This document shows, one piece after another, positions 1-64,000 of a stretch of 64,000 nt of DNA (positions within the stretch are counted from its first letter, which is position 1; every line of letters begins with the position of its first letter). Position numbers and translations under genes: made by a program. The stretch is taken from the NCBI RefSeq assembly GCF_023266535.1, contig NZ_JAHFPY010000002.1:10217-74216 (forward strand), read 5' to 3'. The notes under the pieces were generated by a model that was not told where the DNA came from, searched no databases, and saw only the letters and a program-made list of their open reading frames with translations. This DNA comes from Sphingomonas sp. (lineage in GTDB: Bacteria; Pseudomonadota; Alphaproteobacteria; Sphingomonadales; Sphingomonadaceae).

Positions 1-97
1 CGTCGAGCGCGCTTTCGATGATGAAACCGATGTCGCCGGCGACTGCGTCCGCCATTTCCTCGACACTGTCATAGTCCCACCATTCGGCTTCGATCAT
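1..97 (-). CDS. 5' end of a gene that runs out of the window (MIEAEWWDYDSVEEMADAVAGDIGFIIESALD...); possibly 6-phosphogluconolactonase-like
   Basis: ATG at 95-97 on the minus strand. AAGGAG (complement of 104-109) lies 6 nt upstream. The frame stays open to the window edge. Function is only weakly suggested by the N-terminal pattern and the zwf neighbourhood. Confidence 0.35.
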   Translation of the reverse strand, partial: MIEAEWWDYDSVEEMADAVAGDIGFIIESALD

Positions 98-186
98 CGC
101 TGGCTCCTTTTGCGAGGCCCTTGCCGGAAGCGAATGAAAAAGGCCAGCCGGTGGAGAAGCCCCTCCACCATGTTTCACATGGTCCC

Positions 187-205
187 CCTCCCCGTGCCGG
201 GGAGG
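187..205. repeat. GC-rich hairpin CCTCCCCG-TGC-CGGGGAGG, a member of the CCCCTCCCC/GGGGAGGGG palindrome family
   Basis: Perfect 8-bp inverted repeat immediately downstream of the TonB-like stop codon (208-210). The same arm sequence recurs at 12695-12718, 51425-51448 and 61049-61146. Confidence 0.6.
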
Positions 206-207
206 AT

Positions 208-969
208 TTACCGCTGGACGTAGCCATACCAAGCCACCACCGGCCGGCCGCTGGTGTCGGTGGCGGGGCGGAAGCGCAGGCGGGTTTCGACCAGGCGGCA
301 GGTCCATTGGTCGATGGCCGGGACGCCGCTCGACTTGTTGATCTTGCAGTCGGTACCGCGGCCGTCGAGCTGCACCCTGACGGCGACTGCGACAAAGGCG
401 TCGCGGCTGCGCGGCCAATAGGCGGTGACCGCGTCCGGATAGTCGCGCCGGCTGAGCGACGGCGTGATCAGTTGCGGCCGCGTGCCAATGCCGCCCGTCC
501 CTCCCCCACCAATGCCGCTGCCCGATCCGACGCTGCCGGTGCCGGTCCCCTGCCCGCCCGCGCCGGTGCCGGGACCGATCACGGTCGACGCGCCCTGGGT
601 CGGCTGATTCCCTTGGTTGGGGGTCTGCGTGGCGGGAATCGGTTTGGACTGCGGCAATTCAATCTTGGGCTTGGGCTGGACGACCGGCGTCGCCTTGCTC
701 TCGATATTCCTGGCCGAGGCGGCGCCCTCCTCGCGTTTGGGCTTGGCCTGCTGCTTGTCCGGTTGAAGCTCGACCGCCGGCGGCGGGGGTAGGTCGGTGA
801 CGGTCAACAGCTCGACCACCTGCTCCGGCAATTGCTGGCGGGCGGCGGGAGAGATGTTGATCAGCACGAACGCCAGGACGACGTGAATCGCCACCACCGC
901 CAAAGCGATGACGGCGCGGTCGCGGCGGGTGAGCTGAGCTTGATACATGGGTACCCAACGTTGGCGCAT
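208..969 (-). CDS. TonB family energy transducer
   Basis: 253-aa ORF with an N-terminal TM helix (AVIALAVVAIHVVLAFVLINI), a Pro/Lys-rich spacer, a Gly-rich linker and a TonB-type C-terminal domain. The start could instead be the internal Met at 948. Confidence 0.8.
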   Translation of the reverse strand: MRQRWVPMYQAQLTRRDRAVIALAVVAIHVVLAFVLINISPAARQQLPEQVVELLTVTDLPPPPAVELQPDKQQAKPKREEGAASARNIESKATPVVQPKPKIELPQSKPIPATQTPNQGNQPTQGASTVIGPGTGAGGQGTGTGSVGSGSGIGGGGTGGIGTRPQLITPSLSRRDYPDAVTAYWPRSRDAFVAVAVRVQLDGRGTDCKINKSSGVPAIDQWTCRLVETRLRFRPATDTSGRPVVAWYGYVQR

Positions 970-983
970 GGGTAGCGGTTTCG

Positions 984-1865
984 TTACGCCCGCGACTGGA
1001 GCGCCTGATGGGCCAGGATCAGGGCCCCGCGCTGGCCGGCGTCCGCACCCAGACGCGCCGCGACGATGGGCGCGCGCTCGCCGATGTAAGGCAGATAGCC
1101 GCCGAGCTTGGCCGCGGTCCTGAAGGCAATTTCCTCAACCAGCCAGTGGCGCTGGTTGATGACGCCGCCACCCAGCACGATCCGCTCGCTGGCAAGGGTC
1201 AGAAAGATGCTGGAGCAGCCCTCGGCCAGCGCATCGATCACCGGCGGCCAGATGGGGCTGTCGTCGGCCACTTCATGGGCAGGTTGGCGGGTGCGGGCGG
1301 AAATGGCCGGGCCCGACGCCAGTCCCTCTAGGCAATCCTCATGATAGGTGCAGACGCCGCCAAAGCGGTCGCCCTCCATGCGCCGAACGCGGAGGTGGCC
1401 TGCCTCGGGATGGAGCGAGGCGACCACCGGCTTACCGCCGACGATCAGTCCCATGCCGATGCCGGTGCCGACGGTGATGTAGACAAAGTCGTGGCAGCCG
1501 ATTGCCGCGCCGTATGCGCCCTCGGCGAGCGCGGCGCCGGTGACGTCGGTGTGGATTTTGGCGGGGCAGTTGAGCGCGCGCTGGAGCGCGCCGAGCACGT
1601 CGGCGCCGTCCCAGCCGGGCTTCACCGTCGAGACGATATGGCCATAGTCGGCCTGGCCGCTGTCAAGCTGCAGCGGGCCGAAGCTGGCGATGCCGAGCGC
1701 TTCGATCGGCTGCTGCTCATGCCATTGGCGGAGCTGGTCGGCGATACGGACCAGCGTGTCGGGCCCGTCCGTGACGGCAAGCCGGCAGCGCTCGACGATC
1801 TCCCGCGGCGAACCCAGCGCCAGATTGGCGTTGGTGCCGCCGAGTTCGAGCCCAGCAAGCCTCAT
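984..1865 (-). CDS. ROK family sugar kinase, fructokinase-like
   Basis: N-terminal LELGGTN ATP-binding motif. ROK zinc motif GHLRV...GVCTYHEDCLEGLASGPAI resembles the CxYHxxCLEGxASGPA motif of ROK fructokinases. Lies 9 bp downstream of zwf. Confidence 0.8.
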   Translation of the reverse strand: MRLAGLELGGTNANLALGSPREIVERCRLAVTDGPDTLVRIADQLRQWHEQQPIEALGIASFGPLQLDSGQADYGHIVSTVKPGWDGADVLGALQRALNCPAKIHTDVTGAALAEGAYGAAIGCHDFVYITVGTGIGMGLIVGGKPVVASLHPEAGHLRVRRMEGDRFGGVCTYHEDCLEGLASGPAISARTRQPAHEVADDSPIWPPVIDALAEGCSSIFLTLASERIVLGGGVINQRHWLVEEIAFRTAAKLGGYLPYIGERAPIVAARLGADAGQRGALILAHQALQSRA

Positions 1866-1874
1866 GAGCTAAGG

Positions 1875-3332
1875 TCAGTCATGCCAGTGGACGCCGTCGC
1901 GTTCGGTGAGCGCGATGGCCGCCGAGGGGCCCCAGCTGCCGGCGCCATAGGGCTTGGGCGTCAGGCCGGTCCCTTCCCAGGCGGCGCGGACGCCGTCGAT
2001 CCACTGCCATTGCGCCTCGACCTCGTCCCGGCGGACGAACAGGGTCGGATCGCCGTCGATCAAGTCGAGCAGCAGCCGCTCATAGGCAATGCGGCGGCGC
2101 GCATCGGCGAAGGCATTGGCCAGGCCGACGTCCAGAGGGACCTCGCGCAGGCGGATGCCCTCGCGATCGAGCCCGGGGGTCTTGGCCATCACCAGCAAGC
2201 GGATATTCTCTTCGGGCTGAATCGCGATGACCAGCTTGTTGGGTTGGGTCCGCGCCCCGCGCGAGGCGAAAATCGAGTGCGGCACGCATTTGAACTGGAT
2301 GAAGATCTCGGTCTTGCGCTCGGCCATCCGCTTGCCCGTGCGAAGATAGAAGGGGACGCCTGCCCAGCGCCAATTTTCGATATTGGCCTTCAACGCGACA
2401 AAGGTTTCGGTGGTCGACTCCTGGCCCAGTTCCTCGGTGTAGCCGGGAACGGGCTGGCCGCCGACCGCGCCCTTGGCATATTGGCCCGTAACGACATGGT
2501 CGGCGACGTCGTCGGACCGCATCGGGCGAAGCGTCCGCAGCACCTTGACCTTCTCATCGCGGATCGACGTCGCGTCGAAGTCGGCCGGCGGTTCCATCGC
2601 CACCAGCGCCAGCAGTTGCAGCATATGGTTCTGGACCATGTCACGCAGTGCGCCGGCGCCGTCATAGTAAGCGCCGCGCTCCTCCAGCCCGATGCATTCG
2701 GCGACAGTGATCTGGACATGGTCGATGTGGGCCGAGTTCCATAGCGGCTCGAACATCGAATTGGCGAAGCGCAGGGCGAGGAGGTTCTGGACGGTCTCCT
2801 TGCCGAGATAATGGTCGATGCGGAAGGTGCGCTCCTCGGGGAAGGCGATGGCGACGGCGTCGTTGATCACCCGGCTGGAGGCGAGATCGGTGCCGAGCGG
2901 CTTTTCCAGCGCGAGGCGCACCCTGGGGCCGGTCAGGCCATTGGCTTCCAGCCCGTCGATGACCGCCTTGAACAGGGTCGGCGCGGTCGACAGGAAAATG
3001 GCGAGGCCGGCATCGGGATCGACGGTCTTGGCGAGCTTCCTGAAGCCCTCCGGCTTGGTCGCATCGAGGCAGACGTAGGTCAGCCGGCGCGAGAAAACCA
3101 AGGCGGTCTTGGGATCGTAGAAATTTGCCGGGACATGCTCCTTCAGCGCTTCGACCGCGCTGGCCCGATATTGCTCGTCGCTGAGTTCGCTTCGCGCCGT
3201 CCCGACAATCTTGAAATTGGCGGGCAGCAGCCCATCGGCGTGCAGGCCGTAGAGCGAGGGTAGCAGCATGCGGTGCGCGAGGTCGCCGGTCGCGCCGAAC
3301 AGCAGCAGGGTCGAAACCTGGTCCGGAGTCAT
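1875..3332 (-). CDS. zwf: glucose-6-phosphate 1-dehydrogenase
   Basis: 485 aa. Contains the LLLFGATGDLAHRML dinucleotide-binding motif and the RIDHYLGKE active-site motif. Confidence 0.95.
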   Translation of the reverse strand: MTPDQVSTLLLFGATGDLAHRMLLPSLYGLHADGLLPANFKIVGTARSELSDEQYRASAVEALKEHVPANFYDPKTALVFSRRLTYVCLDATKPEGFRKLAKTVDPDAGLAIFLSTAPTLFKAVIDGLEANGLTGPRVRLALEKPLGTDLASSRVINDAVAIAFPEERTFRIDHYLGKETVQNLLALRFANSMFEPLWNSAHIDHVQITVAECIGLEERGAYYDGAGALRDMVQNHMLQLLALVAMEPPADFDATSIRDEKVKVLRTLRPMRSDDVADHVVTGQYAKGAVGGQPVPGYTEELGQESTTETFVALKANIENWRWAGVPFYLRTGKRMAERKTEIFIQFKCVPHSIFASRGARTQPNKLVIAIQPEENIRLLVMAKTPGLDREGIRLREVPLDVGLANAFADARRRIAYERLLLDLIDGDPTLFVRRDEVEAQWQWIDGVRAAWEGTGLTPKPYGAGSWGPSAAIALTERDGVHWHD

Positions 3333-3391
3333 GCCTTCTCCCTAACGACTGGCAGCGGACTATGGGGCGGCAGTCGAGCCGCCGCAACCGG

Positions 3392-4777
3392 TCAGGACGG
3401 CGGGTACAGCGAGTCCCCGCCGAGCGCGCGGTACAGGTCGACCAGGTTGGTCGCGCTTTCCAGCCGCATCTCCACCAGCGCCTGCTGCGCGGCGAAATAG
3501 GTCCGCTGCGAATCCAGGGTGAGCAGGAAATTGTCGATGCCGGCGCGGTAGCGAGCCTCCGACAGGCGGTAATTGTCGGCTGCCGAGTCTCGCTGTGACT
3601 GGCGGGCGCGGAGTTCGTCGCCGGACGTTCCCTGGCGAGCGAGCGCGTCGCTGACCTCGCGGAACGCGGTCTGGATCGCCTTCTGATAGCCAGCGAGCGC
3701 GGCGTCGCGCTGGGCCTGCGACAGGCGGACATTGGCGATGCCCGCGCCGGCGTGGAAAATCGAGTAGGTCGCGTCGGCCGAAGCATTCCAGCCGAACGCG
3801 CCGTCGCTGAACAAGCCGGAGAGCGAGCTGCTGGCGAGGCCGAGCAGGCCGGTCAGCGAGATACGCGGGAACAGCGCCGCGCGGGCAGCACCAATCTCGG
3901 CATTGGCGGCGCGCAGCTGATATTCCGCCTGCATCACGTCGGGCCGGCGCAGTAGCACCAGCGAACTGACGCCGGCGGCAAGCGGATGAACGGTCGGAGC
4001 GGCCTGCTCGATCGATTCAGGGAGCAGCTGTGGATCGATCGGTGCGCCGACCAGCAGTTGCAGCAAGTTGACGTCCTGGGCGAGCGCGGTGCGTTGGCGG
4101 GCGACGCTGGCGTTGGCGCCATAGAGCACAAGCTCCGCCTGGCGGAGATCGGTGCGCGGGGCGATGCCACCCTGCAGCCGGGCGCTAGTCAGGGTGACGC
4201 TGCGCTGGGCGCTGGCCGCGGTTTCCTCGGCAATCCTGAGCAGGCTGGCGTCGGCGCCATAGGTCAGCCAGGCATCGGAAATGTCGGCGACCAGCGCCAG
4301 GCGGGTCGCGCGGGCCGCCGCCTCGCTGGCGAAGTAGCGGTTGAGCTGGGCCTTGGTCAGCGAACGAATGCGGCCGAACAGGTCGAGCTCGAAGCTGGGG
4401 ATGCCGACGCCGGCGGTGAACTCGGCGTCGGCGCCGCCCGTATCGTTCTTCGTCCCGGTCACGCCGGTCTGCACATCCAGCTTCGGGAACAGCGCGGCGC
4501 GCTGGATACGATGCTGGGCGCGGGCAGCTGCGATATTGGCGGCCGCCGCAGCCAGATCCTGGTTGTTGGCGAGGCCTTGCTGGATCAGCGCCTGCAGCCG
4601 CGGATCGCGGAAAATCTCCTGGTAGGTGACCGACGGGAGGCCGGCTTCGCTCTGGCGGAGATAGGCATCGCCGATCGGCCACGAAGCCGGGATGGCGGCG
4701 TTGGGCTGGTGATAGGCGGGCTCCATCGTCATGCAGCCGGCCAGTAGCAGGGTCATCAGGGGCGAGACCCGCTTCAT
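3392..4777 (-). CDS. RND efflux outer membrane factor lipoprotein (NodT family)
   Basis: Internal start MKRVSPLMTLLLAGC carries a lipobox. The ATG at 4775-4777 overlaps the stop of the upstream RND permease (ATGA). The rest shows a two-repeat OMF pattern. The longer 626-aa ORF extension is the antisense shadow of the pump gene. Confidence 0.9.
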   Translation of the reverse strand: MKRVSPLMTLLLAGCMTMEPAYHQPNAAIPASWPIGDAYLRQSEAGLPSVTYQEIFRDPRLQALIQQGLANNQDLAAAAANIAAARAQHRIQRAALFPKLDVQTGVTGTKNDTGGADAEFTAGVGIPSFELDLFGRIRSLTKAQLNRYFASEAAARATRLALVADISDAWLTYGADASLLRIAEETAASAQRSVTLTSARLQGGIAPRTDLRQAELVLYGANASVARQRTALAQDVNLLQLLVGAPIDPQLLPESIEQAAPTVHPLAAGVSSLVLLRRPDVMQAEYQLRAANAEIGAARAALFPRISLTGLLGLASSSLSGLFSDGAFGWNASADATYSIFHAGAGIANVRLSQAQRDAALAGYQKAIQTAFREVSDALARQGTSGDELRARQSQRDSAADNYRLSEARYRAGIDNFLLTLDSQRTYFAAQQALVEMRLESATNLVDLYRALGGDSLYPPS

Positions 4778-7700
4778 GCCGCGGCCTCGCGCCGCTGCTG
4801 GCGCCGCTCGCGCAGATAGACCAGCCCGTCCCGCACGCCACGCCGGACCAGCACGAAGAACAGAGGGATGTAGAAGATGGCGAGCAAGGTGGCGGTCAGC
4901 ATGCCGCCGATCACCGAGGTGCCGATGGCGATACGGCTGTTGGCGCCGGCGCCGGTCGAAATCGCCAGCGGCAGCACGCCGAAGATGAAGGAGAAGCTGG
5001 TCATCAGGATCGGCCGGAGCCGGATGCGCGCCGCCTCGAGCGCAGCTTCGATGACGCGCTTGCCTTGTTTCTCGGCGCGTTCGGCGAATTCGACCATCAG
5101 GATCGAGTTTTTGGCCGCCAGTCCCATCGTCGTCAGCAATCCGATCTGCAGATAGACATCGTTCTGCAGCCCGCGCAGGGTGACCGCGAAAATGGCTCCG
5201 ACCAGACCGAGCGGGATTACCAGGATCACCGCGAACGGGATCGACCAGCTTTCGTAGAGCGCCGCGAGGCACAGGAACACGACCAGCAAGGAAATGGCAT
5301 AAAGAAAGGGCGCCTGACCCGAGGAAAGCCGCTCCTCATAGGATTGGCCGGACCAGGCGACTCCAACCCCGGGAATCTGGTTGGCGAGCTTCTCGATCGC
5401 CTTCATTGCATCGCCGCTACTCTTGCCCGGGGCCGGCTGCCCCTGGAGCTCGTAGGATTGGACGCCGAGGAAGCGCGACAGGCTGACCGGCGCGGTCGAC
5501 CATCCGGTCTGGGCGAAGGAGGAGAAGGGCACCATGTCGCCCTGGTCGTTGCGCACCGACCATTGGTCGATGTCCTCCGGCTTGGCGCGGTAAGGCGCGT
5601 CGCCCTGGACATAGACCCGCTTGACCCGGCCGCGGTCGATGAAATCGTTGACGTAGCGCCCGCCCCAGGCGGTCGCGAGCGTGTTGTTGACGTCGGTGGT
5701 GTTGAGCCCGAGCGAGGAAATCCGTTCCTGGTTGATATTGACCTTGAGCGTCGAGACGTCGGGCAGCTCCGACAGGCGAACCTGCTGCAGGTCCGGGTCG
5801 GACGAGGCCATCTGCAGCAGCCGGTCGCGCGCCTCCTCGAACTGGTTGAGGCTCATGCCGCTGATGTTCTGGAGCTGCATGTTGAAGCCGCCGGACTGGC
5901 CGAGACCGCGGATCGAGGGCGGGATCAGCGCGAATACCTGCGCATCGCGATAGCCGTCGAACGCCTTTCGCGCCCGCTGCACCAGCGCGTCGGCATTATT
6001 GTCCTTGCCACGGCGATCCTCGAACGGCGCGAGGTTGATGAACGACTGGCCGGCATTCTGGCCGGTGACGCCCTGGCCGCCGCCGGCGACGATGAAATAA
6101 GCGCGGTAATTCTTATGGTCTGGCCCCCGAGCCAGATAATCCTCGACCGCCAGCTGCATCTCCTTGGTCCGCGCCAGCGTGGCGCCGGCCGGCAGGCGGA
6201 ACTGGATCTGCATCGCGCCCTGGTCCTCGCTCGGCAGGAACCCGGTCGGCAGGCGGAAGAACATGACCGCCAGAACGACGCAGACCAGCGCATAGCCGCC
6301 AAGGAAGCGCCATTTGCGGTCGGTTACGTAAGTGACCGAGCCAACATACCAGTCGCGCAGGCGATTGAAGCCGTTGTTGAACCGCTCGCGGAAGGTGGCG
6401 AGGAACGAGGCCGCGCGCGGAAAGCGATGGCCGAAGCCGGTATCGCGCGGATCGACATGGTTGCGGCGCAACACGCCGGCCGCGATCGCCGGGCTCAGGG
6501 TCATCGCCACGAACACCGACAGCACCATCGCCGAGACGATCGTGGCCGAGAATTGGCGGTAGATGACGCCGGTCGAGCCGCCGAAGAAGACCATCGGCAG
6601 GAACACCGCCGACAGGACCAGCGCGATCGCCACCAGTGCGGTCTGGATTTGGCTCATCGACATGATCGTCGCTTCGCGCGGGCTGAGCCCAGGATTCTCC
6701 TCGAGGATGCGCTCGACATTCTCGACCACGACGATGGCGTCGTCGACCAGCAGGCCGACCGCCAGCACCAGCCCGAACAATGTCATGGTGTTGATCGAGA
6801 AATCCAGCGCGTAGAGGATGCCGAAAGTACCGAGCAACACCACCGGAATGGCGATCGCCGGGACCAAAGTTGCGCGCCAGCTCTGCAGGAAGACGAACAT
6901 GACGATGATCACCAGCAACATCGCCTCGACCAGCGTCTTCACCACCTCCTCAATCGACAGCTTGATGAAGTCAGTGGTGTCGTAGGCGTAGGCATAGCGA
7001 TAGCCGGGCGGGAAGCTGGCGGAGATTTGTTCGACCTTGGCCTTGACCGCGTCGGCGGTCTCCAGCGCGTCCGCGCCGGGAGCAAGAAAGATGGCGATGC
7101 CGGCGCCAGGCTTGCCGTTGAGACGGCGATCGGAACTGTAGTTATCGGCGCCGAGCTCGACCCGCGCGATGTCGCTGAGGCGGACCCGCGCCCCGCTGGA
7201 ATCGGCCTTGACGATGATGTTGCGGAATTGCTCGGGCGTCTGGAACCGCGAGGAGGCTGTCACCGTGGCGTTGAGCATCTGGTCGGGTCCCGAAGGAGTA
7301 CCGCCGACCTCCCCGGCCGCGACCTCGACATTCTGGGCGGTAATGGCGCTGATCACGTCGCCCGGCATCAGCGAGACGGAGCGCAGCTTGGCCGGGTCCA
7401 GCCAGATGCGCATCGCATAGGGCGAACCGAACACGTTGATGTCGCCGACGCCGGGCACGCGGGCCAGCGTGTCCTGCATGTTGCTCGACAGCCAGTCGGA
7501 CACATCCATGTCGGTCGTCCGGCCGCTGTCGTCATAGACGCCGATGATCAGCAGGAAATCGTTGGACGATTTGGTGACCGGTATGCCTTGTTGCTGGACC
7601 TGCTGCGGCATGCGCGACAGGGCCGGCTGCACGACATTCTGCACCTGGACCTGCGCAATGTCGGGATCCGTGCCCTTTTCGAAGGTGACGTTGATCGTCG

Positions 7701-7962
7701 CCTGTCCGCGTGAGCTCGACGACGACTGGAAATAGATCATGCCATCGAGGCCAGTCAGCTGCTGCTCGAGGACCTGGGTGACGCTGTCCTGCAGGGTCTG
7801 GGCCGATGCGCCGGGATAGGTCGCGCGGATATTGACCGTCGGCGGCGCGACATCCGGATATTGGGCAATCGGCAGGCGCGTAATCGCGCCGATGCCGAGC
7901 AGCATGATGATGATCGCAATCACCCATGCGAAGATCGGCCGATCGATGAAGACGCGCGACAC
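4774..7962 (-). CDS. RND multidrug efflux permease (AcrB/MexB-like, HAE1)
   Basis: 1062 aa. Typical N-terminus MSRVFIDRPIFAWVIAIIIML, 12-TM architecture and conserved VDDAIVVVENVER motif. Confidence 0.95.
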   Translation of the reverse strand: MSRVFIDRPIFAWVIAIIIMLLGIGAITRLPIAQYPDVAPPTVNIRATYPGASAQTLQDSVTQVLEQQLTGLDGMIYFQSSSSSRGQATINVTFEKGTDPDIAQVQVQNVVQPALSRMPQQVQQQGIPVTKSSNDFLLIIGVYDDSGRTTDMDVSDWLSSNMQDTLARVPGVGDINVFGSPYAMRIWLDPAKLRSVSLMPGDVISAITAQNVEVAAGEVGGTPSGPDQMLNATVTASSRFQTPEQFRNIIVKADSSGARVRLSDIARVELGADNYSSDRRLNGKPGAGIAIFLAPGADALETADAVKAKVEQISASFPPGYRYAYAYDTTDFIKLSIEEVVKTLVEAMLLVIIVMFVFLQSWRATLVPAIAIPVVLLGTFGILYALDFSINTMTLFGLVLAVGLLVDDAIVVVENVERILEENPGLSPREATIMSMSQIQTALVAIALVLSAVFLPMVFFGGSTGVIYRQFSATIVSAMVLSVFVAMTLSPAIAAGVLRRNHVDPRDTGFGHRFPRAASFLATFRERFNNGFNRLRDWYVGSVTYVTDRKWRFLGGYALVCVVLAVMFFRLPTGFLPSEDQGAMQIQFRLPAGATLARTKEMQLAVEDYLARGPDHKNYRAYFIVAGGGQGVTGQNAGQSFINLAPFEDRRGKDNNADALVQRARKAFDGYRDAQVFALIPPSIRGLGQSGGFNMQLQNISGMSLNQFEEARDRLLQMASSDPDLQQVRLSELPDVSTLKVNINQERISSLGLNTTDVNNTLATAWGGRYVNDFIDRGRVKRVYVQGDAPYRAKPEDIDQWSVRNDQGDMVPFSSFAQTGWSTAPVSLSRFLGVQSYELQGQPAPGKSSGDAMKAIEKLANQIPGVGVAWSGQSYEERLSSGQAPFLYAISLLVVFLCLAALYESWSIPFAVILVIPLGLVGAIFAVTLRGLQNDVYLQIGLLTTMGLAAKNSILMVEFAERAEKQGKRVIEAALEAARIRLRPILMTSFSFIFGVLPLAISTGAGANSRIAIGTSVIGGMLTATLLAIFYIPLFFVLVRRGVRDGLVYLRERRQQRREAAA

Positions 7963-7968
7963 GGAGGC

Positions 7969-9180
7969 TTAGCGACCCGCCGGAGCCTTGGCAGCTCCTG
8001 TCCTTTGCGGCGTAGAGGCAACGACCGGCTTCAGCTTGGCGCCTTCCTTCACCTTGCCAAGGCCCTGGGTGATGACCTTTTCGCCGCCGGCGAGGCCCTG
8101 GGTTACGACCCAGTTGGTGCCGTCGGTGCGGTCGGCGACGACCGTTCGTGCGACGGCGGTGTTGCCTTGCCCGACGATCCATAAGGTCGCGTTACCCTTG
8201 GGATCGCGCGAAATCGCCGCCTGCGGGACCAGGTAGGCCGTAGTGTCGACCGACTGGGAAAAGCTCGACGTGACGAACATACCGGGGAGCAGGAGGCCCT
8301 GCGGGTTGGGGAAGCGGGCGCGGAGGGTAACCGAGCCTGTGCCGGCATCGACCACTACCTCGGTGAACTGGACCGTTCCGGTGTAGCCATAATCGCTCCC
8401 GTCGGGGAGCTTGAGGCGCACCTGCGTGGTCATCGGAATGGCGCCGCCCTGGGCCAGCGAACGACGCAGGGCCAGGAGATCGGGCGCCGACTGCTGGATG
8501 TCGACATAGACCGGATCGAGGCGCGTGATGGTCGTCAGCGCGTCGGCCTGATTGGCGGTAACGAGCGCTCCCTCGGTGAATTTCGAAAGGCCGATCCGTC
8601 CGGTGATCGGGGCCGGGACGCTGGTGTAGCGCAGGTTGATCTGGGCCGTCCGCAGCGCCGCGCTGTTCTGGGCGATCGAGGCAGTGGCCTGGCGCGCCTG
8701 GGCCAGCGCATCGCTATAATCCTGCTTGGAAACGGCCTCCATCTCGGCCAGCGGCTTATAGCGCTCGGCCCGGGCGCGGGCGGCTTCAGCGCTGGCGCGG
8801 GCGCTCTGCACATTGGCCACCGCCTGCGACACCTGTGCCTGATAGAGGCTGGGGTCGATTTGATAGAGGGTCTGTCCTTGCCGGACGACCGATCCCTCGG
8901 CGAACAGGCGACGCGTCATGACCCCGGAAACCTGCGGCCGAACCTCGGAGATTTGGAAGGCGGCGATCCGGCCCGGCAGCGATTGTTCGACCGGGACGCT
9001 GGACGGCCAGATGACGACATAGCCGACCTCGATCGGTCCGCCGGCACCGCCCTTGCCGTCACTGGTGCCATTTCCGCATGCGGACGCCATCAGCATCAGC
9101 GCAGTCAGTCCACCGCAACGCACGATCGAACGACCTGAAACGCCAAATGCCATTGCGGATCCTTGTGCACGCGCCACCAA
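7969..9180 (-). CDS. RND efflux periplasmic adaptor (membrane fusion protein)
   Basis: 403 aa with lipoprotein-like signal LMLMASAC and coiled-coil, lipoyl and beta-barrel regions typical of AcrA/MexA. Lies 6 bp upstream of the pump gene. The start may be the Met at 9153. Confidence 0.9.
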   Translation of the reverse strand: MVARAQGSAMAFGVSGRSIVRCGGLTALMLMASACGNGTSDGKGGAGGPIEVGYVVIWPSSVPVEQSLPGRIAAFQISEVRPQVSGVMTRRLFAEGSVVRQGQTLYQIDPSLYQAQVSQAVANVQSARASAEAARARAERYKPLAEMEAVSKQDYSDALAQARQATASIAQNSAALRTAQINLRYTSVPAPITGRIGLSKFTEGALVTANQADALTTITRLDPVYVDIQQSAPDLLALRRSLAQGGAIPMTTQVRLKLPDGSDYGYTGTVQFTEVVVDAGTGSVTLRARFPNPQGLLLPGMFVTSSFSQSVDTTAYLVPQAAISRDPKGNATLWIVGQGNTAVARTVVADRTDGTNWVVTQGLAGGEKVITQGLGKVKEGAKLKPVVASTPQRTGAAKAPAGR

Positions 9181-9371
9181 TGCGGCTGGGCCTCATAGCA
9201 GCTGTCACCACCGGTCACAGCCAGGCATACCGCCCTTAGCGGGTCCAGTATGACGGTTCGTCGAACTATTTGTTACAGGAAAGCAGAATCCGTTGCGGCG
9301 CAAGACCAAAGGCTGCGCACTGTCGGTCTCGATTTGGGTGGATTGGCCCCGCCTTTTTGGGACCAAATCGA

Positions 9372-9390
9372 TGGCGGAGAGGGTGGGATT
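9372..9390 (-). repeat. 19-bp direct copy of the 3' end of tRNA-Ser (att-like scar)
   Basis: tggcggagagggtgggatt at 9372-9390 is identical to 9486-9504, which is the T-arm 3' half, acceptor 3' strand and CCA of the tRNA on the minus strand. Confidence 0.7.
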
Positions 9391-9454
9391 GACCTCGCAT
9401 CGCTCGGTCGCCTTCGGCCCGAACCCGGTGAGTTCTCACCCAGCCCTGAACCAC

Positions 9455-9478
9455 AAAAAAGCCCCCGAAATCGGGGGC
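9455..9478 (-). terminator. rho-independent terminator downstream of tRNA-Ser
   Basis: Hairpin GCCCCCG-AAAT-CGGGGGC at 9461-9478. The A6 run on the plus strand at 9455-9460 is a U-run on the minus-strand transcript. Confidence 0.7.
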
Positions 9479-9485
9479 ATTTTCG

Positions 9486-9575
<90 letters not shown>

Positions 9576-9793
9576 GCAAGATCAGGATGCTGGCCGGCAC
9601 TGGCCGGCGTTGGTCGGGGGCGGCCTCTAGCAGCGGTTGCCGCAACTGCAAAGCCCGCTTTTGCGTCGCATGCGGGCAGGCGGATCCTGTTACATTTGAC
9701 GACAATTCCCCTGCTTTGCGGCAAAATCCGGTGACATCCATCGATCAGGAAGGAGCGGCAGGCGCGGCTGCCCCGTGCCGCCACGAGGAGAAT

Positions 9794-9991
9794 ATGATGC
9801 GCAAGTTTGCTTATGCGATCGTCGCTGGCTCGCTGCTGGTCAGCGGCTCGGCCTATGCTGCCGGCACGACCACGCCGGCGAAGGACCAGACCACCAAACC
9901 GGTCAAGGTCAAGCCGATGAAGGTCAAGCACGCCAGCAAGCACACCAAGAAGAACGCCAAGCCGGCGCCGGCCGAACCGAAGAACGGCTAG
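9794..9991 (+). CDS. small secreted Lys-rich protein (65 aa), unknown function
   Basis: GGAG at 9787-9790 followed by ATGATG. Signal peptide MMRKFAYAIVAGSLLVSGSAYA|AG, then a Lys/Pro/Thr-rich tail. Its own terminator lies downstream. Confidence 0.55.
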   Translation: MMRKFAYAIVAGSLLVSGSAYAAGTTTPAKDQTTKPVKVKPMKVKHASKHTKKNAKPAPAEPKNG

Positions 9992-10073
9992 GTTCCACCA
10001 ACCTGTAAGGCATTGCACAGGGAAGGCTGGATTACCCCCAAAGACCCGCCTTTTGACTCCTGCTGTGCAAATC

Positions 10074-10109
10074 AGGCCTCGCCGGTTGCCGGCGGGGCCT
10101 GAGCTTTTT
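10074..10109 (+). terminator. rho-independent terminator
   Basis: Hairpin AGGCCTCGCCGG-TTG-CCGGCGGGGCCT with one mismatch, followed by the T5 run at 10105-10109. Confidence 0.6.
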
Positions 10110-10131
10110 CTTGCCAGGAGCAAACCGCTCG

Positions 10132-10878
10132 ATGCACAGCTGCAACCCGGATATTGGCGTGAGCACGGGCCCCCATCTGCTCCTGGTCGAGGACGAGCGG
10201 TCAATCAGGGACCCGCTGGCCCGGCTGCTTGCCAAAGAGAATTTCCGCGTGACCGCGGTCGAGAATGCGGCAAGCGCCCGCCAGAAGCTGAATGACGGGG
10301 CATTTGACCTAGCGATCGTCGACATCATGATGCCAGGCGAGGATGGTCTTAGCCTGACGCGGTTCATCCGTGCCCAAAGCGCCCTGCCCGTCATCCTGCT
10401 GACCGCCCGGACCGAGGATATCGATCGCATTGTCGGGCTGGAAATCGGCGCCGATGATTATCTCGGCAAGCCGTTCAATCCCCGCGAACTGACCGCCCGG
10501 ATTCGCGCTGTGCTGCGGCGAGCCAACTCTCGTCAGGGCCAAGCCGCGGTGGAGGAACAGACCCGCAGCTATCGCTTCGGTGAGTTCATCCTCGACGGAC
10601 CACGCCGTCAGCTGCGGCGTGGAGACGAGGCCACCAAGCTGACCGAGGGCGAGTTTCGCCTGCTTGAGGCCATGTTGTCGCGGCCGGGAAGGGTGCTTAC
10701 TCGCGACCAGCTGCTCGACCTGACCCGCCATCGCAGCCAGAAGCCGTTTGACCGGTCGATCGACAATATGGTGCTTCGCCTGCGCAAGCGGATCGAACGT
10801 GATCCGTCTTCTCCCGAATTGATCCAGACCGTTTACGGGGCCGGCTATGTATTCACCGGAGCGGTGGACCGCGTGTGA
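10132..10878 (+). CDS. OmpR/PhoB family response regulator
   Basis: REC domain (LLLVEDE, DLAIVDIMMPGEDG, KPF) plus a winged-helix output domain (YRFGEFILD ... GAGYVF). The start is ambiguous: ATG 10132, GTG 10159, or the upstream ORF start at 10111. Confidence 0.9.
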   Translation: MHSCNPDIGVSTGPHLLLVEDERSIRDPLARLLAKENFRVTAVENAASARQKLNDGAFDLAIVDIMMPGEDGLSLTRFIRAQSALPVILLTARTEDIDRIVGLEIGADDYLGKPFNPRELTARIRAVLRRANSRQGQAAVEEQTRSYRFGEFILDGPRRQLRRGDEATKLTEGEFRLLEAMLSRPGRVLTRDQLLDLTRHRSQKPFDRSIDNMVLRLRKRIERDPSSPELIQTVYGAGYVFTGAVDRV

Positions 10879-12200
10879 AACGCCTGACGCTTTTCGCGCA
10901 GATGGCGCTGCTGCTCGCCCTCTGCCTTGCCGTTGCCTTGGCAATCAACTTCGCGACCCTGCTCGAGACCCGCCGCAACCAGGGCCTTGACGTCGCCATT
11001 GCCCCGGCGGCCCAGAAGCTTGCTGACGCCGTCGCGGAACAAACCGGGCAACCGATCGCGCGTCCCGCCAGCGCGTCTCGCCACACGCCGTCAGAGGTCA
11101 CGCTGCGATCGCCCGCCCACCCCAAGGCAACGCGCCTGCACAGCGCCGAACCCAAGGTCGGCCAGATCCTGCACCAGAATCGCTTGAACCCCACCGAGGT
11201 TCGCGCCTTCAACACCGGCGAAACCTGGCGCGGAGAAGGCTTGCTGCACCTTGCCGCCAAGCTGGATGACGGCCGCCGGATCAGTGTTCGCGCTCCCGGG
11301 CCGCCCGCGCTTGGCCCGATGATTGGCTGGCTGCTGCTGCAAATGCTGCTGCTGTTCGCGGTGATCGTCGTGCCCGCATTGCTGTTGCTTCACCGGTCAA
11401 GCCGCGCCCTCGCCCGGCTGACCGAGGCGGCACATGGCCCAGTCGGCGGCGCCGGCCAGGCGTCGCTTCCGGTCGATGGCCCCCGTGACATCCGGCGACT
11501 GACCGAAAGCTTCAACGCCATGCGGGGCCGGATCTCGGCGATGATCGAAGATCGCAACATCATGCTTGGCGCGGTGGGCCATGACCTTCGCACGCCGCTC
11601 ACCGCGCTTCGCCTCGAAGCGGAAGGTGTGGCCGACGGGGCGACGCGTGACACGCTGGTCGCCCACATCGAGGCCATTGCCGCGCAGCTCGACGAGATCA
11701 TCGGCCTGGCCCGCTACGGCCAGCCGATCGCCAATCCCAAACCCGTCGACCTGGGAGCGGTCGCTGAACGGCTGCTTGGCGGCCGCCAGGCCGGAGGCGC
11801 GAAGGTCAGCCTGAAAATCGAAGATCGACCCATTTGCCTGGGCGACGAGACCGCGATCAGCGGAATGCTACAGAATCTGGTCGATAATGCGCTTCGCTAT
11901 GGCCACCGGGCGGATGTCGTCGTCGCGCAAGACGAGGCGGCGGCAATCCTGCTGGTCCGCGACGAGGGGCCGGGCATTCCCGCGGACAGCATGGCCGACG
12001 CGGTGCGCCCGTTTGGCCGGCTGGAGCCGTCGCGCAATCCCGGCATGGGCGGACATGGACTGGGGCTGGCCATCGTCGACCAGGTGGTCCGCAGCCATGG
12101 CGGAGCGTGGAGCTTGGCGAACATCACCGAGGGAGGGCTGGAGGTCAGGGTCGCGTTGCCCCTTGCTCCGGCGACAGCGACGTCTACATTACGCACATGA
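10875..12200 (+). CDS. sensor histidine kinase (HAMP-HisKA-HATPase)
   Basis: GTG start overlaps the regulator stop (GTGA). Contains two TM segments, an H-box GAVGHDLRTPLT, an N-box LVDNALRYG, and G-boxes DEGPGIP and GLGLAIV. Confidence 0.9.
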   Translation: MKRLTLFAQMALLLALCLAVALAINFATLLETRRNQGLDVAIAPAAQKLADAVAEQTGQPIARPASASRHTPSEVTLRSPAHPKATRLHSAEPKVGQILHQNRLNPTEVRAFNTGETWRGEGLLHLAAKLDDGRRISVRAPGPPALGPMIGWLLLQMLLLFAVIVVPALLLLHRSSRALARLTEAAHGPVGGAGQASLPVDGPRDIRRLTESFNAMRGRISAMIEDRNIMLGAVGHDLRTPLTALRLEAEGVADGATRDTLVAHIEAIAAQLDEIIGLARYGQPIANPKPVDLGAVAERLLGGRQAGGAKVSLKIEDRPICLGDETAISGMLQNLVDNALRYGHRADVVVAQDEAAAILLVRDEGPGIPADSMADAVRPFGRLEPSRNPGMGGHGLGLAIVDQVVRSHGGAWSLANITEGGLEVRVALPLAPATATSTLRT

Positions 12201-12556
12201 ATTCGATCCCGCCCGTCTCGCGTATCAGCGACCTTCCCCTTGCCCGCTACGGCATCGGCGACATGGTTCGCCATCGCCTGCTCGATTTCCGCGGGGTGAT
12301 TTTCGACGTCGATCCGGAATTCGCCAACAGCGACGAATGGTATGAAGCCATTCCCGAGGCGATGCGCCCGGCCAAGGACCAGCCCTTCTATCACCTGCTC
12401 GCCGAGAACGCCGAGAGCAGCTACGTCGCCTATGTCAGCCAGCAGAACCTCGTTCCGGATGATGAAGGCGATCCGATCGACCACCCGGCCATCGGGACAC
12501 TGTTCGAAGGGTTCGACGGGACCAGCTACAAGCTGAAGCCCGAACACCGCCACTGA
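12197..12556 (+). CDS. hspQ: heat shock protein HspQ / hemimethylated DNA-binding (YccV) domain protein
   Basis: ARYGIGDMVRHRLLDFRGVIFDVDP ... PFYHLLAEN ... YVSQQNL matches the E. coli HspQ pattern. The ATG at 12197 overlaps the kinase stop (ATGA). Confidence 0.8.
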   Translation: MNSIPPVSRISDLPLARYGIGDMVRHRLLDFRGVIFDVDPEFANSDEWYEAIPEAMRPAKDQPFYHLLAENAESSYVAYVSQQNLVPDDEGDPIDHPAIGTLFEGFDGTSYKLKPEHRH

Positions 12557-12694
12557 GCCGCCGAGCGCAGCGAAGCGATTGCATTGCAATCGTTGGCAGC
12601 GTGGAGAGATGGCGAAGGCCGGCCCGCCCGCGAAGCCGCGACTGACGTCACGAATTTACTTCGTGACGGCCCCTCCGCCAGCTTCGCTGGTCCC

Positions 12695-12718
12695 CCTCCC
12701 CGAGCAAGCTCAGGGAGG
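12695..12718. repeat. CCTCCCCGAGC-AA-GCTCAGGGAGG hairpin (palindrome family member)
   Basis: 11-bp inverted repeat with one mismatch, in the hspQ-rplU intergenic region. Confidence 0.5.
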
Positions 12719-12833
12719 ATATGGCGGTTGACAGAATCACTACCACCCCATAGGCGGCACGCTTTCCCGCGCGGGGCATCGCCACGCGGTGTTTGTTTGC
12801 GCGGTCAATGAGTGACGGAAAGTGAAGAGGCCC

Positions 12834-13298
12834 ATGTTCGCAATCGTGCGCACGGGTGGCAAGCAGTATCGCGTTGCCCCCGGAGACAAGATCGTCGTCG
12901 AGAAGCTGGCCGGCAATGCCGGTGACAGCGTCGACCTCACCGATGTCCTGCTGGCGGGTGAAGGGTCGGACCTCAAGTCGACCGACGGCCTGATCGTCGG
13001 CGCGGAGATCATCGCCCAGGCGAAATCGGACAAGGTCACGGTGTTCAAGAAGCGCCGCCGGCACAATTATCGTCGCAAGGCCGGGCATCGCCAGCAGCTG
13101 ACGATCCTCAAGATCGTCTCGATCGGCGGCAAGAAGGCCGAGAAGAAGGCCGCCGCGCCGAAGGCCGAGGCTGCTGCACCTGCGAAGGCCGAAAAGCCCG
13201 CCGCCGAGAAAAAGGCGGCTCCCAAAGCGTCGACAAAGGATGCTGCACCTGCTAAGGCGGCAGCCAAGAAGGCCCCTGCGGCCAAGGCTAAGAAGTAA
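12834..13298 (+). CDS. rplU: 50S ribosomal protein L21 with Ala/Lys-rich C-terminal extension
   Basis: [25 protein letters not shown] is the canonical L21 N-terminus, followed by an [12 protein letters not shown]-type tail. Confidence 0.95.
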
Positions 13299-13310
13299 GA
13301 GTAGCACGAG

Positions 13311-13583
13311 ATGGCACATAAGAAAGCAGGCGGCTCGTCGCGCAACGGCCGCGATTCACAAGCCAAGCGCCTCGGCGTGAAGAAGTTCGGCAGCGAAGAG
13401 GTTCGCGCCGGAAACATCATCGTCCGTCAGCGCGGCACCAAGTGGTACCCGGGCGACAACGTCGGCCTGGGCAAAGACCATACGCTTTTTGCGCTCACCG
13501 ACGGTCGCGTGTGTTTCCGCGATGGCAAGCTTGGTCGCAAATACGTCCACGTCGAAGCCATTATGCCGGAGGCAGCTGAATAG
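13311..13583 (+). CDS. rpmA: 50S ribosomal protein L27
   Basis: [27 protein letters not shown] is the canonical L27 N-terminus. Confidence 0.97.
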
Positions 13584-13649
13584 GCGGGATCGGTCGATAA
13601 AGGGCCGCTCCCGGAGGGGGCAGCCCAAAGAGACCCAAAAGGTTTCAAA

Positions 13650-13685
13650 GGGAGAAGAGGGAAGCCCCCTCCTCTCCCTTTTTTC
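13650..13685 (+). terminator. rho-independent terminator after rpmA
   Basis: Stem GGGAGAAGAGGG/CCCTCCTCTCCC pairs 11 of 12 positions. Loop is AAGCC and a T6 run follows. Confidence 0.7.
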
Positions 13686-13747
13686 ATTTTCTTCTCCCGA
13701 AACTGCAACAGAGCGGCCCTAGCGGGCAGCTTGAGAGGAGAAGGAAG

Positions 13748-14302
13748 TTGAGCATGTTCGCGCGTACCGAACGATTGCTGCTGAGACCGGGCTGGGCCGA
13801 GGACGCCCCCGCGCTGGCGCGCGCCATTGCCGACGAGCAAGTGGTACGCAACCTGGCGACGGCGCCCTGGCCGTTCGCGCTCGAGGACGCGGAAGCGTTT
13901 CTCGCCGCGCCGCGCGATCCGGCGATGCCAAGCTTCCTGATCACGGAGCGGCAGGCCGACGGGCCGCCGACGATCGTCGGCGCCTGCGGGCTCGGCCGGC
14001 GGCCATCGGGCGCGGTCGAGCTTGGCTATTGGATCGGCCGGACGCACTGGGGCAAGGGGTTCGCCACCGAGGCCAGCCGAGCGCTGATCGACATCGCCAA
14101 GGCGTTAAAGCTGCCACGGCTCGAGGCTTCGCACTTTCTCGACAATCCGGCGTCAGGCCGGGTGCTGGAGAAGCTGGGGTTCAGGCCGACGGGCCTCAGC
14201 GCTGAGCGTTACAGCTGCGCGCGCGGCGGCGAAGCGATGGCCCGGCTGTACCGGCTGTCGCTGATGGGCCGTGGAGAATTGGAGACGCCGTTGGCGGCCT
14301 AG
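13748..14302 (+). CDS. GNAT family N-acetyltransferase (RimJ/RimL-like)
   Basis: 184 aa. RLLLRPGWAEDAPAL ... LGYWIGRTHWGKGFATEA ... matches the acetyl-CoA binding region of a GNAT fold. Confidence 0.85.
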   Translation: MSMFARTERLLLRPGWAEDAPALARAIADEQVVRNLATAPWPFALEDAEAFLAAPRDPAMPSFLITERQADGPPTIVGACGLGRRPSGAVELGYWIGRTHWGKGFATEASRALIDIAKALKLPRLEASHFLDNPASGRVLEKLGFRPTGLSAERYSCARGGEAMARLYRLSLMGRGELETPLAA

Positions 14303-15168
14303 GCCGCCCGGCGTACCTTCCTCGTGCTTTCGGTGCCGAGGGCGGCCTCCGCCTCATAGCGCTTGATGAGGTGGCGGTCGTCCTCGTTCCACGGGTGGAA
14401 GCCGGGCAGGAAATATGCTGCCCAGGCGCGGAAGATCTTCCGCATCATGCCCGGCCGGACCCACATGAAACGAAGTAGGCCCAACCAGGCCTTGGGCCCG
14501 GTGATGCCGTCCTGGCGGAGTAGCTCGATCCCACCAAGCGTTCGGTCGAGCGTGAAGTTGCGGGTGGCGATTAGCATGATCTGCGCCTTGACCTTCCACC
14601 GCTTGAACCGGGGCCAATGGCGCGTGGCATGGAGCCAGGTGTCGTAGGCGACGCCCTTATGCTCGATTTCCTCGATCGCGTGCCAGCGCCACATCGCCTG
14701 GGCTTCGGGCTCGGCGGCGGCGAGGTGGCGCGGATCGGCCAGCAGCTCATGGGCAAAGATGGCGGTGAAGTGCTCAAGCGCCATGGTCGAGGCCAGCGAG
14801 GCGATCGGCGGTTTGGAGCGGATGAAGTCGAGCCGCATCTGCAGCCGATCCTCGAGCGGCTTCAAATCATAGCCTGCGTCGACAGCCGCCTTGTTGAACG
14901 CATCATGCTCGCGGCTGTGGATCGCTTCCTGGGTGGTGAAGCCCTTGATTTCCTCGGCCAGTTTGGCGGGCGCGCCATGGCGATGGTTGCGCACCGCCTC
15001 GACGAAGAAGGCCTCGCCCTTGGGGAAGGTCGATGACAGCGCGTTGTAGAAGGCGGTCGCGAACGGATCGCCGCCATGCCACCAGTGCGCCGGCTTGACC
15101 TCGCGCGCGAAGCGGCGGTCGCGTGGGGTGATGCTGAGATCGACCGGGGTCACACTTGCGGCATTCAT
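14299..15168 (-). CDS. metal-dependent hydrolase family protein (conserved, function unknown)
   Basis: Start MNAASVTPVDL at 15166-15168. Histidine-rich helical pattern (HSREH, ALEHF, IEEIEHKG) typical of the predicted metal-dependent hydrolase family. Divergent from a TetR gene. Confidence 0.7.
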   Translation of the reverse strand: MNAASVTPVDLSITPRDRRFAREVKPAHWWHGGDPFATAFYNALSSTFPKGEAFFVEAVRNHRHGAPAKLAEEIKGFTTQEAIHSREHDAFNKAAVDAGYDLKPLEDRLQMRLDFIRSKPPIASLASTMALEHFTAIFAHELLADPRHLAAAEPEAQAMWRWHAIEEIEHKGVAYDTWLHATRHWPRFKRWKVKAQIMLIATRNFTLDRTLGGIELLRQDGITGPKAWLGLLRFMWVRPGMMRKIFRAWAAYFLPGFHPWNEDDRHLIKRYEAEAALGTESTRKVRRAA

Positions 15169-15210
15169 GATTACACTCCAAGCACCATGCGAAGCTTCAT
15201 ATGAAATAAC

Positions 15211-15224
15211 TGACATAAATGTCA
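15211..15224. promoter_or_regulatory. candidate TetR operator (TGACA-N4-TGTCA)
   Basis: Perfect inverted repeat in the 50-bp divergent intergenic region, overlapping the TetR start codon. A second palindrome TTCATATGAA lies at 15196-15205. Confidence 0.3.
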
Positions 15225-15803
15225 ATAGCATTACAGACCCGTAAGAGATTGTCGCCCGAACAAAGCCGGGCGGCGGCGGTCGCGGCGGCCCGCCAGCTAC
15301 TGCGCGACGAAGGCGTGGCGGCGGTGACCTTGAAGTCGGTCGCGGCCAAAGTCGGCCGGACCCACGCCAATCTGCTCCATCACTTCGGCAGCGTTGCCGG
15401 GCTGCACCGGGCCCTGGCCGAGGACATCGCCCACACAGTCTCGGCGTCGATCACCGATGCGATCGGCAAGCGGCGACGCGGTGAGGCCAGCGCCCGCGAC
15501 GTGGTCGACGCCATGTTCGACGCGTTCGATGCCGAGCGGGTAGGTGAGCTAATCGGCTGGATTGCCCTCACCCGCCAGCGCGAAGCACTGGAGCCGGTGA
15601 TCGAGACGATCCGCACCATCGTCGAGGATTTCCGCAGCGCCGGCGACCCGCGGCCGATGGACCGGGTGACGCTGGGACTGGTATTGATGGCGATCGGCGA
15701 CAGCCTGGCCGGGGAAGAAGTCGCCGGCGCCAGCGGTCTTGGCCGCGAAGCCGTACGCGAGGATGCGGTCGGGCTGATCAAGGGGATCGCCGGCGAAGGT
15801 TAG
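15219..15803 (+). CDS. TetR/AcrR family transcriptional regulator
   Basis: N-terminal HTH (AVTLKSVAAKVGRTHANLLHHFGS) and a helical C-terminal ligand domain. Confidence 0.85.
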   Translation: MSIALQTRKRLSPEQSRAAAVAAARQLLRDEGVAAVTLKSVAAKVGRTHANLLHHFGSVAGLHRALAEDIAHTVSASITDAIGKRRRGEASARDVVDAMFDAFDAERVGELIGWIALTRQREALEPVIETIRTIVEDFRSAGDPRPMDRVTLGLVLMAIGDSLAGEEVAGASGLGREAVREDAVGLIKGIAGEG

Positions 15804-15815
15804 GGGAGACGGGCG

Positions 15816-16154
15816 ATGATCAGCGGGGCGCATGTGATGATTTTCACACGTGACGAGGACGCGGATCGCGCTTTCTTACGCGACGTGGTCGGCATTCCCT
15901 GCATCGACCCCGGCGGCGGCTGGCTGATCTACAAGCTGCCGCCAACCGAGATGGGCGTCCATGGCGGTGAGCAAAACGATGTCCACCAGCTCTATTTCAT
16001 GTGCGACGATCTTGATGCGGAAATGGCCAGGCTGGCCGATTTGGGCGCGAAATGCTCGGAGCCGTTCAGGGCCAGCTGGGGCCGGGCGACCAGCATCCCG
16101 CTCCCCGGTGGAGGCAAGTTCGGACTCTACGAGCCACGACACGCTAGGCCCTGA
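15816..16154 (+). CDS. VOC (glyoxalase/bleomycin-resistance fold) family protein
   Basis: 112 aa. The pattern AHVMIFTRDEDADRAFLRDVVG ... VHQLYFMCDDLDAEMARL ... GGKFGLYEP matches a single VOC module. Confidence 0.7.
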   Translation: MISGAHVMIFTRDEDADRAFLRDVVGIPCIDPGGGWLIYKLPPTEMGVHGGEQNDVHQLYFMCDDLDAEMARLADLGAKCSEPFRASWGRATSIPLPGGGKFGLYEPRHARP

Positions 16155-18135
<1,981 letters not shown>

Positions 18136-18139
<4 letters not shown>

Positions 18140-18690
18140 CGGGTCAGCAGTTGATAGATGACGGCGCCGGCGGTCAGCACCATGCCGAGCAGGAATAGGG
18201 TGAAGCTCCAGTAGAGCCAGCTGTATTTGTCGTCCCGCAGGACCTTGCCATGGTCGTACAGATCGGCAGCCAGCCGACGGTAAGTCTCCTCCTCCGACGA
18301 CAACACCCTGACCATTTCCGCGATGTAATCCTCACGACGCGCATTTGCATAGCTGCCGAAGAAGAGGACGTTGATCTTTTCTTGCGGGATCGGGACCTTG
18401 CTCGCGCGCATCCGATTTGGCCGGATGGTCAAAACTCCGAACACTGTCGCGATGAAGGAGAAAACCGTCAGGACCAGCAATGGCACGCTGGCCTTGCCAT
18501 CGGCAATGTCACCGATCGACAAAGAGAAAACAACGAAACTGGCGCCCATCAAGATGGAAGCCTTGTTGTCGGCCATCTCGGACATCGCCAGATTGCCTTC
18601 GTACGCAGCAACAAGGAGGTTGTGGACCTCCTTCGGAAAGACCGGATCGTTCGGGCTTACAAGTTTCGGCTCGCCGCCGCCTTCACTCAT
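18136..18690 (-). CDS. Pycsar-effector-like / DUF5706-like 2-TM membrane protein
   Basis: Contains the motif MADNKASILMGASFVVFSLSI, a second TM helix (LLVLTVFSFIATVFGVLTI), FFGSY and a C-terminal KYSWLYWSFTLFLLGMVL helix. Preferred start is MSEGGG at 18690, with a GGGGA-like SD. In-frame upstream starts exist up to 18786. Many A/T-ending codons compared with neighbouring genes. Confidence 0.6.
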
Positions 18691-18795
18691 TGCCTGTCCC
18701 CTTGCCTGGCTCATTGCCATGCAAGCTCGGAATGCCGCCGGAAGCAAGCCTTTAGAGAATGCCCGCCTTCGGATGAAGGCGGGCACGCTGGGAAT

Positions 18796-19644
18796 CTATT
18801 TCTTGGTCGGGTCGCTGACCACCACATAACTAACCGACGAGCCCTGGTAGCGTTGCTGGTACCAGGTGCCGCCGCAGCTGTAATAGCTGTAGCCGCCATA
18901 GACGTAGGTCGAGCAGCTCGACGGCAGCGAGTAATAAGTCGAGCCGACCGCCACCGCGCTGGTTGTCGCGCCGACCGCGACGCCGGTCGCATAGGCAGCG
19001 CCGCTGCCATAGGGGTAACCCGTCCAACCGCCATTTTCGACATTCACATCGACATTGTTGCCGGCGACGACGTTGCCGGTATTGACGTTACCGCTGCCGA
19101 CCGTGCCGGTGTTGACGTTGCCATTGTTGACCGCGCCGGTGTTGCCGTTGCCGCTACCAGCGACGCCGGTGTTGCCGTTGGCGGCGACGCCGGTGTTGCC
19201 CGACTTGTTCTGGACATTGGCGCGGTTGGCGCTGTTGCCATTGCCGTTGGCTGCGATGCCGGTGTTGCCGTTGGCTGCGATGCCGGTGTTGCCGTTGGCG
19301 GAGCGATTGCCCTGGCCGAGCTGGCCGGAGCCATTTGGACGCTGGCCAGTTCCGCTTGGCCGCTGGCCGGTTCCGCTGGGCCGCTGCAAGCTTCCCTGCG
19401 GGCGCTGGAAGCCGCCGCCGCCACGCAAGCCACCGAAGCTACCGCCGCCGCCGCGGGCCGCTCCGGCGCCGCCTCCGCCACCAAATCCGCCGCCACCGCC
19501 GGGCCGCGCGTCGACTTCCTGGGCCGCGAGGGCCAGCAGGCCGGCGACAGCGCCAAACAAGGCGAAGCGCCGCAGCAGCGCGCGGGCGGTCGATTGGTCG
19601 CCGCGCGCAGGCTCATTCAGTCCGATCGTCATGTCATTCCTCAT
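18796..19644 (-). CDS. secreted Gly/Asn-rich tandem-repeat protein with Tyr/Cys-rich C-terminal module
   Basis: Start MRNDMTIGL. RRFALFGAVAGLLALAA is a signal peptide, possibly Tat-like. Then poly-Gly, QRPSGTG repeats, GNTG(I/V)AAN repeats, and C-terminal YYSLPSSCSTYVYGGYSYYSCGGTWYQQRYQGSSVSYVVV. Confidence 0.7.
   Translation of the reverse strand: MRNDMTIGLNEPARGDQSTARALLRRFALFGAVAGLLALAAQEVDARPGGGGGFGGGGGAGAARGGGGSFGGLRGGGGFQRPQGSLQRPSGTGQRPSGTGQRPNGSGQLGQGNRSANGNTGIAANGNTGIAANGNGNSANRANVQNKSGNTGVAANGNTGVAGSGNGNTGAVNNGNVNTGTVGSGNVNTGNVVAGNNVDVNVENGGWTGYPYGSGAAYATGVAVGATTSAVAVGSTYYSLPSSCSTYVYGGYSYYSCGGTWYQQRYQGSSVSYVVVSDPTKK
19243..19300. repeat. 24-bp tandem repeat (about 2.4 copies) inside the Gly/Asn-rich gene
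   Basis: gccgttggctgcgatgccggtgtt occurs exactly at 19243-19266 and 19267-19290, with a partial third copy. A related 24-bp pair lies at 19161-19200. Confidence 0.8.
19340..19402. repeat. 21-bp degenerate tandem repeat (3 copies, encodes QRPSGTG)
   Basis: cgctggccagttccgcttggc, then cgctggccggttccgctgggc, then a more diverged third unit. Confidence 0.7.
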
Positions 19645-19786
19645 CGTCAGGTTGAAACCGTTACGCAGATTGGCCGCGCAAGCGCGCAACGGGGCGCGAG
19701 CCCCTTCATTTGTCCGTATTTTCCGGCAACGCCGATGCAGCCCCGCCCAGCGCCGCGTCGGCATTACCCCGCCGAACCGCGAATCG

Positions 19787-19816
19787 TTGAACTGTACCGT
19801 CCGGTTTAGTTATAAT
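19787..19816 (+). promoter_or_regulatory. candidate sigma70-type promoter for acp-spt
   Basis: TTGAAC (19787-19792), an 18-nt spacer, then TATAAT (19811-19816). About 90 nt upstream of the ACP start. Confidence 0.45.
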
Positions 19817-19908
19817 TCCCAGAAGCGTCAAGCCCCTTGCCTCCCGGCTTCGCCCTCTTTGCGCCCGATTTCGTTGCGAAAGCCCGTGGCGCCAACTAGG
19901 ACGCGAGC

Positions 19909-20154
19909 ATGACCGACCGAGCCGAGACCGACGCCAGGGTGAAATCCCTGATCGAACCGTTCAACAAGAAAGGGATCGAGGTCACCGACGCGACCCGGTT
20001 CGCCCAGGACCTGGAGTGGGACAGCCTGACCGTGCTCGACTTCGTCGCCAACGTCGAAGACGAGTTCGACATCCTCATCACCATGAACCAGCAGGCCGAG
20101 ATCGAGACCGTCGCCCAGCTGGTCGATGCCGTCGGCAAGCTGAAGGCCGCCTGA
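19909..20154 (+). CDS. acyl carrier protein (sphingolipid-associated type)
   Basis: 81 aa with the LEWDSLTVLDFV phosphopantetheine-attachment (DSL) motif. Lies 1 nt upstream of spt. Confidence 0.9.
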   Translation: MTDRAETDARVKSLIEPFNKKGIEVTDATRFAQDLEWDSLTVLDFVANVEDEFDILITMNQQAEIETVAQLVDAVGKLKAA

Positions 20155-20155
20155 G

Positions 20156-21358
20156 TTGAGCGACCTGTTCAGCAAATTCGATCCGCTGATCGAGACCCGC
20201 GACCAACTGCTGTCGACCGGTATCACCGACCCGTTCGGGCTGGTGATGGAGGAAGTGGTGTCGCCGACCGTCGCCATCTGCAACGGCCGCAAGACCATCC
20301 TGCTCGGCACCTATAATTATATGGGCATGACCTTCGACCCCGACGTGATCGAGGCAGGCAAGAAGGCGCTCGACGAATTTGGCTCCGGCACGACCGGCAG
20401 CCGCGTCCTCAACGGCACCTATGTCGGCCACAGGGCGGTCGAGGAGGCGCTCAAGGACTTTTACGCCATGGACCATGCCATGGTGTTTTCGACCGGCTAC
20501 CAGGCCAACCTCGGGATCATTTCGACGATGGCCGGCAAGGATGACTACATCATCCTCGATATCGACAGCCATGCGTCCATCTATGACGGCTGCGCGATGG
20601 GCAACGCCCAGATCGTTCCCTTCCGCCACAATGACATCGACGCGCTCGAAAAGCGGCTCGGCCGCCTGCCCGAGGGAGCGGGCAAGCTGGTCGTGCTGGA
20701 GGGCGTCTATTCGATGCTCGGCGATATCGCGCCGTTGAAGGAAATGGTCGCCGTGTCAAAGGCGGCCGGCGCGATGGTGCTGGTCGACGAGGCCCATTCG
20801 ATGGGCTTCATCGGCGAGAACGGCCGTGGCGTCGCCGAGGCGCAGGGCGTGATCGACGATGTCGATTTCATCATCGGCACCTTCTCCAAGTCGGTCGGAA
20901 CGGTCGGCGGCTTCTGCGTCTCCAACCATCCCAAGTTCGAGATATTGCGGCTCGTCTGCCGGCCCTATGTGTTCACCGCCTCGCTGCCGCCGAGCGTGGT
21001 CGCCACCGCCGCAACCTCGATCCGCAAGCTCATGCACGGCTCCAACAAGCGTGCGCATCTTTGGGAAAACAGCAAGAAGCTGCACGGCGGCCTGAAGCAG
21101 CTTGGCTTCACGCTGGGCACCGACCAACCGCAGTCGGCGATCATCGCCGTGATCATGCCTGACCTGGAACGCGGCGCGGCGATGTGGGAAGCGCTGCTCC
21201 ACGAAGGGCTGTACGTGAACCTCGCTCGGCCGCCCGCCACGCCGGCCGGGATGACCCTGCTCAGGTGCTCGCTCTGCGCCGAGCATTCGAGCGAGCAGGT
21301 CGACGAAATTCTCGGCATGTTCGAAGCGGCGGGGCGAAAGACCGGCGTGATCGGTTGA
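20156..21358 (+). CDS. spt: serine palmitoyltransferase (alpha-oxoamine synthase family)
   Basis: Near-collinear resemblance to Sphingomonas paucimobilis SPT, including LSKFD, LLGTYNYMGMTFDPDVI, SHASIYDG, VLEGVYSMLGDIAPLKEMVAV, DEAHSMGF, GTFSKSVGTVGGF (PLP lysine) and ARPPATPAG. TTG start. Confidence 0.93.
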   Translation: MSDLFSKFDPLIETRDQLLSTGITDPFGLVMEEVVSPTVAICNGRKTILLGTYNYMGMTFDPDVIEAGKKALDEFGSGTTGSRVLNGTYVGHRAVEEALKDFYAMDHAMVFSTGYQANLGIISTMAGKDDYIILDIDSHASIYDGCAMGNAQIVPFRHNDIDALEKRLGRLPEGAGKLVVLEGVYSMLGDIAPLKEMVAVSKAAGAMVLVDEAHSMGFIGENGRGVAEAQGVIDDVDFIIGTFSKSVGTVGGFCVSNHPKFEILRLVCRPYVFTASLPPSVVATAATSIRKLMHGSNKRAHLWENSKKLHGGLKQLGFTLGTDQPQSAIIAVIMPDLERGAAMWEALLHEGLYVNLARPPATPAGMTLLRCSLCAEHSSEQVDEILGMFEAAGRKTGVIG

Positions 21359-21419
21359 GCCGGGGAACCACTCCCTATTGGGGGTTTCGCGCGGTGAATC
21401 CGGCGGTTACACTGACACC

Positions 21420-23423
21420 ATGACGCCAGCGGAAGAACCCAGGTTCGACTGGCGCCGCGGGGGCGCCGCGGCGGTAGCGTTGCTCGCCACGCTGGTATTG
21501 CTGGGCATGGTCGTGCTGGTGGCGATGACCAACAGCGCCCGCGACCAGGCGCTGCAGGCCGAGCGCCACGCTTATGACGTTGCCCTGCTGACCCGCACCG
21601 CCGATGCCAGCATTGCTCGCGCCGAAGCAGCGGTCGGCCGCTTCGCGCTGGACCGGGACCCGGACAAGAGTGGTAACCGCTACCTTGCCCAATGGCGCCT
21701 CGCCCAGCAGCAGATCACGCAGCTCGAGCGATCGGTTTCGAGCGATCCCGAGCAGCGGCGCCGGGTCGACGACCTGCGCCAATTGTTCAACGAGCGAGGC
21801 CAGCAGTTCAGCGACGTCGCCCGCTACAGCGGGGCCAAGCAAAAGGATTACGGGCTTCGCTATTATTATGCCATTTCACTCCCCCAGCCGGGCGAGAAAG
21901 ACGACACCGGCACCAAGCTAAGGGCGAAGCTGGGCGAAATCGCCAATGCCGAGCGAGCGGGCCTTTCGAAGCGGATCGAAGTGTCGCAACTCTTCTCGGC
22001 CGAGGCCGACCGGCTGACCGACTATCTCAGCTGGCTGGGCGTGATCGTCGGCCTGTTCGCGATCTTCATGGGCTATATCGCGGTCCAGGCGCTGCGGCAG
22101 AATGTCGCGGTCCGCAAGGAAGCCGAGTCCGAATTCGAGCGCGCCCAGGTGCTGGAGCTGGCGGTTCGCGAACGCACCCAGGAGCTGTGGGAAGCCAACC
22201 AGGCGCTGAAGGCCGAGGCAATCGAGCGCCAGGCGGCCGAGGCGCAGCTGCGCCAGGTGCAGAAAATGGAAGCGGTTGGCCAGCTGACCGGCGGCATCGC
22301 CCACGACTTTAACAACATGCTGGCGGTCGTGGTGGGTGGAATCGACCTCGCCCGGCGCCGGCTCGACGGCCCGCGGCGCGAGGTGATGGCCCACCTCACC
22401 AACGCCATGGAAGGCGCAACGCGCGCGGCGGCGCTGACGCGTCGGCTGCTGTCCTTTGCCCGCTCCGAACCGCTGCTGCCCGAGAGGCTCGACACGGCCG
22501 TGCTGCTGGGCGGGATGAGCGAGCTGCTCGACCGGACGCTCGGCGAACGGATCAAGGTCTCGACCAAGCTGGCCGAGGAAGCCTGGCCGGTGTTCGTCGA
22601 CCCGCACCAGCTTGAAAATGCGATCCTCAACCTGGCGGTCAATGCGCGGGACGCGATGGACGGGACGGGCAAGCTTGTGATCCGCACCCGCAACAAGTCG
22701 ATGCAGGCCAATGCGGTCGGCGATATCCGCGCCGGAGAATATCTGGTGATTGAAGTCACCGACACCGGCTGCGGCATGACTACCGAGGTCAAGGAGCGGG
22801 CATTCGAGCCGTTCTTCACCACCAAGTCGGTTGGCAAGGGAACGGGGTTGGGCCTCAGCCAGATTTTCGGCTTCGCCCACCAGTCGGGCGGCGAGGTCGG
22901 CATCGAGAGCCAGGTCGGCAAGGGCACGACGGTTTCGATTTACCTGCCGCGGACCGACGCCCAGCCCAACAACGTTCGCGCCCACCCGGCAACGCAGGTT
23001 AAGGCGGAGGATGACATGACCGTGCCGGGAGCGCGCATCCTGCTGGTCGAGGACGATCCGCGGGTTAGGACGGCCACCATCGGGGCGCTGGAAGATCTTG
23101 GTTATGAGCCGATCGCCTGCTCGAGCGGCGCCGAAGCATTGGCGCTGTTCGACAGCATGGAATTCGACCTGGTGATTTCCGACGTGATCATGCCGGAAAT
23201 GACCGGGCCGGAGATGGTTCGCGAACTAAAGACCCGCCGGGGCGATATCGCCATTTTGTTCGTCACCGGCTATGTCGGCGAAGGCGAAAGCGACGATCTG
23301 GTCGGTCACGACCTGTTGAGGAAGCCGTTTACGGTCAGCACGCTGGCCAGCGCGGTTACGGGTGCGCTTTCCCGCCGCTCTAGCGTATCGCGCCCGATCG
23401 GAGGAGCCGCGGCAGCAGGCTGA
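21420..23423 (+). CDS. CHASE3-type hybrid sensor histidine kinase / response regulator
   Basis: N-terminal TM helix, a periplasmic CHASE3-like region and a second TM helix. Coiled coil, H-box [12 protein letters not shown] and G boxes ([22 protein letters not shown]), and a C-terminal REC domain ([22 protein letters not shown]). Confidence 0.9.
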
Positions 23424-24243
23424 TCGCGGCCAGCAGCGGATGCCGCTTCTGCCACGGCTTCAATTCAATGCTGGTTCCAGCGTGGCGGTTGATCTTCCAG
23501 GCAATATATTCCGCTCCGCCGGCATAGGTGGCACTGGCCTTGGCCAGCCGCAGGACGGACAGCAACTTCCCTTCGAAACGCCGGCGGAGCCACCCGCCAC
23601 CCGGGATCGCGGGGTCGATTGAGGCCACAACCGCCGGTGAGAAACGCTCATATCGTTCGAGGTCGGCATCGACCACCGAGCCGGACCGGCCCTTGCGCTC
23701 GGCGCGGAGTTCGGCGGAGTAGGTCAACGAGAAAGCCCGGCGCCACCAATGGAGCACGGACTCACCGTCAATCTTGCCCGCAGCGGCCAATAGTGTCGGA
23801 GCGGCCCGCGACACCGCCGCAATTGCCGCCGCGCGCGCTGCCTCATCCGAGCTCCACACCAGCCGCGAGGGCTGGGCAAAGCGCGCCCAAACCGAGACAT
23901 TTCGCGTTTCCGGACCGTTGAGGCGGTAGAAGTCGCGCTCGCTGAGCACCGCATATTTGGCTGCCAATCCGCCTTGCTGGAACGGGAAGACATTGGGCGG
24001 GATCAGCGCATTGGCCCTAGCCAGCGATGGCTTATCATAGGCCGAAGGATAGTCGGACACGATCAGGTAGAAATCGAGCATTAGCCCGTCGAGCTGCTTT
24101 TCGCGGAGGCAACTGCCGTAAAACAGGACCGCCCGGCTGGCCGCCCCGTGCCGTGCAGCAATGGCTTCAGCCATGGCCTTTGCGCGGGGATCGACCGGCT
24201 GGTCGAGCTCGGCCTCGACGAGGTCGCGAAGTACTTGAGTCAT
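23380..24243 (-). CDS. Tam41/Mmp37-like protein (putative lipid-phosphate cytidylyltransferase)
   Basis: By-eye matches to yeast Tam41: FYGSCL vs GYGSGV, MLDFYLIV vs QIDIILGV, NVFPF..G..KYAVLS vs VYFNPF..KYGVVS, VWARFAQP vs YLAGRLQKP, SLTYSAELR vs ALSYAGDIR, ERYERF vs KNFERF, and EYIAWKI vs KYAWAK. Confidence 0.7.
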   Translation of the reverse strand: MTQVLRDLVEAELDQPVDPRAKAMAEAIAARHGAASRAVLFYGSCLREKQLDGLMLDFYLIVSDYPSAYDKPSLARANALIPPNVFPFQQGGLAAKYAVLSERDFYRLNGPETRNVSVWARFAQPSRLVWSSDEAARAAAIAAVSRAAPTLLAAAGKIDGESVLHWWRRAFSLTYSAELRAERKGRSGSVVDADLERYERFSPAVVASIDPAIPGGGWLRRRFEGKLLSVLRLAKASATYAGGAEYIAWKINRHAGTSIELKPWQKRHPLLAAISLLPRLLRSGAIR

Positions 24244-24252
24244 CGCGTCGCC

Positions 24253-25230
24253 TCAGGCGGCGATGCGGACAAACGACAGCGGCTGGGCCGGCCGCAGCAG
24301 GATCGGCTTGCCAACCCCGGCGCGGAAGGTCTCGCCATCGAGGATGACCCGGCTGGATTCGCCTTCGATCGCAATCTCGTCGGCTTCCTCGACATGGACG
24401 CCGTCCAGCTTGGTCCGCCCCAGCCGGCCGACCATGCTGGCAAAAAAGGCGCGTAGCAGCGACACCGGCTTCTGTTCGACGGCGACGAATTTCAGCGGCC
24501 CTCGGCTATGGGCGCTGAAGTCGCCGGAAAGCAGCAACTTCTCGAGGGTTGTGACGAACAGGAAAGAAAAGCGGGCCGTAATAGCGCCTTCGCGGCGTAC
24601 GCTAATACTGAGCGGCATCGGTTCTGGCGGGAGGAAGCTCGCGCGGAGCCGGAAAACCTGGGCCAGCACGACCGCGACAGCGGTTATGAAATGGCTGATG
24701 CTGTTGGGCAGGCCGAGCGGATAGACCCGTTCCCGGCAGTAAAGCATGATGTCTGCCAGCCCGGCCCCGCCCATGAACATGCCGATCACCGGCTTGATCC
24801 CGGTCTCGCCACCCGACAATGAAATCAGTTCGCGCGCCACCAGGTGAGGCGACATGTCGGCGCGGGCGATGGCCAGCAATTTCTCAAGCGCATCAACCGG
24901 ATCGCCCTGCACCCCGAGGTCGAGCGCAATCAAATTGGTCTTGCCGCTCGGCAGTACCGCCACCGGCGGCGCGGCGGTGCCAAAATGGCCGCCATTATGC
25001 AGCTCGGTCAGTACCGCCTGGACGGTGCCGTCGCCGCCGTTGATCGCCAGCACCGCCGGATCGATCCGCGCGATGGTTCGCATCGCCTCGCCGATCTGGC
25101 TGGCCTGCTCCACCTCATAATGGAAAATGTCGGGATGTTCGGCACAGAAGGCACGGATACGCGGCAGCTGGGCAAGATTGCCCGTCGATTTGGGATTGCT
25201 GATCAAGGCGATCCGCAGCCGCGCCATCAA
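24253..25230 (-). CDS. diacylglycerol-kinase-fold lipid kinase (YegS/BmrU-like); candidate ceramide or DAG kinase
   Basis: DAGK catalytic-domain pattern: RIALISNPKS, AINGGDGTV and VLPSGKTNL. 9 bp upstream of the Tam41-like gene and a 4-bp overlap with the DUF2141-like gene. Confidence 0.8.
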   Translation of the reverse strand: MMARLRIALISNPKSTGNLAQLPRIRAFCAEHPDIFHYEVEQASQIGEAMRTIARIDPAVLAINGGDGTVQAVLTELHNGGHFGTAAPPVAVLPSGKTNLIALDLGVQGDPVDALEKLLAIARADMSPHLVARELISLSGGETGIKPVIGMFMGGAGLADIMLYCRERVYPLGLPNSISHFITAVAVVLAQVFRLRASFLPPEPMPLSISVRREGAITARFSFLFVTTLEKLLLSGDFSAHSRGPLKFVAVEQKPVSLLRAFFASMVGRLGRTKLDGVHVEEADEIAIEGESSRVILDGETFRAGVGKPILLRPAQPLSFVRIAA

Positions 25231-25727
25231 CTGCCCACGCGTCCAACACTGAGGCCCCTCATATAAACAAGCGTAACCCCGACCCGTGATGGGCCGTTTC
25301 CGACCGTGAATGCGGCCTTGGCGTAGGGCGGTTTCGGATTGAACAGGCTAACCTTGGGATCCCGTGAATAGCCGCCGCCATCCTGACGGTCGCGCTCCCC
25401 GTTGACGTTGAGGTCGTGATGGACCGACAGCGCATAGCGTCCCGGGGCCGGCACCGGCACGCAAATGTCCATCGACCGGGCAGTGACCGGAACCTTGACC
25501 TTGCTGATCCGGCCTCCCTTGGCCAACCAGAGGTTGGCGTCGGAGCCATATAGCGTCACCTTGACCTTGCCAGCGGGCTGCTTGAACCCGGCAACATGGA
25601 CGACCACCGACGGCTTTCCGGCCGCGCAGCCGGTCGATGCCGCCACCGGCTGGGCCGCGGCATGCGAGGTCGCCGCCGCCGCCAGGGCTGCGCCACCGAT
25701 CGCCAGAGGGACCGCCGATTTGGACAT
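25227..25727 (-). CDS. DUF2141-like periplasmic protein
   Basis: Signal peptide MSKSAVPLAIGGAALAAAATSHAAA, followed by a beta-rich domain containing VHHDLNVNGERDRQDGGGYSRDP, which matches the typical DUF2141 HDxNxNGxxD motif. Confidence 0.7.
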   Translation of the reverse strand: MSKSAVPLAIGGAALAAAATSHAAAQPVAASTGCAAGKPSVVVHVAGFKQPAGKVKVTLYGSDANLWLAKGGRISKVKVPVTARSMDICVPVPAPGRYALSVHHDLNVNGERDRQDGGGYSRDPKVSLFNPKPPYAKAAFTVGNGPSRVGVTLVYMRGLSVGRVGS

Positions 25728-25849
25728 GATTTTCCCAGCCGCTCCGCTATAGGCACAAACGGCGCCGCTGCTCTGCCCATTCCCCCCAATTCGGAATCGG
25801 CATGTCTCGACGCCCCGGTTTCCATGTCGGCCCGCTTTGCGGCCAAATC

Positions 25850-27100
25850 ATGGTGCCGCGTGGACGAAAACATGCTCTGAAGGGCCCAAGATTGCAGTTG
25901 GTCGATCGCTACCTTGCGCGCAGCATCGCCGTCCCGCTGATCGGGACGCTGGTGCTGGCGGCAATGCTGCTGGTGCTCGACAAGATGCTGAGGCTGTTCG
26001 ACTTCGTCATCAATGCCGGCGGGCCGGTCAGCGTCGTGTGGCGGATGCTGGCCAATTTGCTGCCCGAATATTTCTCGCTGGGCATCCCGATCGGACTGCT
26101 GCTCGGGATCATCCTGGCGTTCCGCAAGCTGGCCTTGTCGTCGGAGCTCGACGCAATGCGCGGGATCGGCATCAGCTACGGCCGGCTGCTGCGTATTCCC
26201 TACATGTTCGCGGTCGGCCTGTTGCTGGTCAACATCGCCATCGTCGGCTGGGTCGATCCCTATGCCCGCTACCGCTACGAGGGCCTGCGGTTCGAGCTCA
26301 AATCCGGTGCGCTGGGCGCGTCAATCAAGGTCGGCGAGTTCAACCAGTTCGGCAAGCGCATGACGTTGAGGATCGACCGCAGCGAGAAGAATGGCACTCG
26401 CCTGCACGGCATTTTCACCGCGCTTGACGACAAGTCGGGAACCCGCATCGCCGCAACGGCGGCCGAGGGCCAATTCCTGTCTACCGATGATCCGGACACC
26501 ATCATCTTCCGGCTGAAACGGGGCCGCTTGATCCAGGAAGGAGTCAATTTCGCCACTCCCCGGACCTTGTCGTTCAACAGCTATGATTTGCCGATCAACA
26601 TGCCCGCAACCGACTCTTTCCGCGGCCGCGGCGACGAGGAAAAGGAGCTGGTCCTGCCCGAGGTTTATGCCCGGGCCTATGGCGGTGCGGCGCCGGACCA
26701 CAAGGCCAATTTGGCCGCGCGCGCCAACCTTCATTTCCGGCTGGTCGAAATCGCGATGATGCTGATGCTGCCGCTGCTCGGCGTTGCCCTGGCCGTCCCG
26801 CCCAAGCGCAGCAACAGCTCGCTCGGCATCTTCGTCGGGATCGTCCTGGTGGTCACCTACCACAAGATCAACCAATATGCCGAAGGAGCCGGCGCCCAGG
26901 GCCGGCTGCAGCCCGAGCTGGCGCTGTGGCTGCCGTTCGTGGCGCTGGTCGCGCTGATTGCCTGGATGTACCATGTCATCGCCCACCGCCCGGGGGGCCA
27001 ACCGATCGGCGCGCTCGAAGCGGCCTTCTCCAAGCTCGGCAAGGCGGTGCGCAAGGTCACGCCGCAGCGGCAGTTCAAACGGATTGAGGCGGCGGCATGA
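25850..27100 (+). CDS. lptF: LptF/LptG family permease (LptF-like)
   Basis: LVDRYLARSIAVPLIGTLVLAAMLLVLDKML N-terminus, six TM segments and a central periplasmic domain. The start is ambiguous between ATG 25850 and TTG 25892, which would give MQLVDRYL. Confidence 0.85.
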   Translation: MVPRGRKHALKGPRLQLVDRYLARSIAVPLIGTLVLAAMLLVLDKMLRLFDFVINAGGPVSVVWRMLANLLPEYFSLGIPIGLLLGIILAFRKLALSSELDAMRGIGISYGRLLRIPYMFAVGLLLVNIAIVGWVDPYARYRYEGLRFELKSGALGASIKVGEFNQFGKRMTLRIDRSEKNGTRLHGIFTALDDKSGTRIAATAAEGQFLSTDDPDTIIFRLKRGRLIQEGVNFATPRTLSFNSYDLPINMPATDSFRGRGDEEKELVLPEVYARAYGGAAPDHKANLAARANLHFRLVEIAMMLMLPLLGVALAVPPKRSNSSLGIFVGIVLVVTYHKINQYAEGAGAQGRLQPELALWLPFVALVALIAWMYHVIAHRPGGQPIGALEAAFSKLGKAVRKVTPQRQFKRIEAAA

Positions 27101-28194
27101 TCAATCTCGATTTCATGCCCTCGCGCCAGCTGGCGCTCTACGCCGCGAGGCTGTTCCTGACCCGCAGCCTGGCGGTACTGATCATGCTGGTGCTGGTGCT
27201 GATGACGCTCGACCTGCTGGGCGAATCCGGCAAGATTTTGAAGGTCCCGGGCAACAGCGAAGCGGAGCTATGGCGCTATGTTTCGCTGCGCATTCCCCAA
27301 CTAGTCTCCAAATTCCTGCCATTCTCGGTGTTGCTGGGCGCGCTGATTGCCTTTGCCGGGCTCAACCAGCACAGCGAAGTGGTATCGATGAAGGCCGCGG
27401 GCCTGTCGGCCCACCAGATCCTGGCGCCGATGATTGCCGCCAGCTTTGGCGTGGCTTTGCTCCTGTTCGCGTTCAACGAGCTGGTGGTGGTGAAGTCGGC
27501 CCGCACGCTCGATGCCTGGAGCGACGCTGATTACAAGCCGATCCCGCCATCGAGCGGCATCCTGTCCAACGTCTGGATCCGCGACGGCAATGACATGGTC
27601 CGCGCCCTCATCGTCACCGGGCAGGGCGAACGCACGCGGCTCCAGGACGTCACTATCTACGATCGCGAGAGCGACGGGCTGGCCAGGGTCATGAATGCCG
27701 ACAGCGGCGAACGTGTGGCCGGTGCCTGGAAGCTCGACAATGTCCGCACTTACGACGCGCGAATGAACATCGTCATGAAGCAGCCGAGCGTGATTGTGCT
27801 CAAAGATGTTGAACCAGCCCGCTTCACCCTTGCTCAAATCGATCCGGAGGAGCGCGATTTCGTCGCCCTGAGGCAGGAAATCCAAGCACTGGAGGCAGCC
27901 GGAAGGCCGACCGAAGAGGCCCGGACCGGCTGGTGGCACAAGATCAGCGGACCCTTGTCGACAGTGCTGATGCCCCTCCTGGCGGCGACCGCCGCGTTCG
28001 GGCTGGCCCGTTCGGGCCGCGTCCTGCTCCGCGCGACGATCGGCATGGCGCTCGGCTTTGCCTATTTCGTCGCCGACAATTTCAGCGTGGCGCTGGGCAA
28101 TTATGGCGCCTACCCGCCGTTCCTCGCCGCCTGGGCGCCATTCCTGCTGTTCCTGCTAATCGGCGAGTTCGTCCTGATCAGGCAGGAAGAATAG
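27097..28194 (+). CDS. lptG: LptF/LptG family permease (LptG-like)
   Basis: 365 aa with YjgP/YjgQ topology. Its start overlaps the lptF stop by 4 bp. Confidence 0.85.
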   Translation: MINLDFMPSRQLALYAARLFLTRSLAVLIMLVLVLMTLDLLGESGKILKVPGNSEAELWRYVSLRIPQLVSKFLPFSVLLGALIAFAGLNQHSEVVSMKAAGLSAHQILAPMIAASFGVALLLFAFNELVVVKSARTLDAWSDADYKPIPPSSGILSNVWIRDGNDMVRALIVTGQGERTRLQDVTIYDRESDGLARVMNADSGERVAGAWKLDNVRTYDARMNIVMKQPSVIVLKDVEPARFTLAQIDPEERDFVALRQEIQALEAAGRPTEEARTGWWHKISGPLSTVLMPLLAATAAFGLARSGRVLLRATIGMALGFAYFVADNFSVALGNYGAYPPFLAAWAPFLLFLLIGEFVLIRQEE

Positions 28195-28234
28195 TAGCCT
28201 GCAGCCAGTGCGGGGCACTGGCGAAGCCGACTAT

Positions 28235-29341
28235 CTAGCGGCCCTTCCAGCTCGACACGGCGAGCCGGGCCACCAATGGCGACAGTCCGCGATAATTGGC
28301 GTCGAAATAGACCGAGTTCGGCGCAAGCGAGGATTTGAGACGCCGGTGCGCTTCGCCCAGCGCATGGTAAGGGACGCCGGGGAGCAGGTGATGCAGCGCA
28401 TGGTAGCGCAGGCCGACCGGTGCCCACAGCGCCGGCAACACGCCCGGCGGCGGAACATTGACGCTGTCGAGATATTGCTCGGTGACGCTCATCGGCTCGC
28501 CGTCATTTTCCCACAGGTGCGCGACTAGCGTCCGGATCTGGTTGAGGAACATCACGCCAGCGGAAATAGCGAGGAAGATCAAGAAGGCGCGGAGCGGAAT
28601 ATTGCCCGTTGCGACCAATGCCAGGAGCGTGATCGCCCAAAGGCTCGCCGCTGTTTCCTGAATCATCCAGCGCGTCCGGAATTCACCAGTCGGCGCGGGC
28701 CGGCGAAAGCGCGGGTTGATTTGTAGACCGGAATATTTGGCAACCACCGCCTCGCGCAGCTTCGGCGACAGCAGCGACAGCGGCGCCAGGATGCCGAAGC
28801 GGATCAACATGCCGACCGGCGCCAGCGCGGCGGCAATCAGGAACACCGGCAATGTCCACGGATGCATCAGCGCCAGCGGCAAATACTCCGGGTCCTCGGC
28901 GGTGCCATAATAAGTCTTGGCATGATGCTGGTTGTGGACCCCTTCATACATGAAGGACGGCACCAGCAGCGGCACCCCAACCAGAGCGTTCCACGCCCAG
29001 TAAAAGCCCGGAACCGCATTGGGCTTCACATGGGTAATCTCGTGAATGAAGCTGCCAGCCCGATAAAGCGCCAGGATCGCGACAAGACCCGCTACCACGC
29101 CAATAAGCGTGGACGGCGCGGCAATCGTCGCAGCCAGCGCGCCATATCCCAACAGGGCCGAACCAAGCATGTCGGCCCAGTATATTGCCGGCCTGGCGAC
29201 ATTGAGGTCGCGGGTCAGGCTGGCCGCGGCCTTGAGCATGGCCTTGTCGTCGCCGTGCGGGGCACGCGCGGCCTCGCCGGCGGCAGCCGGGCCCGTTTCA
29301 CGGTCAAGGGCGACGGATTCGTTCATGGGAGGATGGGCCAC
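28235..29341 (-). CDS. membrane fatty acid desaturase family protein
   Basis: Three histidine boxes (HEITH, HNQHH and HHLLPGVPYH) with intervening TM helices. Confidence 0.85.
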   Translation of the reverse strand: MAHPPMNESVALDRETGPAAAGEAARAPHGDDKAMLKAAASLTRDLNVARPAIYWADMLGSALLGYGALAATIAAPSTLIGVVAGLVAILALYRAGSFIHEITHVKPNAVPGFYWAWNALVGVPLLVPSFMYEGVHNQHHAKTYYGTAEDPEYLPLALMHPWTLPVFLIAAALAPVGMLIRFGILAPLSLLSPKLREAVVAKYSGLQINPRFRRPAPTGEFRTRWMIQETAASLWAITLLALVATGNIPLRAFLIFLAISAGVMFLNQIRTLVAHLWENDGEPMSVTEQYLDSVNVPPPGVLPALWAPVGLRYHALHHLLPGVPYHALGEAHRRLKSSLAPNSVYFDANYRGLSPLVARLAVSSWKGR

Positions 29342-29426
29342 TTGCAGGAGATAGTGGCACCATCGTGGCGGGTGAAGGGCTGTCCTGCCGCTGGCGCTTG
29401 GCCGCCTTAGCCGCTAGCGGTCGTCC

Positions 29427-30569
29427 ATGGCCTCCTCCCCCATCACCATCCGCCCGGTCAGGACCGGGTCCGACCGCAAGACCTTCGTCGACTTCGCCTG
29501 GGAAGTTTACCGGGACGATCCCTGCTGGGTGCCGCCGCTCAAGGACGAGGTCCACGGGCTGCTCAATCCCAGGAAGAACCCCTGGTTCGGGCATGGCCGG
29601 GCCGAACTGTGGCTGGCGGAGCGAGACGGCAAGACCGTCGGCCGGATCAGCGCCCAGGTCGACGATCTGGTCCAGGTCCACATGGAACCGGGGACCGGCC
29701 AATGGGGGATGTTCGAGGCGCTCGATGGCGAGGCCGCGGCGGTGCTGATCGCGACTGCGGAAGAGTGGCTGCGCGGTCAGGGCATGACCAAGGCAATCGG
29801 GCCAATCTCCATCTCCATCTGGGACGAGCCCGGCCTGCTGATCCAGGGCTTTGACGAACCGCCGCTGGTGATGATGGGGCATCATCGGCCGGAATATCGG
29901 GCCTGGGTCGAGGCGGCCGGATATGGCAAGGCCAAGGACCTTTACACGTTCGAGCTGGATATCAGGATCGACATGCTTCCGGTGATCGACCGGCTGATCA
30001 GGGCCGGCGAGGCCAATCCGCGCATTCGCATCCGCAATGTCGACAAGTCGAACTTTGCCCGGGATTCGGCGATCATCCTGGATATTTTGAACGACGCCTG
30101 GTCGGACAATTGGGGGTTCGTCCCGCTGACCGATGCCGAGATCGCCTATGCCGGCAAGAAGCTGAAGCCGATCATCGTCGAGGATCTGGTCAAGATCGCC
30201 GAGGTCGACGGTGAGCCGGTCGCGTTCATGATGACCATCCCCGATCTGAACGAGATGATCCGCGACCTGAACGGCAGCCTGTTCCCATTCGGCTGGGCGA
30301 AGCTGCTGTGGCGGCTGCGCAAGGTGACGACGCGGCGCGTGCGCGTGCCGCTGATGGGCGTTCGCAAATCGCACCAGCATGGGCGCATGGCCAGCCAGCT
30401 GGCCTTCATGCTGATCGAATTCACCCGCCGCGTCTGCGTCGACAAATATGGCATCAACTTTGGCGAGTTCGGCTGGGTCCTCGAGGACAATCAGGGGATG
30501 ATGTCGATCGCCCAGCTGCCGGGAGCCGGGATCAACCACACCTATCGGATTTACGATAAGGCGCTGTGA
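29427..30569 (+). CDS. large GNAT-like N-acyltransferase family protein (family often mis-annotated as dATP pyrophosphohydrolase)
   Basis: 380 aa. N-terminus IRPVRTGSDRKTFVDFAWEVYRDDPCWVPPLKDEV...GRISAQVDD is characteristic of this alphaproteobacterial family. Confidence 0.65.
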   Translation: MASSPITIRPVRTGSDRKTFVDFAWEVYRDDPCWVPPLKDEVHGLLNPRKNPWFGHGRAELWLAERDGKTVGRISAQVDDLVQVHMEPGTGQWGMFEALDGEAAAVLIATAEEWLRGQGMTKAIGPISISIWDEPGLLIQGFDEPPLVMMGHHRPEYRAWVEAAGYGKAKDLYTFELDIRIDMLPVIDRLIRAGEANPRIRIRNVDKSNFARDSAIILDILNDAWSDNWGFVPLTDAEIAYAGKKLKPIIVEDLVKIAEVDGEPVAFMMTIPDLNEMIRDLNGSLFPFGWAKLLWRLRKVTTRRVRVPLMGVRKSHQHGRMASQLAFMLIEFTRRVCVDKYGINFGEFGWVLEDNQGMMSIAQLPGAGINHTYRIYDKAL

Positions 30570-30576
30570 CCAGCGG

Positions 30577-31005
30577 TTAACCGAGATGCCGGTCGAGCAC
30601 GACCGACGTGGATACCGAGGCGACCCCGTCAATCGCGGCAATCGCTGATCGGCTGGCTTCGAGGCCGGCCATATCGTCGGCATCGATCCGAACAATGAGG
30701 TCGGTCGGGCCGGTAACCGAATGGATCATGCCGATTGACGGCACGCGCCGCAGCTTGGGGACAATCTGCGCGCATCGAAATCCGCCTTCGAAGCTGACCA
30801 TCAGATAAGCCGACTGCGCCGCCCCGGCCTTGGCGCCTTCACGGATCGTGAAGCCATCGATGATGCCCGCGCACTGGAGCTTGGCCAGCCGCTCCTGGGT
30901 GGCGCTGCGCGACAGGTTCAGCTCGCGCGCCAGCGTCACGATCGGCAAGCGCGCATCGCGCCGCAGCAGGTCGAGCATTCGTCTATCGCGATCGTCCAAC
31001 GCCAA
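30577..31005 (-). CDS. Lrp/AsnC family transcriptional regulator
   Basis: 142 aa. HTH LDDRDRRMLDLLRRDARLPIVTLARELNLSRSATQERLAKL followed by an RAM/ACT-like domain. Confidence 0.9.
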   Translation of the reverse strand: MALDDRDRRMLDLLRRDARLPIVTLARELNLSRSATQERLAKLQCAGIIDGFTIREGAKAGAAQSAYLMVSFEGGFRCAQIVPKLRRVPSIGMIHSVTGPTDLIVRIDADDMAGLEASRSAIAAIDGVASVSTSVVLDRHLG

Positions 31006-31097
31006 TTTCCGTCATAATGCCGGCAATTCCGGCATAATGCCCAATGAAACCGGCGGAAGATATGGGCATCTGTGCGTCACACCATGGAGACCGCCAG

Positions 31098-31655
31098 ATG
31101 AGCCTCGACCTTGACCGCGCCGTATTGTTGCCGATCGATATGCAGCAAGCGTTCGATGACCCCAAATGGCCGCCCCGCTGGAACGGCCAGATCGACGCCA
31201 ACGGCCTGGCGCTGATCCGTCACTGGCGCGAGCGGGGCCGGCCGATCATCCACGTCCGGCACGATTCGATTTTCCCCGATTCAACGCTTCACCCGGCCAG
31301 CGCCGGGAACCGGCATCGCCCAGGGTTTGAGCCACAAGGCGACGAGCCGCTAGTGACCAAGGGCGTCAACAGCGCCTTCATTGGCACCGACCTCGACCTT
31401 CGGCTGAAGCGGTTGGGGGCCCGGCATGTAGTGACCTTCGGCATTTCAACCGACATGTGCGTTTCGACCACCATCCGCACCGGGGCCAACATGGGCTGGG
31501 ACATGATCCTGGCGGACGATGCGAGCGACTGCTTCGAGCTGCCTGACGCCAACGGCAAGATCATTCCGGCCAAAGCGATTCAAGCCGCCCATGTGGCGAC
31601 GCTTGGCTTTGAATTCTGTCGGGTGATGAAGACGGGCGAATTGTTGGCGGCTTAG
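31098..31655 (+). CDS. cysteine hydrolase / isochorismatase family protein
   Basis: AVLLPIDMQQAF, HVRH, KGVNSAF, and VTFGISTDMCVSTT carrying the catalytic Cys. Start taken as MSLDLDRA at 31098. Confidence 0.85.
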   Translation: MSLDLDRAVLLPIDMQQAFDDPKWPPRWNGQIDANGLALIRHWRERGRPIIHVRHDSIFPDSTLHPASAGNRHRPGFEPQGDEPLVTKGVNSAFIGTDLDLRLKRLGARHVVTFGISTDMCVSTTIRTGANMGWDMILADDASDCFELPDANGKIIPAKAIQAAHVATLGFEFCRVMKTGELLAA

Positions 31656-32425
31656 GACAGTTCGATCGCTACCGGCGCGTGGTCGGACGCTTTCTCCTCG
31701 CCCCGCGCCCATTTGTGGACCTCGGCGCCGCGCAGCCGGTCGGCCGCCTGCGGCGAGCAAAGCAAATGGTCAATGCGGAAGCCGGCGTCGCGCGGCCAGG
31801 CGCCCGCCGTATAATCCCAGAATGTGTAGAGTCGGTCATCGTCCGGGTGCAGCAACCTTAGCGCATCGGTCCAGCCCTGGTTGACGATCCGCCGAAAGGC
31901 GGCCTGGCTTTCCGGCTGAAACAGCGCGTTATTGGCCATGGCCCGCCGCGAAAAAGTGTCGCGGTCCTCCGGGATGACATTATAGTCGCCGGCCAGCACC
32001 GCCGGCCGCTCCTCGGCGAGGATCGACGCCGCACGCTCCCGCAAGCGGTCCATCCATTTGAGCTTGTAGTCGAACTTCTCGGTGCCGATCGGATTGCCGT
32101 TGGGCAGGTAGATCGACGCGACTACCAGGCCGTCGATGTCGGCTTCGATATAGCGGCTGTGGCTGTCGTCGGGATCGCCGGGCAGGCCCAGCTGACGAAG
32201 CTCCGGCTGCTTGCCCTTGGCGAGGATGGCGACGCCGTTGAAGCCCTTCTGGACGTGCCACACGGCATGGTAGCCGGCGCCCTCGATCTCGCCGATCGGC
32301 AGCGCGTCGTCGGCGCATTTCAATTCCTGGAGGCAGACGATGTCGGGTTGCTCGCGATCGAGATATTCGAGCAGGCGCTGCAGCCGGGCGCGAATGCCGT
32401 TGAGGTTGTAGGTGACAAGCTTCAC
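31652..32425 (-). CDS. xthA: exodeoxyribonuclease III
   Basis: MKLVTYNLNGIRARL...DIVCLQELK...SDHAPV motifs of the EEP-fold AP endonuclease. Confidence 0.93.
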   Translation of the reverse strand: MKLVTYNLNGIRARLQRLLEYLDREQPDIVCLQELKCADDALPIGEIEGAGYHAVWHVQKGFNGVAILAKGKQPELRQLGLPGDPDDSHSRYIEADIDGLVVASIYLPNGNPIGTEKFDYKLKWMDRLRERAASILAEERPAVLAGDYNVIPEDRDTFSRRAMANNALFQPESQAAFRRIVNQGWTDALRLLHPDDDRLYTFWDYTAGAWPRDAGFRIDHLLCSPQAADRLRGAEVHKWARGEEKASDHAPVAIELS

Positions 32426-32455
32426 CCCGCTTCCCTAGCGGCGCGTCCGGTTCAT

Positions 32456-32773
32456 TCAAACGCTAAATGAGGAACCGCAACCGCAGCCCGAAGCGGCATT
32501 GGGGTTGGTCACCTTGAACGAGGCGCCGCCCAAATCCTCGACATAGTCGACCTCCGAGCCCTGGATGAGATCGAGGCTGACCGGATCGACCACCAGGCTG
32601 ACCCCGTCGGTCGTCGCGACCTGGTCACCATCTTCCAGCTCGCCAAGCTCGAACTTGTAGGTGAAACCGGCGCAACCGCCTCCGTCGACGGACAGGCGCA
32701 GCACCGCCGGCTTGCCCTGCCTGGAGGCAATGAAGGCAACGCGCTTGGCGGCGCTGGGTGAAAGGGAGACCAT
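32456..32773 (-). CDS. erpA: iron-sulfur cluster insertion protein (HesB/IscA/ErpA family)
   Basis: LRLSVDGGGCAGFTYKF and C-terminal NPNAASGCGCGSSF. Start taken as MVSLSPSAAKR at 32773. Confidence 0.9.
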   Translation of the reverse strand: MVSLSPSAAKRVAFIASRQGKPAVLRLSVDGGGCAGFTYKFELGELEDGDQVATTDGVSLVVDPVSLDLIQGSEVDYVEDLGGASFKVTNPNAASGCGCGSSFSV

Positions 32774-32816
32774 GTTCACGACCGCGAGATAGGTTCGCGG
32801 CGATGCAACGGCAAGC

Positions 32817-33770
32817 CTAGCGCTTGGCGCCGCTCGGTCCGCCAAGGGCAACCGCATCCATCGAATGGGTGCCGGCGCCGTTCCGCTGCATCGCGATCAG
32901 ATAGTCGTTCGACTTCATGAACGGGATCGGGTTGACCGCGCTGCCGTCAATCCGGACCTCATAGTGAAGGTGGCTGCCGGTCGAACGGCCGGTCGAGCCC
33001 ATGCGGGCGATTTGCTGACCGCGAACCACATGCTGGCCGGGGCTGACGAGGATCGCCGAGAGGTGGCCGTAGCGGGTTTCGATACCGCGGCCATGATCGA
33101 CCTTGATGAGGTTGCCGTAGCCGCCGTTATTCCAGCCAGCCTCCGAGACGGTGCCGTCGGCGGTGGCGTAAATGGCGGTGCCGATCGGCGCGGCGAGATC
33201 GATACCCTGGTGACGGGCGGCGCCGCCGCGGAACGGATCGGTGCGCGTGCCATAGCCCGACGTGAATTCGGCGGTACGAACCGGCTTTTCGGAGGGAACC
33301 GCGATCGCACCGTCCGCCAGATTGTCGAGCTTCTTCCAGCTGGTGAACAGCGACTTGAAGGTCGGATCGGCCTGGCTGGCGCTGTCGAACGGACCGCCCT
33401 GCGCTCCCTTGCCGATGGCGTCGACATAACCAAGCTTGGCGATAATTGCCGGATCGACCTTTTCGCCGGCGATCATCGCGGCGAGAATCCTCTGGCGCTC
33501 TTCGATCTGGTGAACGCGCGCTTCGGTCGCCGCGGCGAGGCGGGCAATATCCGAAGAAACGGCCGCCGGAGCGGCCGCGGCTGAAGTCGAAGGAGAGACG
33601 AACAGGCGAATTGCCGAGTAAGCCGACCAGGCAAACAGGATCGCCATCACGGCCAGCATGCCGAATTGCACAGGCGCCGAAAGGCGCAGGCGGCGCAAAT
33701 GATTGCCATCGTGGACAAACAGGTCGCGGGTTTGAAACAACCTCTTCGCTGCGATCGCCGCTTGGGTCAT
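32817..33770 (-). CDS. M23 family metallopeptidase
   Basis: N-terminal TM helix, a coiled region, and the LytM motifs HQGIDLAAPIGT and GSTGRSTGSHLHYEV. Confidence 0.9.
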   Translation of the reverse strand: MTQAAIAAKRLFQTRDLFVHDGNHLRRLRLSAPVQFGMLAVMAILFAWSAYSAIRLFVSPSTSAAAAPAAVSSDIARLAAATEARVHQIEERQRILAAMIAGEKVDPAIIAKLGYVDAIGKGAQGGPFDSASQADPTFKSLFTSWKKLDNLADGAIAVPSEKPVRTAEFTSGYGTRTDPFRGGAARHQGIDLAAPIGTAIYATADGTVSEAGWNNGGYGNLIKVDHGRGIETRYGHLSAILVSPGQHVVRGQQIARMGSTGRSTGSHLHYEVRIDGSAVNPIPFMKSNDYLIAMQRNGAGTHSMDAVALGGPSGAKR

Positions 33771-34152
33771 GGCTCCAACTAACTCCTCAAAACACCGCCA
33801 CCCGGCGCAATTGCACCCGGCCCAAATTCAGTCCGTTAAGGAGCTCCCCAGCCCCGCTTTATCCGGCATGCGATTGCCCTCGCATGTCGAAGGCGTGACA
33901 CTGGGCCGGAGGAGTTAAGCAATTCAACCTCCGGTTCCCCCTTAAGGGGTGAAGTGCGGGGTCACTGGGACGAACCGTTGCGCGAGGTTGCGTTAGGTTA
34001 ACAAATTAACCCGAATTTATCGTGAAAATACATCGCACACCCGAATCCTTCGCAGGTGCAAAATTGCCACTAACGGTGGCTGGCGGACCTCGCTAAACCT
34101 TGCGGCGGGCCACGCCGTCCCAACGCGGCGCGTGCTCTCTGGAAGGAGAGTT

Positions 34153-35273
34153 ATGTTGACGAACACCCCGCCTGCGGTGCGCCCGTTGCGCCCGCATTTT
34201 TCATCCGGTCCCTGCGCCAAGCCGCCGGGCTGGTCTCCCGACAAGATAGACACCCGTATTCTTGGCCGGTCGCATCGCAGCGGCCTTGGCAAGGAACGGC
34301 TCAAGCTCGCCATCGACCTGATGCGCGAGATGCTGGCGCTGCCCGATACGCATCGCATCGGCATCGTGCCCGGATCCGACACCGGCGCATTTGAAATGGC
34401 GATGTGGACCATGCTGGGCGCGCGGCCGGTGACGACCCTGGCCTGGGAGAGCTTCGGCGAGGGCTGGGTGACCGATGCGGTCAAGCAGCTGAAGCTCGAC
34501 CCGACCGTGATCCGCGCCGATTATGGCGAGTTGCCCGATCTCAAGCAGGTCGACTGGTCAAACGATGTCCTGTTCACCTGGAACGGTACGACGAGCGGCG
34601 TGCGCGTGCCGAACGGCGATTGGATACCGGCCGACCGCGAGGGCCTATCCTTCGCCGATGCGACCAGCGCGGTGTTCGCCTACGACCTGCCGTGGGACAA
34701 GATCGATGTCGCCACCTTCAGCTGGCAAAAGGTGCTGGGCGGCGAAGGCGGCCATGGTGTGCTGATCCTCGGCCCCCGCGCGGTCGGGCGACTGGAGAGC
34801 TACACGCCCGACCGGCCGCTGCCGAAGATCTTCCGCCTCACAAAGGGTGGAAAGCTGATCGAAGGCATCTTCACCGGCGAGACGATCAATACCCCGTCGA
34901 TGCTGGCGGTCGAGGACGCGATTGTCGCGCTGGAATGGGCGCGCTCCGTCGGCGGGTTCGAGGGGCTGAAGGCCCGGACCGAAGCGAACGCCGCGGCACT
35001 GGACAGGATTGTCGAAGGCCGCAACTGGCTTGGCTACCTCGCACAACGCCCTGAAATCCGGTCGAAAACCAGCGTCTGCCTGACCGTCGACGGCGCCGAC
35101 AATGACTTCATCAAGCGTTTCGCCAAGCTGATCGAAGTCGAGGACGCCGCATACGACATCGCCGGCTACCGCGACGCCCCGCCGGGCCTCCGCATCTGGT
35201 GCGGGGCGACCGTCGACACCGCCGACATCGAGGCCCTCGGGCCATGGCTCGACTGGGCCTGGGAGCAACTAAA

Positions 35274-35277
<4 letters not shown>
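34153..35277 (+). CDS. serC: phosphoserine aminotransferase (alphaproteobacterial type)
   Basis: AAGGAG 4 nt before ATG 34153. [18 protein letters not shown] and [14 protein letters not shown] motifs. Translationally coupled to serA. Confidence 0.92.
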
Positions 35278-36854
<1,577 letters not shown>

Positions 36855-36960
36855 CTGCGGAAAGCAAGCTTTCGACCCATTGCGGACATTAGGCGCGCTC
36901 GCGGCTATCACAGAGAAACCTTGATAGCGCGGCGCGAGTCAGGAACCTAAGCGAGACAAT

Positions 36961-37413
36961 TCAGATCACACGTTTGAAGGGGTATTTGTCGCACGAAAAG
37001 GTCGCCTCCATGCTATGCTGCTTCACCACGTTGCCTTGGGTCTCCGTGCCAAATCCTTTGCCTTTTGCGATGCCGGAAACGCGGTTGACTGTGACATCGA
37101 ACTCTACAGTGGATTTGCGACCAGACTCCGTTCTTTCGTGCGCCGTGCGGATGCGGATGTGATAGGGCTTGATCTCGACACTGCAAGACGTGGCGCCTTC
37201 ACAGACTGACTTCCCGTTGTGGAAAATCTGCTCGCTGGCGGGTGCTGACTCATCCACAATCCACGTAAAGGACTCAGAATGAGATCGGCCATCGTCTTCA
37301 GTCGCGGTTCCCTGACACGAGATTTCGTATCTCTTCGCGTCGCCAGGTTCCTCGCCCACCGCCGTAGCAGGCAACGAAACTAAGATTAGCCCAAGCAGAT
37401 ACGCACGCCTCAT
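36961..37413 (-). CDS. orphan secreted protein, unknown function, in a low-GC islet
   Basis: 150 aa. Signal peptide MRRAYLLGLILVSLPATAVG and four Cys residues in the mature part. The region is visibly more A/T-rich than its flanks. I recognise no family. Confidence 0.55.
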   Translation of the reverse strand: MRRAYLLGLILVSLPATAVGEEPGDAKRYEISCQGTATEDDGRSHSESFTWIVDESAPASEQIFHNGKSVCEGATSCSVEIKPYHIRIRTAHERTESGRKSTVEFDVTVNRVSGIAKGKGFGTETQGNVVKQHSMEATFSCDKYPFKRVI

Positions 37414-37545
37414 TTTTCCGACCCTCCCCCGGCCTCGATAGAGTTACACTGGTCGACGTGAGATATTTGATTTCGTGCCGCAGTAAAGTCCTTGGAGAGG
37501 ACTGATCGGCGCGTCCGGTTTCCACCCATTCCGGCCATTAGCTTA

Positions 37546-38535
37546 CTAACGCGCTCCATCTAAGAACTGCTCCACCTGCTCCGTCGCGAAGTCGCCGGCC
37601 TCGCCCAGCCCCTTGTTGAGCGAGCCGTGGCTTTCGTCGGGGACCGCGACGACAGTGGCGCTGGCGCCGGCGCGGTTTAGGGCATCGGCCAGTCCCTTCG
37701 ACTGCGCCTGGCTGTCCTGGCGGCGCTCGATCGGGAGGATCAGCCAGCGCGCGACATTGGGCGCTTCCGCGTGACGCGTCGGCGACAGCGCGGCCTGGCG
37801 CTGGGGGTCCTTGGTGAACGCCGCCTCGTACATCGGCTTGACGATGTTCATCTCGGCGCTGGCCTGGGTCGGCACGTCATAACCCGCGCCGTCGAGCAGC
37901 ACGACTCCCTTCACCGCGCCCATCGGCACGCTGGCGGCCTTGAGATATTGCGGGTCGGTGCCGACCAGCGCGACGAGATGCGCGCCGGCGCTATGGCCCA
38001 TCAGCACGATCCGGTCGGGATCGAGGCCTTCCCTCGCCGCATTGGCACGGAGCCAGGCGATGGCGCTGGCGACGTCGGCGGCCTGCTGCTCGACCGTCGC
38101 CTGCGGCACCAGCCGATAATTGGCGCTGGCGAAGGCCCAGCCCTGCCCATTGGCCCATTTCGCCTTTTCTCCGGCGGCGTGGGCCTTGTCGCCGATCGAC
38201 CAGCCGCCGCCATGGACGAACAGCAGTACCGGCGCCCTGGTGATGCCGGCCGGCTTGACCAGGTCGAGCCGCTGCTTGGGATCCGTGCCGAAGGCATGTT
38301 CGACCGTGCCCGGAGCTGGCGGATAGGCCTCCGCCGCGCGATCGCCGATCGCCTTGCGGCAAGGATCGCTCAATTTGGGCAGCGCGGTCATGATGCACTG
38401 GCGGAGGCCACCTTCCGCGCCCCGGCATAGCTGCATGATTTCCTGCCGGCATTCGGCCGGAAGCCGCTCGCGCTGGGCGAGCGCCATCCCGCCCAACGCA
38501 ATCACACCAAGCATCGCAACCAACATCCACCGCAT
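37546..38535 (-). CDS. secreted alpha/beta hydrolase (esterase/lipase type) with N-terminal Cys-rich module
   Basis: Signal peptide, then CRQEIMQLCRGAEGGLRQCIMTALPKLSDPCRKAI. HGGGW oxyanion motif and GHSAGA nucleophile elbow. Confidence 0.85.
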   Translation of the reverse strand: MRWMLVAMLGVIALGGMALAQRERLPAECRQEIMQLCRGAEGGLRQCIMTALPKLSDPCRKAIGDRAAEAYPPAPGTVEHAFGTDPKQRLDLVKPAGITRAPVLLFVHGGGWSIGDKAHAAGEKAKWANGQGWAFASANYRLVPQATVEQQAADVASAIAWLRANAAREGLDPDRIVLMGHSAGAHLVALVGTDPQYLKAASVPMGAVKGVVLLDGAGYDVPTQASAEMNIVKPMYEAAFTKDPQRQAALSPTRHAEAPNVARWLILPIERRQDSQAQSKGLADALNRAGASATVVAVPDESHGSLNKGLGEAGDFATEQVEQFLDGAR

Positions 38536-38623
38536 TTCAGCCTCCCAAGCTGGACGGTTCGCACTTCAATCAATAGGAGGCGCGCTGAACCGCGGCTGAC
38601 CGCTTCTGGTTAAGGAATTTCGC

Positions 38624-39909
<1,286 letters not shown>

Positions 39910-39913
<4 letters not shown>

Positions 39914-40185
39914 TGGCGGACTTCAAATTCGAGACTTGGCCCCAGCTCGGCCGTTTCCTCGACCACCTCATCGACCACCGCTGACGGCGGGCCGCGGTGC
40001 AGCAGCTCGATCAGCCGCTGGACGGCCCAGCGGTCGCCCTGGAGATGTGCTTCGACACTTCCATCCGGGGCGTTGCGCACCCAGCCATTGACGCCGAGCG
40101 CTTTGGCCTGCTCCGCCGTCCAGGCGCGGAAGAAGACTCCCTGCACCCGCCCTGTGATGGTCACATGGCGAGCGACGTGCGACAC
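39910..40185 (-). CDS. acyP: acylphosphatase
   Basis: 91 aa. [16 protein letters not shown] and [12 protein letters not shown] signature motifs. Confidence 0.9.
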
Positions 40186-40186
40186 T

Positions 40187-40990
40187 TTATTCCAGCGTCA
40201 TGTCGGGCGCGTCCTCGGCCTTCATCCCGACCACATTATAGCCGGCGTCGACATGGTGGATCTCTCCGGTGACGCCGGACGAGAGGTCGCTGAGCAGGTA
40301 GAGCCCGGCGCCGCCGACATCCTCGATCGTGACATTGCGGCGCAGCGGCGAATTATATTCATTCCACTTCATGATGTAGCGGAAGTCGCCGATGCCCGAC
40401 GCGGCGAGCGTCTTGATCGGCCCGGCGCTGATCGCATTGACCCGTATTCCTTCGGGGCCGAGGTCGGCGGCGAGATATTTGACCGAGGTCTCGAGCGCGG
40501 CCTTGGCGACGCCCATCACATTGTAATGGGGGATGACCTTTTCCGCGCCATAGTAGGACAGGGTCAGCAGCGATCCGCCCGCTTTCATCATGGCTCGCGC
40601 CCGCTGGGCGACGGCGACGAAGCTGTAAACCGAGATGTTCATGGTCATCAGGAAATTGTCGAGGCTGGTGTCGACATAGCCACCGCGGAGTTCGTTCTTG
40701 TCGGAAAAGCCGATCGCATGGACGACAAAGTCGAGGCTATCCCAGCGCTCCTTGAGCTCGGCGAAAGTGCCATCGAGCATGGCCATGTCGCTGACGTCGC
40801 AATCGACCAGAAGGTCGCTTCCCAGTTGCTCGGCGAGCGGACGAACGCGCTTCTCGAGCGCTTCGCCCTGGTAGCTGAAGGCCAGCTCGGCGCCCTGCTC
40901 ACGCAACAGCTTGGCGATGCCCCACGCCAGCGACCGGTCGTTGGCGAGCCCCATGATCAACCCGCGCTTGCCCGCCATGATGCCGCTCAT
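40187..40990 (-). CDS. fabI: enoyl-[acyl-carrier-protein] reductase (NADH)
   Basis: GKRGLIMGLANDRSLAWGIAK, YxxxxxxK (YNVMGVAKAALE) and SAGPIKTLAASGI motifs. Confidence 0.95.
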   Translation of the reverse strand: MSGIMAGKRGLIMGLANDRSLAWGIAKLLREQGAELAFSYQGEALEKRVRPLAEQLGSDLLVDCDVSDMAMLDGTFAELKERWDSLDFVVHAIGFSDKNELRGGYVDTSLDNFLMTMNISVYSFVAVAQRARAMMKAGGSLLTLSYYGAEKVIPHYNVMGVAKAALETSVKYLAADLGPEGIRVNAISAGPIKTLAASGIGDFRYIMKWNEYNSPLRRNVTIEDVGGAGLYLLSDLSSGVTGEIHHVDAGYNVVGMKAEDAPDMTLE

Positions 40991-40993
40991 CGG

Positions 40994-42034
40994 CTATTCC
41001 CCCTGCTTGCTCGCCCGCCGCCTGGCGGCGGCCGCCTTTTTCTCTTCGGGCGCCGGCTCCTCGACCGGCACTTCGTCTTCGAACGGCCCCTCGTAGTGCT
41101 CGCCCTTTAGCGCCTTTCCGCCCGGCTCGACTAGGGCTGCGTTGAGCTCCGCCCCGGCGACTACGCCAAGCCCGGCAAAGAAGAAGAACAGCAGCGCGAC
41201 CATCACTCCGGCGAGGCTGCCGTAGGTGAGCTCATAACCGCCGAACAGGCCAATCACCCAGGGGAGCAGTTCGACCGTCGCCAGCCACCAGACGGTGGCG
41301 ATGAGCGCGCCCGGCCATTTGCGGTTCTCGATCGTCCGATAGCGCGCTGGGGTCAGGGCCAGGAAGATAATGTAGAAAGTGGCGAACAAAGTAATCGCCG
41401 GCGCGATCCGGTAGAAGCCGAGCCTGCCGACCAACCCTTCCGAAGCCGGGAGCTTGGCAACCAGGAACTGGTGGACCGACGACAGGACGACGGTCGCCGC
41501 GAAGGCGGCAAACAGCAGCACCACCGCCCCCAGGATCAAGGCCATCGCCGCGAGCCGGTACTGCCAGAAGCTGGCCGAATATTTGACGCCGTAGGCGCGC
41601 CTGAGGATGTCCCGAATGGTTTCGATGAAGCTCGCCGCGGTCCACAGGCCGATGGCGGCGCCGAACCACAACAAGGAGCCATGGCGTCCCTGCAGCACCT
41701 CGTCGATCGGTCCGGACAATACGGCGCGGACGGTGGGCGGGAGCCTGCTCAATATGGTCGCCACCGCCAGCTGCGTATCCTGGGTCAGCCCGAAAAAGCG
41801 CGCGACGGCGGCCGCCAGGATCATGAACGGGAACAGCGCGAGCAGGGCGAGATAAGCGAGATTGCCGGCGTGGATGAAGCCGTCATCGTAAATGCCGACG
41901 GCAACCCGCTTGGCGACAATCAGCGGCTTGATCTCCAGCCTGGCCCGTTCAAGCGCCGCCTTACCGAAGCGCGCTCGCAGCCTTGCCAGCCGCTTGCGCC
42001 GTTCTTCGGGCGAATAGGGATGGAGTTCCTTCAT
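40994..42034 (-). CDS. YihY/BrkB family inner membrane protein
   Basis: 346 aa with six predicted TM helices and the typical FDDGFIHAGNLAYLALLALFP motif region. Confidence 0.8.
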   Translation of the reverse strand: MKELHPYSPEERRKRLARLRARFGKAALERARLEIKPLIVAKRVAVGIYDDGFIHAGNLAYLALLALFPFMILAAAVARFFGLTQDTQLAVATILSRLPPTVRAVLSGPIDEVLQGRHGSLLWFGAAIGLWTAASFIETIRDILRRAYGVKYSASFWQYRLAAMALILGAVVLLFAAFAATVVLSSVHQFLVAKLPASEGLVGRLGFYRIAPAITLFATFYIIFLALTPARYRTIENRKWPGALIATVWWLATVELLPWVIGLFGGYELTYGSLAGVMVALLFFFFAGLGVVAGAELNAALVEPGGKALKGEHYEGPFEDEVPVEEPAPEEKKAAAARRRASKQGE

Positions 42035-42043
42035 CCGACGCGA

Positions 42044-42994
42044 TCAAACTCCAAGCGAAGCGCGCGGGTTGCCGCCCCCGCTCCACCCTTCGACGAACTG
42101 CTGGAGCGCTTCGTCGTGCGCCGGCACGTCGATGGCGAGCTCGATGATCTGGTCGCCGCGGCTGCCGTCCTTGGCGGTGAAGCCACGGCCCTTGAGCCGC
42201 AACAGCTTGCCCGAGCTCGATCCCTTGGGAATGGTGACCATCACCGGTCCTTCGGCGGTCGGCACTTTGACCTTGGCTCCTTGGACCGCTTCCTTCAGCG
42301 TCACCGGCAGGGTCAGGCGAATGTTTTTGCCGTCGCGGACGTAGAAACTGTGCGAGCCAATTTCGACCGTAACGATCGCGTCGCCCTTCCCGCCCGGTCC
42401 CTCCTGGCCTTGCCCGGTCAGGCGAATCTTGGTGCCATCCTCGACCCCCTTGGGCAGCTTGAGATCGATGGTCTTGCCGCCGGCCAGCGTAACGCGCTGA
42501 TCCTTGAGGCAGGCTGCGTCGACGAAGCTGACCTTCAGGCGATAATTTACTTCCGCGCCCTTCTGCGGCGCGCGCGCGCGGCCGAACCCACCGAACGGAC
42601 CGCCGCCCCCGGCCCCGCGCCGGGCTCCGCCCGAACCGAACAGGCCTTCGAACAAATCTGAAAGGTCGGCCGCGTCAGCGGTAAATCCACCTGGAAATCC
42701 TTCCGCTCCGCCCGCGCCACCAGAGCGATGGCCAGCCCCGCTACCGCCAAATCCGCCACCGAATGGCATCCGCGGGTTGCCGTCCTCGTCGATCTCCCCG
42801 CGGTCGTAGCGGGCACGCTTGTCCTTGTCGGACAGGAGGTCATAGGCCTGGGTAACCTTGGCGAACCGCTCGGCCGCCTTGGGGTTGTCCTTGTTGCGAT
42901 CGGGATGCAGCTGCTTGGCCAGGCTGCGATAGGCCTTCTTGATTTCAGCCTCACTCGCCCCGCGCTTGATCCCCAGCTGCTGGTAAAGATCCAT
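42044..42994 (-). CDS. DnaJ-domain co-chaperone without zinc finger (CbpA-like)
   Basis: J domain MDLYQQLGIKRGASEAEIKKAYRSLAKQLHPDRN, a G/F-rich linker and DnaJ C-terminal domains. No CxxCxGxG repeats. Confidence 0.88.
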   Translation of the reverse strand: MDLYQQLGIKRGASEAEIKKAYRSLAKQLHPDRNKDNPKAAERFAKVTQAYDLLSDKDKRARYDRGEIDEDGNPRMPFGGGFGGSGAGHRSGGAGGAEGFPGGFTADAADLSDLFEGLFGSGGARRGAGGGGPFGGFGRARAPQKGAEVNYRLKVSFVDAACLKDQRVTLAGGKTIDLKLPKGVEDGTKIRLTGQGQEGPGGKGDAIVTVEIGSHSFYVRDGKNIRLTLPVTLKEAVQGAKVKVPTAEGPVMVTIPKGSSSGKLLRLKGRGFTAKDGSRGDQIIELAIDVPAHDEALQQFVEGWSGGGNPRASLGV

Positions 42995-43095
42995 ATGTCC
43001 CTTTCGTCTTGCCAACCCGTTTCCAAGGCCAGCTTGCATCCGTCAAGCACCGCCAACCCTCGACAGCCGATATTCAAGCGGGCAAAGGGCCGCGC

Positions 43096-43674
43096 ATGGC
43101 CGACGATCCTTTCGCCCTGTTCGATGCCTGGTACGCCGACGCGAAGGCCGCCGAGATCAATGATCCCGATGCGATGGCCCTGGCGACGGCGACAGCCACG
43201 GGAGCACCGTCGGTCAGAATGGTCCTGTTGAAAGGCCATGGCCCGGATGGGTTTGTGTTTTACACCAATGCCGATAGCCGGAAGGGCGGAGAATTGGCGG
43301 CCAATGGCCAGGCCTCCTTGCTGTTTCACTGGAAGTCGCTGCGCCGCCAGGTGCGTATCGAAGGCCGGGTCGAGGAGGTCAGCGCCGAGGAGGCCGACGC
43401 TTATTTCGCCACGCGAGGCCGGGATTCGCAGATCGGCGCGCACGCATCGGACCAGTCCAGGCCGATGGCTTCACGCGGCGAGTTCCTTGCGAGGGTCGCC
43501 AAGGTCGCCGCGCGTTATCTCGTGGGACCAGTGCCCCGTCCTGACCGCTGGACCGGCTTTCGCGTAATGCCTCAGCGGATGGAATTCTGGACCGACCGGG
43601 CGCACCGACTCCACGAGCGCCGCCTGTTCGTGCGCGACGGCAGCGGCTGGACCGAAGGATTGTTGTACCCATGA
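43096..43674 (+). CDS. pdxH: pyridoxamine 5'-phosphate oxidase
   Basis: DPFALFDAWY, MALATA, RMVLLKG, and C-terminal RMEFWTDRAHRLHERRLF. Confidence 0.93.
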   Translation: MADDPFALFDAWYADAKAAEINDPDAMALATATATGAPSVRMVLLKGHGPDGFVFYTNADSRKGGELAANGQASLLFHWKSLRRQVRIEGRVEEVSAEEADAYFATRGRDSQIGAHASDQSRPMASRGEFLARVAKVAARYLVGPVPRPDRWTGFRVMPQRMEFWTDRAHRLHERRLFVRDGSGWTEGLLYP

Positions 43675-44648
43675 GCGGCGCGCACCATCACCATCATGGG
43701 CACAGCCATCACCATGGCCACGCGCATGGCGGCGCCGATCGCGGCACGCTGACTCAGCGAGCCGCGCTAGCGAGCATCTCGATGGCGCTGTTCCTGGTGG
43801 TCGTGAAGAGTTACGCCACCTGGGACACCAAATCGGTGGCGATGTTGGGGTCGCTGGCCGACACCACGCTCGACCTGATTGCCAGCCTGATCACCTTCTT
43901 CGGCGTCCGCTGGGCGGCGATGCCGGCCGACGAAGAACATCGTTATGGCCATGGCAAGGCCGAGGCACTGGCTGCCCTGATCCAGGTCATCCTGATCACC
44001 GTCTCGGCCATGGGCATCATCTGGCGGGCGACCGACCGGCTGATGAGTGGCAAGCCGACCGAGGGGATGGAGCTGGGCATCGGCGTGTCGATCATCGCCA
44101 TGCTCGCGACCTTCGCCCTGCTAGCCTACCAGCGTCATGTGATCCGGAGGACGGGGTCGGTCGCGATCATGACCGACCATGTCCATTACCAGACCGACGT
44201 GCTGCTGAACCTGTCGGTGATCGCAGCACTGGTGCTCGATCAGCTGCTCGGCTGGCGGCTGGCCGATCCACTGTTTGGCTTCGCCATCGCCGGCTGGCTA
44301 ATGTATGGCGCCTGGGGTGCCGCCAGCCATTCGGTCGACCAGCTGATGGACCGGGAATGGCCCGATCATGAGCGCGAGGCCTTCATTGCAGCGGCGCAGG
44401 AGTATCCGGAACTGGCCGGGCTGCACGACCTTCGCACGCGAACCTCGGGAGCGCATCGCTTTGTCCAGTTCCATGTCTGGGTGCCGGGCGACTGGACTGT
44501 GGTCGAGGCCCATGAGCGGATGGATGCGGTCGAAGAGAAGTTGCAACAGCGCTTCCCTGCGTGCGAAATCATCATTCACCTCGACCCCGAGGGGCATACC
44601 GACCGGCCGGGAATCCTGCCCAAACATCTGACGGAGAGCGCGCGATGA
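43671..44648 (+). CDS. cation diffusion facilitator family transporter with His-rich N-terminus
   Basis: MSGAHHHHHGHSHHHGHAHGG, six TM helices, SLADTTLD and HYQTD metal-site motifs, and a cytoplasmic C-terminal domain. The start overlaps the pdxH stop. Confidence 0.9.
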   Translation: MSGAHHHHHGHSHHHGHAHGGADRGTLTQRAALASISMALFLVVVKSYATWDTKSVAMLGSLADTTLDLIASLITFFGVRWAAMPADEEHRYGHGKAEALAALIQVILITVSAMGIIWRATDRLMSGKPTEGMELGIGVSIIAMLATFALLAYQRHVIRRTGSVAIMTDHVHYQTDVLLNLSVIAALVLDQLLGWRLADPLFGFAIAGWLMYGAWGAASHSVDQLMDREWPDHEREAFIAAAQEYPELAGLHDLRTRTSGAHRFVQFHVWVPGDWTVVEAHERMDAVEEKLQQRFPACEIIIHLDPEGHTDRPGILPKHLTESAR

Positions 44649-45436
44649 CGACGCCCCTACCCCTGTTCCAGGTCGATGCGTTCGCCGAGAAGCCGTTCAC
44701 CGGCAATCCGGCGGCGGTGATGCCGCTCAACGAATGGCTGCCCGACGAGGTGATGCAGGCGATCGGCGCCGAGAATAACCTCGCGGAAACCGCCTTCACC
44801 GTGCCGAGCCAGCACGACGATGCCGATTACGACCTGCGCTGGTTCACGCCGACCGTCGAAATCAAGATGTGCGGCCACGCGACGCTGGGCGCAGCCCATA
44901 TCCTGCTGCACGGTGAGCGGATCCGCTTTGCCACACAGTCCGGCATACTCACGGTGACGCGGGACGCCGACGATCCGTCCCTGCTGAAGCTCGACATGCC
45001 GTCAGCGCCGCCGCAGCCGGGGCCCTTGCCGGAATTGCTTGCCGCGCTGGGCGTCGAGGGCGAGACCTTCATTAGTCGCTCGGGCAACGGCAATGCGGTC
45101 GTGCTGCTGGCCGACGAAGCGGCGGTCCGGGCCGTGGCGCCGGATTTCCTGACGCTGAGGAAATTGCCCTATCTGGTGTCGGTGACCGCGCCCGGCGACG
45201 AACAGGACGTCGCGAGCCGGGTATTCGCTGCTTACCACGGCATCGACGAGGACCCGGTGACCGGATCGGCCCACACCGCGCTGGTGCCCTTCTGGGCCGA
45301 GCGGCTCGGCCGGCACCGCTTCTCCGCGCTTCAGGCGAGCAAGCGGACCGGGCTGATCGACTGCGAGCTCAAGGGCGACCGCGTGGTCCTCGGCGGCCAC
45401 GCGGTTACCGTGATCGAGGGCTATTTCCAGATCTAA
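44645..45436 (+). CDS. PhzF family isomerase-like protein
   Basis: LPLFQVDAFAEKPFTGNPAAV, ETAF, FTPTVEIKMCGHATLGAA and EDPVTGSAH motifs. The start overlaps the CDF stop (ATGA). Confidence 0.88.
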   Translation: MTTPLPLFQVDAFAEKPFTGNPAAVMPLNEWLPDEVMQAIGAENNLAETAFTVPSQHDDADYDLRWFTPTVEIKMCGHATLGAAHILLHGERIRFATQSGILTVTRDADDPSLLKLDMPSAPPQPGPLPELLAALGVEGETFISRSGNGNAVVLLADEAAVRAVAPDFLTLRKLPYLVSVTAPGDEQDVASRVFAAYHGIDEDPVTGSAHTALVPFWAERLGRHRFSALQASKRTGLIDCELKGDRVVLGGHAVTVIEGYFQI

Positions 45437-47037
45437 CGAGCTGGCCGATCCGAAAGATGATCGGCCAGACGCAGCGCAAGCGCGGCAATGGTCAGGGTCG
45501 GGTTGGCCCAGCCGCTAGTCACGAACACCGAGCTGCCGGCGACGTAGAGGTTGGCATAGCCATGCACGCGGCAATTGGCATCGACTACGCCTTGAGCCGG
45601 ATCATCGCTCATCCGGGTGCCGCCCATCTGGTGGTAATTGGCGATCGGATGGTTGCCGACGGTCAGGTCGATCGGCCACTGCGGGCCGGGTTGGTCCAGC
45701 CAGTCGCTGGCGGCCACCGTTCCCAGGCCAAGCCGGCGAAATTCAACGTCGATGACCTCGGCCATGACCTTGGCGGTGTGCTTGTCGATGTCGGTCATGC
45801 GCCAGTCGAGATCGGCCCGCTGCTGGCCGAGTGAATCGCGTTCGGCTGACAGGATAACCCGGCTGTCGGGGTTCGGTGCCTGCTCGCCGCGCGTGATCAC
45901 GTAAAGATCGGTGAGACCCGCCCGGGCCCGCGCTTTTTCGATCGTGTTGCGCACTTCGCGGTGGATCCATGCCCGAACTCCGCGATAGAGTTGGTCGAGC
46001 TTCCGGCCGCGGCGTGTCGGCGCCACCGAATGCACCATGCGATGGTAGATCTTGTTGCCCAGGGCGACGCCGCGCGCCGGATCACGCTGCAGCTTGAAGG
46101 TGACGATGCTGTTGAGCGCGCCACGATCACGCTGGGCGTCGTCGCCAAGCCTGAGGGCAGGTGCCAGCGGCGGCCCGGCAGGCATGAAACGTTTCTGGAA
46201 CATGGCCCAGATGTCATAGGCCTTGTCGGTGTTGATCCTGGCGATCCGGCCAGCGGGATGCTCCATGAAGCAACGCCCGACCTGGTCCGCGCTATTGCCG
46301 ATGCCGTGCGATTCGACATCGTTGGATGCCAGCAACAGCCGGGAGTTTTCGATCGCGCCGCAGGCTAGGATATAGCGACCTGCCCGAACCTTGCGCGTCT
46401 CTCCGCCCAACGGCCGCACCTCGACATGGTCGATCGATGCGGCATTGCCCGCCGCCTGCAGCTTGACGACATTGGCATGGAGCAGGACGCGGAGCCTGGG
46501 CGACGCAAACATGTCGCCGGCGCGCGACGCCGTAAATCGCTCGCTGACCTCGTCGAAGCGCCATAGCTTGGCGTCAAGCTGTCCAGGCTTAAACCCCGGA
46601 TCCGTCAGCCCTAGCTCCCGCCATACCTCCTGTTCGTAGTTGAAGTCGCCAATATCAAAGAGCTTGTGGGCCTCGCGATAATGGGGATCCAGATCGGCGC
46701 GCGTAATCGGCCAGCCGCTATGCGGCACCCAGTCACGTTTCACGAAATCGATCGAGTCCATCAGCGCGCAACGTCCGCCCCAGATCGCCACCGTGCCGCC
46801 GAAGAAGCGCAGCCGGCTATGATCGAGCTCATAATAGGGCATGCCAATATTGGCCCCCTGATAAAGCGCCTGCGTGGCCTCCTCATAATCAAGGCCGCCA
46901 CTTTCCAGCAGGCAGACCGAATGGCCCTTTTCGACCAGCCGGCGCGCAAGGATAATGCCGGCAGCGCCCGCGCCGACGATGCAAATATCAGACGGCACGT
47001 CGGCCGCGCCCGGTTCCTTCCGCAAATCGATCAGCAT
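45433..47037 (-). CDS. GMC family FAD-dependent oxidoreductase
   Basis: DICIVGAGAAGIILARRL FAD-binding motif and a C-terminal GMC pattern (HQMGGTRMS...VVD...RVHGYANLYVAGSSVF). Confidence 0.85.
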   Translation of the reverse strand: MLIDLRKEPGAADVPSDICIVGAGAAGIILARRLVEKGHSVCLLESGGLDYEEATQALYQGANIGMPYYELDHSRLRFFGGTVAIWGGRCALMDSIDFVKRDWVPHSGWPITRADLDPHYREAHKLFDIGDFNYEQEVWRELGLTDPGFKPGQLDAKLWRFDEVSERFTASRAGDMFASPRLRVLLHANVVKLQAAGNAASIDHVEVRPLGGETRKVRAGRYILACGAIENSRLLLASNDVESHGIGNSADQVGRCFMEHPAGRIARINTDKAYDIWAMFQKRFMPAGPPLAPALRLGDDAQRDRGALNSIVTFKLQRDPARGVALGNKIYHRMVHSVAPTRRGRKLDQLYRGVRAWIHREVRNTIEKARARAGLTDLYVITRGEQAPNPDSRVILSAERDSLGQQRADLDWRMTDIDKHTAKVMAEVIDVEFRRLGLGTVAASDWLDQPGPQWPIDLTVGNHPIANYHQMGGTRMSDDPAQGVVDANCRVHGYANLYVAGSSVFVTSGWANPTLTIAALALRLADHLSDRPAR

Positions 47038-47055
47038 GCCGGCATCGCGCGAAGC

Positions 47056-48969
47056 TTAAGCTGCCGCGCGTTTTCCCTCCGTCTTTGTCTGTTGCCACCA
47101 GCAACTGAACATGGCGATGGCGTAGAGGGTGCGGCCGTGATTGGCGAGGCTGGCGTCATGTTCCCGGAACAATTGTTCGACCGCTTCGGGGCGAAGGTAG
47201 CCGCTTTGCCTCGCGCCACTGTCGTTCCATGCTTCCCGGGCGAAGCGGCTGAAGTCGCCGCGGAACCATTCGGCGAACGGGATCTGGAATCCGCGTTTGC
47301 GCTTGCTTAGCAGGCCCGTAGGCAGCCACGGCTCCATGGCCTCGCGCAACACCAGCTTTCCCGTCCCGCCGCGCCGCTTCATCTTCGTCGGCATGGTCAG
47401 GCTCCAGTCGACAAAGTCATGCGACAGGAAAGGCACGCGCGCCTCGAGCGAATGGGCCATGCTGCCGCGGTCCAGCCGGTTGAGCAGTGAACCCGGCATG
47501 TGGACCGTGAGATCGGCGAGCATGAACTGCTCCAACGGATCGAGTTGGTGTGCAGCCTCGTCGAAATATTCCTGTTCGAGCCGCTTGTATGAGCCTGGGC
47601 CGTCGAACCGGTCGAAGAATGACTCCTGATAGAGACGCTTGCGAATGTCGGGAGCGGAAATCTCGGTAGCAGCGAAGAAGCGCTGGAAGCTGTTGTCGAG
47701 CAACGCCGCGTCGCGGAACCTGCGAACGTTCTGAACGCGGTAATTCCACCACGGCGAGCCATTGAGCGGCAATTCGTCGATCAGTTTCGAAAGCGGCCCC
47801 AACGACTTGATCAAGGGCTTGAGTCGAGCCGCCAGCGCTGCCGTCCGCTGCCGCTTGTAACCGCCGAACACCTCATCGGAGCCTTCCCCGCACAGCACCA
47901 CCTTGACCTGCTGCGCAGCGAACCGGGACAGATGCCAGATCGGGATTGCAGCCGTTGCCGCGCAGGGTTCGTCGAAGCTGGATTGGACCATCGGCAACAG
48001 GTCGCCGGCGGCGATCGGCTCCAGCGGCAAGACATGATGCTCCGCCCCCAGGTGCCTGGCGATCGCCGCTGCTTCCGCCGTCTCATCGATCGACGTCGAC
48101 GGAAAACCGATCGTGAATGCCTTTACCGGCGCCTGCGCAACCTGGCTCATTGCTGCCGTGATCGCGCTTGAATCAACGCCGCCGGACAAGAAAGATCCGA
48201 CCGTGACATCCGCCAGCATATGGCGCTTGACCGTGTTCAGCACGCGCGCGCGGGTTTCCTCGACCCACTCTTCGCTGGACAAGGCCAGGTTCGGCGCGAA
48301 CCTGGGCTTCCAATATTGCTTCAGCTCCATTCCGCCGGCATCGACCCGCAGGAAATGGCCTGCCGCCAGGCTCTGAGCTTGCTGGAAGATCGAGCGTGTC
48401 GGCTGGACATGGCCGAAGCTGAAAAAATCGTGCACCGCTCGATCGTCGATATCCCACTCATGGTTGGGGAGCGTTCGCAGCGCGCGAATTTCCGATGCAA
48501 AGGCGATGCCGCCATGCTGCTTCGTCAGATAGAGCGGTTTGATGCCGAGGGGGTCGCGGGCCAGCGTCAGCCGGCGCGCTTCGCGGTCCCAAACCGCCGC
48601 GGCAAACATCCCCTCGAACCTGATCCAGGCCTCGTCGCCCCATTGGGCGAAAGCCAGCAGCAATGTTTCGGTGTCGCTGTGCGTCCTGAACGCAATGCCG
48701 GAACGCTCCAGCTCCACCCGCACATCGAGATGATTATACAACTCACCATTGAACACGATGGCATAACGGCCATCGGGCGTGAACATCGGCTGATGCCCAC
48801 CTTCGATATCGATGATGCTGAGCCGGCGCATGCCGAAGCCGAAGTCGCCATCGACGAAATAGCCGCTGTCATCGGGGCCGCGAGATACAATCGTGTCGCA
48901 CATCCGCTCCACGACCGCCTTCGACACAGGTTGGTTAGACCGCCTGTACCACCCCGCTATGCCGCACAT
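47056..48969 (-). CDS. asparagine synthase (glutamine-hydrolysing) family amidotransferase
   Basis: MCGIAGW N-terminal nucleophile and the SGGVDSS PP-loop. 637 aa. Lies 18 bp upstream of the GMC gene. Confidence 0.9.
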   Translation of the reverse strand: MCGIAGWYRRSNQPVSKAVVERMCDTIVSRGPDDSGYFVDGDFGFGMRRLSIIDIEGGHQPMFTPDGRYAIVFNGELYNHLDVRVELERSGIAFRTHSDTETLLLAFAQWGDEAWIRFEGMFAAAVWDREARRLTLARDPLGIKPLYLTKQHGGIAFASEIRALRTLPNHEWDIDDRAVHDFFSFGHVQPTRSIFQQAQSLAAGHFLRVDAGGMELKQYWKPRFAPNLALSSEEWVEETRARVLNTVKRHMLADVTVGSFLSGGVDSSAITAAMSQVAQAPVKAFTIGFPSTSIDETAEAAAIARHLGAEHHVLPLEPIAAGDLLPMVQSSFDEPCAATAAIPIWHLSRFAAQQVKVVLCGEGSDEVFGGYKRQRTAALAARLKPLIKSLGPLSKLIDELPLNGSPWWNYRVQNVRRFRDAALLDNSFQRFFAATEISAPDIRKRLYQESFFDRFDGPGSYKRLEQEYFDEAAHQLDPLEQFMLADLTVHMPGSLLNRLDRGSMAHSLEARVPFLSHDFVDWSLTMPTKMKRRGGTGKLVLREAMEPWLPTGLLSKRKRGFQIPFAEWFRGDFSRFAREAWNDSGARQSGYLRPEAVEQLFREHDASLANHGRTLYAIAMFSCWWQQTKTEGKRAAA

Positions 48970-49139
48970 GTCATTGCCCCGGCATCCCTAACGACAGGCC
49001 GCTCAGCTGCCCCCTAGGGGACTGATGCGGCTTTTACCGACCGCCTGCAAGATTTTGCAGCCGGACGACCGCTTTTGTCCTGGAATATGGACGTCACCGT
49101 TACGCTATAACCACAGCTCTTGGACTGAACCGCCATGCA

Positions 49140-50252
49140 TCAGGCGGCTGCGGCCTCCGCCAATGCCGCGGCTTCGGTAGCGACGATGGTGCCGCCGCCG
49201 AGCAGCCGGTCGCCGTCGTAGAAGACCGCCGACTGGCCCGGCGCGACGCCATATTCCGGCGTGGCGAAGCTCAGCTTCTCGCCGTCCCATGTGCCGCCGA
49301 CCGGTCGCGCGAGCGAGCGCACCTTGGCCTCGACCCGCACCTGATCCTCGGCCAGCCAGTTGATCCCCTCGACCCTGGCAGCGGCAACTGCCAGAGCCCG
49401 GCGCGGACCGACCACCAACCGCCGCTCTTCCGGTTCGATCCGGACGACATAGAGCGGTTCGCGCTGGCCACCGATCTCGATCCCGCGGCGCTGGCCGATG
49501 GTGAAATGAACCACCCCCTGGTGCTCGCCGAGAACTTCGCCGTCGAGGCCGACAATCGCGCCCGGCGCGGCGGTTTCGGGCCGAAGGCGCTTGACCAGCC
49601 CGGCATAGTCGCCGTCGGGAACGAAGCAGATGTCCTGGCTGTCAGGCTTGTCCGCCACCACCAGCCCGGCCTCGACCGCCATCCGGCGGGTCTCGCTCTT
49701 GGGCAAGTCGCCGAGCGGGAAGCGCAGATAATCGAGCTGGTCCTTGGTCGTGCCGTAAAGGAAATAGCTTTGGTCGCGCGAAGGGTCCCGGCCCTTCCAC
49801 AGCTCGACGCGCCCGTCCCGTTCGACACGGCGGACATAATGTCCGGTTGCGAGGCAATTGGCGCCGAGGTCGCGAGCGAAGGCGATCAGGTCGGTGAACT
49901 TCACCCCCTGGTTGCACAGCGAGCAGGGCACCGGCGTGCGCCCCTGGGCATATTCGTCGGCAAACCTGTCAATCACGCCGGTCCGGAACCGGCTTTCATA
50001 GTCGAGCACATAATGGGCGATACCGAGCCGATCACAAACCGTCTTGGCGTCGTAGATGTCCTGGCCGGCGCAGCAGCTGCCCGAGCGTTTCACCGCCTCG
50101 CCGTGATCGTAGAGCTGCAGGGTGACGCCGATCACCTCTGCGCCGGTCTTTGCCGCCAGCGCGGCGACCACGCTCGAATCGACGCCGCCCGACATGGCGA
50201 CGACGATACGGGCATCGCGAGCGTCGCGGCCAAGCTGGAAATCGATGGTCAT
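49140..50252 (-). CDS. mnmA: tRNA 2-thiouridine(34) synthase
   Basis: [13 protein letters not shown]-loop, the CC..QD motif, and conserved catalytic Cys residues. Confidence 0.93.
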
Positions 50253-50543
50253 GGAGGTGGTGGATCTAGTGCGTCTTTACTCGAAATTCACCCTGTTGGG
50301 CTAGAGCAAGCGTTCCCATTCGGGGGCGAGGGACGGTTCTTTGGCGCGATTCGACGGCAATCTTGAGGCAGCAGGGGAGGCGAAGCTCGACATCGATGAG
50401 CTTCTTTCAGCCTTGTCGGCGGCCTCGAATTTGGGCCGCGAAGAACGCCAGGATGCAATCGCCTGTTTTCTCTCGGTCAGCGAGGGGTGGAAGGACGCCA
50501 GGGCAACGCTCAGGGGCACCTTCGCATCCATGCCGCGACCGTC

Positions 50544-50562
50544 ATGGTTAACAGGCAATAAG
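50544..50562. promoter_or_regulatory. candidate CtrA box upstream of sciP
   Basis: TTAACCAT 8-mer on the minus strand (50544-50551) overlaps plus-strand TTAA-N7-TAAG (50548-50562). About 105-120 bp upstream of the sciP start. Confidence 0.35.
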
Positions 50563-50665
50563 GATTGATGAAGGTTGAAGTTACCGTTGTGTTTCAGACC
50601 TTCTCAACGGCCTTCGGTTAAAAGCTGGCTATCGGTTGAAGTTTAACGTGACTGAGGTTGAGTAG

Positions 50666-50965
50666 ATGCTTGAGAATCAGAAAATTCGTCCCGCGCAGGT
50701 GATTGGGCCGCTTGGCGAACCGCTGACGCTCGATTCGCTTCCGCCGGCCTCGACGACCCGCTGGGTCGTGCGCCGCAAGGCGGAGGTTGTGGCTGCGGTT
50801 GCGGGCGGATTGCTGACCGTCGACGAAGCCTGCCAGCGCTATACGCTGAGCCTGGAAGAGTTCACCGGCTGGCAGCGCGCGGTCGACCGCAGCGGCATGC
50901 CGGGCCTCAGGGTCACGCGCATCAAGCATTACCGCGATCAGTACGAGCGCCAGCAGCGCTATTAA
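50666..50965 (+). CDS. sciP: DUF1153 protein, SciP-like small CtrA inhibitor
   Basis: VIGPLGEPLTLDSLPPASTTRWVVRRKAEVVAAVAGGLLTVDEACQRYTLSLEEFTGWQRAV closely follows the Caulobacter SciP pattern. Confidence 0.85.
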   Translation: MLENQKIRPAQVIGPLGEPLTLDSLPPASTTRWVVRRKAEVVAAVAGGLLTVDEACQRYTLSLEEFTGWQRAVDRSGMPGLRVTRIKHYRDQYERQQRY

Positions 50966-50995
50966 TTCGGTCCGTCCCCAGTAGGACCAGAGCAT

Positions 50996-51025
50996 GGGCC
51001 CCGTCGCAAGACGGGGCCCTTTTTT
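50996..51025 (+). terminator. rho-independent terminator after sciP
   Basis: GGGCCCCGTC-GCAA-GACGGGGCCC perfect 10-bp stem followed by a T6 run. Confidence 0.8.
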
Positions 51026-51072
51026 ATCCACAGCTTCGATTCCCCGGCACTGGACCCCGGCTTTGCTTTGCC

Positions 51073-51098
51073 GGAACCAGTTGCTTGCATCGTGCGTC
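51073..51098 (+). promoter_or_regulatory. candidate EcfG-type (general stress sigma) promoter
   Basis: GGAAC-N17-CGTC against the consensus GGAAC-N16-17-CGTT. About 55 nt upstream of the YmgE-family gene. Confidence 0.35.
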
Positions 51099-51152
51099 CT
51101 GATGCGGCGAGGCGCCCTGCGTAGACTGGGCAGCCCAACAGGAGGAATGAAC

Positions 51153-51407
51153 ATGGGTATCATCGTATGGCTTGTCGTCGGTGGCGTCGTTGGCTGGCTC
51201 GCCAGCCTGATCATGCGCACCGACGCCCAGCAAGGCATCCTCATGAACATCGCTGTCGGCATTATCGGCGCAGTGATTGCCGGGCTGATTCTCGGCAAGG
51301 GCAACATCAACCAGGGCCTGACCATCGAAACCTTCCTATGGTCGCTACTTGGCGCGGTGATCCTGCTGGCGGTCATCAACCTGGTCCGCCGCGGCAGCGT
51401 TAGATAG
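51153..51407 (+). CDS. GlsB/YeaQ/YmgE family stress-response membrane protein
   Basis: GGAGGA SD 7 nt before the ATG. MGIIVWLVVGGVVGWLASLIM is the typical transglycosylase-associated family N-terminus. 84 aa. Confidence 0.85.
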   Translation: MGIIVWLVVGGVVGWLASLIMRTDAQQGILMNIAVGIIGAVIAGLILGKGNINQGLTIETFLWSLLGAVILLAVINLVRRGSVR

Positions 51408-51424
51408 CCAGAGACGGCGGCCCC

Positions 51425-51448
51425 CCTCCCCGAGAATTCTCGGGGAGG
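51425..51448. repeat. perfect 24-bp palindrome CCTCCCCGAGAATTCTCGGGGAGG
   Basis: Lies between convergent genes (stops at 51407 and 51456). Likely a bidirectional terminator or REP-like element. Confidence 0.7.
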
Positions 51449-51455
51449 ATAATCG

Positions 51456-52190
51456 CTATCTAAGCTCGTAGCTCATCGACAGGCTGACCTGCAGCTGCTG
51501 GGTGCCGGGATCGATCTTGGTGTCGGCACTGGCCGATCGCTCTGCCATCATCACCATCGGCATCGGCGGCGGGGCCGCATAGCCGCCGCTCTCGCTGACC
51601 GACAGCAGCCGGACGACCTGCATCCCCAGGGCCCGGGCGTAGAGCTCAGCCCGTGCCCGCCCATTGGCAATCGCCTTGGCGCGGGCCTCGTCGAGCGCCG
51701 CCTCCGGCTTGTCGACGGTCAGGTTGGGTCCGCTGATGGTGTTGGCGCCCTGCGCGACCAGCGCGTCGAGGATCGTTCCAGTCCGCTTCAGGTCATGGAA
51801 CCGGACGTTGACGCTGTTGCTCGCGCGATAGCCGGTGAGGCGCGGCGGCTGGTTCTGGTCGTACTGATATTCGGGATTGAGGCTGATCGACGACGTCTGG
51901 ATGTCCTTGTCCTCGATCCCGGCGCGCTTCAGCGCCGCACGGACCCGCTCCATCCGGGCCGCATTATCCTCGATCGCCGCGGTGGCAGTCGGCTGCAGCG
52001 TCTGCACGCCGGCCGAGATGATGGCCAGATCGGGTACTCGGGTCACCTCGCCGATGGCGCTGATATCCAGCCGGGTGCCGGTGAGCACCGGTACTGCCGC
52101 CACCGCCTGTAGCGCTGGCGCACTGGCCGGTATCGCGGCGGTTCCCAGCGCCAGGGCGCTCATCAATACGTTACGCATGATCTCTCTCAC
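51456..52190 (-). CDS. SIMPL (DUF541) domain periplasmic protein
   Basis: Signal peptide and the pattern of the 26-kDa periplasmic immunogenic protein family (GYRASNSVNVRF..., ISGPNL..., KIDPGTQQLQVSL). Confidence 0.8.
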   Translation of the reverse strand: MREIMRNVLMSALALGTAAIPASAPALQAVAAVPVLTGTRLDISAIGEVTRVPDLAIISAGVQTLQPTATAAIEDNAARMERVRAALKRAGIEDKDIQTSSISLNPEYQYDQNQPPRLTGYRASNSVNVRFHDLKRTGTILDALVAQGANTISGPNLTVDKPEAALDEARAKAIANGRARAELYARALGMQVVRLLSVSESGGYAAPPPMPMVMMAERSASADTKIDPGTQQLQVSLSMSYELR

Positions 52191-52194
52191 TAGT

Positions 52195-52234
52195 TAAAAG
52201 GCCACCGCCGCAAGCTGAACCAGCGGCGATGGCC
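52195..52234 (-). terminator. rho-independent terminator after the second YmgE-family gene
   Basis: On the minus strand: GGCCAUCGCCGC, a 12-nt loop, GCGGCGGUGGCC (one G-U pair), then UUUU. Confidence 0.65.
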
Positions 52235-52256
52235 CGAATATGAACAGCGATGCGAG

Positions 52257-52520
52257 CTACCCGCGCCGGCGAAGCACCAGGCGATAGATCAACAGAATCA
52301 GGAAGGCGCCGACGATCGCAGCGATGAAGCCCGCGGCCTCGCCCTCTTCATACCAGCCGACTGCCTTGCCGAGGAATCCGGCGAGCAGGGCGCCGGCGAT
52401 GCCGAGCAAAATGGTCACCAGGCAGCCGCCCGGATCCTTGCCGGGCATCAGCAGTTTGGCGATGCCGCCAGCCAGCAAGCCGATGACGATCCAGCCAAGG
52501 ATTCCGTAGTTTTCGATCAT
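52257..52520 (-). CDS. GlsB/YeaQ/YmgE family stress-response membrane protein
   Basis: 87 aa. ILGWIVIGLLAGGIAKLLMPGKDPGG is the family signature. Confidence 0.88.
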   Translation of the reverse strand: MIENYGILGWIVIGLLAGGIAKLLMPGKDPGGCLVTILLGIAGALLAGFLGKAVGWYEEGEAAGFIAAIVGAFLILLIYRLVLRRRG

Positions 52521-52743
52521 CCTTTGCTACCTCCCTGTGGTAAACCTCGCGGTCACCTTGCAGCACGCTCGTTTCAGCTTTGCAACAACGCGCGTCGGTG
52601 TAAGGGGTGCCGCCGTTCGTAGAAAAAGCCTTTCCACCGGCGGTTTGGCCAGTGCAGTTGCATGCGGTGACTTATTTGCGTAATACAGCAGCGGCAGCAT
52701 GGATTGCTGCTGCTCATTACGAATGGCGGGAAGAATGCGGCCT

Positions 52744-53919
52744 ATGAACCGGGAGTCCAGTTTCGCAAGCTCAGACACGCTGGTCGTGGTCGACCGGTCG
52801 ACGCGTCGGCGGAACATCATCATCGCGGTGATCGTGGGAATCGCGGTTATCGTCGCCGCCGTCATGTTCCTGGGCGGCAAGGGCGCCGACAAGGCGGGCG
52901 CCCCTGGCGCCGGCGGTCCCGGCGGCAATATTCCGACGGTAACAGTGGTCGTCCCGGGCCGCAGCCAGGTCGCGCGGACCGTCACCGCGTCCGGCGCCCT
53001 CGCGGCGCACCGCGACCAGCCGGTCGGCGTCGCCGGCGAAGGTGGCATGGTCCGCGCAGTGCTGGTCGATGCCGGCACGTGGGTCCGCCAGGGCCAGGCA
53101 CTGGCGACGGTCGACCGTTCGGTCCAATCGCAGAACTTGAACCAGCTGGCAGCCCAGGTCCAGGTCGCGCGCGCCGACGCGGCGCTCGCCCAGAATGAAT
53201 ATGAGCGGAGCGAGGCGCTGGTCGGGCGCGGCTTCGTGTCAAAGGCAGACCTCGACCGCAAGAAGGCCGCGCGCGATGCCGCCAACGCCCGAATCCTGGT
53301 CGCCGAAGCCAATCTCAATTCAATGCGGGCGCAGGTTGGCCGGTTGGACATCCGCGCGCCCAAGAGCGGCCTTATCCTGGCCCGCAACGTCGAGGTCGGA
53401 CAGGTCGTCAACCCGGGATCGGGCGCGTTATTCCGGCTGGCCGAGGGCGGCGAGATGGAAATGCGGGCGACGCTGTCGCAGCAAGACCTTGCCTTCATTC
53501 ATGTCGGCATGCCGGTTTCCGTGACTCCAACGGGCACGGATCGCAGCTTTGCCGGGCGAGTCTGGCAAGTTGCGCCGGTAATCGATCCGCAGAGCCGCCA
53601 GGGCGAGGTGCGCATCTCGATCCCTTATGATCCCGCGATCCGGCCGGGCGGGTTCGCCGAAGCCAAGATCGAGGCAGGCACGACCACCGCGCCGCTGCTG
53701 CCGCAGAGCGCGGTGCTGAGCGACGAGCAAGGCAATTATGTCTATGTTGTCACGGCCAAGAATCTGATCGAGCGGCGCAACGTCAAGGTCGGCTCGGTCA
53801 GCGACCAGGGCGTGACCGTAATCGAAGGCATCACCGGCCAGGAATCGGTGGTGCTGTCGGCGGGTCCGTTCCTCAATCCCGGCCAAAAGGTCACGCCCAA
53901 GCGGCAAGCGGCCCGCTGA
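52744..53919 (+). CDS. RND efflux periplasmic adaptor (membrane fusion protein)
   Basis: N-terminal TM anchor IIIAVIVGIAVIVAAVMFL, a coiled-coil hairpin and beta-barrel motifs. Start taken at ATG 52744. Confidence 0.88.
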   Translation: MNRESSFASSDTLVVVDRSTRRRNIIIAVIVGIAVIVAAVMFLGGKGADKAGAPGAGGPGGNIPTVTVVVPGRSQVARTVTASGALAAHRDQPVGVAGEGGMVRAVLVDAGTWVRQGQALATVDRSVQSQNLNQLAAQVQVARADAALAQNEYERSEALVGRGFVSKADLDRKKAARDAANARILVAEANLNSMRAQVGRLDIRAPKSGLILARNVEVGQVVNPGSGALFRLAEGGEMEMRATLSQQDLAFIHVGMPVSVTPTGTDRSFAGRVWQVAPVIDPQSRQGEVRISIPYDPAIRPGGFAEAKIEAGTTTAPLLPQSAVLSDEQGNYVYVVTAKNLIERRNVKVGSVSDQGVTVIEGITGQESVVLSAGPFLNPGQKVTPKRQAAR

Positions 53920-53952
53920 GGCCAGTCCAGAGTCTAGCGAAGGCGAGCTGAA

Positions 53953-56900
53953 ATGAATTTCCGGAACATCTCGGCCTGGTGCATCCGCAACCCGGTCCCG
54001 CCGATCGTCATCTTCATCGGCCTGATGCTGGCCGGGATCATCGCCTTCATGGGCATGGAGGTGAACAACAACCCGGATATCGATTTCCCGGCAGCCCAGA
54101 TCTCCATTGGCCAGCCGGGCGCCGCGCCGACCGAAATGGAAAATCAGATCACGCAAAAGGTCGAGGCGGCGGTCCGCTCGGTCAATGGCGTCGACGAGAT
54201 CAACAGCTCGGTCCGCGAAGGCACCAGCAATACCTTCGTCCAGTTCAAGATCGGCACTCCGACCGACCGCGCGGTCAATGACGTGCGCGACGCGATCGCC
54301 CAGATCCGCGGTGACCTGCCCGACGGCATCCTTGAGCCGCAAATCAATCGCGTCGACATCGCCGGAGACCCCATCCTCTACGTCGCCGCCGAGACCACCG
54401 ACATGAGCCTGGAAGAGCTCAGCTGGTACGTCGACAATAGCGTATCGCGCCGGCTGCTTGGCGTGTCGGGTGTCGCCGCGGTGTCACGCGAAGGCGGAGT
54501 CGACCGGCAGATACGCGTGGTCCTCGATCCGGCGGCGATGCAGACCCAGGGCATCACCGCCGCCCAGGTCAACGCCCAGCTGCGACAGACCAACCTCAAC
54601 GCCGCCGGCGGCCGCGCCGAAATCGCCGGCTCGGAGCAGGCCGTCCGAGTGCTCGGAAATGCCCGTACAGCCTATGACCTATCGCAAACCGAGATCGTCG
54701 TTCCTGGCGGGCGGATGGTCAAACTGGCCGACATTGCCGAGGTCAAGGACGCCTATTCCGAACAGCGCACCATCGCCAAGTTCAACGGCCGGCAGGTGAT
54801 CAGCTTCAACGTCCAGCGCTCCAAAGGCTCGTCCGAAGTGACGACCTATGACGAAGCCTGGAAGGAACTGCGGAAAATCGAGAAGGAAGATCCGCGGATC
54901 CATTTCCGCGAAACCTTCAATGCTGTCGAATATACCAAGCTGCAATATAGCTCGGCGATGGAGGGCCTGTGGGAAGGCGCGATCCTCGCCGTCCTCGTCG
55001 TGTTCCTGTTCCTTCGCGACATTCGCGCGACGGCCATCTCGGCGCTGGCGATCCCGCTGTCGGCCATCCCGGCCTTCTGGTTCCTCAGCATGCTGGGAAT
55101 CACGCTCAATGGCCTGTCGCTGCTGGCGCTGAGCCTGGTCGCCGGCGTGCTGGTCGACGATGCGATTGTCGAAATCGAGAACATCGTCAGGCATATGCGC
55201 ATGGGCAAGTCGGCCTGGCAGGCGTCGATCGACGCCGCCGACGAAATCGGCTTGGCGGTGCTGGCCACCACCATGTCGATCGTCGCCGTGTTCCTGCCGG
55301 TGGCGCTGATGCCGGGTATCTCCGGCCAGTTCTTCAAGAGCTTCGGTTACACCGTCGTCGTCGCGGTGCTGATGAGCCTGTTCGTCGCCCGAATGATCAC
55401 GCCGTTGATCGCCGCCTATTTCCTTAAGGCACACGGTATTCAAGCGCACGCCTCGGGCAAGGCGATGGACAGCTACCTGGCGACGCTGAAGTGGAGCCTC
55501 GACACCAAGGGGGCCGACGCCGTGCGTGCCGCTCACCCAAACGCACGCGGCCGGTGGTTCTATTACATCATCGGCCTGCTGTACGTCCTGCTGCTGGTCG
55601 TCGCATTTGCAGGCGGCGCCGGTATCGCCTGGAAGCTGCTGGGCATGGTCGTCCCGTGGGCATTGCTGATCCTGCCGTTCGCCTTGGTGGCCGGAGCGGC
55701 GGTTTGCTACGGCGCGTTTAAGCTAATCGACCTGCTGTCCAACCTGGCCGGCGGCCATCAATATGAGCAATGGCACGAAGGGCGCCTGAAGGCGTGGCTG
55801 CTCGATCATCGCGTTTGGATGATCGGAGCCGGTACCGGCGCGTTCATCTTGCAGGTCGTCCTGTTCACGCAGCTCGGCATGCAGTTCCAACCGCCGCTCA
55901 ACCTCGATTTCTCGCAGGTTAGGGTCAACATGGCGCCGGGCTCGACGCTCGCCCAAACCGGGGCCAAGGTTTCGGAGGCTGCAGCGATCATCAAGAAGGA
56001 CCCGGACGTCGAGAGCGTGTTCGAACGCGTGTTCGTCGGCTCGGGCAATCTCAACATCGTCCTCAAGAAAGATCGCAAGCAGACCAGCACCGAGTTCGAG
56101 CGATCGCTGACGCCGCAACTTGCCAATATTCCTGATGCGCAGGTCAACTTCCTCAGCCAGACCGGAGGCGGCGGCGGGCGCGACATCACCCTGTTCCTGG
56201 GCAGCGACAATCCCGAATTGCTGTTCGCGACGGCCAACAAGATCCGCGACGAGATGATGACGCTCAAGGAGCTGCGCGCACCGCGCGTGCAGGGCGACCT
56301 GGCGCGTCCGGAGATCACCATCAAGCCGCGGTTCGACCTGGCCGCCAACCTGGGCGTGACCACCGCCGCGCTAAGCCAGACCGTGCGCATCGCGACAATC
56401 GGCGACATTGCCCAGAATAGTGCCAAATTCTCGCTGGCCGACCGCCAGGTGCCGATTACCGTCTCGATCTCGGAGAGCGCCCGGCGCGACCTGGCGACGC
56501 TGGAGAATTTGCCGGTTCCGACGTCGCGCGGTGGATCCGTGCCGTTGAAGTCGGTCGTCGAAATAGGCTTCGGATCGGGCCCGACCACGGTTCAGCGCAC
56601 CAATCAGATCCGCCGCACGCTGGTCGGTGCCGACCTGGCGCCGGGGCTAGTGTCCAGCGACGCCTGGAAGAAGATCGACCTGCTGCCGACGGTCAAGAAC
56701 CTGCCGCAGGGTGTCCAGCGTTTGAGCCTGGGCGACCAGAAGTGGCAAGCCGAACTGCTTTATTATTTCGCCATTGCCCTCATGTCAGGCGTGTTGCTGG
56801 TGTTTGCCGTGCTGGTGCTGCTCTACCGCCGCTTCCTCGCGCCGCTGGTCAACATGGGTTCGCTGTTGCTTGCGCCGCTGGGCGCGGCCCTGGCCCTGAT

Positions 56901-57345
56901 GGTGGCCGGACAGCCGGTGTCGTTGCCGGTGCTGATCGGCGTGCTGATGCTGTTCGGCATCGTCGCCAAGAACTCGATCCTGCTGGTCGACTTCGCTGTC
57001 GAGATGATGAACCATGGCATGCCCAAGGACGAGGCGATCTACGAGGCCGGCCACAAGCGTGCCCAGCCGATCGTGATGACCACGGTGGCGATGGTCGCCG
57101 GCATGTTGCCGATCGCTTTGTCGCTGACCGGCGATGGCAGCTGGCGCGCGCCGATGGGCATGACCGTGATCGGCGGCTTGATCTTCTCGACCATGCTGAC
57201 CCTGCTGCTGGTGCCGGCCTATTATTCGATCGCAATCGACATGGAGCAGTGGATCGCCAGGAGGTTCCGCCGCCTGGTCGACAATGGCGAGGCTCATGGC
57301 ATCCAGGCCGATCATCCCGGAGCAGCGCCGCTACCGGCAGAGTGA
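53953..57345 (+). CDS. RND efflux permease with enlarged central loop
   Basis: 1130 aa. The AcrB-family N-terminus IRNPVPPIVIFIGLMLAGIIAF and VDDAIVEIENIVRHM are present. An extra segment of about 100 aa with two hydrophobic helices lies between TM6 and TM7. Confidence 0.92.
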   Translation: MNFRNISAWCIRNPVPPIVIFIGLMLAGIIAFMGMEVNNNPDIDFPAAQISIGQPGAAPTEMENQITQKVEAAVRSVNGVDEINSSVREGTSNTFVQFKIGTPTDRAVNDVRDAIAQIRGDLPDGILEPQINRVDIAGDPILYVAAETTDMSLEELSWYVDNSVSRRLLGVSGVAAVSREGGVDRQIRVVLDPAAMQTQGITAAQVNAQLRQTNLNAAGGRAEIAGSEQAVRVLGNARTAYDLSQTEIVVPGGRMVKLADIAEVKDAYSEQRTIAKFNGRQVISFNVQRSKGSSEVTTYDEAWKELRKIEKEDPRIHFRETFNAVEYTKLQYSSAMEGLWEGAILAVLVVFLFLRDIRATAISALAIPLSAIPAFWFLSMLGITLNGLSLLALSLVAGVLVDDAIVEIENIVRHMRMGKSAWQASIDAADEIGLAVLATTMSIVAVFLPVALMPGISGQFFKSFGYTVVVAVLMSLFVARMITPLIAAYFLKAHGIQAHASGKAMDSYLATLKWSLDTKGADAVRAAHPNARGRWFYYIIGLLYVLLLVVAFAGGAGIAWKLLGMVVPWALLILPFALVAGAAVCYGAFKLIDLLSNLAGGHQYEQWHEGRLKAWLLDHRVWMIGAGTGAFILQVVLFTQLGMQFQPPLNLDFSQVRVNMAPGSTLAQTGAKVSEAAAIIKKDPDVESVFERVFVGSGNLNIVLKKDRKQTSTEFERSLTPQLANIPDAQVNFLSQTGGGGGRDITLFLGSDNPELLFATANKIRDEMMTLKELRAPRVQGDLARPEITIKPRFDLAANLGVTTAALSQTVRIATIGDIAQNSAKFSLADRQVPITVSISESARRDLATLENLPVPTSRGGSVPLKSVVEIGFGSGPTTVQRTNQIRRTLVGADLAPGLVSSDAWKKIDLLPTVKNLPQGVQRLSLGDQKWQAELLYYFAIALMSGVLLVFAVLVLLYRRFLAPLVNMGSLLLAPLGAALALMVAGQPVSLPVLIGVLMLFGIVAKNSILLVDFAVEMMNHGMPKDEAIYEAGHKRAQPIVMTTVAMVAGMLPIALSLTGDGSWRAPMGMTVIGGLIFSTMLTLLLVPAYYSIAIDMEQWIARRFRRLVDNGEAHGIQADHPGAAPLPAE

Positions 57346-57376
57346 CATCGCCGTTTGACTGACTAGACTGGCGGGG

Positions 57377-58645
57377 ATGACCGCGCCGCCGTCCCCGCCT
57401 GCCCTCGCGCGCTTCAATGCGGCGCAATCGGGCGCAACCGGCATGAAGGTGGCTGCCACCGGCCTGCTGGTGGTGATGGCGGCGGTGTTCGTCATTACCC
57501 GGCAGTATGAAAGCGCTTATCCATGGGTCGGCTACGTCAAAGCCTTCGCCGAGGCGGCGATGGTCGGCGGACTGGCCGACTGGTTCGCGGTCACGGCGCT
57601 GTTCCGCCATCCGCTGGGGCTGCCGATTCCGCACACCGCGATCATTCCGCGCAACAAGGATAGGATCGGCGAGGCGCTGGCCAATTTCCTTAAGGAAAAT
57701 TTCCTGGTCGCGCCGGTGGTGGCTCGCCGCATGCGCAACATCGACCTGGCCGGGGCCGTGGGTCGCTTCCTGCAGGCGCCGCAGGGGCAGGAAACCCGCA
57801 TCCGCCATGGCGCAAGCCGCCTGCTCGCCGACCTGTTCGAGAGTCTCGATGACGAACGGCTTGGCGGCCTGGTCAAGACCTCGATCGCCAACCGCATCCG
57901 CAAGATGGAAGTCTCGCCGCTGCTCGGTGCAGCGCTGGCCAGCGCGATCAACGAGGACCGGCATGTGCCAATGCTGGAGGCGGCGATCCGCTGGACCGCC
58001 CGGGCACTCGACGCCAACGAGGGGTTGATCCGCGACATGGTCCACAAGCGGGCCAATTGGGTGCTGAAGCTGGCTGGTCTCGACGCCAAGTTGGCCGATG
58101 CGATCGTCGATGGGCTGAGGAAGCTCAGCGCTGACATGCACACCGATCCTGCGCATCCGGTGCGGATCAAGATCGAGCAGGCGCTGGCCGACCTTGCCAA
58201 CGACCTCCAGACCAAGCCCGAAACGCGCGAGCGGGTCGAGGCGATGAAGCTCGAACTGCTCGACAACAGGTCGGTGTCATTGTGGCTCGACACGTTATGG
58301 CAGAAGGGCCGCGAGGCAATGATCCGCGCCGCGCGCAACCCCGATGCGGTGATGGCCGGCAAGCTCGGCGAAATCCTCCAGTCGATGGGCCAGAGCCTGG
58401 AGAATGACCCACGCCTGAAGAGCGCGATCAACATGTTCGCCCGCCGCGCGGTGGCCGGAATGGCGGCGAGCTATGGTTCGTCGATCGTCAAGCTGGTCAG
58501 CGAAACGGTGCGCCGCTGGGACGCCCAGACCATCACCAACCGGCTCGAAGCCGCGGTCGGACGCGACCTCCAATATATCCGGATCAACGGCACGCTGGTC
58601 GGCGGGCTGGTCGGGGTAACGCTGCATGCACTGGACGCGCTGTGA
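57377..58645 (+). CDS. DUF445 family membrane-associated protein (YjiN-like)
   Basis: GGLADWFAVTALFRHPLGLPIPHTAIIPRNKDRIG signature and C-terminal LQYIRINGTLVGGLVG. Confidence 0.8.
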   Translation: MTAPPSPPALARFNAAQSGATGMKVAATGLLVVMAAVFVITRQYESAYPWVGYVKAFAEAAMVGGLADWFAVTALFRHPLGLPIPHTAIIPRNKDRIGEALANFLKENFLVAPVVARRMRNIDLAGAVGRFLQAPQGQETRIRHGASRLLADLFESLDDERLGGLVKTSIANRIRKMEVSPLLGAALASAINEDRHVPMLEAAIRWTARALDANEGLIRDMVHKRANWVLKLAGLDAKLADAIVDGLRKLSADMHTDPAHPVRIKIEQALADLANDLQTKPETRERVEAMKLELLDNRSVSLWLDTLWQKGREAMIRAARNPDAVMAGKLGEILQSMGQSLENDPRLKSAINMFARRAVAGMAASYGSSIVKLVSETVRRWDAQTITNRLEAAVGRDLQYIRINGTLVGGLVGVTLHALDAL

Positions 58646-59067
58646 ACATTCAAATCCGCGAGGCGACGCCCGAGGATGCGGAAGCGCTTATCCCACTGAT
58701 CGAACTGCTGCGGCACAAGGTCACCGCCGAAGGAGTGCGCCAGCGCATCGAGCAGATCGCCTCGCATGATTGTCCCCAACTGGTCGCTGACGACAATGGA
58801 ACGGTGGTCGGGCTATGCGGGTTGCATGTGATGACTGCCCTGCACCGCGAAAAGCCGGTTGGACGGATCACCATATTGGTCGTCGCTGAGCATTTGCGAG
58901 GCCGGGGCATCGGCGAGAAGCTGGTTGCTGCGGCGGAACAGCGCCTCCGCGCTGCCGGATGTGGGATGATCGAGCTGACCAGCAATGACTGGCTGGTCGA
59001 GGCGCACCAATTCTATGCCAAGCTCGGTTACCAGCAGACCAGCAAGCGCTTCGCCAAGGCGCTTTGA
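58642..59067 (+). CDS. GNAT family N-acetyltransferase
   Basis: 141 aa. RGRGIGEKLVAAAE matches the acetyl-CoA binding motif. 4-bp overlap with the upstream gene. Confidence 0.88.
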   Translation: MNIQIREATPEDAEALIPLIELLRHKVTAEGVRQRIEQIASHDCPQLVADDNGTVVGLCGLHVMTALHREKPVGRITILVVAEHLRGRGIGEKLVAAAEQRLRAAGCGMIELTSNDWLVEAHQFYAKLGYQQTSKRFAKAL

Positions 59068-59071
59068 ATGG

Positions 59072-59809
59072 CTAGTCCGCCATCTGCCAGCGAAGTGGAG
59101 CGGGCAGATCATCCGCGCTATAATCGACTTGCAGGACCCGGCGGCGACGCGGCGACAGCGCGCGCTTCGACGCATGCAAGATAGCGGTGCGATAGGCCCA
59201 GACATCCCCGATCTCGGCAAGACATTCGATGCAGCCGTGACGTTCAACGGTTTCGGCCAATCGGCTTTCGGGAATCTTACCAAGTCGATGAGTCCCAGGT
59301 GAGATCAGCAACGGCGCATTGTTGTCATCGACACGGTCCAAATGGATGCGAACCGTGACCATTCGTTCGATCAGCTCGAACGGCGGCTCAACATGGTCGA
59401 TGCCATCCTTCCGGTTCCAATTGTTGAAGCCAGGCACGTCCGCACGCTGACCGACTGCGATTGTCCGATCCTGATGCCAGCCCAGTGCCCAATTTGTGTC
59501 TGGATTTTTGTCGAAGAGGATGGCCCGGACTGGCTTCGCCTTGGAGCCGAGCCAATGGGCGGCAATTTTACCCACGATCCCATCCGCGCCGAGCCAATAC
59601 CTAATTCCATTCAAATCAGCCAAGCGCGATCCGGCCCTGCCCGCATCAACAGGCTCCAGCGCCGTCAGCAATGTAAGTGCTTCTGTTGGCTGCAAGGCGT
59701 GCCCGACTAGTTGCGCCCCGTCGCGCTCCAGCTGGAGCTCGGCCCTATCCGGCGCTGACACGTTCAATCGTCGCGCCGACCGCGCTGAGCTTCTCTTCGA
59801 GTCGCTCAT
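59072..59809 (-). CDS. phytanoyl-CoA dioxygenase (PhyH) family protein
   Basis: WHQD and HxD-type Fe(II)/2OG motifs (GWHQDRT, ...GTHRLG, ...ILHAS). The annotated ATG overlaps the murA 3' end by 65 bp. An in-frame GTG at 59761 would still overlap murA, so the true start is uncertain. Confidence 0.75.
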
Positions 59810-61028
59810 AGCCGCGGTCGAGGTGATAGACGCGAAGGACTTCGGTATCGCCTTCCGCAGCGAGCCCCGCGAGGACCAGGCTCATCGAGGCACGCAGGTC
59901 GGTCGCCATCACCTGGGCGCCCGTCAGCGGATTGCCGCCTTTGACGATCGCCGAGCGGCCGTGGACCTCGATATCCGCCCCCATCCGGCGCAGCTCGGGG
60001 ACGTGCATGTAGCGATTCTCGAAGATCGTCTCTTCGAGGAAGCTTTGCCCGTCGGCGACAGCCAGCATGGCCATGAACTGGGCCTGCATGTCGGTCGGGA
60101 AGCCCGGATAGGGCGCGGTGGAAATTGCCAGCGGCTTCAGCGGTTGATGCGCCGACACCTTCATGCCCGCGCCGGTGAATTCAATCGCCAACCCGGCCGC
60201 GGCGAGGCCGTTGGTGATTGCCAGCATGTCTTCAGGCCGGGCGCCGACCAGTTCGATCGAACCGCCGGTAATTCCCGCCGCGCAGGCATAGCTGCCGGCC
60301 TCGATCCGGTCGGGCATGACCTCATAATTGCAGCCGTGGAGCCCTTCGACCCCGTCGATGATCAGATGCGACGAGCCAATGCCCTCGATTTTCGCCCCCA
60401 TGGCCACCAGCAAATTGCAAAGATCGACAATTTCCGGCTCGCGCGCGGCGTTGAACAGCTGGGTCCGGCCGGTCGCCAGCACCGCCGCCATCACCGCATT
60501 TTCGGTCGCGCCGACAGACACTACGGGGAAACTGAAGTCGCCGCCGGGAAGCCGGCCCTTGGGCGCGACGGCCTTCACATAGCCCGCCGCCAGCTCGATC
60601 TCCGCGCCCATGCACTCGAGCGCTTTCAAGTGCAGGTCGATCGGCCGGTCGCCAATGGCGCAGCCGCCGGGGAGCGACACGGTGGATTCGCCGCTACGGG
60701 CGAGCATCGGCCCCAGGACCAGGATCGAGGCGCGCATCTTGCGAACCATGTCGTAGGGCGCGACGGTCGAGGCGATTTCCTTGGCCTCAAGCGTCATCTT
60801 GCGCCCGACCTCGCCTTTCTTGACCCCCGCGACCGAGGTCGAAACGCCGAGCTGGTTGAGCAAGTGCGAGAAATTGTCGACGTCGGCCAGCCGCGGCAAA
60901 TTGCCCAGCGTCAGCTTCTCGTCGGTCAGCAGCGCGCAGGGAAGCAGCGCCAGCGCGCTGTTCTTTGCACCCGAGATCGGGATCTTGCCTTCGAGGCGCT
61001 TACCGCCGGTAATGCGAATGGAGTCCAT
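59745..61028 (-). CDS. murA: UDP-N-acetylglucosamine 1-carboxyvinyltransferase
   Basis: [26 protein letters not shown], plus the catalytic Cys region [15 protein letters not shown]. Confidence 0.96.
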
Positions 61029-61048
61029 CGGCGCGCTTTAGCGCACAT

Positions 61049-61146
61049 CCCCTCCCTTTCAAGGGAGGGGCGACTCAACATGGTTGAGCGGGGGTGGGTG
61101 AAAACTAGCCGCCCCCACCCCCAACCCCTCCCCTAAAGGAGAGGGG
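61049..61146. repeat. cluster of four GC-rich hairpins between clpS and murA
   Basis: Four hairpins. 61049-61070: CCCCTCCCT-TTCA-AGGGAGGGG. 61074-61088: CTCAAC-ATG-GTTGAG. 61090-61122: GGGGGTGGG, a 15-nt loop, CCCACCCCC. 61125-61146: CCCCTCCCC-TAAA-GGAGAGGGG with one mismatch. Confidence 0.75.
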
Positions 61147-61149
61147 AAG

Positions 61150-61506
61150 CTAGGCCTTTTCCAGCGTGCACTGGAGCGGGTGCTGGTTCTCCCGGGCGAA
61201 ATCGATCACCTGGGAAACCTTGGTTTCGGCCACCTCGTAGGTAAACACGCCGCAAACGGCGACGCCCTGCTGATGGACCTGGAGCATGACGCGGGTCGCA
61301 TCTTCCAGGTCCATGGTGAAGTAGCGCTGCAGGACCAGCACGACAAACTCCATCGGCGTGTAATCGTCGTTGAGCATCAGCACTTTGTAATTGCTGGGCT
61401 TCTTGGTCTTGGGACGAGTGCGGGTAACGACACCGTGCTCGATCTCGTCGAGCCCGTCGCCCTGCCCCGGCTCGTCGCCGGACATCAGAATCACTTGGTC
61501 AATCAT
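61150..61506 (-). CDS. clpS: ATP-dependent Clp protease adaptor ClpS
   Basis: [24 protein letters not shown]...[27 protein letters not shown] is the ClpS core. The start is ambiguous among Mets at 61485, 61506 and 61527. Confidence 0.9.
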
Positions 61507-61570
61507 CTGGGACCTAAAATATGGCATCCCGGCAATTGCCTGCAAGGCGGCTTGAGCCGTTTGTCCCGAA

Positions 61571-61606
61571 AAGAAAAACGGCCGCCCCCCGCGAAGGGGA
61601 CGGCCG
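61571..61606 (-). terminator. rho-independent terminator after the phasin gene
   Basis: On the minus strand: CGGCCGUCCCC-UUCGC-GGGGGGCGGCCG (one bulge), then UUUUUCUU. Confidence 0.7.
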
Positions 61607-61638
61607 TGAACAGGGTTGCCTTCCAAAGAGGGGAGAGG

Positions 61639-62382
61639 TCAGGCAACCAAAGTGTTGATGCGCTCGGCATTCAGGCTGGCGCGGGTCTGCAGCGGCTCAA
61701 CCGCCTCACCCGCCAGCTTGACGACGCGCTCGGTCAGCTTCGAGGTCTCGGCGACGAGACGATCGAACGACGTGCGGGCCAGCTCCGACTGGATCTGGAA
61801 GAACTCGGCCGGCGACTTCGCCTCGGCCAGGGTCTTCACGGCGTCCGAAGCCTGTTCGATGCCCTCACGGCCCGACGCAATCGCGTCCTGGCCGATCGCC
61901 TTGGCGCCGCCGGCATAAATGCGGCCGGCTTCGACGATCGCTTCGACATTGGCCTTGGCGAGCTCGGCGAGCTGCTCGGCGGTCTGCTGCGACTTGGCAA
62001 CGAACTTCTGGCCGCGCTCGTTGGCGTCGGCGAACAGTTCCTGGGCCTTGTCGGCACCCGGGATCTGGAACCCAGCGAACAGCTGGTTGAAATCATAAGT
62101 CATGGTCTTCTTCCCTTCGATCTTGTTGACGCGGGCGACCGGAGCCGCCTTACGGGCACGCTTGACCGTCTTGGCGGCGCGCTTGTTCACTTGCTTGACG
62201 GCTTTGACGACCTTGGTCGGGGCCTTGCGGACCTTGCGGACGGCCTTCTTGGCGACCGGCTTGGTCTTGGCGACGGCCGGGGCCGCAACCACTTCAACCT
62301 TCTCGACAACCGGCTTCACCGGCGCCGCGACGGCCTCAACGACCGCTTCCACTTTCTCTTCGACCTTGGTCTCTTCAGCCAC
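61639..62382 (-). CDS. phasin family protein with Lys/Ala/Val/Pro-rich N-terminal extension
   Basis: C-terminal 155 aa (MTYDFNQLFAGFQIPG...AEFFQIQSELARTSF...) is phasin-like. GTG at 62380-62382 has AAGGAG 7 nt upstream and adds about 90 aa of AKKAVRKVRKAPTKVVKAVK-type sequence. An alternative short start is the ATG at 62103. Confidence 0.7.
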   Translation of the reverse strand: MAEETKVEEKVEAVVEAVAAPVKPVVEKVEVVAAPAVAKTKPVAKKAVRKVRKAPTKVVKAVKQVNKRAAKTVKRARKAAPVARVNKIEGKKTMTYDFNQLFAGFQIPGADKAQELFADANERGQKFVAKSQQTAEQLAELAKANVEAIVEAGRIYAGGAKAIGQDAIASGREGIEQASDAVKTLAEAKSPAEFFQIQSELARTSFDRLVAETSKLTERVVKLAGEAVEPLQTRASLNAERINTLVA

Positions 62383-62442
62383 GTCAAAACTCCTTTGCTG
62401 CGGTGCAACATAGTGCAGTGCGGCATAGGTTTCAAGCATTTT

Positions 62443-62457
62443 TTGTGCATTGCACAA
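62443..62457. promoter_or_regulatory. palindrome TTGTGCA-T-TGCACAA in the phasin/gmk divergent region (candidate PhaR-type operator)
   Basis: Perfect 7-bp inverted repeat, adjacent to a TGC-rich stretch (62396-62425: GCTGCGGTGCAACATAGTGCAGTGCGGC) upstream of the phasin gene. Confidence 0.3.
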
Positions 62458-62514
62458 TGAAACGGATTTGGCGGCGCGCTTGACGGACCGCCACGACCCA
62501 AGGCAAGGGCGGTC

Positions 62515-63168
62515 ATGGCTCTTCCGACCAGCCCCCAGCACCGCAGCCGCCGTGGCCTGCTCATCGTTCTGTCCTCGCCATCGGGCGCCGGCAAGTCGAC
62601 GATCAGCCGCATGCTGCTGGAGGCGGATGACAACATCACCATCTCGGTCAGCGCCACCACCCGGCCGCCACGGCCAGGCGAAGTGGATGGGGTCGACTAT
62701 CACTTCGTCGACGAGGCCGAGTTCAACCGGCTGATCGAAGCCGATGAATTCGCCGAATGGGCCTATGTGTTCGATCACCTCTACGGAAGTCCCAAGGAGC
62801 CCATCAAGGAAGCGCTTAAGGACGGCCGCGACACTCTGTTCGATATCGACTGGCAGGGCACTCAGCAGCTCGAATATGCCTTCCGCACTGATCTGGTGCT
62901 GATCTTCATCCTGCCGCCATCGATGAAGGAACTGGACCGTCGCCTGCACGAACGCGGAACCGACAGCGACGAAATCATCGCCGGGCGGATGCGCCGGGCC
63001 GCATCCGAGATCGGCCATTGGGCCGAATATGATTATGTCCTGATCAACGAAGACATGGAGCAATGCCTGGACGATGTCCGGGCAATCATCGCCGCCGAAC
63101 GGCTGCGGCGCGAGCGACAACCTTATCTGCTGGGCTTTGTCCGCGAGCTGGTCGCCCGTCCTAATTAA
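62515..63168 (+). CDS. gmk: guanylate kinase
   Basis: LIVLSSPSGAGKST P-loop and the TTRPPRPGEVDGVDYHF motif. Confidence 0.95.
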   Translation: MALPTSPQHRSRRGLLIVLSSPSGAGKSTISRMLLEADDNITISVSATTRPPRPGEVDGVDYHFVDEAEFNRLIEADEFAEWAYVFDHLYGSPKEPIKEALKDGRDTLFDIDWQGTQQLEYAFRTDLVLIFILPPSMKELDRRLHERGTDSDEIIAGRMRRAASEIGHWAEYDYVLINEDMEQCLDDVRAIIAAERLRRERQPYLLGFVRELVARPN

Positions 63169-63853
63169 GCAAGTCGAGAAAGCGTGCGGCGGCGAGAAAA
63201 TCGCGCCGGCGCAAATCGAGTGCCGCCCGGGCTTCGGAATCTTCGCCCCATTGCTCAAGCTGCCAGCGGTCGTCGAGGCTGACTGCTTCCCACACATCCT
63301 CGGCCGGCATCATCCCTTCGAGCACGGCGAGGCCGGCGACCAGCGAACCACCGATCGTCACCAGCGGCGACAGGCCGGCCAGTTGGAACGGATCGAGCAT
63401 GGCGACGGCATGGCCGAGCTTGCGCACCGTTTCCTCAGGCTGCGGAGCGTGCATCACACCTGATATGCAGGCGAAATCGACATCGAAGCGCCGCCGCGCC
63501 CAGGCCAGCAGCGGATCCCAGCTTTCCGCCTGGCGCGCGACCAAGGCTTTGGGCCCCTCAGCCCGGTAGCTAAGGAGGTCGCCCTCGGCGTAGCGGGCGA
63601 ACCCGGCGGCGAATTGGTCCTTGTCGATCGTAATCCGATCGATCGCGGCATTGGCCAGACCGGTCAGCGGCATCGTTCGCGGATCAACGCTCTCGCCACA
63701 TTCATTCCATTCGGCGGCAATTGCTTCGGCCAGCCAGCGCGTCGGCATGGCGAGATCGGCGCGGGCCGGTGTCTTTAAGGAACGACAGTCAAGCGTAATT
63801 CCAAACCCATTTTCCGCCACCACCACCTCGGCAGCCTTCCAGAAGCGCTTCAC
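63161..63853 (-). CDS. ATP12 family F1-ATPase assembly chaperone
   Basis: MKRFWKAAEVV...GFGITLDCRSLKTPA...LPTRWLAEAIAAEW is the typical ATP12 N-terminus. GTG start overlaps the upstream stop (GTGA). Confidence 0.85.
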   Translation of the reverse strand: MKRFWKAAEVVVAENGFGITLDCRSLKTPARADLAMPTRWLAEAIAAEWNECGESVDPRTMPLTGLANAAIDRITIDKDQFAAGFARYAEGDLLSYRAEGPKALVARQAESWDPLLAWARRRFDVDFACISGVMHAPQPEETVRKLGHAVAMLDPFQLAGLSPLVTIGGSLVAGLAVLEGMMPAEDVWEAVSLDDRWQLEQWGEDSEARAALDLRRRDFLAAARFLDLLN

Positions 63854-64000
63854 TTGTCCTGCCGCTCCCAGCTCCGCTTCAAGACGCGCGGGGCAATCAC
63901 CGCATCGAGCGCGCCCATCACCGCCAGCAACCCTCCGATTAGCTTCTGGCCCCCCGGCTGGACGAGGTCGGAAAAGGCGACGGCGATTCCAACCAAAAAC
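63850..64000 (-). CDS. 3' end of an upstream gene (hydrophobic C-terminus ...FLVGIAVAFSDLVQPGGQKLIGGLLAVMGALDAVIAPRVLKRSWERQDK), function unknown
   Basis: Open frame from the window edge to TGA at 63850-63852. Overlaps the ATP12 start. Confidence 0.4.
   Translation of the reverse strand, partial: FLVGIAVAFSDLVQPGGQKLIGGLLAVMGALDAVIAPRVLKRSWERQDK

Follow-up and report, generated by a model that had tools for sequence, protein, structure and literature searches.

Why should a lipid kinase of the diacylglycerol kinase (DAGK) fold be encoded immediately upstream of a protein resembling Tam41, the mitochondrial CDP-diacylglycerol synthase, with a DUF2141-family gene in front of both? This question is raised by an operon of three open reading frames, all on the minus strand, in the window, by which we mean the entire 64,000-nt stretch of Sphingomonas sp. 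DNA that was analyzed. Our best explanation, which we hold to be about three in four probable, is that the operon represents the cpgB-cpgC phosphosphingolipid module as it occurs in Sphingomonadales, residing within a cerR/acpR/spt/lptF2/G2/bCerS locus (Table 1). The cpgB-cpgC pair makes anionic phospho-sphingolipids destined for the outer membrane, and an initial annotation of this DNA, in which no characterized bacterial pathway with this gene trio was known, was mistaken as far as the pair is concerned: it corresponds to the cpgB/cpgC step of ceramide-phosphoglycerate (CPG) synthesis, which has already been mapped to Sphingomonadales as Swit_3902/3903 (PMC11324152). The system is a rediscovery of a published pair whose second enzymatic step is still hypothetical. 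Nucleotide activation of ceramide is also already in print as a hypothesis, as Olea-Ozuna et al. (2024) noted the Tam41 domain and proposed in their Conclusions that the Tam41-like protein generates NDP-activated ceramide (PMC11324152).

Table 1. Genes of the operon and the surrounding sphingolipid locus. L083 is a Caulobacter-type cluster used as the reference for the cerR and bCerS comparisons.
Feature	Position	Strand	Evidence and remarks
CerR-type SDR reductase	17222..18139	+	Pfam Epimerase/NAD_binding; 37% identity, E=1e-47, to L083 cerR
AcpR-type specialised acyl carrier protein	19909..20154	+	PP-binding E=1.4e-7; 56/80 loci
Serine palmitoyltransferase Spt	20156..21358	+	NCBIfam NF047603 E=4.8e-246, above cut-off; 66/80 loci
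Hybrid sensor kinase CHASE3-HisKA-HATPase-REC	21378..23423	+	Pfam; between spt and cpgC here and in 68/80 loci
CpgC-type protein, remote Tam41-fold nucleotidyltransferase, 287 aa	23380..24243	-	Fold, profile, synteny
CpgB-type bacterial ceramide kinase (predicted), DAGK_cat fold, 325 aa	24253..25230	-	Pfam, synteny
DUF2141-family secreted beta-sandwich protein, 166 aa	25227..25727	-	First gene of the operon
LptF2-type permease	25802..27100	+	Pfam PF03739 E=3e-59; 74/80 loci; divergent from operon
LptG2-type permease	27097..28194	+	Pfam PF03739 E=4.8e-72; 74/80 loci
Fatty-acid desaturase/hydroxylase-family membrane protein	28235..29341	-	Pfam PF00487 E=4.3e-27; 45/80 loci
bCerS-type ceramide synthase, 380 aa	29427..30569	+	46% identity, E=1e-103, to 379-aa L083 gene

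Re-reading the coordinates and both junctions from the sequence upheld the tight same-strand packing and the motifs originally described. The DUF2141 and kinase genes meet at ...GGC AGT TGA TGG CG..., where they overlap by 4 bp if the kinase begins at TTG 25230 and by 1 bp (TGATG) if it begins at ATG 25227, which is probably the actual start. At the second junction (TGA ggcgacgcg ATG), a 9-bp gap at 24244-24252 separates the kinase from the 287-aa gene, and a Shine-Dalgarno GAGG is present. The 3' end of the operon is 2.0 kb from the end of spt, agreeing with the original estimate of about 2 kb from acp-spt, and the cpgC gene has a 44-bp convergent overlap with the 3' end of the hybrid sensor kinase gene.

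The order of genes in the window (cerR, acpR, spt, hybrid kinase, operon, lptF2/G2, desaturase, bCerS) is that of the published S. wittichii orthologues within the consecutive tags Swit_3897-3908 (Olea-Ozuna 2024 Fig 7; Uchendu 2026), namely cerR 3897, acpR 3899, spt 3900, cpgC 3902, cpgB 3903, lptF2/G2 3905/3906 and cerS 3908. The literature pairs Swit_3902 with CC_1161 and Swit_3903 with CC_1160 as orthologues (PMC11324152 S2B Table), and the bCerS-type gene occupies the position of Swit_3908, which is given as cerS in PMC11324152. The additional genes of the window fit the tag numbers left unassigned, 3898, 3901, 3904 and 3907; those papers say nothing about the genes for DUF2141, the hybrid sensor kinase, the PycTM-like protein and the desaturase. 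No cpgA, cpgD or CC_1153/CC_1158-like gene lies within the window. The proposed linkage of the kinase and 287-aa genes to spt was borne out, and the two form a tightly coupled pair, with the kinase located immediately 5' of the 287-aa gene in 79 of 80 close loci at a median spacing of 7 nt. The same adjacency is found in all five distant clades, at 34-43% identity, and four of these five pairs are embedded in full Caulobacter-type clusters.

Conservation of the pair does not extend to the trio. The 166-aa product is indeed a DUF2141-like, presumably periplasmic protein as first described (PF09912, E=1.4e-17; signal-peptide-like N-terminus); its family keeps two cysteines (C34 and C89) invariant and conserves an HHDxNxNGxxDRxDGGGxS loop. 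Of 74 Sphingomonadales loci, however, 48 carry its gene and 26 truly lack it, with a gap of just 63-155 nt that leaves no space for it, and of the five distant loci that we examined, the four in Caulobacter-type clusters all lack it. The DUF2141 gene is therefore an optional, lineage-variable accessory of the operon, whose secreted product might act in the periplasm. There is close to an even chance that it is an unrelated passenger between two divergent sphingolipid operons with no functional part in a trio, an interpretation that draws on these absences, on the location of other Sphingomonadales DUF2141 genes beside crtG carotenoid genes (PMC5989583), and on a predicted fold (AF2 pLDDT 64.8) that matches only generic beta-sandwiches. 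Weighing against it, DUF2141 when present is always on the same strand and immediately 5' of the kinase, its reading frame in the window overlaps the kinase start, and a stand-alone DUF2141-DAGK-CpgC trio reappears in a distant clade (L086) outside any sphingolipid cluster.

Assignment of the middle product to the DAGK-fold lipid kinases is supported by a Pfam DAGK_cat match (PF00781, E=3.4e-14) and the catalytic GGDGT motif at residues 65-69. It resembles CpgB (CCNA_01218 / CC_1160) in fold, in the GGDG motif, in lacking the eukaryotic CxxxCxxC motif, which is absent from the window kinase sequence, in adjoining cpgC and in occurring in sphingolipid producers. Within the clade, sequences have little in common: a Caulobacter-type cluster encodes a DAGK that shares 27% identity (E=1e-11) with the window kinase, and the literature figure for CC_1160 versus Swit_3903 is 25%. 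Ceramide kinase activity of CpgB has been demonstrated in vitro, which agrees with the earlier mention of a DAGK-fold ceramide kinase in Caulobacter (bioRxiv 2023.05.01.538943). The window kinase is predicted to be a CpgB-type ceramide kinase.

For the 287-aa product, Pfam and NCBIfam searches returned no match even at E=10, PF09139 included, and a sequence search of the PDB gave no match to Tam41, so that any Tam41 resemblance lies below ordinary detection. Nevertheless, when its AF2 model (pLDDT 87.5) was compared with solved structures using Foldseek, the best matches were 7ECD from Firmicutes (FbTam41) and 6IG2 and 6IG4 from S. pombe (SpTam41), all of which are Tam41 (E 5e-6 to 6e-5), at TM scores of 0.45-0.49 (~0.47), under 0.5, versus ~0.30 for other nucleotidyltransferases. 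Profile-profile alignment with hhalign gave E=2.5e-5 across 160 columns, with a probability of only 58-75%, and PF09139 matches 8 of 77 relatives. All seven sequence blocks originally quoted as matching Tam41 occur in the product, and six are in register with both SpTam41 and FbTam41 at the profile level, but the seventh, EYIAWKI, falls outside the aligned region. Among 22 family-conserved residues, 19 are at positions identical in both solved Tam41s (background 44%; P=5.5e-5), and 11 are the same residue in each of the three proteins: Y42, G43, S44, D57, K96, R121, P125, A147, Y175, R180 and E182. The YGS...D, KY, RFxxP and Y..[DE].R...E motifs of the nucleotidyltransferase domain are in register. 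D57 is the single acidic residue kept at the canonical metal-binding motif, and Tam41 likewise is reported to keep one (PMC11646218). Like Tam41 (PMC7018664), the protein ends in a basic amphipathic helix. Its hydropathy over 19 residues peaks at 1.38 and nothing in it spans the membrane; again as in Tam41, the protein would be peripheral to the membrane rather than integral. Differences are the identity of ~21% to SpTam41 and a modelled C-terminal domain that is all-helical, missing an obvious winged-helix beta-hairpin. Taken at the level of profile and fold, the data support a remote Tam41-fold nucleotidyltransferase, representing a family with homologues in >1,200 representative clusters. 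The suggested bearing on how mitochondrial Tam41 arose is weak, as the Firmicutes enzyme is much closer (44% identity to SpTam41).

The 287-aa protein resembles CpgC (CCNA_01219 / CC_1161; Swit_3902) in that its gene immediately follows that of the ceramide kinase in an spt locus, its family is linked to InterPro IPR015222 (Tam41), it is of comparable length (about 290-300 aa), and distant family members occur in Caulobacter-type clusters. Gene order differs in that the window pair is parted from spt by the hybrid sensor kinase and preceded by DUF2141. In Caulobacter, ΔcpgB lacks ceramide-phosphate, whereas ΔcpgC keeps or accumulates it and loses CPG and CPG2 (PMC9393093). Together with the enzymology of CpgB (bioRxiv 2023.05.01.538943), this supports the earlier suggestion that ceramide, not diacylglycerol (DAG), is the substrate. 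The literature yielded no demonstration of CPG in any sphingomonad, which weighs against the module assignment. Because ΔcpgD retains CPG (PMC12275187), CDP-glycerate is not the donor of the first glycerate, so the activated partner must be the ceramide-phosphate. Caulobacter does not require the CDP-alcohol phosphotransferase CpgA for CPG.

Following the kinase, the soluble or peripheral 287-aa protein would act on ceramide-1-phosphate, the substrate shown genetically for its Caulobacter counterpart. [quoted passage not shown] This would parallel the chemistry of CdsA, a polytopic membrane protein of unrelated fold, whose depletion in E. coli yeast Tam41 can help to rescue. We found no report of CDP-ceramide in the literature searched. 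A separate enzyme, or CpgC itself, might then replace CMP with glycerate or phosphoglycerate to give CPG. We know of no enzyme for this CMP-displacing step, one reason to weigh a role for CpgC on ceramide-1-phosphate other than cytidylyl transfer: direct attachment of glycerate from another activated donor, use of a different NTP (ATP/GTP), a LicD/fukutin-like phosphotransferase activity, or a non-catalytic partnership with the kinase. Zik et al. suggested direct glycerate addition, authors in 2025-26 still assign no mechanism, cofitness with genes of gluconeogenesis is a hint of a donor derived from PEP or phosphoglycerate, and nucleotide specificity is not revealed by sequence. We regard these options as unlikely, since what the protein has in common with Tam41 is precisely the set of residues invariant in its family (G43, S44, D57, K96, R121, R180 and E182), a sign that chemistry dependent on an NTP has been conserved, and since esterifying a phosphate monoester directly with glycerate is disfavoured energetically (PMC11324152).

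That the pair instead provides a CdsA-independent route from DAG through phosphatidate to CDP-DAG, with the 287-aa protein a genuine synthase, is very improbable: Tam41 is the best fold match, relatives are named 'Phosphatidate cytidylyltransferase' in UniRef, CpgB also phosphorylates DAG (PMC11324152 S1 Text) and FbTam41 makes CDP-DAG (PMC11646218), but the family has only ~21% identity to true Tam41 and is below the Pfam threshold, its close and distant members sit in spt/acpR/cerR/bCerS/LptF2G2 loci, CpgB homologues co-occur almost exclusively with sphingolipid genes, and the lipid lost from ΔcpgC is specifically CPG. Under the CPG assignment, the anionic lipid would exit via the divergently encoded LptF2/G2 permeases, and work in Caulobacter has shown that LptF2 has a role in sphingolipid export (bioRxiv 2026.04.12.717747).

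The three minus-strand genes form a real and well conserved operon, which is an orthologous instance of the cpgB/cpgC pair within a bacterial sphingolipid locus. ORF listing returned all three on the minus strand, in the arrangement given in the initial annotation, and the tight packing described there, a 4-bp overlap followed by a 9-bp gap, can be read from the sequence. The overlap depends on the choice of start codon: at the junction of the DUF2141 and kinase genes (...GGC AGT TGA TGG CG...) it is 4 bp if the kinase begins at TTG and 1 bp (TGATG) if it begins at the ATG at 25227, the latter being the more plausible start. The gap between the kinase gene and the gene for the 287-aa protein reads TGA-ggcgacgcg-ATG and includes a GAGG ribosome-binding site. 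Scanning 23.0-26.2 kb for promoters and terminators gave nothing exceeding shuffle expectation. The kinase matches Pfam DAGK_cat (PF00781, E=3.4e-14), with the DAGK catalytic GGDGT motif that had been noted in the middle product located at residues 65-69; its sequence contains just two isolated cysteines and lacks the eukaryotic CxxxCxxC motif.

Coordinates of the operon, the surrounding sphingolipid locus and neighbouring genes in the window
Feature	Position	Strand	Remarks
Sphingolipid locus	17.2-30.6 kb		domain and homology matches
PycTM-domain (Pycsar effector transmembrane) protein	18136-18786	-	216 aa; E=2e-20; between cerR and acpR
Gly/Asn-rich low-complexity ORF	18796-19764	-	322 aa; GC3 0.79
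Hybrid sensor kinase, CHASE3-HisKA-HATPase-REC	21378-23423	+	between spt and cpgC
CpgC-type ORF	24243..23380	-	287 aa; ORF listing
DAGK_cat kinase ORF	25230..24253	-	325 aa; ORF listing
DUF2141 ORF	25727..25227	-	166 aa; ORF listing
Fatty-acid desaturase/hydroxylase-family membrane protein	28235-29341	-	between lptG2 and bCerS; 45/80 loci
Exo_endo_phos (EEP, sphingomyelinase-type fold) protein	31652-32425	-	just outside locus
SerA (3-phosphoglycerate dehydrogenase, supplies serine)	35199-36854	+	just outside locus

The locus consists, in order, of genes for a CerR-type SDR, a PycTM-like protein, AcpR, Spt, the CHASE3 hybrid sensor kinase, the cpgC-like/kinase/DUF2141 operon, LptF2, LptG2, a desaturase-family protein and bCerS, and is flanked by housekeeping genes. 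From the end of the spt gene (NCBIfam SerpalmtaseAlphaP, E=5e-246) to the operon is 2.0 kb, in agreement with the distance of about 2 kb to acp-spt estimated earlier. LptF2 and LptG2, now implicated in sphingolipid export, are encoded by two adjacent PF03739 permease genes (E=3e-59 and 4.8e-72) transcribed divergently from the operon. Membership of the 287-aa protein in the CpgC (CC_1161) family is indicated both by the adjacent kinase gene and by the spt/acpR/cerR/bCerS/lptF2/G2 surroundings, and indirectly by 34% identity (E=1e-40) to the protein of a Caulobacter-type cluster. In S. wittichii, Swit_3902 and Swit_3903 are the published orthologues of CC_1161 (cpgC) and CC_1160 (cpgB), the former at 39% identity with E=8e-44 (Olea-Ozuna et al. 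2024, PMC11324152). Gene order in the window agrees with the consecutive tags Swit_3897-3908 of that genome, in which Swit_3897 is cerR, 3899 acpR, 3900 spt, 3905/3906 lptF2/G2 and 3908 cerS (PMC11324152).

Conservation of the arrangement was assessed in 80 Sphingomonadales loci drawn from 571 matching genomes, a set without Caulobacter loci in which the closest genomes were Sphingomicrobium and Sphingomonas. The kinase gene lies directly upstream of the gene for the 287-aa protein in 79 of the 80, at a median spacing of 7 nt; the one locus that departs from this is on a 2-kb contig. Of the other genes, lptF2/G2 occur in 74 loci, the sensor kinase in 68 and spt in 66. In five more distant family members (34-43% identity) a DAGK_cat gene is always immediately upstream, and four of these five lie in full Caulobacter-type clusters that also contain AMP-binding/aasR, cerR, ACP, spt, LptF/G, CDP-OH_P_transf, Metallophos and NTP-transferase genes. 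In one distant cluster (L081, 10935-12357), MlaC and MlaA genes for phospholipid transport come after the cpgB-cpgC pair, another link to lipid trafficking.

In Caulobacter, deletion of CCNA_01218 (cpgB) abolishes ceramide-phosphate, ceramide-phosphoglycerate (CPG) and the further product CPG2, whereas deletion of CCNA_01219 (cpgC) leaves ceramide-phosphate in place and abolishes CPG and CPG2 (Zik et al. 2022, PMC9393093). In vitro ceramide kinase activity has been demonstrated for CCNA_01218 only. A Tam41 InterPro domain in CC_1161 has already been noted (PMC11324152), and in the same paper Olea-Ozuna et al. proposed, in words, an NDP-activated ceramide made via a Tam41-like protein. The genes examined here are ordinary orthologues of a published system, the link to Tam41 and the hypothesis of an NDP-ceramide having both appeared in print, and the central proposal of the initial annotation, a possible two-step route from kinase to Tam41-like enzyme, was correct in spirit but not new. 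The mechanism of CpgC is still called 'unidentified' in papers of 2025 and May 2026, and the exact term 'CDP-ceramide' was not found in the literature searched.

The resemblance of the 287-aa protein to Tam41, which had been read by eye as a block-by-block match, is real but remote. On its own, the protein has no match in Pfam or NCBIfam even at E=10, and so does not reach the gathering score of the Tam41_Mmp37 model (PF09139). Searches of PDB sequences with phmmer, and by hmmsearch with a 77-sequence profile, likewise gave no Tam41, returning chance matches to LHCA3 and a weak NTase match (E=0.14). The family is large: at E≤1e-3 it comprises 1,223 representative clusters, and among 77 diverse members eight individually touch PF09139 (best E=1.1e-6) and six touch Pol-beta NTase. 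An AlphaFold2 model built with 128 homologues has a pLDDT of 87.5 and a pTM of 0.84, and when it was compared with the PDB by Foldseek, Tam41 chains made up five of the six best matches: 7ECD, in which a Firmicutes Tam41 is seen with CTP-Mg, and the S. pombe structures 6IG2 and 6IG4. These matches have E values of 5e-6 to 6e-5 and TM scores of 0.45-0.49, all below 0.5. The uncharacterised nucleotidyltransferase-like 3C18 (rank 3) and aminoglycoside nucleotidyltransferases are the next best, at TM ~0.30. The fold of the model agrees with that of Tam41, an NTase domain plus a C-terminal helical/winged-helix domain, but its C-terminal part has no beta-hairpin 'wing'.

Residue-level comparison points in the same direction. 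Chain sequences of S. pombe Tam41 (SpTam41) and Firmicutes Tam41 were retrieved from the PDB using an approximate TAMM41 fragment as bait, the returned sequences alone serving as data. Alignment of the family with Tam41 by hhalign covers 160 columns at E=2.5e-5 with a probability of 75% (58% in a local rerun). All seven peptide blocks listed in the initial annotation occur in the product; six align in register (FYGSCL with GYGSGVF, MLDFYLIV with MIDFIFQV, KYAVLS with KYGVTS, WARFAQP with AGRFQKP, SLTYSAELR with SLSYLGDIR and ERYERF with FFRKLY), but EYIAWKI falls outside the aligned region. The family has 22 positions conserved at ≥90%, and 19 of them fall where the two solved Tam41 sequences, whose mutual conservation served as the reference, carry the same residue, against a background of 44% (binomial P=5.5e-5). 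Eleven residues are the same in the 287-aa protein and in both Tam41s: P125, A147, Y175 and eight of the active-site signature, namely Y42, G43, S44, D57, K96, R121, R180 and E182, which together provide the YGS loop, the single beta2 acidic residue and the basic residues of the Tam41 signature. D57 is the sole canonical NTase acidic residue kept, the +2 position being non-acidic, and Tam41 likewise keeps one (PMC11646218). No transmembrane segment was found in the protein; its highest hydrophobic moment (0.49) lies at residues 267-285, which carry net positive charge. This predicted amphipathic C-terminus may correspond to the membrane-binding helix of Tam41 (PMC7018664). Although the protein itself does not match PF09139, its modelled fold, profile register and active-site residues support its description as having a Tam41 fold and a Tam41-like active site.

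[quoted passage not shown] We put at roughly 45% the probability that CpgC transfers CMP from CTP to ceramide-1-phosphate, yielding CDP-ceramide, because it shares the active-site residues of Tam41 and because the ΔcpgD mutant places activation on the lipid side: this strain cannot make CDP-glycerate yet still makes CPG, and activation must therefore lie with the lipid. A separate enzyme, or CpgC itself, would subsequently replace CMP with glycerate. Tam41 makes CDP-DAG and PPi from CTP and phosphatidate, but for the 287-aa protein the context argues for ceramide-1-phosphate as the substrate. CpgA is not required for CPG. A tblastn search of the window found no homologues of cpgA, cpgD, CC_1153, CC_1158 or aasR; according to published data, homologues of the first four lie elsewhere in S. 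wittichii. CPG production by sphingomonads has been predicted only. The proposed chemistry is based on a confident model, on the fold comparison, in which Tam41 ranks best, and on the invariant residues shared with Tam41 (G43, S44, D57, K96, R121, R180 and E182), and gives CpgC's step, the sole unassigned one on the way to the first head group, a concrete, testable form. If CDP-ceramide exists, it would be a new class of activated lipid. The anionic phosphosphingolipids of Caulobacter can replace LPS in the outer membrane, where they are the target of polymyxin.

Beyond this proposed chemistry, which has structural and residue-level support here, the remaining interest of the locus lies in its association with the DUF2141 protein and the sensor kinase. 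The first gene of the operon was described as encoding a DUF2141-like periplasmic protein, and its product indeed matches PF09912 (E=1.4e-17; 64 bits, the cut-off being 24.4) and has a signal-peptide-like N-terminus predictive of secretion. All 120 homologues among the matches listed carry PF09912, two cysteines are invariant in the family, and NCBI has a protein under 'Sphingomonas sp.' that shares 100% identity with the one encoded here. The most conserved stretch is a loop, HHDxNxNGxxDRxDGGGxS, at residues 103-121, which by sequence resembles a Dx[DN]xDG-type motif for binding metal (Ca2+). AlphaFold2 gave no usable model of the loop (pLDDT below 50) and a moderate one of the protein (pLDDT 64.8), for which Foldseek returned generic beta-sandwich matches at TM ~0.3, including pilins, CGTase domains and transthyretin-like folds. 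Neither the model nor these matches point to a function.

The trio singled out in the initial annotation is a kinase-CpgC pair with DUF2141 as an optional accessory: among 74 loci in which the kinase and lptF2 occur together, 48 have the DUF2141 gene. From the remaining 26 it is truly absent, since the gap there is only 63-155 nt. In the literature DUF2141 genes are noted only as neighbours of crtG, and the patchy association of this secreted protein with the sphingomonad locus has not been described before. In the fifth distant family member (L086, 5460-7966) the DUF2141-DAGK_cat-CpgC trio occurs alone, without spt or lpt genes in its 12.9-kb contig, which suggests that the trio is able to behave as a separate module. 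An XerC-like integrase gene adjoins it. A wider form of the CDP-ceramide reading, which we consider unlikely to hold in full, would have CpgC-type proteins as CTP:ceramide-1-phosphate cytidylyltransferases whose CDP-ceramide, a hitherto unobserved liponucleotide, acts as the sphingolipid equivalent of CDP-diacylglycerol and feeds anionic head groups that differ between lineages. The secreted DUF2141 protein, which goes with the pair in roughly two-thirds of the sphingomonad loci and in the stand-alone trio, would then be a dedicated periplasmic factor for these anionic sphingolipids.

The alphaproteobacterial protein had also been thought relevant to the origin of mitochondrial Tam41. An ancestor-like relationship was rejected because SpTam41 is much closer to Firmicutes Tam41 (44% identity) than to the 287-aa protein (~21%), and the relevance is weak.

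Several neighbouring genes were noticed as well. The 3' end of the hybrid sensor kinase gene overlaps that of cpgC convergently by 44 bp. The gene keeps this position in 68 of the 80 Sphingomonadales loci and does not belong to the Caulobacter cluster, an association previously undescribed, and the kinase may regulate sphingolipid synthesis. The PycTM-domain protein is present in 31 of the 80 related loci, and neither a cyclase nor a cNMP-binding domain is evident. Beside it, the 322-aa ORF is rich in Cys and Tyr at its C-terminus, may contain an internal signal peptide, has no Pfam match and was not detected across the 80 loci. The desaturase/hydroxylase-family protein probably modifies the sphingolipid acyl chain or long-chain base; the analogous Caulobacter hydroxylase is encoded elsewhere. 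The closeness of the EEP protein and SerA to the sphingolipid genes may be coincidence.
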